A DNA stretch of 64,000 nucleotides, taken from contig CM119373.1 in assembly GCA_051294905.1 (NCBI GenBank), positions 5,644,001-5,708,000 of the forward strand, given 5' to 3'. Origin of the DNA: Botryllus schlosseri (Eukaryota). How positions within the stretch are numbered: position 1 is the stretch's first letter; every line of letters begins with the position of its first letter. The position numbers and the translations under genes were made by a program. Shown here one piece after another: positions 1 through 64,000 of the stretch. Below the pieces are notes generated by a model that had not been told where the DNA came from, did no database searches, and was given only the letters and a program-made list of their open reading frames with translations.

Positions 1-212
1 TCAGCAGTCGATAATCTTCTACCTCAAATGTGCACAGTTGTGTGGGACAAGTTACAGAAATAAGTAGCTAAAATGCGTTTTAGGGTATAAGGCATGGGTA
101 ACGAGCTGAAAAGCATGACTTTTTAAAAGACGGTAAATTATGAACAACCCCAGTGTTAGATGCTGCATGTAGGATGTTGCCTTGGTGTTTGACTGTTGCG
201 AATCATCTATAA

Positions 213-1208
213 CATGGGTTCTTAAAGTATGGGTCGCGACCCGAACATTAGCCGCGAAGGGTATAAATTTTGGTCGCGACTGCCCAAAGCGATTGCTAAA
301 TTTCTTGTAGCCACCAAATTTGTTCGCGCTTTGCGCGATATTCTGTGTTTAGTTTGTGCATGTACAAGGTCATTGTGTTGAGTACTATAGCCAATAAACG
401 AGGCACGCAGAAACGTCGTTACTCCATGGTGTATTCATGAAAATGCGCCGACCTTTGTATTACGGAAAATGGTTTGATGTCATGATACGATTTGACTGAC
501 ATTGGTTTCTCTGGAAAGGTCTTACTTGCGCTGGTAAATCCCGAACAGGCTGAGAAAGGAAAAGAGCACGGCCGTACTGCCGCACCCAATATATTTTTAA
601 TTTACAGAAATTAATCACCTTTATTCGTAATTGTGAAAGCGCAGAATATTCCTAATATCGTAAACGTCGCCGGAGACCGTTGGACAGCTTCAAACTAGGG
701 TAGTGGCAACGGGTTTTCGAGGCCGCCCTTTCTGTCCATGCTGGGACACATGGAGACATAACTTTATGGCCTACATGCGGTTGCGCCCAAAATACGGTGC
801 GAAAAACGACGGATAAATGCGAATAAACCTTGACCCAGAATAACCTTGGCCCAGAATGACCGTGTCTGGTTGGCCAAAACGTTCAATATGGACATGCCCG
901 CTCTCAGAAATGGTCGGCATCAAATAGTCTCGTCCTTGGAATCTGAGCCCCGCAGTACAAATGTCGCCCACTAAGGAAAATAATGCTCCACGATTGGAAA
1001 TCGCATGCGTCAAATATGTTTCACATAACTGCTGCATTGCGTACAACTGATTATATGCGCGGACTGCGCTTTCTCTATTTCATACATGACCGTAACTAGG
1101 TAGCATACTGACATTATAAATGCATTATTGTCGATGCGTGAGGCTTCAGTCGTGACATGGAATATAACGCAGATTTGGTTTGCGCTTCAGAAAGTTTAAG
1201 TACTCCTG
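213..1208. mobile_element. Degraded hAT-type MITE
   Basis: Imperfect TIRs catgggttcttaaagt / rc caggagtacttaaact, subterminal ggtcgcgac motifs. No convincing TSD. Confidence 0.4.
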
Positions 1209-2532
1209 ATATGAGCTATGATATGTGCGCCGATCTGCAATAATAATATTAATATTCTTAGATCAGAAACGATTGCACTGGCACATTCTTGACCGAACAA
1301 CTGTGTTTTTAAGTTTGCTGATTACGAATATGATATCAGTTTTTTTTCAGATAGACTCTGGTATCGAATATATTATATATTTATGTTGGCGGAATGTCTA
1401 ATATGTGCCTTCTACACTATGGTTTAGTGAGGATACTTATTTAAAAGCAAAATAAGGGACTGCAACTTGAAATAAATAACTCGACGACTGCTGGTGTAAA
1501 TAATCGCGGTAAATTCAGTAGATCGGATAATGTAAAGTTTTAAATGAAACATTAATCTTATTACTTTGTTTAACAACTTTGATTCGGTGTCTGTTTCCTC
1601 TTAGTGTAAATTTCGAATTAATTTTAATCGCACCGCTATAATCAACGAAATTAGAGTTAGTGACATCATTTATTCCGATGATGATTCAATTGCAAACCAC
1701 ACTGTCCAATATAAAAGGTAGGGCTACACTTCGTTGCTTTCCCTAATATACTCCTATTATGCAGAACGTACCAGTAGCCGTAGGAGTAAACGTTGTCCAG
1801 TCATTTCCCTTTGGGCTCGTGGACAGTTCAATGGTCGGTGTCGCTCTACTTTGATCGCCCTCCAGACCTGGTGTGCTTGTATCAATATCAATGACACGGC
1901 CCTTATTATGTTTCCTGAGATTTGTTTTCATTTGCTTTATGAGATCTTTTCCGGAAACGCAAAATCGAATTACAGGACGTTAAATTCGGGTGATACGCAC
2001 TTTGAATTCAACAACCTACGTATAGGGAAAGAAATATTGCGGTGTCACCTATTTAATATAAGAGATTGCACGAATTTACTTGATAACATGCATTTAAATT
2101 GAATCGAACATTCCCATCCCATGAACAATACTCATTAACTGACGACCAGGTCAATGAATATGAGAATACATCTTTTTAGACGTTTCTGTATATCGGTATT
2201 TGTTACCCTCGAGGCTTCTGTCCATCAGAGGACGATTTCGATTTTAAATGTGGTACGAATAATCCGGGAGCACTATAGGTGACGCTGATACGCTTTGGAC
2301 TCGCTGCATGGACATGGGGCGGACTAGAATTCAAATCGTCCTAAAAAGGTTTTACCGATCACATGGCATGGGCTATCTAGAGATGGTGTGAACCTATGAA
2401 AGGCTCAGGTTCGTGTGAACCCGAACCTTTTTGAAGGTTCTGTGTGAACGCGAACGTGAACCTCGTGACGTCATACTGCTAATTCCAACCCCACATATCA
2501 GTGAAGTGATATATATTAATGTACCTGTACAG

Positions 2533-3843
2533 CAGGGGTTCTCAACCTGGGAGGCGCGCCCCCCTTGGGGGCGCGGGAGGCTCTCAGGGGGGCGCGAGAA
2601 ATTGACAAAGTCAGTATAAATTATACGTGTCTGAACATGTGTTTCACATCCATTATGAGAAGACGATTAATGAAGATGAAATTTATTACATATTCAAGAA
2701 AGCTTGCGAAATACAAACTCTAGCAACAGCGCTCAACTGAGTATAGTCTGATTTCAACTTCATTTGAGCAAATTTTTGAAATTCTTTGGAGATATAAAGA
2801 GCAATTCCCACGTGTAAGTCATTCATTGCTTAAAGCTTGTCGCGCTGGGCAGCTCTTGTTAGTAGCTTGCTAACTGCACTGCCTAAGACAGACTTAGATG
2901 CAACATAGGTTGCCCGGTTTCGCCCTCAATTAGGCTATAAATCAACACAATTAATTCATTTCGAAAACTGATCAAATTTAGCCTGGCAGGACGGAACGAC
3001 GCCTTGCTCTCTGTACTCACTACCAGCATCAGGATTAGTCTCAGGGTGACCTACATTGAAATTAATTAATGGATGTCTTGTTCAATGTTTTTTGTTATTT
3101 TCAAACAAATTTGAAGAAATTTGTCAGCAATGTAAAAGACTCAACAACTAGAATGCAGATTCAAAATTGGCGTAAGATATACCTTATGTATACTATTAGA
3201 TCAGGGGTGGGCAGCCTGCAGCCGTAGAAGGGAATTTGAGCGGCCGTCGACGCCTAATTCAATTAGTATGTGTTGGCGGTCGTAGACATGCAAATTGCAA
3301 TTACGAATTCACTCCCGCATTTTCGAGAGATATTAATTGATCTTGAAATTTTCTTCGCCCTCCGCATAATTCAACAAGACTTCATTTTTCTATTTTAATG
3401 CAGTAGCGCTCTTCTTAATCTGAGCCGGAATGGGAATTGGCAAGAAATATCAATTCGTTCGCGGCCCTGAAAAATTTTCGCGCTCCGCGCGACAATATGC
3501 ACCTCCCGGCAACTATTCATAACAGTGCCACTCGCGATTTCGGTGCGTACAATAGGCCATTGTGAAAAGTAGAATAGTCCGGAGTTTACCGGGAATGGAT
3601 ATGGACAGTTTACCGTAGTAATTTTGCGTCCAGATCGTTCATTGCGGCTATGCCCTGGAATGCGACCTTACGCTACATAAGCAATCGAAATGCGGTGATG
3701 ATTATCAAAAACGTTGCCCACCTCTGTATTAGATGATGTGCTCTTTTTGACATGACGATAAATGCAGGGGGGGGTCAGGGGGGGCGCGAGTTTTTTGACC
3801 ATCTCCAAGGGGGGCGCGTGTCAAAAAAGGTTGAGAACCACTG
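2533..3843. mobile_element. hAT-Buster-type MITE
   Basis: TIRs caggggttctcaacc / rc cagtggttctcaacc. Perfect 8-bp TSD ctgtacag (2525-2532, 3844-3851). Confidence 0.92.
3202..3726. mobile_element. hAT MITE nested in 2533-3843
   Basis: TIRs caggggtgggca / rc cagaggtgggca. Perfect TSD tattagat. Same family at 19509, 31947 and 48669. Confidence 0.92.
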
Positions 3844-4833
3844 CTGTACAGGATACCTAGCGACGACGCGGGCCACATGATGCCACAGTGCCGAAGTACA
3901 CGTACTCAGTTTTAAAACGTCGCCAAATGTATAAACTGGAGCAGTCAAATGATACAATAATCCCATAAAATCAATATTTGCCGTCGCTTTGCCAACAATT
4001 GCGACTAATACTTGCCCGGGTATATAAGCTTACGCCAGACTAAGCTTACGCTAGGTCAGACCGTACATATTTGTTCGGCGTCTGAGTGTTGCTACGTTGC
4101 TGTTGAGTATATAGTGTAAAACGGGGTTTTCCAAATTAACAAGTTATACAGCAGTAGCTAACGCCCCAATCGCACGAATTTGGTTTTTATGATACAATAA
4201 ACACATAAAATCGAGATAGACCCCGTACGCTTGCTAGATTTTTTTACATCAGACAACGATATCAATTTCATTGATTGGTTGAATAAGTATCATTCGCTGA
4301 CTCGCTGCATGTAGCGTAATTCGATCTTGATGTTGTGCGATTGCGGGTCAAGCTCACACCAGAGAGTAACTAAATATTCACAAACAGAAAGTTGGCTATT
4401 TCGAGCAAACTTTTGTAACAAAGCAAGTTAATTTTTTGTGATTGTTAAGGTGCATGCTCGTTTAGTGTTGATTTTTCTATGCTGCCAGTATCATTCATAG
4501 TGTTTCGCAGTTGAAATGCTACAAATAGAAACCAAAGATGTTATGATGACGGTAAAATTGTAATATATGAAAAACGGCCATAGTGAAGAACCTACCAAGG
4601 TTCGTTTGTGAACGTGAACATCTAAATTTCCGAGGATCACACACAGAACGCCAACGTGAACCTCACGTTCACACCATCCCTAGCTATAACATATAGTGGA
4701 AAATCTTCATCAAACTCGTATGATTGGGTGGATTGGGAAATTAATTAATCTTGCCGTTGACCTAAAATTAGATCCTGAAAATGTAACGTAGCGCGGACAT
4801 AGCCTATCTATCCAGGTCATAATAACCATACAG

Positions 4834-4900
4834 ACAGATACAGATACAGATACAGATACAGATACAGATACAGATACAGATACAGATACAGATACAGATA
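4834..4900. repeat. (GATACA)n microsatellite, ~11 units
   Basis: Direct tandem repeat visible in sequence. Confidence 0.97.
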
Positions 4901-6759
4901 TGAACACAAGATTTCACTATAACTGGTAATCATGCCGTCACCAGGTCGGTTTTTCAAATTTCGCTGATAGGGGTCCACCAAGTCACTCAAAAGATTTCAA
5001 AACGTTCAGAAGCCCCGTGCAAAAGAACTCAAGGAACACGATTTTTTCACTAGTATAATTGGATAGATTTACTCACCCTTGGCATCCTCCTAGAATAAAA
5101 TGACGCAGATATTAGATAATAATTTGTTTTGCTGAAATTTTAGTGTGATTTATAAGAGACATTTTGCTTCCACTAAAATATTGATCATCAGATATATAAC
5201 AATTGTTAAGATGATGTGCATGGGCTAGTATTCGGGAGATAATGACAGAACGACCATAAACGTACGGCTAGATACAATTTAAATACACTGTAAATTCACA
5301 GCGTTGAATGAGACACAACATTGTGCATAGGTATATACAATATTTGGCTGACACATATTATCGGCTGAGATCTGACATCGAGACTCCGCCATGTTGTGTG
5401 CACGTCCACACATCATCAGTGAATGTCATAAGATGTGGGTTAATGCTCATATGATGTGTCTATGAGCTCACATGCATATCAGTATAGTCATTCCGGACAA
5501 ATTTCCTGTGGTGTCAAGCATTCATACCGGATATCAATTGAGAGGGAGTTTGAGAGGTCGCTTGCTAATCTCCACTCTGAAACTTCACGAGGTTACTATT
5601 GATGTGATATATCATCCCAGGCAGCCTAAAGCGCGGTAATATTGATACACGCCGAAAAGCCTCGCAAAATGTGATTTGATCGGTATGTCCTAAGTTATAG
5701 ATTTTACTTCAGGCTGCAGTGTTTAATTAACAATATTATTACAGTTATAAATAACCAAGATTGTAACCGACAGTGGTACCGGGCTTCAAGCAAATAGGTT
5801 GGTGATCAGATATTATGGTCATGCTGTACCAATACCTGACTGACGACTCGCTGTCTTGAGGTTTGCTCTGATCTGACTTTACATACCTACGATAGTCACG
5901 GTAATCCTTATAGTTAATCGCTTGTTACTCATTTCAGTTTATTATAAACAAATTATCAGATCAACATACTAAGAGATTGCGATAAAATAAAAGGTTGATC
6001 ATATTATTTCCCTGCCGAACTTACTGAAGAAATTTGTCATACAAATATGTATGAAACACCCCGACGTTGAACATTTTACTCGTATCGGGTACCGCTATCA
6101 TTGCCAACAGTATAGCAATCATTCAGTTATTAGTAGTACCCTTTGTATTTTATCATTGATGAACTGTCTCTTCTTTACGCATGACTTACTGAGTCACGTG
6201 ACTGTATGACGCAATCCTGAGATAATCGATCGTTACCGGACCAGAGTGAGTGAGATATACCGTGAATCTGTCGGTCTTTGTTACGTGAATCTAAATAGCA
6301 TATAGCGAGGGAATGGAGATGTTTTTAGTTCAAAACGGAATGGAGAGGGAGCACATTGATTTACTGCAAGGTAATTCGTTTATGTAAATTTTCAACATCA
6401 TCTGTAAATAATGTTATGTTCATGTTATCGAGTTTCAAATACAGCACCAGCGGTATGAGTAGATATAGATTACCTATTTTCGATCTAGCAGCTTGATGCG
6501 CCTTAAGAGCAGACCATGAAAATGGGAGCTAATGCTGTTTAATAATTTCATCTGAAGATATCATAATAGACCTAGTGACGAAACCTCATTTGCAGATGAA
6601 GTTATGTACATCTTTCTTTGCACTTGACCTGTTTCAATTACTTAATATGGTTTGGTAGAATGTCTAATGGAAAGTGTTGGTTGTGCCCTTTTATCGGAAC
6701 TACCGATTTGCTGTCTACACATTTATTGTCACAGACAATATCCGAGTGTTATCATATCA

Positions 6760-6826
6760 TGCAGGATCTGTGGCATAGTGTATTCAAAATATGAAGATCT
6801 CTGTAGCCATTGTAAAAAGAGACACA
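6760..6826 (+). other. C2H2 zinc-finger coding fragment
   Basis: CRICGIVYSKYEDLCSHCKKRH = C-x2-C-x12-H-x4-H, downstream of a candidate acceptor at ~6733. How it joins the other exons is unresolved. Confidence 0.6.
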
Positions 6827-7829
6827 AAAATATGAAGACACTGGACTTGTTTTGCTATGAAGCACCGTCTTCTCTTGACTATGACCTACTGCCCGAATCC
6901 TATCCGAATTCAATATATTAAAGTGCATTCATGATCAAATGCTTTTCAGTATTACTTCTCGAAAAAGCTGTCGCAAAAGTTGAGGAATCTCAGACAAAAG
7001 ACAAAGGCATCTGGTACGTCTTCATGGAGAGCGCATGCTTTGTGTCTAGGCTCATCAGGTGATTGGATGATTGTTATTCGTTTTTTTATTATTTATAAGT
7101 TTCATTTTATTCAAAAGGTCACCCTAATATAACGATTGAAGACGCCAGGGTGCAGTTGGAAACAGAGTTCAATAGACCTGGTGCCAATTGGCCGAATGTC
7201 ATCACTCTCATGAAGTTCACTCATCACGACAGACGCAATCAGTTGAAGGTGCTAGAATTTGGTGGCGTTGCTGAAATTTTGAAGAGCTTTCCAATGCTGC
7301 AAGATATTAGACTGGTGAGGTCTTTCATTCTTTACAGATGACTTCAATTTGCAGTCATAACTTCGAAAATCAGTAAATTGAAATTGTTTGTGTGCCTCGG
7401 CAAAATAAGCAATTATATTGCATATTTATCTTCCTATTGCATTAGCATACACTATTTTCCCATTACATGACATGCTTACAGTGTACACTATACCAGGCTT
7501 GGACAACTAAAAAAATTTTAGCTCTTCCAAATTGCAGCGCCATAGCTGAAAAGTTGGTCGTGCTGTTGCACGAGGCGGATATTTTTGTTAGCTCACTACG
7601 AAACAACATGGTCAATTAGGCAGAATGAACGCCTCTAAACCCTTGGAATATTTCATTAATGTGTGCTGTGTTCTCGGTTATTTATAACCGAATATGTACT
7701 CGTTAACGTTTGTATTGTATCGTTACTACCGTATGTTGCCCGTCTACTAGTTGTTTGTTTTTGTCATTATTACATTTTAGACACAAAATAATTCTTACAT
7801 TTCGAATTTGATCCACCCTATCACTGACG

Positions 7830-7869
7830 TTCGCTACTGATGAGGGTCAGTCGAAAAGCTTTTAGCGAA
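7830..7869 (+). ncRNA. Minimal type I hammerhead ribozyme motif (Penelope-like)
   Basis: ttcgcta-CTGATGA-g ggtcagt c-GAAA-agcttt-tagcgaa: 7-bp stem I, intact core, palindromic stem III (aaaagctttt), followed by aataaa. Confidence 0.75.
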
Positions 7870-9128
7870 TAAATAAACAATATGAAGTTATTGTTTCGCG
7901 TTATTCTGAATAACTAGGCTATGTGTTTTAAAATGAATAATATGGATGAATTTACTTACTCTAGGTAACCTGTTTAAGTGATGTGCATATTCATGACTAA
8001 CAGCTCTGAGTAACGCATTGTTATTTTCAATAGATCAGACATGAGTTTCAACTGCTTGTTGATAGAAGTGTTGAAGAAATGCATGAGAAGTGCATGGAAA
8101 TGCTTCTCACTCTTGATAAAGTTTTTGGAAATCAGACTGATCAAGAGGTTGGTATCATGCTTGATAATTAACAGTGCTACAGTCATAGGCACTGACTTTT
8201 ATTTTTGCATGGGGTGGCGGCAGGCGCGTAACCAGGTGGTGTCGAAATCCCTCTTTTTGAAACGCAAAACCACGATCTTTTAAAATGGCCATTCTGACTC
8301 TAATATTCAGTTGTAATTCAAGAAGTCGTATTATCAGTGTTACGCGGGGCCGCGACCATTTAGCGAGATTCGTCTGGTCACGCCTATCGCATCGCACAAT
8401 GCTACGCAATGCGATTTCCCGCTGAAATATTTTATACGCGGCTTGCGTTCCTCACCGATGCAAATAATGCACTTTAATTTGTAGAAGGTATATTTGCTCG
8501 TCAAATCGCAATAAGAGATGGTTTTCTCGGAGCGCGCGATGAAATCTACGTTTCTAACGACGAAGTCGAATTTGTACATCAAATAAGGATCGTAAGTTTG
8601 GTGAAATCAGCATAGAATGTTGCTGCTCAAACTAATCGAATAAATTCAGAATTTGCGCCATCGAGAATCTTGTGTTGCATCAATTTTTGACAACGTAATT
8701 CAACGCCGTGTACTGCACAATGCGCAGTACTAATAACAAATCAAACACTGACAAGTGACACGGACGGAATACGAGTGTATAAAGCAGACAAGAATTAGTA
8801 GTCTTCAGATGATAGCAAACGAGATAGCGCGCATTTAACCAATAATTCCACAACTTGCGTACAGTGCTAATGCCCAAACTTGCCTTTATCTAAAATGGAA
8901 TGTGATGGATGGAATGGAAACTTTTGAATTGCAGGAATGTCCCTCACCTGTGCCTATTATGACTCTAATTGTTTGCAGGGAAATGAAGACGATGAAATTC
9001 ATATCCTGCTCGAACTCCAGAAGGCTCTCACAGACAAGAAAATAGAGTCGAACCATGGTTTGAGTGCAATATGTCTTTGTCAGGTAAGATTTGCTACCTG
9101 TCTAGTATGGATCTGCTTCAGTTTAGAT

Positions 9129-9928
9129 CAGAGGTCTCAAACACGCGGCCATTTTATGCAGCCCGTGACGGTATTTAGGATTTCGCAGTATTCGACAATC
9201 TTTAACTGCCAAATATCCCTTTTTACTTTGAAAACTGGAAATTTGCCCCAAAACTACTCCAGAAACCTGAAACTACTCATCAAACTTCACTATTACAGTA
9301 ATTTCAAAAGTTACCACGCAATGGAAGGTCAATGAATACTTCGGCGATTGGAAATTTCTAACGCTATGGCACAGTAATCATTATATTCAAGTTATAATAG
9401 ATCTGTTCCAACATTTGAGCGTAAATCTAATGCTGATTCAATTTGACTTGGGTAATGACATCATCAATAGCGTTGTTATCAGGAGTATGATCGAAACCCG
9501 GATTAGGCGGCACTGCTCCAATGCTCTGATATCAGATCAATCTTTTTAAAATTCTAAAGTATTCTACCTATAATTGTGCCAGTTCAAATGTCCGCTAGCT
9601 GCAAAACTATAACACGATAGTTTTACGATGTCCCGATGCATTTGTACAGTCGCATGGTGACTACAACTAAATATACAGCAACTATGCCAAGTGCAGCAAC
9701 AATTGTGTTCGAATATATTTTAAAATGTGATTTTTTTCTTAGCAGGCATGAATTCACAATAGTAAATCACATTTCCAAGATGTGTGAGGAATGTCAGTCT
9801 GCAAGGTCCCGTCAAATAAAGCCTACTCGGAAATACATTGAATTCCCCTATTATTGGTGCCTGCGGCCCGCGGCGCCATCAAAAAGTAGGAAATTGGCCT
9901 GCTAGCATATTTGAGTTTGAGACCTCTG
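9129..9928. mobile_element. hAT MITE in an intron of the accessory pseudogene
   Basis: TIR cagaggtctcaaac at both ends. TSD gtttagat/ttttagat (7/8). Confidence 0.88.
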
Positions 9929-10685
9929 TTTTAGATATACATAAAAGTTCTATTAATAAAATCTTTCAATATGATCGAAATTCTTGAGCCGTCCTAAAAC
10001 GAAGGTATATTATGCTATGCTAAACACTGCGCTCGACGTAATGGAGCTGCAGAATTTCGTACTAAGACCAACTGACGTGGCTGCGAGTCATCAATTCTTA
10101 ACCCTTTGCGAAAATATAGAAGTCACAACGAGTAAAGCGATGGTGAAGTTAACGCACCATAAATGTCGCAATGGGTTAAGAAACGCGGAAGCTCGAGCGT
10201 AACGGGTCTTATGCAAAGTTCTTTCAATTTATATGTTTGTCATATTTTGGAATCGGGAGAGGATTTTCACACTAACAGTACTGGAGTTGCCAAAAAGGAA
10301 GACATTTAGGCGTCCTAGGACGACAATTTGAAAAACCTGAAAAAGGAGGACAAATCCTCCTAAAGCAGTTCGTATGTTAACCATAATTGAATTGCAGCAC
10401 CATTACGGTGGCTTTCTGAACACGATGTCCATGGCAAATTTTTTTTCAACCTGCGAGTTAATTTGGGACCTCATAATTTTTATAGCGCAAAGCCCCTTTA
10501 AGAATAAGCAGCTAACAAGTTATGATCGAACGAGGTCCGAGGTTCATTGGTACCCCTGAAGATTCTGATGATGTAGAGAAATTTATGCATCTGAACACAA
10601 TTGGTGCATAAATTAATGCTTCAATTAATAATCGAATAATATAATAACTTATTATAAATTTGCCCTTTGGAGCTAAGCTTGTTAA

Positions 10686-11127
10686 CGGTGCACTGCACTC
10701 TAAAAACTATGTGGTCTCAAAGTGAAGGGCGAAACGAGAAAATTATTTAGGCCACAGCCATTTTCTTCAGAACGCCACCGTAATGGAGCTCCAATTTATT
10801 GAATTTTCCACAGGGGAATCATGCTCCAGCAGTCACGCAGAAATCGAACTTCATATAGTTGTCTTCTGTAGTTGATTGAACATCTTCCGTTGCACGCGGT
10901 GTTTAAACGACCTTTGCTTGTATGACATATTTCCTTCATAACATCGGCTGACAACGATATAAAGTTCGATTTCTGTGTGACTGCTGGAGCATGATTCCCC
11001 TGTAAAAAATTCAATAAATTGCAGCTCCTTTACGGTGGCATTGTGAAGAATATGGCTGTGGCCTAAAACTTTCTCTCGTTTCGCCCTTCAATTTGAGACG
11101 ACATGATTTTTAGAGAACAGTGCCCCT
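10686..11127. mobile_element. Foldback MITE with TTAA TSD (Kolobok-like)
   Basis: ~180-bp inverted arms. TTAA at 10682-10685 and 11128-11131. Right terminus reads aggggcactg in rc. Confidence 0.8.
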
Positions 11128-11176
11128 TTAAACTATTCGCCGATTCAACTACATTTATATCTTAAGTATGAGAAAC

Positions 11177-11675
11177 AGGGTCGTAACCAAGTCACAAGGC
11201 TCCGAGTCACAACTCAATGTCACTTTTATAGGATTGACTCGAATCAAGTCGAGTCATTTTCAATTCACCGCCGAGTCGAGTCCGATTCTAAGTCAACAAG
11301 TAGAGGTTCGAGTCCGATTCATGGTGTTATGACTCAAGTCCGAGTCCAAGTCATTGTGATGACTGCTCAGTTTCCAGTTCCAGTTCTGTTGAACCCATTT
11401 TTTATGACTGTTTGGTGATACCGAATTATTCGCATTTATAATACACTGATTTTCCTTTTAGTAGTTTCTGGAGCATTTTTTAGTGCCAGTACGAATAGAA
11501 GAAATGCCAATAGCGTGGTTATTTTAGTATTATTCAAAATTACGGTGGAAATGTCTTTCTTGGCCATCTGAGTCTCGAGTCATGCGCAATGACTCAGTCG
11601 AGTCAATACACAGATTGTTTCGAGTCGTTTTTGTGTTTTGAGAAATTAATGACTCGAGTCAAGAGAAAGTCATTA
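11177..11675. mobile_element. Degraded gagtc/gactc-repeat MITE
   Basis: Starts cagggtcgtaaccaagtc and has dense gagtc/caagtc motifs like 27855-28812. Right end unclear. Confidence 0.55.
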
Positions 11676-12515
11676 CATTATAAGAAGTCTCAAATAAGCA
11701 TTTCTAGCTGAAGTTGGTCATGTGCTCTGGATTCGCACATGAACATTTAGCAATATCATTTAAAGCTAACATATTGTTTTAATTCCAGGCACATACAGTC
11801 GATTTAACGACTTTAAAGTTGACACCTCCACATCTTTTGATTGCACGTCATGAGAATGGAGATGAACAGTCGTGGATTGCGGCCAATCGCATCACCATCA
11901 AGCGCAGATCCGAAAACGAAAGAAGACCGTTTGAGATGATTATTGATCTCGTAGCATGCTATTCCGCATGGGATCTTAGTTATCCCAAGGTCTTTTAAAT
12001 ATTGCCATTCATTCAACGTGTCCTTGTTGGTGATAAAAATTCAGGATTCCAGTCGAACAAGTTCGTTAATTTTTGGAAAAAATATCAGAATGCCCAGCAA
12101 TCGATTGAAAAAATGTAGGCTAATTAATCTCCCTTGCTCCAAGTACTTGGACTGTGAGTAGTGCTTTCTTTTGGTATGGACTGTACCTGTACATAGTGGA
12201 TTTCGTTATTTTTTGCATTTGCACAATAATTCGTTTTTTTTTAGTGGCTAGACTTTTGCTATGCCTTCATTAGTAAATTTTTCGTTTCTAGTGGCACTGT
12301 TTATTAGGGCTGTTCCAAAATAACATACTGTTTAGCCAAAATTGGTTTACTATGGCATTTTGGCAATTCAATCAATCATTTGATCATGAAACCAGACAAT
12401 TTTTGAGAAACAATATTTATTGACAACATTGCTGTACAGTGTACATACACCTTGCTTTAGTTCCGAATCCAGTTCTTTTATACTGTTATTACTGTTAAAT
12501 AGTATATTCTTATCG

Positions 12516-12985
12516 GAATGAACCCGAATATTTTCGGTCGACACTCGTCAGCAAATCTAGTAGAGAATTGGAAAGAACGTTGTATATCAACAATCGTATC
12601 ACAAAATATGATGTCAGCAGCATGAAATTTCGAGAGAGCATTCAATCCAATATTCCCAGGTGGTACACGAACTCCTGTTGACAGAGTTTCGGTTGGTGTA
12701 TTTTATATCTTATCAAAATACACCATTCGAAACTCTGTCAACAGAAGTTTGTGCACCACCTGCATGGGAATAGTGCATTAAACGCTCACTCTCGCGAAAT
12801 TTCATGCTGGTGAAGGCCTATTTTGTGATACGATTGTTGATATACAATGTTATTTCCAATTCTCCACTAGTTGCTGACGATTACCTCTGACGAGTGTCAT
12901 CCGAAAATGATTGGGTTCATTTCAACATGCACAGCACATACTATTCAGTTGTGTATTGCAGTTCTGTACCTGCAAGAATCTCTGT
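12516..12985. repeat. Palindromic repeat with hammerhead cores at both outer ends (inverted Penelope pLTR-like)
   Basis: Arms ~12516-12705 and ~12714-12923. CTGACGA-gtgtcatcc-GAAA at 12887-12906 (+) and its mirror at ~12521-12551 (-). A ~60-bp tail is present on the right only. Confidence 0.75.
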
Positions 12986-13389
12986 TATTACTGTATAAAA
13001 TCCTGTCTTACTGTGTCAAAAAATTGTTATGTTTTCAATTTGTATTGTCATATTTAACGGCAACTTACACTGTTTCTTTTATTGTACATTCCACAACCGA
13101 TTCTTTCAAAATAAAATATTGTTTCGAGAAGAGCCTGTGGATCCACAGTGTGGAGGTATTTCAGGTACATAATTTCGAGCTCTGCAGCGATAGGTACAGA
13201 CATGCCACTTCAGACCACACAATATTATGACATACATCGCTACCACGCAATGTGGCATCTAAAAAAAAAATCGATTATTGTGTGTTTTTTTTGTGCATAA
13301 ATGCACGCGTTTTAGCTTACAGTGTATATTGTCCTAAAGATCTGTTCTGACTCGTGTCGTTATTTTTACCTTATTTTCAGTGCTCAGAA

Positions 13390-13730
13390 GGTCATAATAG
13401 CCACGTGAAAAGCTGGGCGATACGGGTGACCTTGTTAGTAATCAGCGTAATTGTCAATCTCACCAGGTGGCAATGTGGTGGTCATGATCAGGAATGGGGG
13501 GATGTGAATTGACGACTTTAATTTTTTATCAACCTCGACGGCAATCCTGATTGGTTCAAATAATTTATCGCAGTAAATAAGGGTCCACTTAACCACCCAG
13601 AAATCAATTATGAGAAATATTCATATGAGATTATTGGCTAGGTCAATGCGAAACTAGATGCTCATTCAAAGCTTATCTTCCTCGGCAAAATGGCAATGAA
13701 TCTAAATGATCCCGACGAGCCTTACACATT
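13390..13730 (+). pseudogene. Highly degraded LINE apurinic endonuclease fragment
   Basis: Broken frames give PGGNVVVMIRNG, FIAVNKGP and KLIFLGKMAMNLNDP, in the order of the GGGV, YRPP and GDFN motifs. Confidence 0.4.
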
Positions 13731-15384
13731 CGAAGTTGAAGAATTTCATTGACAGAACGAATTTCTTCTGAAATGCCACTGATGTTCACCACGCACTGGT
13801 CCCGAATTTGTCGATGACAAACTGCAATTTGCAGCTATTATTTAAGTAAGTAGGTCAGCTTTAGCAAAGTGAGTTTGTGAAAATTGAAGTTTTTGCTGGT
13901 TTGGGGCACGGATATCGGTTCGGGCTACGCTTTAATATTGACACCACGGAATTTCCCCCCTCATGTGATAGATGTGATAAAACATGCATGCAACTAGATT
14001 TGAACACACAATTGTTGATATACTTCACTGCACATATGCTCAATTGACTGTCATGATTCAGGAATCCTTCCACGTAAATTTTATCTCGTTCATTTCTTTC
14101 GCTGACTACAAGGTGACGTTCCCGGCTTCTAATTATTCAATATTAACTGCTGAAGTCTTGCAATAAACTGAACATACCACCGTGAACGTGTTTGAGCATC
14201 TTTCCGACCCATCATCCGGACCTGTAGAATAGGATCAGAGTGAGATTATTCCGTGTAAGTCAGTTGTTCCCAATGTAGTCGATATAGCCCGAGGGGGTGA
14301 TGTAGAGATACAAGGGGGCGTAAACATCAAAGGGGCGACTTGGAGGCGATGGGGACGAAATGTTAGAACGTCCTGTGATATATAGGGGAGGTGTGGCACC
14401 GATGGATCAAGAACTGCAGAATGATCTCTGCCCCCCAAATCTTCAGCCGATTAGAGCAGATCTTTTGCTGGCTCAACACTTTGATACAAGCTCTACCTAC
14501 CGGATAGACATCAAGATCCACCCATTGAAAACGTTTTATCGGTCCCGACCCGGTGTGTCGGAAGGAACACGACCTGGGAACTTATGAGACACATGCTCAA
14601 AAACTTGAATGTTCCAGCTTATCTTGCTGTGTAAAATAGTCTAAGCTTCAGCAAGCCAATAAAGAATGTTTGGTCACAAACATATAGAAAATAGAACAAA
14701 TAATCCGTTGCGATTTAGGCACAAATTTGAGTTTACATACACATTACCCGTAAATCGAGATATTGACTTTAAAATAGCTCAATACAACGATAAAACACTA
14801 CACATATTTATTAAATATAGAGTATATGTGTATAGGCATGTTTCTGTTGTTGCATGACTAGTTAGTCTAACTCGTTTGCCTGATTTGGCTTTGGTATCAT
14901 TGGCCTCAACTGTATAAATTATGCATTTGAATAGAAAAAAAGTCCACCCAAGGATGGTATTGAATAAAAAATATGTACCGTTACATAGGCTGGTACTAGC
15001 CCTTCATATCGAAAATTATTGAAGGTTTGTCCGTGTTGAATGTTGCAAAGAAAAATGTATGCGTCGTTCGGAATTTATTTTACACCCCGAAAACAAAACA
15101 AAGATCGGTCAGCAGGTCGATTTCCTTTTGCATGTGAGGAAAGATTCTGCCACCATGCAGTTGTAGACAAATTCAAGGAGTGCAGTCATGGGATTATCAT
15201 AGAGAATTTTTCAAATATTTTCGGTCCTACAGTGTCTCATCGGTATCACATGTCCCCCTATTTAATTACCACGACAGAAATGCACGTGAAGACTGCTTAT
15301 TTTGCATATGCTGCAAAAGTTGACTAACTAATAAAGGTGAACTCAACAGATAGTGGACGCGGAAACCGGTTTTACGAGCACCTA

Positions 15385-16762
15385 GGGGAGACCGGGGACA
15401 ATTGTAACACTTTTCGTATTTTCCAACATTACGTGTTTTTCTCGTGGAAATTTCACTTTCAAAGTTTTATATAAAGAAGCCAACAACTCGATAGTTGATA
15501 TGAAAACTAAATTGGAACTCAATCAACAATCAATCATGGAAATTTTGGGTCGCAAAAATCGCTGCTCAAATGTTACAATCGCCCCGTACCCAGGGGCAAT
15601 TGTAACACCCTTGCGGGGCAATTGTAACAGTGTTATTTATAACTAAACACAAACTAAATGAACAACGAAAACGGAAGCACAAATTGTATTATTGCATGAA
15701 ACTAAAGGAAGAGACTTTTAAACGCTTCCAGGCTACGCCCCATCGCATTTATGGCACCTGAATGCAATATCACCGTTCGTGTCTTGTTCAAGCTTAAAGT
15801 GTACAAGAGACAAATTCATTCCATCATCTCCCTACACATATTCGGCCTCTTCTACCAAGGTTCTGTTGTTTAGCGGGCATAATGGCTTGGTCATTCGGTC
15901 ACCTGCGAAGGTGCGAAACCGACCTGGCTAACATATCTTGGTTGAATGGACCGATGATAGTATAGTAAAACGAGGACGCAACATTGTGTGGCGTCAAAGC
16001 TATAATGACATTTATCTGTGCTGTAGAAAATTAACATAAATTGTTCACATCAAATATCAAAATGTAAGTGGGCCATGATCAAAGTCAGAGGACGAGAATT
16101 AAGCCATGACTATTGAAGTTCGACACACCAAAAGTCGATCAACGTGTGAAAGGGTGGTTGAATCACGAAAATAACCAAACCGTCAGATTCACATCACCAC
16201 TATTGCATGGCCGTTTCGACAGATGATCATGTTAGAATTGGTATCGCAAGGCAGTATCTGTTCTGGTGAACTTCTGGCTGTTGCAAGATTATTCTGCAGT
16301 ATAGATGAATGGTAATACCAACATATGAACAAAGACATTTAGAATTGATAACATATTGTAACGGGGCAAAAGTAACAGAGTGTTACGATTGCCCCTGACA
16401 CGCTCGACCATGATTAGTGTCTCAGTATGGTACCTTCCCGGCGATGCAAGTCCTATTCTTTCTATCACCACGGTAGACTATAGTAACATTGTTCCAGCTA
16501 CACATATTATGTTGTAACTACTTGAGGTACTCTTCGTCTAGACAAATTATTCCAGACCAGAAAAACTTTACTCGAGGGTCAAAAATTCCGTTTTTTGCAA
16601 ATTATTCCCGGGTTTCGCATCGTAGCTCAACGTAACTCCATGTATAATAGAAGAGATAACTACTGCATGCGCACTTAAAATATCAAGCTGATTTCTCCAT
16701 CCTACTAGCGGTGAGGTCGATTGTTACATTTGCCCCTAGTTACATTTGTCCCCGGTCTCCCC
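15385..16762. mobile_element. pogo/Tc1-mariner-type non-autonomous element
   Basis: 24-bp TIRs ggggagaccggggacaa(t/a)tgtaac, TA on both flanks, internal ggggcaattgtaac repeats near both ends. Confidence 0.9.
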
Positions 16763-16789
16763 TACTCGGATAAATGACCCTTTTCAGTC

Positions 16790-16929
16790 AATTCACCAAC
16801 GACCAGAGTTAATTGAATAAATTTCCCGTATATATATGTCCTCTATTTCGAATCTGTAAACATTCGGTGGCGAAAATTTGTGATGAGCTTGACAAGGGAG
16901 CGATGAGTCGAAAAATGTTGGGAACCACT
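16790..16929 (-). mobile_element. Terminal fragment of the MITE family at 62667
   Basis: rc cagtggttcccaacatttttcgactcatcgc matches the left end of 62667-63077. Confidence 0.7.
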
Positions 16930-18300
16930 GGTGTAAATACAACGTAGATAAATTACTGCTTTTCCGGCGACTCGTCTTGCGTGAAAACGAGATAATGGCC
17001 AATGTTTTCTACTTTGAGGAAAGACAGACCGTACTAGGGGTCTGGAGTCACAAAAATTACTACATCCCGGCATGTGGACTTCGTCCATTTCGTTTGGCGT
17101 TGTCATATGTGCTCATATCCCCCCCCCCCCCCCCCGCCCCCCATATCGCCTTATGAATCAAAACAGTTACAGGAGCAACCAGAATGTTTGCAATCCCAAC
17201 GCATAGTTTGGTTGCATGAAAGATTTTAACTGATAAAGATACTTTTCGAATATGAAATTCGAACTATACACGGGCTAAAAATCATGATCTGGAGCACAAT
17301 TGTGCATGTGACGCGGAAAAAGTTTCAATGGAATAGCACGTAGTCGTAGAATGACATCATATGGCAATGAAGATACTGCTACTTCCTCACTATATCACAG
17401 ATAAAATCAATGTTGCCGAACGGTAAAATTGAAGCAATAATCTACACTACCGTTGGATTGCTTGCAAAGTATCATATGAAACTGTGCTGTCGGTCATGTT
17501 TTGTAATCAATAATAATATATACCGCTTGGCTTGTTAGGCATATATGAGTGATTTTTGTTACCAGGGGGAAATGATGTACGTTATTTAACCAATACTGAC
17601 CTTCGGCGACGCAAAAACCTCCTGCGGTTAATGTCGTGACCATCATGTATAGCCGTAGCATAGAAAACAGGACCATTGTCGTTCGTTCACTTCGACATTA
17701 GCTGATAGAGTTGCTTATAGAAATATGATATATCTATGAGGAAACCCGTACAGTTTTCACAAGTAATAGAGCAAATTTACTATAAGATTGTGGTGGTGAA
17801 CGGATAAAAATAAATAATTGAATGATGACTTGCCGATTTTAGTGTGTATATGGTTTGGATGCCAGGGAATTCGAGTTTAACCTTTACATAATGGAGAATG
17901 GCTGCTGCTATTCGCAATTGGGCAGATATAGGTTCATTGAAGAATCTTATTACCATATTGCGCTGTTCGAAAAATCACACGAGGTCAATCAGGGCGCGAA
18001 GCCTAAATAGTACACTCCAGTCTTCCGAGATTCCCCACATCTTGCTCATGACATACGTCAAATGTTAGTGACTGCACGTCCCTAACCCTAGCTTACGCGC
18101 AAATTCGTCGAAGCGAGAAGACTTATTGCATTATCGGCATTTACGATGTACTCAACCGGAATGCCCTTCGTGGTAATCATGATGGTGTTTGTCGACTACA
18201 ATGGTCATTTACACCAAACCAATATTTCTTATTTTTGATTCCGTAACAGTCGACTAATAGCACGGCACACTTCTAGGATTCTGTAAGACACTACTTATGC

Positions 18301-18771
18301 CAGGGGTCGCCAACTCAAAACGGGTCGGGGGCCACTTTTAAATTTCGTGGAGGCCTCGGGTCGCATGAATTCAATATCGAGATAAAATAGGCCACATAGT
18401 TGAACAACCGCTATCTCGTCACCAACTAAACCATGATGAATTGATATCTTGGTAAACTTGGGGTATCGGGCTTATAGAACGCCTTGAAATCGTAATTAAG
18501 AATTGCACCGTGTGTTGATTGATCTGAGAGAAGTATACATGGTGGAGCCTGTACGACACTGCTGTCCTCAAAGCCACATTTTCTTCGTCATTATTGGCGA
18601 GAAATGGCTGTGAAGTTACATTGCTGTCGTCAAAATACATTCATTAAATACAATTTATTCCTTGTATATGTGGATAAATGGGCGAATAAAGTTTCGATTC
18701 AGCAATCCGGCCCGCGAAGTTCCTAATTTTCCTATATCCGGCCCGCCGAATAAAGAAGTTCCCCGCCCCTG
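18301..18771. mobile_element. hAT MITE fragments (possibly chimeric)
   Basis: First ~120 bp match the 31640 element. Right end ccggcccgc...gcccctg. No TSD match. Confidence 0.55.
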
Positions 18772-19824
18772 CTTCAGACCTACTGTCCGTCTGCCTATGT
18801 ATACTCTATGTTACATTGTTGTCTTACTGACAAACGCAGACTTCCAATATAGATTTATTGGAAAAGACATACTAAACCTCGCAGCCTTCTTAGTAACTGA
18901 CAGGATAAGTCCAGATGATGAGCACTGCGCAGTCTATATTTCATGCCCTGCCAACGCAGCTGAAACTCCAACGCGTGGACTACTTTTGAATATAAATTTT
19001 CATTTTATTCTTGGTATACAGTAACAAGGCAGTAACAAGGAAGTGAAGCTTCGTGTAAAATTACATACAGTCATATGCCGAATGAATATTGTGCAACCAT
19101 TTTAAGAATAGAAATGTTTCGGGAAATGGATGGTGTGCGTGGACACATGATCGGCCTACTTCATTCCTGGTATGGTCTAAACAGAATATTCTTGATATAG
19201 CTGTGATAAGGGTACCGTTTGTCGATATTAATCGGCCCAACGAACGTTCCCCCCCCCCCTGTATCTACCGATCTTGTTGGGACAATATCTTGTCGTGCTA
19301 CTGCTTTGTCGCATTATATTTGGATATAAAGAAATTCGATCAATTGGAACTTCAAGCAATATACTGGTACTACCGTACTTCAAGGTCGCGTATATTTACA
19401 TCGGGAAAATTATGGGACTTTGCGGCGTTGTCTATTGAAGGGAAGACACCTTACATAGAATCATAAAGGCAGTTCAGCGACCGCAACATACAAGTATATC
19501 ACATAGGGCAGGGGTGGGCAACCTGCGGCCGTGACACGTAATTTAATTAGTATGTGTTGGTTGCCGTCGACAGACAAATTCGATTTACGAATTGACTCCT
19601 GAATTTCTGAAATATTTTATCTGATCTTGAAATTTTCTTCTTGCTTTGCGCAATTAAATGCTATATACTGCAATCCCTTTGCAATCCGAACCCCACAGTA
19701 CAGATGCGCAGAGCAGAGGACAATGATGCGTCTCATATAGAAATACCAACTTGAAATCGTGTGCTTCTCACAAAAGAAATTTGTTTCTGGTGCGTTACGC
19801 AATTCCAATATGTTTCCACTAAGG

Positions 19825-20873
19825 CAGTGGTTCTCACACTTTTTAGCTGCGCGGACCCCCCAAGTTTTAGTTGAAATTTAACTCTATTACACAGGTCTAC
19901 ACGATTTTCGCGCCAGGACTTCTTTTGGTCAATTGTACATAATTTAGTGGCACTGAATACGGATCTGACGTTATTTTTGTTCCATCACGTCACGTTTTTG
20001 AAATATCATATATGTTGAATATTTCTACTTTTTCGGGGTATTCAAGTAAATTTTGGCTACTTGCAGTAGCCTACTTACTGAAGTGGAAATGTTTTACAAC
20101 TACTTCAGCATCTACCTGAACAGTATTCGGGAGGAACTAATTACTCATGCAATTTGGTTTTTATAAAGTGGAAAGTAGTTCAGGGATAATATATTGCACC
20201 ACCATCATTAGTTAAATTGTCATGAGAAACACGTAAAATAGCCTCTGAATCACGATAACTGAGTATATTTGTTCGAAGATTCTACCCATGCGTGGTGTTA
20301 CTATAGTCAAGTTTTATGCGCTAATTTTTTTTTCAAATTTGTAGACCAGTGTTATCGTGCAACCATCATCTGTCCTATGCAAATATTAACTGTAGACTAG
20401 TGATAAACAGAATCCAAATGACCTTTCTTGAAATTACCATCATACTTACCGTTGCATTTAAAACAAAAATCAATTCAAAACAAACATTTTTTACCCCTGA
20501 CGAGTGTCAGCCGAAAATATTCGGGGTTCATTTCAATATGAATATACTACTCAATTGTATACTGAAGCTGTGTACCTCCACGAAGCTCTTCAGATTTTAC
20601 AACTGAAAGAAAAACATCTCTTAACAACAATTTGTTTGTATCAGTAGGCTATTGGAAATTTGACAATTAAAATGAGTTTACACAGTAGGCAATTTCATCT
20701 CAGACTGCCATTCTGTTTATGTGAGTCCTTGAGTTTTAGCAATTATGAAGCGAAACTGCTTCGCGAATTCTCTAATCAAAATAACAGAAATTAGGTTATC
20801 GCACATTTTTCAAATTTTGAGGTTTCGCGGAAATCCTGAAATTGCTCTGTGTAACCTCGGTTGGGAACCACTG
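19825..20873. mobile_element. hAT-Buster-type MITE nested in 19509-21369
   Basis: TIRs cagtggttctc / rc cagtggttccc. Degenerate TSD cactaagg/caccatag. Confidence 0.7.
20493..20527 (+). ncRNA. Minimal type I hammerhead motif (12516 family)
   Basis: ccc-CTGACGA-g tgtcagc c-GAAA-atat-TC-ggg, with palindromic AATATT stem III and UUC triplet. The downstream tail to ~20595 is shared with other copies. Confidence 0.65.
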
Positions 20874-21372
20874 CACCATAGCCTACCGACAGTACTGGTG
20901 GGAGATCAAGAAATACCAGCATGCAAAAAGTGATCAATAACAATTGGTCCACCCGAAGATGCATCCTCATGTGTAACTTGCCCAAAATTTTTGAAGACGC
21001 TGCCTCCATCATCTCCACCGTTGAATCTTACCAAATGGGCTGATAAAGAATAAATATTTGATGGTAATATTATACCATTATATTATTTATTAATTATATA
21101 ATTTATTAATTAATTATACGCGATTCGTGGGACCATCACGTATCCCAGTAATTATTCAAGACATGGCCACTCGCGATTTCGGTGCGTATAGTAATCCGAT
21201 GTGAGAAAGTAGATTAGTCCGTACATCACCGGAAATTGACATGGGCAGTTTAACAACGGTATTTGGCGCCTAGTGGGTTCAATACGGCTTATGCACTGGA
21301 ATGCAGCCGTAGGCTACATAAGTAATCGAAATGCGGCAGTGACTATAGCAAAAATTTTGCACACCCCTGATA

Positions 21373-21718
21373 TAGGGTTACCATACTTCCCCCTTTAGTG
21401 GGATTCGACCTCCTTTTTCAAGAAATGTCCTCACTTTGGCCAAGTGTTCTTCTTTTTGGCAATTTATCCCCCTTTTCATCCTAAAATGCCCCAAAGACCA
21501 CATATTATTTTTTCATGAGTCGAATTGGAAAAATTACTAGATCAGTCAACGCCGCGAATAATGTAAAATCGGGTATTTCAGGAGTCAAGTCGGGCCTTTT
21601 TTTAGTCAACCGAACGTAACTAGCTTTATGAAAATTAAAATAGCCCATTTTCTCGTCCGCTATGGTAAGTTTTGCAGCCTGTGAAAAGTGTCTCGGATCT
21701 CAAAATATGGTAACCGTA
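21373..21718. mobile_element. hAT-type MITE (TAGGGTTACC termini)
   Basis: TIRs tagggttaccata / rc tacggttaccata. Confidence 0.65.
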
Positions 21719-22338
21719 ATAATATATAAAGCATCTGCAAGGCATTACGTCGGTTTTATTGCTTGTTCTTTGTTACGTGTTTGACAAAGATCAGTTCCAT
21801 AGGGCCATTTGGGTATGGTTTATGAACCATCACAACAACGATATCGTGAGAATTCACGCACAACAACACCCTTGAAACTCAATGTGGTCGCATATTTTCT
21901 TTCATGCAGGTGTTTCAACCGCGAGATGAATAAGACTCATTGTTTTCTGCACCTAGCTTATGATAACATTCCTGTGAAGCTGTGATGCTAATTCAAAGAT
22001 CAATGAGCCAACCTGACATTCGCGATAAAGTTTCTGAGTATGATTGATGGAACACCGGTAGTTCTATTTATTCCCCTTATATTCCGGCAAATATATTTTT
22101 ACTTAAAACATCCCTACTCACTGAGCCGACACACATGATCGTCACGCGATACCCTTGCTGTCTAGCTATATTAGGCGCCGCAGTTGGATTACATTTTCAC
22201 ATAACAGAGCTGCGATCTTGCGGCTATAATGCGTGCCAATTCTTGAAAGGACTGAGGTATTCAAGTGATAGTTGAAATGTTGCTGCTTATCTTCCGCCTA
22301 CGCCATTGCGCATTTTCGAAGCAAGATATAGGCAACTA

Positions 22339-22784
22339 TAGGCTTACCATATTTTGAACATGTAAAAAGAGGACACTTTTTCAGAAATTTGCAAGATGCA
22401 AAACCGGAGTAGAATTCTCAAAAACCGGTCAATTTTCCCACTTTGTGATCGGTTGACTAAAAAAAAATGGTATTCACTTCCGCTCAGAGCTCAAAATACC
22501 GTTTTTCACTCCACATTGCCAGGTGGATGAATAAAAAAAAAAAAAAAGTCATCTTTTCGCTCAGAGCTAAATTCACCGTTTTTCACTACGAAATATCCGC
22601 CGCAGCGTCACTTCTGTGCTAATTTGCGGCATATCACCTGCAATTTGCTCTATATCTGACCTAAATTTTCAAAAAAGAGGACAAAAACTCAAAAAAGAGG
22701 ACAAAAGGGCGTCCTCCGAGGACACTTTCAAAAAAGTCAAAAAAGAGGACAAATCCTCTTAAAAGAGGACGTATGGTAAGCCTA
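22339..22784. mobile_element. hAT MITE with gaggac subterminal repeats
   Basis: TIR taggcttaccata. Perfect TSD ggcaacta. Close copy at 38280-38718. Confidence 0.93.
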
Positions 22785-22830
22785 GGCAACTATCGTCCTT
22801 GTCTTATCAGCTGAAAACTATCCTTGTAAC

Positions 22831-23342
22831 TAGGGCTGACACAATGATTCGAGTACTCGAATCTGAATCGAGTATTAATTTTAATAATTCGAGTCGAGTA
22901 GTGAAATACCATTTTTTCGAGTACTGAAGTTATACGCTCCTCGCAACTAAAAGGTAATTTACTAACGACAATTATAGTTTTGATACTATATTCCACAGAG
23001 GAAGTTTTATAAAACCTTGATTGGCTGTGTCGCAGCATTCGAGACATAGTCCAAAGCTACGAACGTTACTGGAAAGAACATATTTCCGAAGTCATGATCA
23101 TCCAACAGCATTGTCAAGAAGTGCAATGAAATCGGTATGCTCGAAAAAAAAACCAAAGTAACTTTATTGTGACGGATAACAGGCATTATGTTCTTTGTGG
23201 TGGCATGAAAGGTACATATTTGAACATTGACATAGTGCATTCTGTTGTGACGTCATAATGAGTGATACTCGAATACTCGACTCGATGCGTAATACGTGAT
23301 TCAGAATTGAATCACTTAGGTACTCAATTTTCTCCGGCCCTA
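22831..23342. mobile_element. hAT MITE with actcga repeats
   Basis: Termini tagggc...gcccta. Perfect TSD cttgtaac. Confidence 0.9.
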
Positions 23343-24011
23343 CTTGTAACGTATGATTAGGGTTACATTTGATATAAAACTCAATTCAAAACATACATGT
23401 TTAAATCATACAGAAGTCGTCGTGCAGTTATAAGCATTGCAAGACATTCTTGACGTAATATCTCCGCCTCAATTTGTCGCGTTGTCACCATCCTGAGCAA
23501 ATTTCAGCAAATATTTACTCTGTGATGTGTTAAAGTCTTTAAAATAACAGATGTCAAGAAGTCGAGGACTAATTTGATCGACAAAGCCAGTGTCTTTATT
23601 TCTCTTTAGCATTTTTAAATTATAGGACATAATCGTAGCAATGTTCCAAACAGAAAATAGTTTGCTACCCGAATTCACATCTGCGATTGGCAATACGGGA
23701 AAATTAATGGTATTGGATGTTGTTTTAGTGTTTCGTGTAACTAAGTAAGTCAAATGAGAATGAGATGCATATATCTGCTCACATTGAATTGAGTACTGTA
23801 CCCAGTTATCAGTTTTAACATGAAGATATTCCGAACAAAGCAACATTTATTATTTAACGTTCATGTGAGGTTGTGGACCGCAACACTAGATCGCACCATC
23901 CTTTATGATACGATGAAGAAATAGCTCTCAAATACAAGTATATTTAGTTATTCATTTCGTGCACAAAGCTTCAAAACATATTTTATGTAGGCCTATACAA
24001 GGTGTTCTCAC

Positions 24012-24360
24012 TTAGGGATGGTGTGAAGCTCTGAAAGGTTCAGGTTCGTGTGAACACGATTCTTTTTGAAAGGTTCTGTGTGAATGCGAACGTGAACCTC
24101 ATGACGTCACGTGACGTCATATTGCTAATTTCAACCCCATCTTTCAATGAAGTGATATCCTATATTAATGTACATGATACCTAGCGACGACTCGGGCCAC
24201 ATAATGCAACAATTCTGAAGTACATATTGACGTTATACGTCGCTAAATGTATCAACTGGGGCGATCAAAGGATATAATACTCCCATGAAATCAATATCTT
24301 CCGTCCCTTTGGCCACAATTTCGACGAGGACTTACCAGGAAATATAGCCTACGCTTACCC
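24012..24360 (+). mobile_element. Partial second copy of the 2378 element lacking the nested MITEs
   Basis: Aligns with 2378-2524 and then directly with 3852 onward. Confidence 0.8.
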
Positions 24361-24840
24361 ATTAACCCTTTTTTCACGCTCTGGATACGCGCCTGCCTAT
24401 ACTACTCTCAAAAGTGATATACAGAACATCCTTCTTCGATTTCCACACGCTGTGCGCTGTAGGATATAATATCTAGTTCGAAATATTTTGTTGAAAATAA
24501 CCCTAGCAAGCGTGACGACAGTGTCTTAACGGGAAATTGGCGATATAAAAGTACGCGCAATTCAGTTTACATGAATTATATTAACCCACTATATTTATGA
24601 AAACATATGCTGCAAACGTCTACGCGTAGCGCGACCAAAAATTCCGGGATTTAAAATGTTTTGTGGAATGTTCATTTGCTCTGAATACTCATTAAGGATA
24701 TATCCTACTACTACATCATCTACTGCGAAGCTATTTTCTTCAGCGCCCCCCCCCCCCCCATATCGCCCCTGTTCTCAGCATCCCCCCATATCTCCCCCTG
24801 AGCGTTTCCGACCCCTTAAAAATATCAGGGCCCCCTGGGG

Positions 24841-24946
24841 GACTCGACTCGACTCGACTCGACTCGACTCGACTCGACTCGAGTCAAAATGTGCCATTAC
24901 TCGAGATGACTCGTGACTCGAAGGTAGTGACTCGATCCCAACCCTG
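24841..24946. repeat. (GACTC)n array and right end of a 27855-family MITE
   Basis: 8 gactc units, then actcgagatgactcgtgactcgaa...gatcccaaccctg as at 28764-28812. Confidence 0.8.
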
Positions 24947-25454
24947 CTTCAAATAAAGGAAAGAGAGAGAGACCAATATATTTGCACAAAAGTATCGCTA
25001 AATATCATATATCCATCATCTGCGTGGTCCATGCAAGCACTTTCAGGCCGCATATATAGTCAGTCGCCCATGTGGCAGTTTCATCACAGTAGATGCAGGC
25101 TAACAAAACGACCCACCCTATCTTCATTTGCCTTCTAGTCGTATCAAGCAGTATTGGAGTATCCGATACAATTTGTCGCACACTGTCCTAATATAATTAC
25201 TGGTCTTGTGATACAGAGGGCACCATACCGTCATATTTCCTGAAAGAGGTATTGGGGTAAAAAGGTTAAGACATACTGTTTTATACCTAAGCTATCATTT
25301 CTGTTACATGATGCTGTCCAATTATCATGCTGTTGAAAACGGAATTTATAGCAACACACACCCAGCCCTCTGCGCCGACCGCATATGTCAATTTCCAGGT
25401 GTTGACGGCCCACGACAGCGTTTCTATAACTGCTCCTAAATAATACTTAGTTAC

Positions 25455-25705
25455 TTGAAGAGCTTCTTGGAGGTACAGAACTTCAATATACAATTCGAAT
25501 TCAGATTTCAATATCAATATTCATATTGAAATAAGTCCGAATATTTTCGGCTGACACTCGTCAAGGGTAATCGTCAGCAACTAGTAGAGAATTGGAAAGA
25601 ACATTGTATATCCACAATCGTATCACAAATATGACGTCACCAGCATGAAAAACAGATCGTTCAATCTACAATTTTTATGTGGTACAAGAACTCCTTTTGT
25701 TGACT
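25455..25705 (-). repeat. Further copy of the hammerhead-bearing repeat (core mutated to TTGACGA)
   Basis: rc attaccc-ttgacgag-tgtcagcc-gaaaatattcgg plus arm and tail homology to 12714-12985. Confidence 0.75.
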
Positions 25706-25736
25706 CGAACTCTGTTTTAATACTTAACGTATACGC

Positions 25737-26565
25737 CAGGGTTGAGCGGACCTGCTTCATGCGCGAGCCGCGTATAAAAAATCTTAACTTTAAAAGAGCC
25801 ATAACACAAAAAATCAAAAATGCAAAGTCATTACGTCACAATGAAATGCAGGCTATCGAATGAAGTTTGTAGGATAGGACAGCAATATAGGACCTACGAC
25901 GTTGTATATTTTTGTACTTGATGTTTTTGCGGCATATATACCGATTCATGATATTGAAGTTTGTTATTGTGTGGTGATACGGCGCGTCTCCACCTGGGCA
26001 GCAAGGTGTTGAAATCAGACTGATATGACGTCTAAGCAGTGCGGAGCAATTCCTTCAAGTACTGATGAGAATTTAGAGAAGACGACATTTGTTTGGCCAA
26101 ACTCTGCAGTTATTGCGAGCGTTTACAATACAAATGGAAGCGCCGTATTCACCATTGCTCGTCCGGAAATGATTGTGACCTGCGCTGGAGTAATTAATTA
26201 TCAAGTTCGTTGTTGAACACAATTATTTATTATTGATTGATGATCAGACATCCATTGTTGCGGGTGAAACGTTTATGTGAACTCGATTCGCCAGTTCAAT
26301 TGCAAATTATTACCCTGGTAATGCAACCTTCCCTTAAATTTTGTAAGTCTTGCGTAAAATATAAGGAAAGAAACAACACCAAATCAATACGCATATTGTT
26401 AATACGCGATAAAATGCATCACTGTAAAATCAGGCTAAACCTCCCTTGCAAAATCGCGAAACGTATGTGCAATCAAAGAGCCGAAAAGTATGTACAATCA
26501 AAGAGCCGCAATTAAAAGGTTGAAAGACCAACTTGCGGCTCGCGAGCTGCAGTTTGCCCCTCCTG
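25737..26565. mobile_element. hAT MITE just upstream of the collectin first coding exon
   Basis: cagg...cctg termini, subterminal gcgagccgc motifs, TSD gtatacgc/gtataggc (7/8). Confidence 0.8.
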
Positions 26566-26672
26566 GTATAGGCTAACTACACTCCCTGGTAATAACTGTT
26601 TCGCATGGCATGCATTGCAGATCCGTGATTTGAACCATTTTTGTTTTCCAGATCATTTTGAGTCATTGTTGC

Positions 26673-29600
26673 ATGAGGTCGAAATCCAACTCGATGTTGA
26701 TTCTTGTTCTCGCATTGTTCTGGTGCGTGTCGTCGAGTGGCCAACAACATTTGGTTTGCAAAAACATCGAGGATGTTTTTACTGATGATGCACTAGCTGA
26801 AACCCGACCACGTCACAGAGGAATCCAAGGCCCTCCAGGCAAAATGGGTTCAAAAGGCGAACGCGGAATTCGGGGATTACCCGGGACTCAAGGTAGTCCA
26901 GGTAGGGTGGACTACGATCGAGTTGATGCCGTCATAGAAGAGAAAATAACGAATTGTAAGTCTGTCATGAAAGTATTTCAAACTAAAACATGACCACTAT
27001 AGTTCCTTATTTACTTCACAGCCTGGAGTGTAATGAATTCAGCCATTTCCGAACTAAAAAGAAATCTATCAACTCTGTTACCAGGTGTGCATTTACTTTG
27101 TATTGCAATTCATATTTCAGGAAGATATATGGACGAATATGAAATATTTAAAATAGTTTCAATATCATGGAAATAATATAACGAAGGAGGTTATCACCTC
27201 TTCCAACCCCCGGAGTTTATTTTGTTTGTATACGATTTCCGTAAAAAATAAGTCATTATATTTCGCTAATTCCCTACGCATTCCTCGCTTGTTCAGCAAC
27301 ATTTCAGCTGTTGCAGTTGCTGACGTTCTCCACGTTCTTCCCTCGATTTTTCTCTGGCCCTCCTACTAATGATATCAGCTGACAAGTTTCTCAGTCGCTG
27401 AAGTTATTATCCCAGTGTGTACTCCGTAGTGATTTACTGACTTGTGTGCTAGCGATTAAGGTCTGATTATCTTCTCGCGTACTACACGATCTGCCGTACG
27501 GCAAGTAAGGCTTTTGAAAAGCACACATTCATGCCCATCTGTGGCGATCGCGATCACCCGCTGTTATGCCATGGTTAACTACATCTCCGATGTGTTAATG
27601 TATACTGCGTCGTGATACAACAAACCATGAGAAATAGTTGTAACACTCATCACGACGTATCTGTGACGTCACGAACACAAAATATATTACTCAAGGTGAA
27701 ACCCCTTCTTTGATCTCGGCTGGATACGCCACTGGGTACTACTTTAATCTCAGGACGATGACTGCAATCAATTTGGTAAAGTAGTAGATATTCGACTATT
27801 CTGTGTTGATGTCAATATTCGTCCAATTCGTGATCTGCCTTCTCGTGGATCATACAGTGTTGGGATGACTCAAGTCATGACTTGACTCGAGTCAGACTCG
27901 AGTCAACTTTTTCGTATGACTTGACTTGACTCGAGTCACTCTGGAAAAATGACTTGACTTGACTTGACTCGGAGCTTCAAAAATGTGCATTGACTCGTGA
28001 CTCGGAGCAAAATTTACGAGTCAATTTCAAGTCATTAAGTAATCGGTGTCGAATAAATCACTATATCTTGTGTCTGTTCGGATTGTTCGAGATACGCCGG
28101 TGTCACTTGTGAGAACAACCAGTCATTCACTGATTGTACATGACAAGATTCCTCCATTGTTACATCACAAATAAATTGACGGCAAAGTAGAAAATTAATC
28201 TAAATAGCAATGTGTCTCTGTTTCTTAGACTGCTCAATGCTTACGTTGCCCATTGCTCAGATTTACCAATCCTCTTGTATGATTTAAATCGAACGAATGT
28301 ATTGTGTGCGTTTATATTTTCACGGACGTGTAGATGGGTAGTGTAGGCTATTGTACCGTATCAATTTGTTTCAACTTCTCGAAGATTCGTATTAGGTCCT
28401 ATATTTTGGCTGATAAGAACTGACTGTAGTATGTAGCTGTACAGTGTACAGTGTACAGTTACTCACATATTTTATTAGAAGTTCTACTTGTGCCTGACGG
28501 ATACAGAGTCTTTTTGCATGTATATTTAACTAGATATTTGTTATTTGATCAGGATAAATCATTAATTAATCCGTCTTTCACACAGTTAGCAAAATGAATG
28601 ACTTCGAATCATCACTCATACTTGAATTGTGACTTGACTCGTGACTTGACTTGACTTGACGCAACTTGACTCGAGTCACCTCCAAAAAACTAGTGACTTG
28701 ACTTGACTCGAGTCACCTTTGAAAATCGATTGACTTGACTTGACTCGAGTCAAAATCTGCAATGACTCGAGATGACTCGTGACTCGAAAGTAGTGACTTG
28801 ATCCCAACACTGGGATCATATGGAAAATCAAGATTCATGGATTGCTTGCTCCTTATTTGTCGTTATTTAAACATCTTCTAGCACTATGGCATGCTGATTC
28901 CGAACATAATTTCGAGACTTTGATTATTTTCCTTCATGCAGGGCTTTGGAGCCGGAGCCGGAGCCCCGGAATCGGGCATTTTCGCCGGAGCCGGAGATCT
29001 ACATAAAATTCGGCCGGAGCCGGAGCTGGAGTCCTTTATTTGAGGAGTAGCTCCGGATCCGACGTATTTCATAAGATGCTATTATATATGCAGCACCACA
29101 TCTGCTGATTTATCATAATTGAACAGCAGGCCTGTGCGCAGCAATGGTATAGCGCAGGGGTGTCAAACATACGGCCCGCGAGCCGCATCCGGCCCGCCAG
29201 ACGATTTCATCCGGCCCGCGAAGCAATTCTGAGTAGAGTGAAAAATTCTTATATTTTCCAGCACATTGGTAAAAAATGTTGAGATTTTTGCAGGAAATAC
29301 TACCAAGTTCGTAGGTCCCATAATAACTACTCGACTACGACGCTGTGGTTTCAGTTTAGTTATCTCTATAGGCTAGTAACAAGTCGGTGAAATAAATATC
29401 CAATTTCAAAAAGGGAAAAAGTGCACACTAAGTTAAGAGTTTTATACAAATATAGACCTAAAAGTAGTTATTCACAGAAGGAAAAACGCCAATGCGGAAC
29501 TGTCATAGGCAGTTTACATGGAAAATATGTTAGACCACAAATATATAATTAGAATATCTATGATCGCACTGCTGTGTCACTTTCAAAAAGAGCCCGGCCG

Positions 29601-32600
29601 ATTATCGGCTCGCCGATAATATCGAGTCGATATCATGCTTGGAGAGAAATATCGGTATCGGCCATTGAAGGTAAAAAATATCGGCCATTTTGGTGACGTC
29701 ACAACATGGTGGCAGGGAGTCAAGAGAAGTCGGTGAAAGACGTGAGGATGGTCAATTATAAAAATAAATGGCCAAGCTGCATATAGTGCATACTGCATAC
29801 AGGGCAGTCGGCGTGTCTTTCCGAATATTATAGATAACTAACCACCGTTACGCCCCATTGACTTCGTGTGAATCCCCCTGCAGTAATCGATCACCAAAGA
29901 CAGAGAGCAGCTGGATGGATAGTTGTCTGCAGAAGATTTCAATCAGTAAGAGAAATGAGAACTTCAATCATGCTGGACTGACCCTCGTAATGATAGAGAA
30001 AAGCGTCGCGTCGAAACATTTCCCGGTTGGGTACCAACAGAGCTAATTATACAAGTAATGTGTGAAGTCGTCTGACTGAGGCCTGCGGCCGCGGGGCCAC
30101 CATGATAGGAAATATGCGAGCGTAGAGGGCAAGAAAATCAAGCAAACGTGGAATAAAGCCAGTAATTGATACGAAAATTTTTGATTCCATGATGACATTG
30201 GCCAATTCTGACAAAAGAGTGTAAAATATTGATCATTTGATTGTTGAAATGCTGGTCAAAGGCCCATGGGGGATGGGTGAAGCAGTTGCAGGCGTGGACA
30301 ATTTGAGTTGTTTTGCACATTCTCATCAGCTATTTGTTAATGATGTGCTGAAGGATCCAGGTGCATTGTCAGAAGAATATCAATATCAATATTTGGTTAA
30401 ACCATTGAAGGAAAGATCCCCTGCAAGGGAGCGGTGGAACCGAAATGAAGAAAGATTTCCTGCTGTGCCACTAACTATGCTACCAAGTGAAAGACTGCTC
30501 ACTGTGTTTAGTACTATATACATCATCTATGGAAGACCACAGAAGTTCACTCCTTGGAGAAAGGGCCGAGAAATTGTGCTTCGTGAACTGTAATCCGCAA
30601 CTGCTGGATTGGTGCTATCGATACATTTTTTTAGCTCCTTGATCATTTATTTAATGTTCAAGCATATCAATGGCTGTAAAGTTGTTGAAAGAAATGCTCT
30701 GAGGTGTTAAATATGGGCCTTGAGCTAGATTCCATATCTTTTGAATATCGGCTGAATATATCGGGGTTATCGGTGGAGGTACTGGATATCGGTCTTATCG
30801 GTATCGGCTCAGAAATGCAATATCGGTCGGGCTCTACTTTCAACCCACTACATCCCCAGACATGAGAGAAACGCGACTCGCGGTTTCATAATAATAAACC
30901 AAATTTCAACGTTCGCGTTTCCAATCAAATATCTTGTATTCCTCACAACGTATATGCAGGGCTAACGCCAGATTACGACTAAATCAAAGGGAGCATAGAA
31001 TATGGCAAGTTACATCGTTGTTAACACCATTGTTCTAGCGGACAGTCATAGCATTTCTGTCAATTGCATTGTTCGCGAACAATGATGTTGCGACTTCTTA
31101 CTTTAAAAACCCTATGATCCGTGTATTATCTATATATGCTTTCGAGGTATTCAAAAGCAAGAGCACAAGGTAAAATTTTGTAAACAGTTGACTCGTCCGG
31201 CCCGCGAGCGATTTGAAGACATGAATCCGTCCCGCGACGCAATTTGAGTTTGACACCCCTGGTATAGAGTAAAGTGCGTTCTAGTGCAACTATTATGTTA
31301 TCGACAATTGACAAGTATTCATTATGACGTCACAAGCCAACACGGCGGCACCTATGTGTTTGTTGCTACATAGGATGTTACTGACGGCTGACAGACTCTA
31401 GATCAGTGCTCTTCAAGCGGGATTGTACACTCTAGGGTGTACCAGAATTTGCAAAGGGTGTACCACTGGGATGGGGTGTACAGGGGTGTACCAGATCCGT
31501 ATTACAATGAGCCGATGGCTAGCTATCACAAAGGCAGATTTATGGGTCAGTTCAGGTTGATGCACAGGTTAATGAGCAATATGGTACGATGTTATCTCAA
31601 GTGTAATACTGTACACCACATGATTGTGATGTCATAGGCCAGGGGTCGCCAACTCAAAATAGGTCGCGGGCCACTTTTCCAAATTCCTGGAGGCCGCGGG
31701 CCGCATGACATCAATATCGATATAAAAGTAGGCAACGCAGTTCAACAACCACGTCTGATAACTCTACGTTATTACAACGCTGTGCTTTCTAACATAGGCG
31801 ACGGTTATAGTCACCACAAAATAACTAATATTTTATTGAACAAACACAAATACAACAAAAAGTATCATGATCATCAATGTCATTATATTTTGGACTATGA
31901 GCTGTACACGATACCTGACAATGACAACAGTCTTTAGCCGCTAAAACAGGGGTGGCCAACATTTTTGTAATTCACGGCCGCATTTCGCGTACTCATGTAG
32001 CCTGCGGCCGCATACCGGTGGTTAGTCGTGATAAACTAGCTGGGGCCAAATACCCACGTTATCATGTCCATGTCCATTGCCGGTACACTCCGAACTAATC
32101 TATATGCACATATCGGCTTACTATGCGCACCAAATCGTTAGTAGTTATGTTGTAAAGAGTCACAGAGAACCAATCTGTAGTCGCGCAAAGCGCGAAAAAT
32201 TTTTCATGTTCATGAGTGAATTTCGTCAATAAATATTAGTATAGTTTCACATATTACTATAAAATACTCATCCTTTCTCGGCCAATGTGATCAGATTCCC
32301 AGATACAGCTGATGCAGGGGGTATCTGCGAAAACTTAGGGTTGTTATTACAAGTGTCGACAGCCGCATAATTTTCCTTCTACTGCTGCAGTTTGGCCAGC
32401 CATGGATTGAAGAATCAATATTGGGGTTAGCTATACACGGTAGGCCTACTTGCTAGACAACTATCTCCTCGTAAAGCATGGTCTTTTGGAGCGCCCGAAG
32501 TCGTTTTGCAGGCGTCTCGGTCTTGGCAGTGGTGGGCCATTGCACGTCAAGGCAATATGCCCATTCGTACCAGCAAATTCTTCATCCATGGAATGATATT

Positions 32601-35600
32601 ACCATGCCGAAGCCGTATCAACTAGTGAGTAATAGTGATAGTGGGCACATAGAATGGCTCACTTTGAAAAACAACAACATTATGTTTCAACTGAAATCAA
32701 TTTTAGCGTTTCAATATGATTTACTAAGCGTTTTTCTGAATTTTTTTCAAATCAGGTCGCGGGCCGCAAAATAGGACCTCGCGGGCCGCATGCGGCCCGC
32801 GGGCCGCGTGTTGGAGACCCCTGTCATAGGCAAATATTTCTCCTATTCATTTAGCCGTCGGCAATAGATCAATGTTTCTGTTTGGTGTTGGAAAGTATGC
32901 TGTGAACAAACATGTCTTCAGCTAGTCTTTGTCTTTTAGTGATTTTTGAGGAAACCGCCGCGGTAGCTCAGACTTCTTGGATCGGTCCCGACGTTAACAA
33001 ATACCGCAATGCACATAAATGAAGTGACGTAGCCAAGCCAGGGTCGAAACAGCTTCCATGTTGAAATCGAAACCCTTTTGTTTTAAAATGCCAATTTTAT
33101 GTCTGATATTTCGCCATACAATTATAATTTAGTATTTTGTTATTAGTGATGCAAATTCGCGACAATAGACCTAGTATAGCGGCATACGATCTGAAGTTAC
33201 TGACATCTCTTGCAACCCATGTGCTACTATCGACTGTGTGTGGTGTGGGGCAGGCCTGTTACGCAGTAGGCTGGTGCGCCTGCTATCATCGCTGCTCTGA
33301 ATTACCGCTTCTGCAGCAGTAGCTTTACCTACTCTCTCCCCAATACTGTTACATTTACGTTGATTATCGTTCGTAATGTCATGCTGTTTTTCGGCTGACA
33401 CGGAATAAATTCCAATTTGCGTGGCGGGCGGCCTAACTGGCTGCGAATAGACTCTGACCAAATATTAATTTATTCAAATCCAATTTTTTTTTTTACGGCA
33501 ATAAATCTGCTTCTACTGGTTGGAATTGAACCAAATTTGAAGAACATCGTTTTATAGACAACCTAATACTTTCATGGGGTGAACAGAAAAATTTCAAATT
33601 TTTCGTTATTTATTTTTATATAATAAATAGAAACTTTCTTCTCCCGTAGCAATGCGGCTACTGGTTGGAATTGAACCAATTTTGGTGTGTGGGCTTAAGC
33701 TAGGTAACCTAACAGTTTTATCAAGTAGCCAGTACGATTTGAGAAAAAAAGTCATTTTTGAAGACCCCTAATGAACAGGGGTGTACGAGTTTTGAGCAAA
33801 CGTTAAAAGAGTGTACCACGCCGAAAAAGGTTGAAGAGCACTGCTCTAGATTACTGTACATAACTAACCTATGGGTAGATTAGTGATCTATATAGACTAC
33901 GAATGGCCAACCTTTTCGGCTAAAGGGGCACATTCAATTGACGAACGAGTGCGCGGTCCACTAGCCGCGCCAAGCGGGTAAAATTTTCAAAGTTTATAAA
34001 TAAACTAGGTCAATAATATTATTACTTGAGTATATTGCGGGTTTACTGTATACCGCCCGCTAGGCTCGGTTTGCAAGGACAGGACAATTCGGCGTCAGGC
34101 CACATCGATATCAAAGATCTCCGATAATATGCGACAATCATTTTCTGCCTACATTTCACCGTCGACGATATTTATGCGAGCGCAAGCGCGAAAAGACTTT
34201 CTCCCGTAATTGCGAATACAGTTAGACTCAATCGGGTGAATTAGGCGTTTTTTTTTTCATTTTCAGTAGGGGCTAGGCTACCAAGCAAGAAATCGTGTGA
34301 CAATTAAACACGCGAAGCGTGAAGAAAAATTTCGCTACCCTTTTAGTTTATTTTAATATACGACGATTTAGTGAAAATGTGACTGGGCCCGGGATCTGCC
34401 AATGCGTCGGAACTGATTTCAGTCATCAACATCCCAAGTGTCGCAGCCAGACTTGTAATTTTCGGTTGGCATTGCAAGTTCACAATCTGAGCGATTCATT
34501 TTCGATAATATAATAGGAAATTACCTCGCGGGCCACGCAAAACCCTCTTGCGGGCCACATTTGGCCCGCGGGCTGGCCACCCCTGATATAGACAGGCCCA
34601 TTCGATAATTTTAGAGCCGGAGCTGGAGCCGGAGCAGTGGTAATAATGCGGCTCCGGAGCTGGAGCCGGAGCTAATGTATGATAGAAGAAAGCACCGGAG
34701 CCGGAGCTAGAGCAGTTTAAATTTACGGCTGCTCCAAAGCCCTGGCTGCATGGCATCCGTTCAGCTCTTCTAAGACTACAAGTGGACCTTGCTGGGTTTG
34801 ATATTTTGCACTTGCAATGATATGATTTAGTTTACTTGAAACAAATGAGGAAAATAAAGACAGGGTTATCAGATTTGTCCTTATTATAAAAACCGATGTC
34901 TCATAAAACTACGTTGCCTTAGTTACTAACTTGTTGACTCAATGAAATCATTGCTTACCTAATGTGTGGACCAGACATGGGGTAATCGTGATTAGTAATC
35001 GTAATCGATTACGACGATTACAGCATTTCCAAGTAATCGTAATCGCAATCGATTACATTCGAAAAAAATCCGAAGTAATCGTAATCGTAATCGACTACTT
35101 CACATATCTAATCGATTTCTTTGTGAAAGAACGATTACTTTTCATTTGTGCAATGCCCATGACATGAACTGAACTATTCATGAGCATTGAGCATTGAGCA
35201 AGGAAGAGTGTGAAAACAGGATTTAGATAGCAGAAATGTCTGGTTTTCAAACGCCTCTATAATCATTATTACGTCACAAGTATTAGCTTGGTTTTTGATT
35301 GCGTAACGAATTATCCGCACGTAGTAAATAGATATTCGATGTAAATAATGTAGTACTGTGATTGTAAGAACACCCGCTGTGGATTATGTCACTGCACTGA
35401 TCATTACACTGCACACGCCACTACCTCGCAGCAGGATAATAATCACCACACGGCCTGGTTTAGTTTCGAATAGCAACGTATATGTACAAATTGTAGGCTA
35501 CATTGTACAATGTATAGATGTTTTGTTATGCTTAGGTAAACGCAATCTGACCGTAGCTGATTGGCGAGCGGTAGGCCTATTTACGTATACAATGGACAAC

Positions 35601-38600
35601 GATTTGAAATTTTGTACCCGTCAAATTAAACATGACAATTTCTACATCGAAGCATTAAAAACCAGGCTGCTGATAAAAAAATCATAACCGAGCCGTTATT
35701 TTCCGTTACTCGTATAACGGCAGATCGAAATAGCCTATATGTATTAAGTGGATTGCAGTCAGAAGTTGATGTTTACCTTATCATATTCTCATACGGCCCT
35801 ATACTTAAAACGGGCAACAATTGTTCCTTCGCAATTTTATACTCATCATTCGGATATGCCACTAGCCATCACCTTACGCACCATGTTAGCGTGGATTTCA
35901 GCTAGAATCAGTACCGAAACAGCACTTCGCCACCGCCATTCTCACAAATGGTGATCTTGTGCTCCCCATAAGGCGATCAATAAAGCTTGTGGCGGGCGAA
36001 GTCCCCCAGAACCCCCTTAAAGGCCAGGCTTTTCACAAGAACTGGAAAACACGATTTGATGCGATGGATCCGCTGTGAATTTGCTGTCAAGTCGCGCCAG
36101 GCGCGAATATTTAGGCACATAATTTACGACTATAACTTTATTGTATGGTGTTAACTCGTGACCTCCTGTCTGCTATATAGTCATCAGATATTGGAGTCGC
36201 CCAAACGTAGCGGACGAAAAGAAAACTAAACGAAAAACTTTTGTGAGACGCACCAAAAATTGTCATTTATGCACGTGGTTCATCATTTTCCTCAGTGAGT
36301 GCCCCCGGTGGCATTTGTATTGTGGGGCTGAGATTGAAAAGAATATTCTTCGCGACCATCCAGCGCGGCTATGGACAATGGACAAATACACAATGTTTCG
36401 GCCAATGTAGCATGTCTTGTTGTGTTGCGGCGCGGTATTGGCTGGCACCGAAATGCCTATTTCTGTGTGAATCATGCCATGGTATATTATGTCATACACA
36501 GGAAATGACGTCATTATATCTCATTTAAAAATAAAGACCTTCTCTCATGAGGCCTTTTCATCACATTGTTGTCTTCCAAAGATAACTTCTCAGAAGCAAA
36601 ATGAATGTAATCGTGAGTAATCATGATTACTTTTCCAAAGTAATCGTAATCGTAATCGACTACTCGCGGATTTTGCTGTAATCGTAATCGTAATCGTAAT
36701 CGCGTGATTCATGAGTAATCGTAATCGCAATCGATTACATTCATGAAGTAATCACCCCATGTCTGGTGTGGACACACATTTCCTCCAACTTATATCCAAA
36801 GTATGAATTTGAATTTAGAATGGCAAGAATTGAAGTCAATGTTTACCGAAATGAAAAGGAAACACGAAGAGGCAGCAGCGGCGGCAGCAGCAGGTTAAAA
36901 TCTGAACCAAACTTTCGCTTTTGGCTTCCGTATCCATATTTATCAACCATTCTGAATAATAATTGGAATCGACCTCTCACGGTAATTATGCCAAATTCTT
37001 TTGGCAAAATGTGTCAGCATTAATGGCAGATAAATATGTCGATGTCGCGTGTAGGCCTACTACACATCTAGTCACTTTACAAAACAATTATGTCACGAAG
37101 ACATGCAACCATATGTCCAACAGGGTTCATTTTTTGTTGCTGCAGAAGATTTGCTGTGACATCACATCATAGAATCGAAAATTAACCACTTCCAATCGAT
37201 CAAAATTAAACAGTGAATACAAACATGTCGATATCATGATAATCGTGATTGTACAGTTCTGTAAACGGAGCTATGCCACACGTAAAATTGTCGGATTATT
37301 TGAAATTCGCCGCAACTTCAATTACTTCATCTTAATTTCCGAAATAAGTTTTGCAACGTCGAGATCACTCTCCAATCGCGGAATGGGGTTGCGACCTTTA
37401 CCGATGTGGCGAGATAGCGCAGTGGTATAATCCGCGGCTGCAACACCAATGGGTGCGGGTTCTAGTCCGACCGAGGTCGACTTCCGAATTGCGACACCTA
37501 AGTGTTGGAGGTTTACCTAGGCTCCTCCTCGCCACCTCATCCGCGACAGTGGTGTCTTACAAAAGCCTAAAGGTGGGCCGTGCTATAAGTCGGCACTTAC
37601 GGAAAAATAATGATAATATCGGCCTGGTGTAAATAACCATAGTAGTCGACAAACACCATGAATACCCCAAAAAACACACAAAAAAACCTTTACCGATGCT
37701 ACCGAAAAGAACCAAGCAGGAAACTGCTCGCCACTTCTCGCCATATCACAGACCAGTTAATTCTTGACTTCATCAAAAATCATTAATGTTGCAAACCAAG
37801 CATTGTACAATGTACATCCTGCACACCCGAAAGGGTGCTATGACTTAAGTCAGGGCAATTTAAAGTCTTATGTTGCTCTTCAACCAGATTTCGAAAACAA
37901 TCATTTGAAGTGACCATACAGTTGTCGATAACATTGCTAGTCTCTGTGATCTAGTTTCAATCTTAAGCGGCCTAACCTCACCAACTCACTCTCTCTCATT
38001 GTCGCCCTTTGTCCAACCTAAAGCTTTGGTAAAAACGAAGTCCTGCAAACAATTCTGCGACAGCGAACAGAATTGCGTAATACAAGGGTTGGAACACGTT
38101 CTATTTTCACACCCTGCTATAGTTACAACTCATACCAAAAATTACCATAGTTTTCGTGGGAGGGATCACAGGAAGCGCGAATAATATGTTGCAACAAAAT
38201 AATAAATGCAGCCAGAATCAATCAGGCAAAATTTATCCGAATAAACAAAACAAGTTTAAATCTCCGATAATCCCTATCCTAGGCTTACCATGTATTGGAA
38301 ATGTAAAAAGAGGACACTTTTTCAGAAATTTGCAAGATGCAAAACCGGAGTAGAATTCTCAAAAACTGGTGAATTTTTCCCACTTTGTGGTCGGTTGACA
38401 AAAAAAAAGTCATCACTTCCGCTCAGAGCTCAAAATACCGTTTATTTCTCCACGTTGCCAGGTGGATGAATAGAAAAAAAAAGTCATCTTTCCGCTCAGA
38501 GCTAAAATCAGCGTTTTTCACTCCGAAATACCCGCCGGAGCTTCTCTTCTGTGCCTCTTTGCGGCATACCACTTGCAATTTGCTCTAAATCTTACTTAGA

Positions 38601-41600
38601 TTTTCAAAAAAGAGGACAAAATCTCACAAAGAGGACAAAAGGGCGTCCTCCGAGGACACTTTCAAAAAAGTAAAAAAAGAGGACAAATCCTATTAAAAGA
38701 GGACGTATGGTAAGCCTACCCTACCCCATCTTCGGTGCGGCAGTTACGATCCTAGATATGAGAATTTGAGAATTTGCAATGTGACGTGTCGTTGGATTGA
38801 TCGTGTAGAAATTCTAAAACGAGGGCATCCAACCTTTAATGGATCAAAGGATCACATCCACATCAGAGTTGGATCAATTGTAATTTGTAATTGAGCTGAA
38901 TGTAATTATTACATTTTTCAATGTAATTGTAATGTAATTGTAATTGAAGCATTTTTATTTTGTGTAATTGTAATTGTAATTTGACAAAAATTTTGCTCAA
39001 TTACAATTTCAATTACATTAAATTTATATTGAGACCTGACAAGCACAACATGAAATAATTGACTTACAATGCATTCTCTTTAAATGTCGACAAGGAATTT
39101 GGTGGATCCATTCGCGGAAGCCCTTGACTGCGCCCTTGCGGGCGAATTTTTTTTTTTACCGTTGTGCTGGCCTCGTCTTCCATTGTATACAATTTTTAGA
39201 TTACTAACCAACGGGTGGATTCGCAACATGTGACTCACGATTGAATACGCCGAGAAGCGAGCTGCTGAGCCGGCTAAAAGCAGCAGAAGTGATAGTCCTG
39301 TAGCTGGCGATCCAAGCGTCGAAATTTGATATGTATGGTCCTAATCGAAAGCTAGTGTCGCACTGATTCCGCAATAAAAGTATATTTCCAGGCAATGGTA
39401 CCATCCCAAAATAGTCGTGAAAGTCTGAGAATCGGCATCGTTCTGAACAATTGCTGGGCGTAATTGGTCATTGGTGTGGTCATGCTGCTGTGGCGCTCTT
39501 ACTTTTCAGAACAGTCGGCCTTCAACGGCTATTTTGGAGCAGTTACATTGCCCTGACGAGATTTTAATTTGTATTTTTGGAATTAGTGCATCAATAGCTT
39601 ACGATAAAGACCAGATGCATCAAATTTGGACGCTTGGATCGCCAGCTCTAGGACTACAAAGTTTGCTGCTTTTAGTCGTCTCTGCAGTACGTTTGTCGGT
39701 GCATTCATCCGTGACTCACATCTTGCGCATCTATCCGTGGGTTTGCAATCTACAATACGATTTCAGATCACGATGCTGCATCGTTACTTCGTCTAGCTAA
39801 CTAACCAGACCACTGGATATTATATAACGTCTTATCTGACAAAGCACGGTTTTGTTTTTACTCCTCATACCAATTCCTATGTCCCTCATAAAAATAATAT
39901 TATTTCTTTAATTATATAGGCTACTATATACGCAAATCCAACACGTGCATATATTATAATACTTTGTTCAACGACATACTGCACCCTATCCTTAATCCTA
40001 ACCCATAGGAAATTAGGTAAATAACATATTACATTTCCAATTACGTGAGCCATAATTACCGAGCATACAAAAAACGCTTATATTACATCACAATGACATC
40101 TTACATAGCATATGTACGCACATAAACGCATTTATTACTACACAATCTGAACTAGACTTGAATTGTTGTTAAATACGACGCCACGGTTGTCAGGGAGCAC
40201 GGTTGAATTTATGATTATTCAATTACATGTTCAACAGCAGCAATTGTAATTGTAATTGTAATGTAATTGAAACATGCAAGGAGTAATTATAATTGTAATG
40301 TAATTGAAACATGCATGCAAGTTATTGTAATTTTAATTGTAATTGAACTGAAATAATGAAATTGATCCAACTCTGATCCACATACGGTTTACCAATGATT
40401 GTGGGGTTCACTCGGGTATTTATGACCTCTTTTTAGTCATTAGTTAGACTTTTAGGAGTCAATTGGTTATATGACCATGAACTGGGTGAACGAGAGAAAT
40501 CGACTTCGTTATGACCCTAGAAATGCCGACGTCGCCAAAAAGAACGCATTCCCCAATACTACAGTCGGCCTTCTGAATACCATTCAGCATTCTTTTATTC
40601 ATCGTAATTTTCGTTTTATCAGATAATGTTTAGGAAAATAGGGCGCTTCGAAGAGAACCGACTGACCAGAAAAATGACAAATATATTTCGTACCTCAGTT
40701 CAATGAAAAAACCTGATACAATCCGCTTTGTAACTAATAATATCGGGAAGGAATGCAAAGGTTTGTCGGTATGACGAGCAGCTACTCCCGACTCTCGGAA
40801 GTTTCCTTATCATGACTGTGACTGTGATTGACGACTGCACAAACTCATATACATTATTTCAATGGATAGAAAGGATCGTCTCCGAGAAAATGAGCTTGGT
40901 TCAGTGTGACGTAACATATGTTATTTGTGCTACTAAATGCAATCCCCTCGATTGTACCAATGATCTTTGTGACGATGTCGTCATTCAATAGCTTGATCCT
41001 ACTCTTCATCGCAGAAGAGGACTGCAGGAGAAGAGGAGGACTGCTTCATTCCGGACACTGTTTCACTATTCCTTCTATATCATCACAAAATGACATGAAT
41101 TATGAACAAGCAGTCGCGGAATGCGCAAAACACGGAGCTCTATTGGCTGAAATTCATGATCGAGTTCAACAAAGCACGTTGTACGAGTTCGCTGTCACGA
41201 AGATGCCAGCCCGTAGATCACGCGTCGACGTATGGTTGGGAATGGAATATGAGCACTCGGTACGTGTATAAACTTCTTACTAAGCCATGCAGTTTTCGGA
41301 CCAAGTTGCTACGGTTGTGCCGGGAGTATCTACAACTTTAAACTCGAGCCAAATCAAGTCATCTCCAATCGTGCGATTTCAAGTCGATTTTAAGTCGGCA
41401 AAAATTTTCGTTCCGATCTGAATTGTCGATTGCGTCGATCCGTCCATGCATAAATTTCCACTTTTATTTGAAGTGAATTCAACGCTGGTAACAGCGAACA
41501 CGCCGTGATTAGGAGATGTTTATTAACTGAGCTTGATGTCTAAGTTGTGCGTTTCATAGTTACCGGGGCTCCACATTCACAAAAGTAAATTATTAGCAAG

Positions 41601-44600
41601 TACTGTGAACCGTTTATGGAGTAAACAAATTTCTATGAAGATGACGTGGCTTATTGGATTATGCCGGTAGCATAAAAATCAATTTACTGCAATAGCTAGC
41701 CCGATTCCACCAGTTCACACTGTTCACCTTTCTAAATTCAAATTTTCTGCATAGAATATTTCGGAAAAGGCACGATTGTGCATACCGCGATAAGAACCGG
41801 TAAACGCAATCGCATAGCCCAGTGGTCTGGAACCTTTTTCGACCGAACAGCCATAATGACTCAATCTTTTCCATTGTAACTCCCAATCAACTGCTACGTC
41901 ACAATTGAAACTTCGTGGCGTATTTGTAGCACTAATCCATGGTATTCGTTTGATGAGCCAAACATGGTCACCACAACAGTATATTCCCATTGCAGGGTGT
42001 GATACGTCAGTGACATGGGGTTAGGGAAGACAAATGCAACAGTGCCTCACATCTCGTCAGGGATGAGTGAGGGAAAATTGTGAAACATTCAATGATTATT
42101 GGTATTTTTATCGATGTTTATGAATGATTTGAATTTAAACATTTCTATTCCCAACATTACGAAATTTTCACATTTAGTGTTCGAAAATAAAGCGCGAAAG
42201 GATGTCAAGGCACAGATGAGGCATAGACGGGCCGGGCCTCACGTGTGATAGCGCAACTCATCGTAAATACCTTAGAATTTATCATCACTGATATTATTCA
42301 AATGAAATTGTCTCGTCGATACCGAAATTATAAATATTGATCGACTTCTGAATTATTCGGCTCAACATAAAGCTACACACATACATTTTACGGCGATTCT
42401 AGAAAGCCACTTACGTTGCCAATCAAGAACTTGGCTAGCTATGGCGTTGTTTTTGATTTGTATTTATAATTGTTAATGACACTTCCAAGGAAATTTATTT
42501 ATCGGCGTAAATCAGGAAGATTATATGCATTTAAAAACTGCATTGTCCTACAAGCGTCGCCATGTCAAGGTATCAATCAAGGAATCGTGCAATCCAAAAT
42601 TTCGAGGCGCGCGATGGCGGGTAGATCGAATATGCGTATTGGTCGCTGGTGCGACAGCAACTTGAATTTGAGGATTTTGAAAGGGGGGGTAAGAAGCCCT
42701 AACACTGGTTACTCCACTGTATGATCATATCAAAGAAATGTTTACGTTGCCACGAGAAAAATTATCCGGGCCGCCATGAAGATTTACTGACAAAATGATG
42801 CGATTGATAAATTAGGCACAAAATTAGAGATTGGTCGAAGAGCGATATCTTAGACCCGAAAGAGTCATACATGGCTCACGAGCCATAGGTTCCCGACCAC
42901 TGGCATAGCATTTGCAAAGCATTTGCCTACAAAGTCGATATCGCGTAGTTAACGTCATTCGTTGGCATCTATAACCAGAGCTGGTCAAAGCAGTCACAAA
43001 AGCTACTCAGACGGACGAAGGTGAAATCTACCCAAGTACGAGTAGAAGTAGAAGCACCCTAAAACTATTTCAAGGAGATAAATCTACTCAAGTAAGTAGT
43101 TGTGAGAAGCAGTCGTAAAAACGTTCTTGGGGGCTGTCGAAAGCCGGAAACTGAGACCTTGGAACGGTATAAAAATTTGGGTTCGGATCTGCTCCGTACA
43201 AAGTCTCCACACATAAGAATCGGACCGCATCGTGGGATGCAAATAACAGTTTTGATCCGGAGAAGCGACACTTAACTTTTGTTTACCCCAGAGCTCGATT
43301 TCAGATAATGTCACGGAATTGTGTCCTCCGTCGTATTAAAAGGCCAATAGTGGAGGAGAAAAACACTACGGAGTTGCATCAGAAACTTCAATATCGATTT
43401 GCGCGATGATTGTTGCGTGAAACAGCAACATGGTAGCTCGCAAAATGCCATTTACAAATTAATTCGATGATCTCTATGTAACGATACCCTGCATAAAAAA
43501 GAAATACAACTACAATAATTAAAAGGGGAAATATGCCACATTCATTTTGTCCATACAGTTTCAACGACGGTTGACGCTCAACAGTCCAATGCTAAATAGT
43601 CAAGTAGCCTACCACTTTTCCCTATTAAAACACTCGCCGTGCGGCTTGAATGCTAGATTACGATTATATAGTTGCGAATATTTATTGAGCCATATTGACT
43701 GTGACGAAACGTGTCATATGGGCGATAATACGGTATGAAAGGAACCTATTACGTGAATGATGCCGACAAACTGTTCTGTGAAAACATAATTGTCACTCAA
43801 TATCTAGTTGGATCGAAGCACGACGAAAATTCGAAAGTAAGTGGGCGAATCATAAAATATTATGAAGTAGAAGTAGAAGTAGCGAAAAATTAGTTCTGCT
43901 TGATTAAGTAGTAGAAGTAGAGTACAACTACTTCAGAACTTCAAAAAAGTAGTAATAGTACTGACCACCACTGTCCATAAGATATATTGGGGCGCTTTTA
44001 GCACATCATCCTGCATTTGATAACATAATCATTTTCTAAATTGCAAGTAACAATATGCTATTGGATTACTTTAAAGACCTACATCTCCATGAGCGTCGAT
44101 TTGCCGAGTGGTCAAAATCCATATTTGTATCAATTATGGAATTTGACAGCAATCTTTTCGAATAACGCCATCAAATCCAGACGTGATTGAAGTTCGATGG
44201 GCTCTCTCCCCGTCTAATAATTGAGACTATATATAACAGTTCTTCCTAATACCAGCTCTAGAATTGTTCAATTGTCCTCGAATTGCGATATCAGGGCCAT
44301 TGTAGTAAATATACTATATGCATGACCGACTGGTTAAAAAACTACTGTTCTCAGGTTCTGTACTTATGGTAAAATTATCATTTTATTCATTCGTTGTAGA
44401 ATTGGTAACGTATCAAAATGTGGCGGTCAAAATAATCGAAGACTTGGTTTCGTTGAACGTGTCTCCTCCGTAAGTGGTTGGTACTCTTTTTAGTAGAAGC
44501 ACATACCAATAATATTGCGGTAGGTGTTTTACCCTCGTATTGCAGCACTTAATATCGACATCAAGGTACGATTTAGACAATTTTAGGCAGGTATGGGGTG

Positions 44601-45870
44601 ATTGGTGGGATATTTGTGATCGTTATCGATTACGACAGTAGTTCCTAACGTTTGCGATACTGCCCCCCAGTGGACGATTTTGAGGAAGAGGGGGTAAAAA
44701 TACCGACGGGGGCGAAAATTTTAGAACGCCTTTGTTCAGCTAATCTGCACGAAATGCACGTCTAACGTGTTCTGGATCTGCGTCGAAAGTTTACTAAAAA
44801 AGGTAAACTCCCCCGAATATAGGTGGAGACGGGTCGTTTGCGAGTCATGTCGAGAAAATTACCCTTTTTCAGTCGATTCACCAGCGATCAGAGTTCAGTG
44901 GTATAAATTGCCCTAACGATGATGTTCCTAGTTCGTACATCTGCGTATGATTGGGAATGGAATACAAAAACGCGGTAGTTGCATAAATTTCGAACTATAT
45001 ACAGTCATGCAGTGTTCAGACCAAGCCGCTACGTTCGAGACATTTCAGATCCGTTCCATTTTTAAGTCAAGTCGAATCAGGTCATCTCAAATGTTCCGAT
45101 TTTGAGTCTATTTCAAATCAGCAGAAATTATGGTTGCGATATTAATCGTCGTTGGTGTCAATGCGACATGCGTCCATACACACGTCCCTCCATTTATTTG
45201 AAGTAAGGTCAATGCTGGTAACAGCGCACTCTTCGTAAGTGGTTGGGATGTTTATATCTTGAGCTTGGCGTCATAATTAGACAATGCTCAGTAATCAGAG
45301 CACCGCGTTCACAAAAGTAACTTACAGCATCTGAAGGGCGGTGTCATGTTATTGATTGCGTAAAACGATATGGTCGACTATTTAGCAAGCTACGCTTCTC
45401 TGACTCTGTCCTAATGGTTGTTGTTGTTGATTATTATTTGATGGTGAAACTAACCATTTTTTTTATTTGTTGGAGCAACGTTAACGTACCAACTCCAATG
45501 TGATTTTAGACTTGATCAAGTTGCAAGTGTCTGCTGCATAGAGGGTCTGTACTCTGCTCGGCAAAACATGCAGCAATAATTAGTGATGCTGACTCCGATT
45601 GTAGCACTTGGAAATGACATCAAAGTACGATCGCCATTTCAGAAAAAATCGTACTGAGTATTTATGTTTTTACAGACTTCAACTCTGCGGTACCGATCAG
45701 ACATGGAGATACATTCTAATCAATTGCACTGGTATCCAAGATATCCTTTGTCGTCGTACAAGTACATGGTCATGCTTGTAAGAAATGTCGGTAGTTCAGG
45801 CGACGTCGGACTATATAATCAACTAAAATCCATCGCACGGCAAGGAGTGATCTGCGAGAAAGAAACCTGA
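26673..45870 (+). CDS. Collectin-like protein, 261 aa: join(26673-26955,27022-27084,41015-41259,45676-45870)
   Basis: All introns GT-AG with matching phases (1,1,0), total 786 nt, no stops. Hydrophobic signal peptide, one N-terminal Cys, 10 Gly-X-Y triplets, helical neck exon, C-type lectin domain (CF..., A...C...G..LAEI, VWLGM, W, ICE). Confidence 0.88.
27855..28812. mobile_element. hAT MITE with gactt/gactc subterminal arrays
   Basis: TIR cagtgttgggat. Perfect TSD ggatcata. Confidence 0.93.
29155..31261. mobile_element. hAT MITE (nested)
   Basis: TIR caggggtgtcaaac. TSD gtatagcg/gtatagag. Confidence 0.9.
29588..30836 (+). mobile_element. Internally deleted hAT-Ac-type element with transposase remnants
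   Basis: TIR (t)agagcccg(g/a)ccgat, atcgg repeats, TSD ctttcaaa/ctttcaac. ORF 30237-30593 has CFAHSHQLFVND (CxxH region) joined to a dimerisation-domain remnant (YL..P...W.RNEERFP...PSERL). Confidence 0.8.
31640..32823. mobile_element. hAT MITE (nested, level 3)
   Basis: TIR caggggtc(g/t)ccaac. Perfect TSD tcataggc. Confidence 0.92.
31947..32404 (-). mobile_element. 3202-family MITE, reverse orientation (level 4)
   Basis: Reverse-complement homology to 3202-3726. TSD not recognisable. Confidence 0.7.
33500..33770 (-). mobile_element. Fragment of a ttaggg(c/g)t..tcaaaaat-type element
   Basis: rc aligns with the element starting at ~63773. Confidence 0.55.
33898..34585. mobile_element. hAT MITE (nested)
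   Basis: Perfect TSD atatagac. Right TIR rc caggggtggcca, left TIR degenerate (tacgaatggcca). Confidence 0.8.
34972..36765. mobile_element. hAT MITE with gtaatc arrays
   Basis: TIR cagacatggggt. Perfect TSD gtgtggac. Confidence 0.93.
37407..37685 (+). mobile_element. tRNA-derived SINE
   Basis: A box tagcgcagtgg, B box ggttctagtcc, A-rich tail, perfect 13-bp TSD acctttaccgatg (37394-37406, 37686-37698). Confidence 0.9.
38280..38718. mobile_element. hAT MITE, copy of 22339-22784
   Basis: TIR taggcttaccat. TSD ccctatcc/ccctaccc. End-to-end similarity. Confidence 0.93.
38864..40375. mobile_element. hAT MITE with tgtaat arrays
   Basis: TIR cagagttggatcaatt. Perfect TSD atccacat. Confidence 0.93.
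41820..42902. mobile_element. hAT MITE in collectin intron 3
   Basis: TIR cagtggtc(t/g)ggaacct. TSD gcatagcc/gcatagca. Confidence 0.9.
42976..43973. mobile_element. hAT MITE with agtaga repeats
   Basis: TIR cag(a/t)g(c/g)tggtca. TSD tctataac/tccataag (6/8). Confidence 0.75.
44875..44974 (+). pseudogene. Pseudo-exon: truncated duplicate of collectin exon 3
   Basis: cgtatgattgggaatggaatacaaaaacgcg|gtag versus cgtatggttgggaatggaatatgagcactcg|gtac (V*LGMEYKNA versus VWLGMEYEHS). TGA at 44948-44950. Confidence 0.85.
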
Positions 45871-46014
45871 TCATGCTTCGCCACTACAGAAGAAACGCCG
45901 CCGAGAAAACGTCGAACGGGGAAAGTTGATCGAAATATGTACATACTGTTTTATTAATAATGCGGTCTCAATGCGTAAAGTAACATAATTCGGAGTGTAT
46001 GCGTCACAACGTCA

Positions 46015-46020
46015 AATAAA
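46015..46020 (+). promoter_or_regulatory. Candidate polyadenylation signal of the collectin gene
   Basis: AATAAA ~145 nt after the stop codon. Confidence 0.45.
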
Positions 46021-47176
46021 TGACTTGAAGCTTCAAAATGTTCCAATTGCGTCATGTTTACTTCTGAAATTCATAGTAATCAGAACCGGACAGTAACGAA
46101 GTACTTATACTTTTTCGAAGTACTCGAGTAGTTTTTCTCTACATACAGTACTTACTCAATTCAATCTAAGTTTTCGCTACTTCTGCTTCAACCTCGTAAC
46201 AATTCGTGATTTATTTACTAGGCTTTCGGTTGTCAATTAGAAGTAATACGAAATGTATCGTCATCTTGCAGAACATGGTGTGTCTCAATCTAGAAAAAGA
46301 GGTCCTTTACTTTTGATTGTATTAGCAGACCACCATTGGCGTTTTCTGAAAAAAGTCATGAAATATATTTACCGCTTTGAAACAGATTGTTTGTAAAATG
46401 AAATAAAATGATAACGAGACCATACATCACAACGTCTAACAAATGACTTGAATCTTCAAAATGTCCCAATTGCGTGATGTTCACATTGGAAATTCATAGC
46501 AATCAGCGGTAGTGAGTAACGAAGTATACTTCTACTTTTTCGAAATCTCCAAGTAGTTTTGGTCTACTGGCGGTACATAATCCAGTATATCTAGTATACG
46601 CTGCTTCTATTTCGTAATATATGTAACAATATATATACTTCGCAATATATTGTGATCTACTCGCTTACTTTTTGCTATTTACAGTTTGTCAAGCAGAAGT
46701 ATTATGTTCCTGCAGTAAGAGAGAGAGAGAGAGGAAGAAAGAGAGAGACTGGAACGGAAAAATTTAAAGTCTTTAGATTTTCATGGATTACCAGCGATTA
46801 TTTTATTTTCACAAAAGTCAAGTAAATTCCATATATTTCGTCGTGCGTGGCAGCTCCATAGCAAACTATTATTCGCATCCCATGATGCGGTCAAATTCTT
46901 ACGATGTGTAAATTCCATACTTCATGGAATGTACCAGCACCACTCCAGATCTCTACACCGTCCGCATACAGCTCAGTTTCCGGCATTTGATAGTCCACTA
47001 GAGTGTTTTTATGACTGCTTTTAACAACTACTTATTTGATTGAGTATATTCAAAGTCAGTCCATTCTACGCCTACTTGAAGTAGATTTTTGTAATTTTAT
47101 AAGCACTTATTCTACTTGTACTTGAGTGTGTTTTTTGCATGGTAGCTTTCTTGACAACTCTGACCATCCTTTAGTG

Positions 47177-47216
47177 TCAATCAATCAATCAATCAATAAA
47201 TAAATAAATAAATAAA
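47177..47216. repeat. (TCAA)n(TAAA)n microsatellite
   Basis: Direct tandem repeat. Confidence 0.9.
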
Positions 47217-48555
47217 TGATAGTAACAATATATTTTTATCTGCTAAAGACACTCACAAAATGCAAGATGTGATACACAAGAAACAACGCGATGTAATGAA
47301 TAGACAGGAGGATGTCGATACGACCATTTGAGGTCTCTTGATCTGGCATTGAGTGCCCGATGTCACAGTCTTTGCGATGTTAATCTTCATTTGACAGTCC
47401 CTTTCGTTACCCTTTCTGGTTTTTGTTTCTCTGTCATTTTTCATCGGGTCTTTTTTCTGGGCGTTTTTGTCGCCATAAGAACAGCGACCACCGAACAGCG
47501 ACGAGGAGCCCAGAATGACTTGGAACGGGGCCGGCTGCGTAAGTGTGGCCGATGTTCACCACTACGCTATATTCCCATGTGGGAGTAGTAGTTTGTTGAT
47601 AGAGGTCATAATGAGTATGTGGTGCAGTGATTCCCAAACTGTGTGCTGCCAGAAATTCTCAGGTGTGCCGCGAGTATTTCAGGAATTTTACAGAAGAACT
47701 GTATAGATATTTAAAATATAGTCACGCAGACAAACACATGCTACTTAACATTATAAGTAAATGCACTTCGAATTACCAAGTGACTTTCTTTGACGCATGT
47801 TTTCATTTTTCCGATTCATGTCAGCCTAGAAGGCTAAAATTCAATACAAAGATCTACAAACTGTAGCAGATATCATTGCTTATTGCATTCACCGGTACGT
47901 GCAATATTTTAGACACACTTTTGTGCAACACTTATTACAAATCACCGTTTTGTTGGTGTGATATATGAGTGTCGTTCACGTGCGCATTTGGTATTTGAGC
48001 ACGTTCTTTGAAATATTTGGGTAGGTTCCAGATCCGCTTCAGCCCCATCACATCCCCATTATTGGTTCTTGCTGACAAAACACAAACCTCCTCAGTTAGG
48101 AGTTTGATATTGCGATCTCGCGATATTCCTCGAACTGCATATTTCACCATATCGGCGTATGAAGTTTTAGGCTATGTAACATGCGACTCCGAGAAGAGTG
48201 CCAGAACTATCAGCAGCAAGAAAACCTTGGCCGAAAAGAACTGCCCTCATGCCGACCGAAAACTTCGATAAATATACATGTATGTATAATCGTCAGTAGG
48301 CGCCTAAATGGCTGGCGCCGAATGTTCTTGTGCTGGCAATCTGAACCCAAAAGACAACTTCCTTCCCGCATAGAAAAATTATTTGCCATCAGTGAAGAAA
48401 TACTAATTTGAAATCGTGTGGGTCTTTTAGTTTAGTACATTTGGGCGATTTCAATATTTTTTGACGTAGCAGATATTAGTAGGGCGGGTTTTTTTACCTA
48501 AAAAAAGGAAAATTTTGACCTTAGAAATCCAAATTTGATTTTTTTTTATCTAAAC

Positions 48556-49775
48556 CAGCTGTTCCCAACCTTTTTGGACATGCGCACCCCTTGGCGATGG
48601 TCGAAAATATTGCGCCCCCTGACCCCCCCATACTTTTCGTCATGTCTAAATGAGCACATCATCTAATACAGAGGTAGGCAACCTTTTTGCTAATCACGGC
48701 TCATTTCGATTACTAATGTAGCCCAAGGCCGCATTCCAGGGCATAGCCGTTATGAACTAACTGGACGCGAAATACCTAATCTGTCCATATCCATTGCCGG
48801 TGAACTCCGGACTATTATACTTTTAACAAAAGTCCGTACCGAAATCGCGAGTCGCAATGTTATGAATAGATGCTGGGGTTGTTTATTGTCGCGCCGTGCG
48901 CGAAAATTTTTCAGATTCACGAATGAATTCCGTAATTAATAGTAGCGGTATCACATATTATTTTCAAATATTTATCCTCTTTTAGCCCATATGTGATCAG
49001 ATACACCGGTAGAGTTCATTGAGGGAGTGCTTTTGAAAATTTAGGGCAAGTTATAAATGATAATGCATCTTCGGGTGAGCCAATTGTTATTAGTCACTTG
49101 ATTGCATGCTGTTATTAAATATATTAAAATCGTCCAAATGTACCATAAAGAAATTTTTTTCGTGAGGAGCACACGATTCCGGCTCAGAGTGAGAAGGACG
49201 CTACTATATTAAAATCGAAAAATTAAGTTATGTTGAATTGCGCGGAGTGTGAAGAAAATTTCAAGATTAATTAAAATATCTCAAAAATTCGAGAGTGAAT
49301 TGGTAATTTCAATTTGCATGTCCACGGATGCCAACACATACTTATTGAATTAGGTGTCGCCGATCGTACAATTTCCCATCTACAGCAACAGGTTGCCCTT
49401 CCCCGATCTAATAGTATATATATGGTATGTCTTACGCCCAGTTTGAATCCGCCTTCCAGTTGTTGAGTCTTTAACATTTATGACAAATTTCCCCAAACTT
49501 GTGGGAATTGATCCAAATTTTCAAATAATGTCAAACATTTGCTCAAATGAAGTTAAAATCAGCCTATCCTCCGTTGGGCGCGAATGCTGGAGTTAGAATT
49601 TGGCGAGATTTCTTGAATACGAAATAAGTTTGATCTTTAACAATCGTCTTCTCAGAATGATTGTGAAGCACATTTTTAGTCAGAATTCATACAGACGTGG
49701 TCAACTTCTCGCGCCAGCCCTGAGAACTACCCGCGCCCGCCAAGGGGGGCGCGATCCCCAGGTTGAGAACCCCTG
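48556..49775 (-). mobile_element. Reverse copy of the 2533 MITE family
   Basis: TSD atctaaac/atccaaac. rc homology to both ends of 2533-3843. Confidence 0.88.
48669..49405 (-). mobile_element. 3202-family MITE nested in 48556-49775
   Basis: Perfect TSD atctaata (rc of tattagat). Confidence 0.88.
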
Positions 49776-50361
49776 ATCCAAACCAACTCGATTTTGACCA
49801 AATTTTGACTTAACGTATGCATATTAGGTATTTTCCCACATAATGATAAAATTGTACCACTTATCTTCATTTCTGGTTCGAACTGGCTGTCTTAAGGAAG
49901 TAGTTTGGCCTGGAAAAGCGTTTTTGGCTGAGAAACAGGCAACTTTTTACACGAAAAAAAGCAAGAAATATTTGAAAAAATTAGTAGTACAACGAGAGAT
50001 ACTTTCCTACATTCTTGGATTGAAAGTGCAAGTCCTTACTAAGAAACTTGTCAAACTTGCTTCATTCTGACAATGTTGTCTACATCAGTGGTTCTCAACC
50101 GCCGGTCCGCGGACCGGCACCGGTCCGCGGCGACATTCTTGCCGGTCCGCGAGACATATTTCAATTTTATATCCTAATCGCAAGATGCAAGGTGATGAAA
50201 CAATAACTTCATAGCATTAACTTATTTAGCAAATGCCTTTCAACTGACTCACATCAGTAGCCAACGTCTCGAATACGGGGAATCAATTTCGATAGGCTTG
50301 TAGTATATCCTGTGTAACGTAGTGATGAAAATACAACTGCAAAACAGCGAGGTGTGGTAAT

Positions 50362-53107
50362 AGGCCTTTTGCAGGACTTCGATCACGTGACTAGATACGC
50401 ATAGCAACAACAAATTGGTTAGCAAGCTACTTTCTCGCGCACCTGCTTCAGTGCTAAATATCGCATAGTGTACTGTTGATTTCTGGTTGTAAACGTTTCG
50501 GAAATTTGTTGTAGAAGTCATCAGAGATTTACCTATGCTAGATGTCAATCCTGTACAAAGCACATAGAATGATATCGTCAGAATTACGCAGAAATCCGTC
50601 GTTAACGTAGCCGTATTTCGGATACAGTATATTATTGTTTTCGGGCTGTAAACGTCCGCAAGTGTCATGGAGATGCGCAAGGATTCAAATATATTGGATG
50701 TCTTTGATTCATGAACTATGTAAACTCCTTGCGTCAAAATGATCGACATTGTAGCCGTTATTTGGTAGTCAACTATGATTTTATGACACAAAATTCGACA
50801 TTGCAGGACATTGACTGCGTGATATTTATTCCAGCATTAAGTTAGGTGTGGATAGTATACTATAGTTGTATTGTAGCGGTAGTTGGTAATCATTGCAGCA
50901 TTTTGATGATTGATATCGATTGCAATATAGGATACTGCTATTTTTAAGCCTAAGAGACAATGACTGCCAGTGCCAGTACGTTGATGTGTTATGAATTCAT
51001 GCAATGTGCTACATACCATATATATATTAAATATCCTAAGCTATTGTATGACTTCTCAGTTAAACAATTCAAAATGTTTAGACCTCTACACCTATATTAC
51101 AAGTTATTGATCATTCTGTCATGCTGCCAAGTGCCACTACCCGAAGGAAAATGATCATCAGCTCCAATTGAGGGTGAAACAAACTGTCCCGGGGCCTGGA
51201 TTACTTGATTGATTGCCTGGATTGGATTACTTCACTCTATGGCACAGTGCAAATATCTTGAGTTTCAAGACATATGGCTATACCACATGCATACGGAATA
51301 ATGATCTGATGGATTATCCCAAGAGAGCCGAACATAGGCAACTAAGAAATTGATGATGCCCTCGTCAAGAATTCAACCTGGAGCCAATTATTATCACCAC
51401 ATAAAATTTGGTTATGCGGTGGAAGGCAGCGTGGTTTCATGCCAACAGAAAATGTCAGCAGATGATCTGACCACTGACTAACTGTCCTGAACTTCTTTCC
51501 CGATGTTGATGTCTGCTTTGAAAATGATATTTCATTTGTGTACAGCAAGACAAGCGCTCTTCCGTGGATGCTATGAATATGTCTAGACAAGTGGCTATGG
51601 AGGTAGAGGAAAATACATAGGCATAACAGTCTCGGCAGTTATTGAACTTGATAAGGTTAACATCCATTTTTCTTCAACTATTTCTTATGCTCTGAGTATC
51701 GAATGCACAAAAATTAATAAATCGATCTTCTTTGCAAGTTTATTTGTAAATTCAATGAATCAAAGAATATCATAAGTTCAGAATATTACGGAGTCAATGC
51801 GAAAGAAACAATGTTAGTCGTCTTTAGAGGATGTTTCTGAGTTGGATGAGCCAATACACAGAGGGGGTCAGCAACGAAGTACTATTTTACCTGAGTACTA
51901 GCGTCATTATGAGTTTAGGCTACTTCCACTTCTACTTGACACTTTTTAGGTAGTACTTTTTTGTCAGGTTTGGGATTTTGTCAACTAGAAAGTAGCTTTG
52001 GCGCATGATCGCATCCCCTTCAAGCGTGAGGTTGTCATAACAACTGGGCAAAATAGCCCCAGTACCACGGTAACTAAATTAATTTTTGAAAATTGCACTC
52101 ATTTGTGGTGTCATCACCCTTTTGCGTTGATCAAGAAGATGCAACATGCAATGTTTACAGTTGTCACATGGCATCAATTTCTAAAACTAAGTGACCCTCA
52201 ACCAAATCTACTTCATGTAACGAATTTCTTGACCGCTTTTCAGAAATTCATTTCTACTTCCACTTGAAGTACTGTCCTGGAAGTAATTAGTGCTACTTGT
52301 ACTGGAGTATAAATTATAAGGCATTGCTTCTACTCGGTTCCCAACAATGACCACGTTGACCACGTCTGGGTATAGGATGACCGATCTTGTCACTGCGTTT
52401 GAGCTGCTCTAAGAGTTATATGATAGTTACTTCCATTAGTTCGCTAAATATCGCACATATGTGACATCAAATATTTATCAAAATCGAGTGTGATTTGCCA
52501 AATCCACTTCAATCGCAGTTGCGAAGTAGTGGTAATAAAATTGGCATTGTATAAGGCAACAATAAAGTGCACTGATTTGCTTAGTCTTGACGGCAGGTTC
52601 TCCCAAAAGATACTTCCGATGTGTTCAGCGACATTTGTTTTATAGCAGCACCCCAGCACCCAAACCAGCAGACAGTATATCCTGATCCTGGCGGGTCCCG
52701 GCTGCTTCGGCCATATCTTCCATCCAAAATCAGGCTCCACAACAGACAAATAGTACTGCTTGAACTAACAAATACTCTTACCAGAATATAAGCCAATCGC
52801 TTTACTTCAAATGCATAAATTTAAGTACATATAATCAGAGTTGAGTACCGTAATACGACTACGTTACCGATGGATTTCTGCGTAATTCAGACGATATCAT
52901 TCGAAATGCTTTGTACATGATTGACATCTAGCATAGGTGAATCTCTGATGACTTCTACAACAAATTTCCGAAACGTTTACAACCAGAAATCAACAGTACA
53001 CTATGCGATATTTAGCACTGAAGCAGGTGCGCGAGAAAGTAGCTTGCTAACCAATTTGTTGTTGCTATGCGTATCTAGTCACGTGATCGAAGTCCTGCAA
53101 AAGGCCT
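50362..53107. mobile_element. Long-TIR element nested in the Buster transposon (ISL2EU/Harbinger-like candidate)
   Basis: ~260-bp inverted repeats (50362-50622, 52846-53107) starting aggccttttgcagg, flanked by AT on both sides (TA with gg termini also possible). Confidence 0.75.
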
Positions 53108-53634
53108 ATTGTCAATTCCGTCTTGGGAGTCAGTATGACAACACAATTGCCACAGAAGCGATAGTTCCGGTCAGATGTCATATTACTACACAGCACATAG
53201 CAATCACAACAAATCTTTAATATCGAGGTCTTGGTCGCTTCGCATAGCGTTTCGCATTTCCATCATTACTTGCGTTCGAGCAATGTCTTGGTGCTAATTT
53301 CTCACCTGAGCAGCAGTATAGAAAAGAAATAAATTGCTTATTTCTAATTTGCGCAAGTCACCAGCTAGTTTAGGCGTTTACATGCCTAGCGGAATTCAGG
53401 GTAACTGCATACCCAAAACCTTGTCTGGGTATGCGCGGTATACGTAGCCTACCTGCGTCCGGCGTCAATGATCACAACACATGCTGCTGGTACAGATATG
53501 AATTGTTGTGTACAAACAATTGTTTGAGCTGTAAGTGTCGAACTTCCAAGACCAGTTGTATTTGAAGGGTAAGAAGACTTTGAGCAAAATGTAACGAAAT
53601 TTGACCGTTCAATTTAGTGAATATTGACATTATT

Positions 53635-55557
53635 ATGGAGTGTAGCAAACATAAATGTATTGAGCATTTCTTTCGAGCGAAGGCCAGCAATCAGATTGAC
53701 GTTAAAGCGTCTACCAGCACAGAGGAAGGATGTACTTCAGATTTACCACCTAGCGTGAAGCGGTCGGGCAATGCTTATATGGCTTACCCAGAAAGCAAGA
53801 AGCGAAAAGTTGACTTCACAAGGCAGTACGATAGTAAGTACTTAGAGCTCGGATTTGCTATTGCTCCAAGCAGTGAAAAAGCACCACTTCCCATGTGCTT
53901 GGTTTGTAACAAAATACTTTCAAACGACGCCATGAAGCCTTCAAAGCTTACTCGACATTTTCACTCACTGCATGCCGACCTCGTTGGGAAGCCTGTTTCT
54001 TATTTTAAAAGGCTACTGTACAAAGTTGAAAATGAAAGAATTGATTTACAAAAGATGACAGCTACTGATAAACATCTTCTCAGATCATCTTATATAATTG
54101 CCCTCCTAATTAGCAAAGCGAAAAAGCCTTTTACTATTGGAGAAGATTTAATAAAACCATGCCTGTTAGCAGCTGCGAAAGAGGTTTTGGGTCCGGAACT
54201 AGCTAACAAACTTAAAGCCATACCACTATCAAATGATTCAATTCAAAGGAGAATATTGGATATGGCAGTTGATGTGGAACAACAAGTTATTGAGCAAGTA
54301 AACAATTCGAAATATTTTGCTATACAACTTGACGAATCTACGGATTTGAGTAATTGTGCAATACTTGCTTGCTTTGTTCGATATGAATATGAAGGTAGTA
54401 TCATTGACGAATTTCTTTGTTCCCTGCAACTACCTGGACGAACGACCAGTTCAGAATTATTTCGATCTCTCGATACTTATGTCCAAGAACAAGGTTTGTA
54501 TTGGGAAAGATGCGTCGGTGTTTGTACTGACGGTACTGCGAAAATTAAAAAAGTGGCAAACACGGATCTGCTCGTTACACATTGCATTCTTCACAGGGAA
54601 AATTTATGTGCCTAAAAAATGTCTCCTGAATTGACCGAAGTTCTGAACGGCGCAGTGAGAATTATAAATTATATACGTGGCCGAGCATTGCATTCAAGGC
54701 TTTTTGAGGCTTTGTGTGATAGCCTGGGAGCGCAACATCAACATCTTTTACTTCATGCAGAAGTAAGGCGGCTCTCGAGAGGACGTGTTCTCACTCGACT
54801 ATTTGAGTTGAGGGAGGAAGTCAAGCAGTTTCTGTTGGAGAGAAATTCTCCAATAAAAGAACTCCTATCAGATGAGATGTGGATCGCAAAGCTTGCGTAT
54901 TTAGCAGACATATTCAGCCGCATGAATGACCTGAATAAGTCGTTGCAAGGAAATCACACCAACATATTTACGCTGCGTAACAAAACCGATGCCTTCAAAC
55001 GCAAACTGATGTTTTGGAAGAGCAATGTTGAAAAAGATGATATTGATATGTTTCCCTCTTTGGAAGACGCCGTTTCCAATGCTTCTGTAGACACACAGGA
55101 GTTATTTGCTATCATACGTCAACACTTAGAGCAGGTACAGGTCAGTTTTGACAAATATTTTCCAGAAAGTGTAGACCCGCGAAAGGGAAATTACTGGATT
55201 GTTAATCCCTTTACAACCGACATTAATGAGTGTAATCTTAACAATATTGAGAAAGAATCGCTAATTGAGCTTTCCTGTGATGCCACCCTGATGTCTAAGT
55301 ATAAAGACGAGCCATTGTCACAGTTTTGGATATCACTGAAAAATGAATATCCCGCGCTCAGTGATAAAGCTATGAAATTACTGCTGACTTTTTGCACAAC
55401 ATACCTATCCGAAAAAAGCTTTTCATCATTATCCCTCATCAAGACCAAACAGAGAAATCGTGTGGATGTCGCTGCTGTACTTCGCCTAGCAGAAACTTCA
55501 ATTGAACCACGTATAACACGAATAATATCGAAGAGACAGGAACAAATTGCTCATTAA
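53635..55557 (+). pseudogene. Buster-type hAT transposase (ZBED5/ZBED8/SCAND3-like family) with a nonsense codon
   Basis: BED finger CLVC...MKPSKLTRH, KKPFTIGE, QLDEST, CTDG, HCILHRE, LSRG, TTYLSEKSFS..IKTK.RNR. In-frame TAA at 54613-54615 joins the two listed ORFs. Short deletion after CTDG. Confidence 0.92.
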
Positions 55558-57295
55558 CTTGAAGTTTACATTCTCCATTTGGAAGGGATGGCTACGGCAC
55601 TGCAGGCTACGGCAAAAAGATAAACTCGAGAAGATGATGATTCCTCCTCATGTTGTCGTCATTGATGACTTGCATTGATTATTTGAATTGGGCACCATAT
55701 TCAATTACAACCGCATTGATGTTTGTAACTGAAATTACCATGATAATTTGAAAACACCGTGCACGTATAGTTTCAAGTTATTTCCTACGTGTAGGAAAGG
55801 TCGTCTGTACTTGTGTCGTTAGCAAAGCACCTTGTGTTACTTTCGGAGATTTATCGCCATTTCATAATCAAATTAGGCTTTGTGCTTCCTAATGTTCAGT
55901 CGGAAGTTTCGTCATATTTCAGTGATTTTACATCTCAGGCGTGGAATGCAAGGTATTGTGAGGTTTAGTATGCCGGTAGATGACAGAATAGCCCAAAGCA
56001 CTATTTCTGTGCTATGTTGTGCTTTATGAGGGGGTGGTAGGGTGCGATTATGTCATTACCCATACACATATATACATTTGTTTTCGATATTTGGTGAATT
56101 TTTGGTAGGAATGAAGTTGGCGACCTGCTGTGTGCCACGCCTTCTCACTGATATATCCTGACTCTCTGATGCCCTCTTGAGGATCAGCTATTGAAAAATC
56201 AGGGAGATATTGATTTTCACTGAAAAAGTTAGGCATATCGGGTCATAGGAGACCCCAGACTGCGGTGTCATGATGGTGCTACCGGTTATGTAGGCCTGAG
56301 CCAGCATCATTACTCTTTTTCACGGCCCAAGGGACCTTGTTCTAGTCTTCGGAAGGTCTATAAATCTGAAATAGAAGAATATATTGTCCAATTTGGGAAA
56401 AAGTGATCTTTTCGTAATCATATTTTGGGTTGATTTCAGTTTTCGAAGACCCGCCGGTCCGCCGACTATTTTTGGAAATTTTACCGGTCCGCGAGGTGAA
56501 AAAGGTTGAGAACCACTGGTCTACATCACAATTTTCCATCATGCGCTTCTTGATATCAGAATGATGCGATGCCCAAGAAGTCTTTCTTCAGTTAGGATAT
56601 TGCGGTACGTTGACCATAATACCATGTCCACATGTTTGACCGTTTATGATTCACAATGAGCAGACAATTAGCCGTTTACAACGGCAGGCCTATAAAGTAG
56701 GATAAAAGCTGTGAAATATCAAATGATATGTTATTCGACAGTGCAAAATCTACGATACAAACGAAATGCAGACGCCGAAAGAATTTTGACTCAATGAACA
56801 CTTTCGACTAATTTTGACCTATCGCTTCAATTTTGAAAAAAAATTTGACAAATTTTGACATGTCAAAAAATAACCGCCCTAGACATGAGGTCACAAATTG
56901 GCATCATGTAACGAGGTCATTTTACCAACGGGTCTGCCGGAATATGTTTAATTATTATTTACGGCCGGTACATTTTCCATGACAACACCTCACTCAGCTC
57001 CACCGGTAAATCTGATTACGTGAGCAGATAGAGAGTTAAAGAAAATTGATTGCAATATATATGCAATTCCCTAATATTTTGACCGATTTAATCATGAATT
57101 ATAGCGTTTTTCGCGCCTCGCTCGATTAAGCGAAATAAACTGACTCACTAAAAAGTACAACGAATCTCGTTGCTACAAGTAGCGGTAAAAGGTATAGTTT
57201 AATGGGGGTCTAGGGTTTGCTTTATCACCCTATGGGTGGTCCGAGACCAACGTTTTTTAGAAGGAGGTGACCAAGTGCTGTTTCGGTCCTGGTTC

Positions 57296-57480
57296 GGACC
57301 GACAAGATAGCGTAATGGTTAAGCGTCCGGCTTCTTGATTGGTAGGTCGTGGGTTCGATTCCCGGCCGGGTCAGACCAAAGACATGATTAGTAACACTGG
57401 AATCCATGGCTTCCCTGCTTGGCGCTCATGCATTACTGGGATAGCATGGAGGGGTGGTGCATGACTTAGAAAGCCGTAAA
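57296..57480 (+). mobile_element. tRNA-derived SINE (second family)
   Basis: A box tagcgtaatgg, B box ggttcgattcc, then cagaccaaagac...gcttccctgcttggcgctca body. 3' end and TSD not resolved. Confidence 0.75.
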
Positions 57481-58661
57481 GGCTATATCTTCACTTCCTT
57501 GTCCAGCGGCATATGCACATCATGCACTCATGGTATGCATATGCGCAGATCGTGTGTATGTGTATCATGACTCGGTGTATATGCCGCAAAAACATCAAGG
57601 ACAAAAATAAACTACGTCCTTTCCTTTCCTTTCCTGCTAATATCTTTGCTGCTTTGGTTTTGTTATAAAATATACCATTAGGGTTGTCCAAAACTTGGAA
57701 AATCTTAAAAGTACTCCGTGATTGTGTCTCGTGCTATAGAATATTGATAAAAAAATCCAATGAGCCTGAAGAAGCTCACAACAAAGCTGTTAAGATTTCG
57801 ATCGAAGCGTTTGAAGGTAGATTCTTAAGAATGGGCGTACCACCGACCATAGGACGGCGAGTAGACTAGTAATCACATAACCACGGCTCTTGATTGGCTA
57901 ATCGGCTATGCTTCAATTATCACGATAGCAGCAGCTTGCTGATTGGGTGTTCAAATAGTCTTCTACCGGCGGGCATTCTGAAAGCGCATCGTTGGTAGGT
58001 TGACGGATGATGGTTTAAGATTAATCCAGGATATGTTGAGGTACGAAATACATGATGAACAAACAACATATGTTTCACAAAAAACTTTTACACTTCGGTT
58101 CGTTCAGTTATGTACATGAGGCAAGTAACGTTACGCAGCATTATGAAAGCATGGGGCCTACATGCTGAATTTGGTAGGACTAAGTTTTTTCTCGTTTGTC
58201 ATATAAAAGTTTAAATTGCTGTTGCAGAAAGTTGTCCCAGCGCCAAAAAAAAGGGAGTTCTTTCGCGATTTCCGGTTTGATAACCCCGATCTAGTGCTTA
58301 TTACCCAAACAATTCACGCACGAAATTCAGATACTGACATCAACATAGAGTTGCATTGAGATAACTTTGTACTGAGGCTTATCGAAACGACATACATATC
58401 TATCTACTTTTGGAAAGTTGCGGATTATAGGAAATATTGAAATGTGTTGTAATTGTAAAACTGATCTGATTTTGACGGCGGGTATTATACATAGGCCAAC
58501 GACTGTGATTAAACATCTGAAAATCTCAGCTACTCCGTTACAGCTATAAAATGACAGTACCATTCATAATTTTTTAAAGAAATTTTTCAAATACTGACAC
58601 GCTAGATACACTCAATAAATTCGCAGATTCGTGCAATCTACAACGCAGAATCCAAAAAGTG

Positions 58662-61600
58662 TCAAATATCATCTTCATCACAGTCATCACTCCAATCGTG
58701 CTTCACCGGACCATGTATTCTGGAATTGTGTCGATCGAACGTAATCGTCGCGTCACTTTGACAGCCGCACACGCCAGATGTGTATATATCACTGATTTCT
58801 GACGCAGTCAAAGTCCTGTCCCATACTTCAAATCTCTCTATGTCACCCTGGAAACCTTCATCGCTGTACGATTGTTCACCGGGATTTGATCCACTGATTG
58901 GGCCATATTGACCATGACCCAGTATCAGAACGCCATTTCCTGGCAATATGTTGGAGTCGTCTGTTGCTCTCGTTGCCAGAGTTTCGCCGTCAATGTAATA
59001 AATGTGCTTAGTTTCGCTTCTCACAATGCAAAAATGTGTTCGATTCGTAATAGGGAAAATACTGAAGGTACGATACTTTTTCCCATTGAAATGCACGGTC
59101 AAAGTCATAAAAGGATCACTGAAGGATATCTTAAGAGTCAAGCACGGGTCTGATATCGAAATACTCGTTGATGCGCAGTAAGAGAACAATGTTCCGGACA
59201 CTTTGAAAAGTCCCTTCAACGGTCGAATCCAGGCGCATCCACTGAATGATATCATTTCGGAAATATTACCTTGATATTGAATGTAGCTGGAGTGGTGTGT
59301 TCCAGGGAATGAAAAGCGAGAAATGTTACATCCTGAATGAAATATGATGCCAAATGTTATTTTCAGAGATCTATATTTGTGATGTCGCGATTCAATAAGC
59401 CAAATTAATCTACTACCAAAAAAATTATGGCAACATTATGAAGGATGGATAAGTCAACTACAGCCAACTCCGATTAATTACGATATCGAGTACCTTGATA
59501 ACAGCTTCTTTGTTACACCAGGACCGGAACAGAAGTAAAAATTGCACGTAAAAAATCCGGTTGATTCGGACAATTCTCCGTTTAATTCGGATGCGGTCTC
59601 GCAATTCATATCATTAGGTAATGGCGCATTAAAAAGTACTTAGTTCCGTTAACCACAAGATGAGTAACTATAGTGAAACAATTACGACTCCTGCAATAAC
59701 AATCGACAATGAACTTGTACAAGGTCGTGCCAGCTTCATATGGTATAATTGCGTACATCTTGTAGAAACAGATTGACACAGAAAAGTTTAGCAAGAATGT
59801 GTAATTCCTCGCCAAAATAAAAACAAAAAGTTGTAAAGACGCCTCCATGACAGTTTGGCAGTAAGATGCGTTGGTATTATTCGAACCCTATATGCGTGTG
59901 TTAGACAGCAGTACTGTATACAGCTCTGTTTCTCAAACATTCTTCCATCGCGTATCAGTAATTTGCTTTTTACCACACGGCGTACCACTAACTTGTTTTT
60001 CACTACACATGGCGTACCACTTGAATTATACTTATACCACCTGAAATACGTATGTTACATGAGTAAAACGGTGCTCATTTGTTATTCCTGTTTAGTACTA
60101 TACCACAATACGAATGGACAGCATTGAAGCGCCATTTAGGGAGATATTCTAAACAGTTTCTTATGCAGGAGCTCGTAAATCTAGGGTCGCATGCGGCCCG
60201 CATCACCGTTTTGTGCGGCCCTCGAAAGGCTCAAGAAACGTATTAAAAATATTGATAAAATGAGTACTAAGTATCTAATTACTGCAGGGACTCGATTAAA
60301 CTTTTTCTTATTACATTTCAATACGATAATGATATGTTATATTCTTACTATATACATTATATTTTTATTTCATTGCTAGCGCGATAGCCCGACCTAGAGG
60401 CCAGGCATTCTAAAAGGTTTCAACTGGTAAACATCGAAGAAAGTCAAAATGGGAATGACTTACGGATCACGAGTGTAATTGTACATTAACCATCCAGCAA
60501 GTTTATTAATTTTAGTACAAGCTGTAGGCTACTTGAAAAATCCGATTCGCGCGTGTCTTAAGTAGATTCATTCTCTGTATGTGCTGAAGTATTTATATTT
60601 ATAAAATATATGTATGTTAGTGACAGAAGATTTGAAGCTAACATTGTCATGACGCTGTCAGCATTGTGTGTCCAAGAGTTGAACCAAAAATAGAATCATA
60701 AAATCTATAAACAGATCACTCCTCACAGATTCAAATCTCCATCCTGGTACTAAAATTCGGGAGAACCGACTTTTTTGAAAATTGGTTATTGATGTTGGCC
60801 AGCATCTGAAATCTCGCCAATGTTTCTGTCGCGTGTAGGATATCATCGAATCAATGGTTGGTTGGTTTTAAGTAAACATAGATGTTATTTCCACATCCCC
60901 AATATATACCCAAATACCGATATTGTTTTCTCGTTTATAATCCCAATTTTATATAGTGCCGCCCGCGAATGGATCAAGATGTGGAATGCGGCCCGCGAGC
61001 TAAAATGTTTGCCCATCCCTGATCTAGGATATGACATTACTCACGGCAATCTTCACGTATCACCTGAAGAGCTCTTCACCACCACAGTTTGAGAATCACT
61101 GGTATACAGTATTTGTGGAAAAATTTGATATTGAAAATAATGTACTATAGCACTAACCTAAAGTTATGCTCTGTAGCTAACGTACATTATATGCGATCCG
61201 TCCCAATTATGCAGTATACCGTGACTGCAATTAATTCATCACGCGGCAGTACCAAGTTTTAAATGCGACGTGTGCCTACTGCCTTTACGTACGACCACGT
61301 GGCGAACAATGGATTCTGCGTTTAGCCCGAACAAGGCCGCTTATCCGCTTAACTCCGAAACAGTGAGCGGAACAAAACTGTTCGAAGTAGGCGGAGTCGA
61401 CTGTATTAAAATTATCAAAAATTTAGTAGGATGCCTTTCATGCAGATGCATTTATGGGAGTTATGGAGATTAGTTATGTTTGGGTAGACTTTCGTAAAAC
61501 TTTTATGAAGGGTCAATAAGTCATTTATTTGTATTGTTCACAGTCATCACTGTTGCTTACGGGTTGCATAATTGTCAGGTCATTGTAATTACTGTTCCTA

Positions 61601-61882
61601 GGGCGGCGAGTGTATATCATTATCTAAGCATTGAAATCAAAATTTTCACCGTTCACATTCTCTTTAGATTCTCGCACAAAGTTATTGAAATTACTCACCG
61701 CTGCCAATGGGTTTATATGTGGTATGATTGTTTACATTTGTTGTCGTAACAGGCTTGATGATGGGGGTTGTTTGAGTAATTTGGTTTCCATCTTCCATTT
61801 CGATTTGTGTGTCTATCGAAGTGACCTGGCCTTCATTCCTCATGATGATGTCTTGGAAGCGCCGTACGATCTCTTCATCCAA
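58662..61882 (-). CDS. Pentraxin/LamG-like domain protein, 5' end unresolved: exons ~61882-61699 and 59332-58662
   Basis: Phase-1 GT-AG intron joins a Thr-rich linker to CNISRFSFP...FSGCAWIR...TLFSY...HFCIV...YIDG...GVLILG...FQGDIERFEVWDRTLTASEI, a pentraxin-type motif series. Confidence 0.75.
59924..61101. mobile_element. hAT MITE in the pentraxin intron, with a nested element at ~60166-61021
   Basis: Perfect TSD gtatacag. TIR ..tg(t/a)ttctcaaac. Inner element has gcggccc subterminal motifs and a ...catccctg end. Confidence 0.8.
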
Positions 61883-62666
61883 AACAAGTTGTCAATACCG
61901 AGGTTAATTCAAATATTATCCTTAATATGACCGATTCGTTACGTTTTGCTCGAGGCTACTTGAATGCCGGTCGCTCGATGAGTCAACTTCAAGAAATAAT
62001 ATTTCGAAGCAAATTATTTTTTGTGTGATTAGTGTCATAATATCTTTAAATGTGTGATGGAAGGTAACATGAATTGTCAAGGCTGAAATTGTATTCATAC
62101 GTCTCTACATATAATATTGTTAAATAAGGTAATTTTTTAAACGACATGCATAGTAAATCCGATGAATATAACACACCTTCATTCAACAAATTCGTGGATT
62201 TCGTTTGGTCACTAGATCACAACTCTACAAGTGACAGATAACCGATTTCGTTTACAATGTCATCGCTCAAATGACATTAGCATTCGCGTTCAGGACACTT
62301 TCAAATATTTGAGCGCTTCAATATGCCATGGCCATGAACGTTACTGAAAAGTTAGATTAGGCTGAATATATACTATATTTCAACTGCACTAATAACACTG
62401 GGCAACAATTTTTAACGAAGAATTTGTTGACTTTGATTTTGCACTTGGTTTAAACTACTTTTGGTATGCTGATTTCAAAAATGCGGCTGGTTTTCTTTCA
62501 TCACGTCAAGTTTTTGATCTACGACATATGCCCAGAACATGCAAATATTCACGAATATTACTTTTTCATAGCATATAGAAATCCACACTTTTATCATATA
62601 ATAAATTATATAGCCAATGGATCAATTAAATTATTTAGAAAAAGAGATACTGGTATCGATCTAGGC

Positions 62667-63077
62667 CAGTGGTTCCCAACCCTTTTCGACTCATCGCCCC
62701 CTTTTCATGCTCAACGCCGATCATCGCCCCCCCCCCAAATTTTGTGAACCAAAAATATACAAACGGTGTACAAACTGTAATCACCGGCGGGTTGACTATA
62801 AAAAAATAAAAGGTCAAACTTTCCGTTCGATGTCGGATTTTACACTTTTGCAACTGAATTTTGGTGGGTTGACTAAAAAAAAGGTCATTTCTCCAACTTG
62901 ACTCCAATATAGCCGTTTTAACGCGTCATCGCCCCCCTGTCGCCCCCTTTGCTATGTTCACCCCCGATCGCCCCCTTTGTCCATTTTCGCCCCCCTATCG
63001 CCCCCTTTGTCATTTTCGCCCCATAGACCGCCAAATCGCCCCCTGGGCGGCGATGTCGCCCACGTTGGGAACCACTG
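62667..63077. mobile_element. hAT-Buster-type MITE with tcgccccc arrays
   Basis: TIR cagtggttcccaac. TSD atctaggc/atctgggc. Confidence 0.92.
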
Positions 63078-63772
63078 ATCTGGGCCGATGCTTTCACCCA
63101 TTTTTGGTTAGAGGATGCAGTCATCCGAGGATATTTCAAACACATACGTGATGCAAACTGTAGTTCATGGCAAGAAAAATAAATAATACATTCACTATCA
63201 GTTATAGGTCCAATGCTCCATTGAGCTTATCTAGTATGACTTGAAACTCATACAAGCTCGATAATTTGGATCAAGATTAAGATCTTAGGGGTGGCAGGCC
63301 TAATGATGATTCAGAACGTAGAGTAGTCCATAACGAAAGTTGGATGATCTGACATAGGCTTTGAGACTTGGAAGAGAAATATGCGAAACTTTTAGCATCC
63401 TTGCGAATTGAGAAAAGATTACTTGGCGACAAAGCGAAGATATCTCACTTTCGATCATGAGAAACGGCGTTTTCATCGTAGGGCCACTTTCATTAGATTT
63501 GTGTATTGCCGTGATACTGGTATCGGCGTGATGTTGTTATCATGAATTGCTTGGAATCCCGATTTACAACTAGCGTGAATGGCAAATGTCTATTCGTAGC
63601 TCAAAAAGGTTCCTAAATTGTGACATTCTCCTAAATGGCAACGTCTTAGGTGCAGTGACTATTGTACAGAAACATTGAATCGTTGCAATAACACAAGCAC
63701 GATTGGGATTGGATCATATGTGTCAGCTTTAAAATATTGAGTTTATTAGTGGTCAGAAAATAAGAATGCACA

Positions 63773-64000
63773 TTAGGGCTGTTCAAAAATAACCTTTTTT
63801 CCTGAATCTTGCGAGTTACTTGATTAAATCGTTAGGTTGCCTTGAAAAATGACGCACACCAAATTTGAATTCATTCCAACCAATATTCGCGGATTTCGTA
63901 GAGTTTGAAAATTTTGAATTTGCCTAAAAATGCCCAAAAAAAAATTTTTCAAATTTTTCTGCCAACCCTATGAAATTGTTGCGCTGTCTTCAAAAACGAT
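63773..64000 (+). mobile_element. Start of a DNA element running off the window
   Basis: ttagggctgttcaaaaataac..., homologous to rc of 33650-33770. Confidence 0.55.

Follow-up and report, generated by a model that had tools for sequence, protein, structure and literature searches.

Insertions of Penelope-like elements (PLEs) are described as an inverted, 5′-truncated copy beside a one-sided tail of 30–40 bp (Arkhipova et al. 2013, PMC3846280; Craig et al. 2021, PMC8557442), and the same tail length is given by Frangieh et al. 2024 (PMC11167929). For rotifer PLEs, fold-back has been argued from the palindromes at the junctions, with an antisense template invoked (PMC3846280). In the Anolis element PAc (Poseidon), AT-rich DNA is nicked on both strands, two internal start sites of reverse transcription bound the tail, and the hammerhead ribozyme is protein-assisted and dispensable for insertion in vitro (PMC11167929). 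Pairs of minimal hammerheads on opposite strands, 100–700 bp apart, were stated by Cervera and De la Pena 2014 (PMC4209133). An active hammerhead with a 1-bp stem II and a 6-bp pseudoknot has been shown as well, the pseudoknot rescuing the short stem (Perreault et al. 2011, PMC3088659). The origin of the inverted arm is still an open matter in the literature examined.

The palindrome described here lies in a 64,000-nucleotide stretch of Botryllus schlosseri DNA (the window). Between the two copies of a target-site duplication (TSD) come an inverted arm that lacks a tail, then the junction, then a direct arm that ends in a tail (Table 1). It is, in our opinion, very probably a single, old and heavily 5′-truncated insertion of an endonuclease-positive (EN+) PLE, now dead. 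What is new is this insertion; the layout of head-to-head pLTR, tail and TSD is already in print. With the EN+ PLE units of Arkhipova et al. 2013 (PMC3846280) and Craig et al. 2021 (PMC8557442) the locus shares the head-to-head copy with a palindrome at the junction, a tail of 30–40 bp at one end, a TSD near 10 bp, and a pLTR plus tail holding the first ~20 codons. It differs from them in that the arms are cut to ~210–275 bp with no internal ORF between, and in a TSD of 11–13 bp as against the 8–10 bp of rotifer PLEs (PMC3846280, PMC8557442). The likeness to PAc takes in the AT-rich target, what would be two internal starts of reverse transcription bounding the tail, and a hammerhead beside the ORF start; however, the start codon of PAc lies at stem II, while the ATG here lies ~20 nt past the core, and the tail of PAc reaches ~110 nt or more into the ORF, compared with ~codons 6–18 here (PMC11167929).

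Table 1. Positions in the window of the palindromic insertion, its parts and other PLE copies
Feature	Position	Strand	Remarks
TSD, left copy	12483–12495	+	13 bp; longest string common to both flank windows
TSD, right copy	12982–12994	+	Direct repeat of the left copy
Left arm	12496–12707	−	Inverted 5′-truncated copy of the PLE 3′ end, without tail
Palindrome centre (head-to-head junction), unpaired	12705–12714	.	10 nt between arms; from folding
Right arm	12711–12983	+	Direct 5′-truncated copy of the PLE 3′ end, with tail
Tail, right arm only	12948–12983	+	34–36 bp; from arm and copy alignments
Last ~21 codons and stop of PLE frame	12642–12707	−	C-terminal LCxQKEFVY-type motif; stop at 12644–12642
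End of PLE frame, frameshifted downstream	12712–12762	+	C-terminal profile rank 3/4266 tiles, E 0.71
First ~18 PLE codons, frameshifted by a small insertion	12927–12983	+	N-terminal profile rank 2, E 0.0034
Left hammerhead core and 1-bp stem II	12532–12551	−	13-nt deletion of stem I 5′ strand and pseudoknot partner; two loop II changes
Right hammerhead	12883–12916	+	Stem I 12883–12886 with 12913–12916; core and stem II 12887–12906
Pseudoknot partner of loop II (probable)	12873–12878	+	5/6 pairs left here, 6 in copy B
Copy C, solo family copy, with tail	20491–20592	+	5′-truncated just upstream of stem I
Copy B, solo family copy	25456–25717	−	ORF end, hammerhead (core C3 changed), tail
Second PLE family, 5′-truncated copy	7618–7914	+	ORF end, UTR, hammerhead, ORF start
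Second family, degenerate second copy of hammerhead end	50197–50317	−	Stops after ~5 codons

A sequence-only reading of this DNA had recognised a palindrome of ~400 bp with a hammerhead core at each outer end. The palindrome and its two cores stand; the cores, however, lie 36 and 77 bp inside the ends, and the arms are longer than that reading gave, the left one continuing to ~12496 and the right one to 12981–12983, for an element of 12496–12983. Aligned with each other, the arms (12517–12707 and 12711–12921) are identical in 170 of 189 columns, and the region folds at −255 kcal/mol (z-score −21), a stability equalled by none of 100 shuffles. Contigs with zero differences span the centre in all three contig runs (X1, X5 and X6), so the palindrome is not an assembly artefact; in X1 and X6 such contigs also span the right junction. 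Together with the RNA run X24, these make up the four runs used of the 24 listed. Among the 15 joints shown of 288, none skips the whole element as an empty site would. The arms now differ by 10–14%, which indicates that the insertion is old.

The two ends are asymmetric. The 3′ ends of the right arm, copy B and copy C all fall within 3 bp of one point, 12981–12983. The left arm aligns to copy C out to 12500, with loose contig ends at 12498, and in contigs and reads other copies of the family run past 12498 into the extra (tail) sequence of the right arm. This one-sided tail leaves the right arm 34–36 bp longer at its 3′ end. The TSD adjoins both ends, and a common string of 13 bp is reached by 5 of 9057 control pairs of 61-nt windows. 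Its length is 11 bp if two bases common with the element end are assigned to the element, and 13 bp otherwise. TSD lengths vary in this AT-rich DNA, from 11–13 bp here to a 9-bp candidate at copy B, with none clear at copy C; the 9-bp direct repeat at copy B (25441–25449 and 25718–25726) is 6 bp off at one end and may be its TSD. By eye, the target site as reconstructed would have an AT-rich inverted repeat of 8 bp on either side of the duplicated bases (12476–12500, 12982–13000), which could be chance.

The second line of evidence comes from reading-frame remnants. Judged by its sequence, each arm consists, in this order, of the end of an RT + GIY-YIG ORF, a short UTR in which a minimal type I hammerhead lies, and the first ORF codons. 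The description of the element as non-coding is thereby not supported, both ends of the PLE ORF having left remnants in each arm, while the link to PLEs that had been proposed from the hammerheads is supported by the ORF ends, the tail and the TSD. For the C-terminus, 4266 six-frame tiles were scanned with a profile of 33 PLE C-termini that included no C-terminal sequence from the window. The left arm came first (E 0.0033); the right arm, at rank 3 (E 0.71), and copy B, at rank 5 (E 1.6), were not significant singly; ranks 2 and 4 were unrelated tiles.

For the N-terminus, the ATG past the core opens an 18-residue peptide. A second family of the window (7837) has this peptide too, again following a hammerhead of this type. 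The core pattern has 34 matches in metagenomes, of which 8, animal-like, carry the peptide and the other 26 do not. The N-terminal profile, built from 20 PLE N-termini, is partly circular, since window peptides had seeded the search. Searching with it retrieves PLE proteins: 35 out of 118 candidates and, in the representative library, 156, of which 150 are among the matches listed. The scorable peptide matches (157 of 163) leave the frame just past ~codon 18, where the right arm ends, in 152 cases and continue as a PLE N-terminus in 5. One of the continuing N-termini, P0037, has a DKG motif; among 1529 candidates it has 45 longer relatives, for the most part RT proteins, and many of them are 800–865 residues long with a C-terminal GIY-YIG motif. 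A domain scan of seven relatives gave RT in all seven and a GIY-YIG match in four, one above the curated cut-off. DKG and CxC...H...H are invariant in 24 of 24 aligned relatives, which describes the relatives and not this family itself, and a CX2-5CxxC linker finger was not seen by eye in the relative P0180. By these motifs, the relatives appear to fit Penelope/Poseidon as defined in PMC8557442. Protein searches returned no full-length protein with this family's own N- or C-terminus, and a tblastn search with 45 PLE proteins did not detect an internal PLE ORF within the 64-kb window (best E 0.013). P0064, considered as an autonomous partner of the family, was rejected, being another truncated copy.

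Long inverted arms with a TSD are also what a DNA-transposon derivative would offer, that is, a MITE or foldback with a hammerhead-like string in its arms by chance, and the window contains many other inverted repeats as well as a hAT transposase. We give this origin practically no credence: the tail makes the ends asymmetric, the arms are PLE ORF ends, and stem I is paired by a different, unrelated sequence in each of four families. Moreover, a 4-bp stem I and a palindromic stem III occur together in none of 39 prokaryote matches to the core pattern. The symmetric, fixed-end terminal inverted repeats of a MITE or foldback are likewise at odds with the tail, the variable centres and the solo copies.

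The family as a whole is a very abundant repeat. At 80% likeness, the element is matched by 12486 of 4934541 contigs in X1, 13297 of 3825060 in X5 and 1431 of 1425967 in X6, and the hammerhead region has a summed depth several hundred-fold that of the flanks, a ratio that is not a copy number. Depth peaks over ~140 bp around the hammerhead and drops more than tenfold toward the centre, with loose ends at 12633; truncation and subfamily divergence cannot be separated as sources of this fall. Joints were called at 80% likeness with 21–31 letters on the short side. Twelve of the 15 shown (of 288) link an antisense arm to a sense arm, at breakpoints 19–64 nt upstream of the cores, and their breakpoint pairs are all different; three opposite-strand joints were excluded. 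We read the 12 as other head-to-head copies, each with its own centre. At its 5′ end (25699–25717), copy B by eye opens with a short inverted piece of the element, like a miniature fold-back, and locus L013, from another animal, carries an inverted 3′-end piece at its 5′ end.

The sequence-only reading had taken the palindrome for a ribozyme-tipped foldback element and had pointed to retrozymes. Variable centres among the copies and the existence of solo copies speak against a separate element type of this kind; a retrozyme is not supported either, the window having no tandem units, only dispersed copies and one head-to-head pair. Non-LTR retrozymes (bioRxiv 10.64898/2026.07.22.740005) are alike in their type I hammerhead and PLE pLTR origin, but they are head-to-tail tandems, in contrast to the head-to-head pair with ORF remnants, tail and TSD found here.

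An explanation close to that reading is a non-autonomous, ribozyme-tipped foldback transcribed and mobilised as a palindromic unit, in the manner of a PLE-dependent SINE or a retrozyme. The abundance of the family, most of it short, and the recurrence of head-to-head copies would suit such a unit. Nevertheless, centres differ in 12 of 12 joints, copies B and C are solo, the inner arms are an ORF end, the hairpin sequesters the ribozyme, and tandem units are absent from the window; for these reasons we hold the palindromic unit to be very improbable. Short source loci may nevertheless feed part of the family.

The truncated PLE insertion thus remains the preferred reading, and with it the hammerheads become parts of a pLTR. 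Both cores of the form CTGACGA-N9-GAAA reported earlier are present (12551–12532, − strand; 12887–12906, + strand), as are the four family cores in the window, the others being at 20497 (+) and 25564 (−, first core base changed). The pattern CTGANGA-G-N7-C-GAAA, picked after the data were seen, occurs four times in the window against 0.015 expected per 64 kb (200 Markov resamples). The consensus previously deduced (stem I of 4 bp, stem II of 1 bp, palindromic stem III) corresponds to the majority sequence of family contigs and reads; the palindromic stem III holds for that majority and fails in the right copy. This majority sequence has an intact core, G10.1-C11.1, A15.1-U16.1, a base other than G at N17, stem I and the palindromic stem III. 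Metazoan PLE hammerheads are alike in the 4-bp stem I, G10.1-C11.1 and palindromic stem III, and in occurring mostly as dispersed solo motifs and as opposite-strand pairs; in the consensus of Cervera and De la Pena, helix II is long and one more base stands between positions 9 and 10.1, as against the one-pair stem II and probable pseudoknot of this clade (PMC4209133).

None of the four window copies keeps every hammerhead feature, pseudoknot included. The left copy lost its stem I strand and the pseudoknot partner, by a deletion between two CTGACGA repeats that is confirmed here; in the right copy the stem III palindrome is broken and U replaces C at the cleavage position, 12912; copy B has a changed core; copy C is cut upstream. 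Contigs and reads show other letters at 12538–12539 of the left core and at 12886, 12900, 12909, 12910 and 12912 of the right hammerhead. From these changes, both hammerheads at this locus appear to have decayed. An Rfam search, as had been proposed, gave no hammerhead model at E up to 10 (12 matches); at the palindrome centre it gave miRNA-hairpin matches only, below gathering scores, which reflect a generic hairpin.

A hairpin transcript with a working hammerhead at its 3′ end, as first envisaged, is not borne out by folding: in the full hairpin the pair probability of stem I is 0.0 and the core is largely paired to the antisense arm, both copies moreover being mutated. Energy folding of seven isolated motifs as monomers and homodimers, by a method that ignores pseudoknots, gave the hammerhead fold in none of the seven monomers. 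The hammerhead would, in our opinion, be a passenger of the pLTR.

The 1-bp stem II is probably backed by a 6-bp pseudoknot. In all four families, loop II can pair with six bases that lie upstream of stem I, and five inner pairs are constant although the stems I differ wholly; only the outer pair covaries (G-C, A-U, U-A), and covariation does not exceed that of shuffles (78/500). The constancy of the pairs could be explained by common descent. Lunse, Weinberg and Breaker (2017) reportedly found PLE-linked variants with a short stem III, which may already show the pseudoknotted form. The hammerheads of Perreault et al. 2011 are alike in a one-pair stem II backed by a 6-bp pseudoknot, but the example tested there is type II and microbial, whereas this family is type I with a dimer-type stem III (PMC3088659).

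Loop II is also complementary to the core, and a two-state switch between an off hairpin and the pseudoknot might be imagined, an idea we consider unlikely. Isolated motifs fold into the off hairpin in five of seven cases. It should be noted that the pattern used to find two of the four families fixes loop II, and that the partner is lost in several copies of the metagenome family, which speaks against a switch. No two-state form appears in the literature examined, which did not cover Lunse et al. 2017 or the supplements of Cervera 2014.

Transcription bears on another possibility, namely that a PLE-derived palindrome has been kept by the host as a hairpin-RNA locus, giving small RNAs against the family, or as a regulatory hairpin. 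A 490-nt hairpin of this stability would presumably suit Dicer, PLE small RNAs have been reported in a rotifer (PMC3846280), and the centre is identical in contigs of all three contig runs. In RNA run X24, of which ~6% was read, 2056 of 12895792 reads match the family, but only 8 of the 2056 do so at 99% likeness or more. The matching reads are equal in both directions, 99% of them continue into other sequence, and inner-arm depth is similar to flank depth. Read starts and ends do not pile up in this cDNA run, a library type unsuited as a cleavage assay. Family transcripts come from elsewhere, and the transcription of this locus itself stays putative. These features of the one run count against a host hairpin, and the drift of the arms suggests that their pairing has not been tightly maintained; we regard host retention as very unlikely.

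For the preferred reading, a truncated PLE insertion, the following course can be proposed. Going by published PLE biochemistry, the GIY-YIG domain would nick AT-rich DNA on both strands, 11–13 bp apart. Reverse transcription would start internally on the RNA, within the first ORF codons, where two alternative sites would lie ~35 nt from each other; the stretch between them would be the tail, and one cDNA would start at the outer site. This cDNA would pass the hammerhead and halt ~20 codons into the upstream ORF end. The hammerhead of the parent element would probably cleave as a dimer with protein help.

The mirror arm could have arisen in two ways. We somewhat favour its formation at insertion, by the cDNA folding back on itself; a second cDNA, primed at the other nick and joined at the centre, is possible but a good deal less likely. 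The two truncation points lie at most ~10 nt apart, and the inner arms are nearer each other (78/88) than either is to copy B (47/59 and 48/62). These two observations favour a coupled process, short of proof.

The second family in the window has a well-formed hammerhead with its core at 7837–7856, an 8-bp stem I, a palindromic stem III, a 6-bp pseudoknot and U at the cleavage position. It matches both ends of the full-length protein P0180, the first 9 residues being identical and the C-terminus agreeing in 11 of 13. Two further arms of 263 bp, inverted and 96% complementary, lie 2.2 kb apart (50359–50621 and 52848–53110); each has an outward-facing CTGATGA...GAAA core, with no clear stems or TSD. 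The pair may be another of PLE type or a young inverted duplication.

Beyond the window, the family motif had no match in metagenome contigs. In viral contigs, general core patterns matched 0 and 11 times, without a convincing relative among them, and none of 57 candidates there was a PLE relative. The eight animal-like metagenome loci (L004, L008, L013, L026, L028, L029, L034 and L022) are stumps of ~115 bp, hammerhead plus ORF start, from related PLE families, and lie in animal contigs deposited as metagenome sequence; several sit behind host coding sequences, and no PLE ORF was found in the eight. Such stumps seed many spurious predicted proteins in public assemblies. In addition, 25 PLE loci in genome bins (L046–L070) are distant (25–56%) and have hammerheads with a long stem II and no loop-core complementarity; lying in prokaryote bins and matching animal-type PLE proteins, they are most likely eukaryotic contamination.

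Three other features of the window deserve mention. A palindrome at 10682–11131, with 182-bp arms that are 88% complementary, an 86-nt spacer and no strict hammerhead core found, is probably a MITE. A hAT-family transposase frame with one stop inside lies at 53605–55557 (+; Dimer_Tnp_hAT E 4.6e-7). An open frame with a LamG/pentraxin-like domain at 58662–59435 (−) is probably a host exon.

The locus itself, a dead retrotransposon stump, is of little weight; its value is that of a clean example. Palindromes of this kind can readily be mistaken for MITEs or hairpin genes, while a TSD, a one-sided tail and the two ORF ends are marks of origin by PLE insertion. The 18-residue ORF start is a handy tag that ties short hammerhead repeats of several animals to one PLE clade. 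Finally, the family is abundant and has many head-to-head copies; tabulating their centres, tail sides and TSDs across the genome could settle the origin of the inverted arm in PLE insertions.
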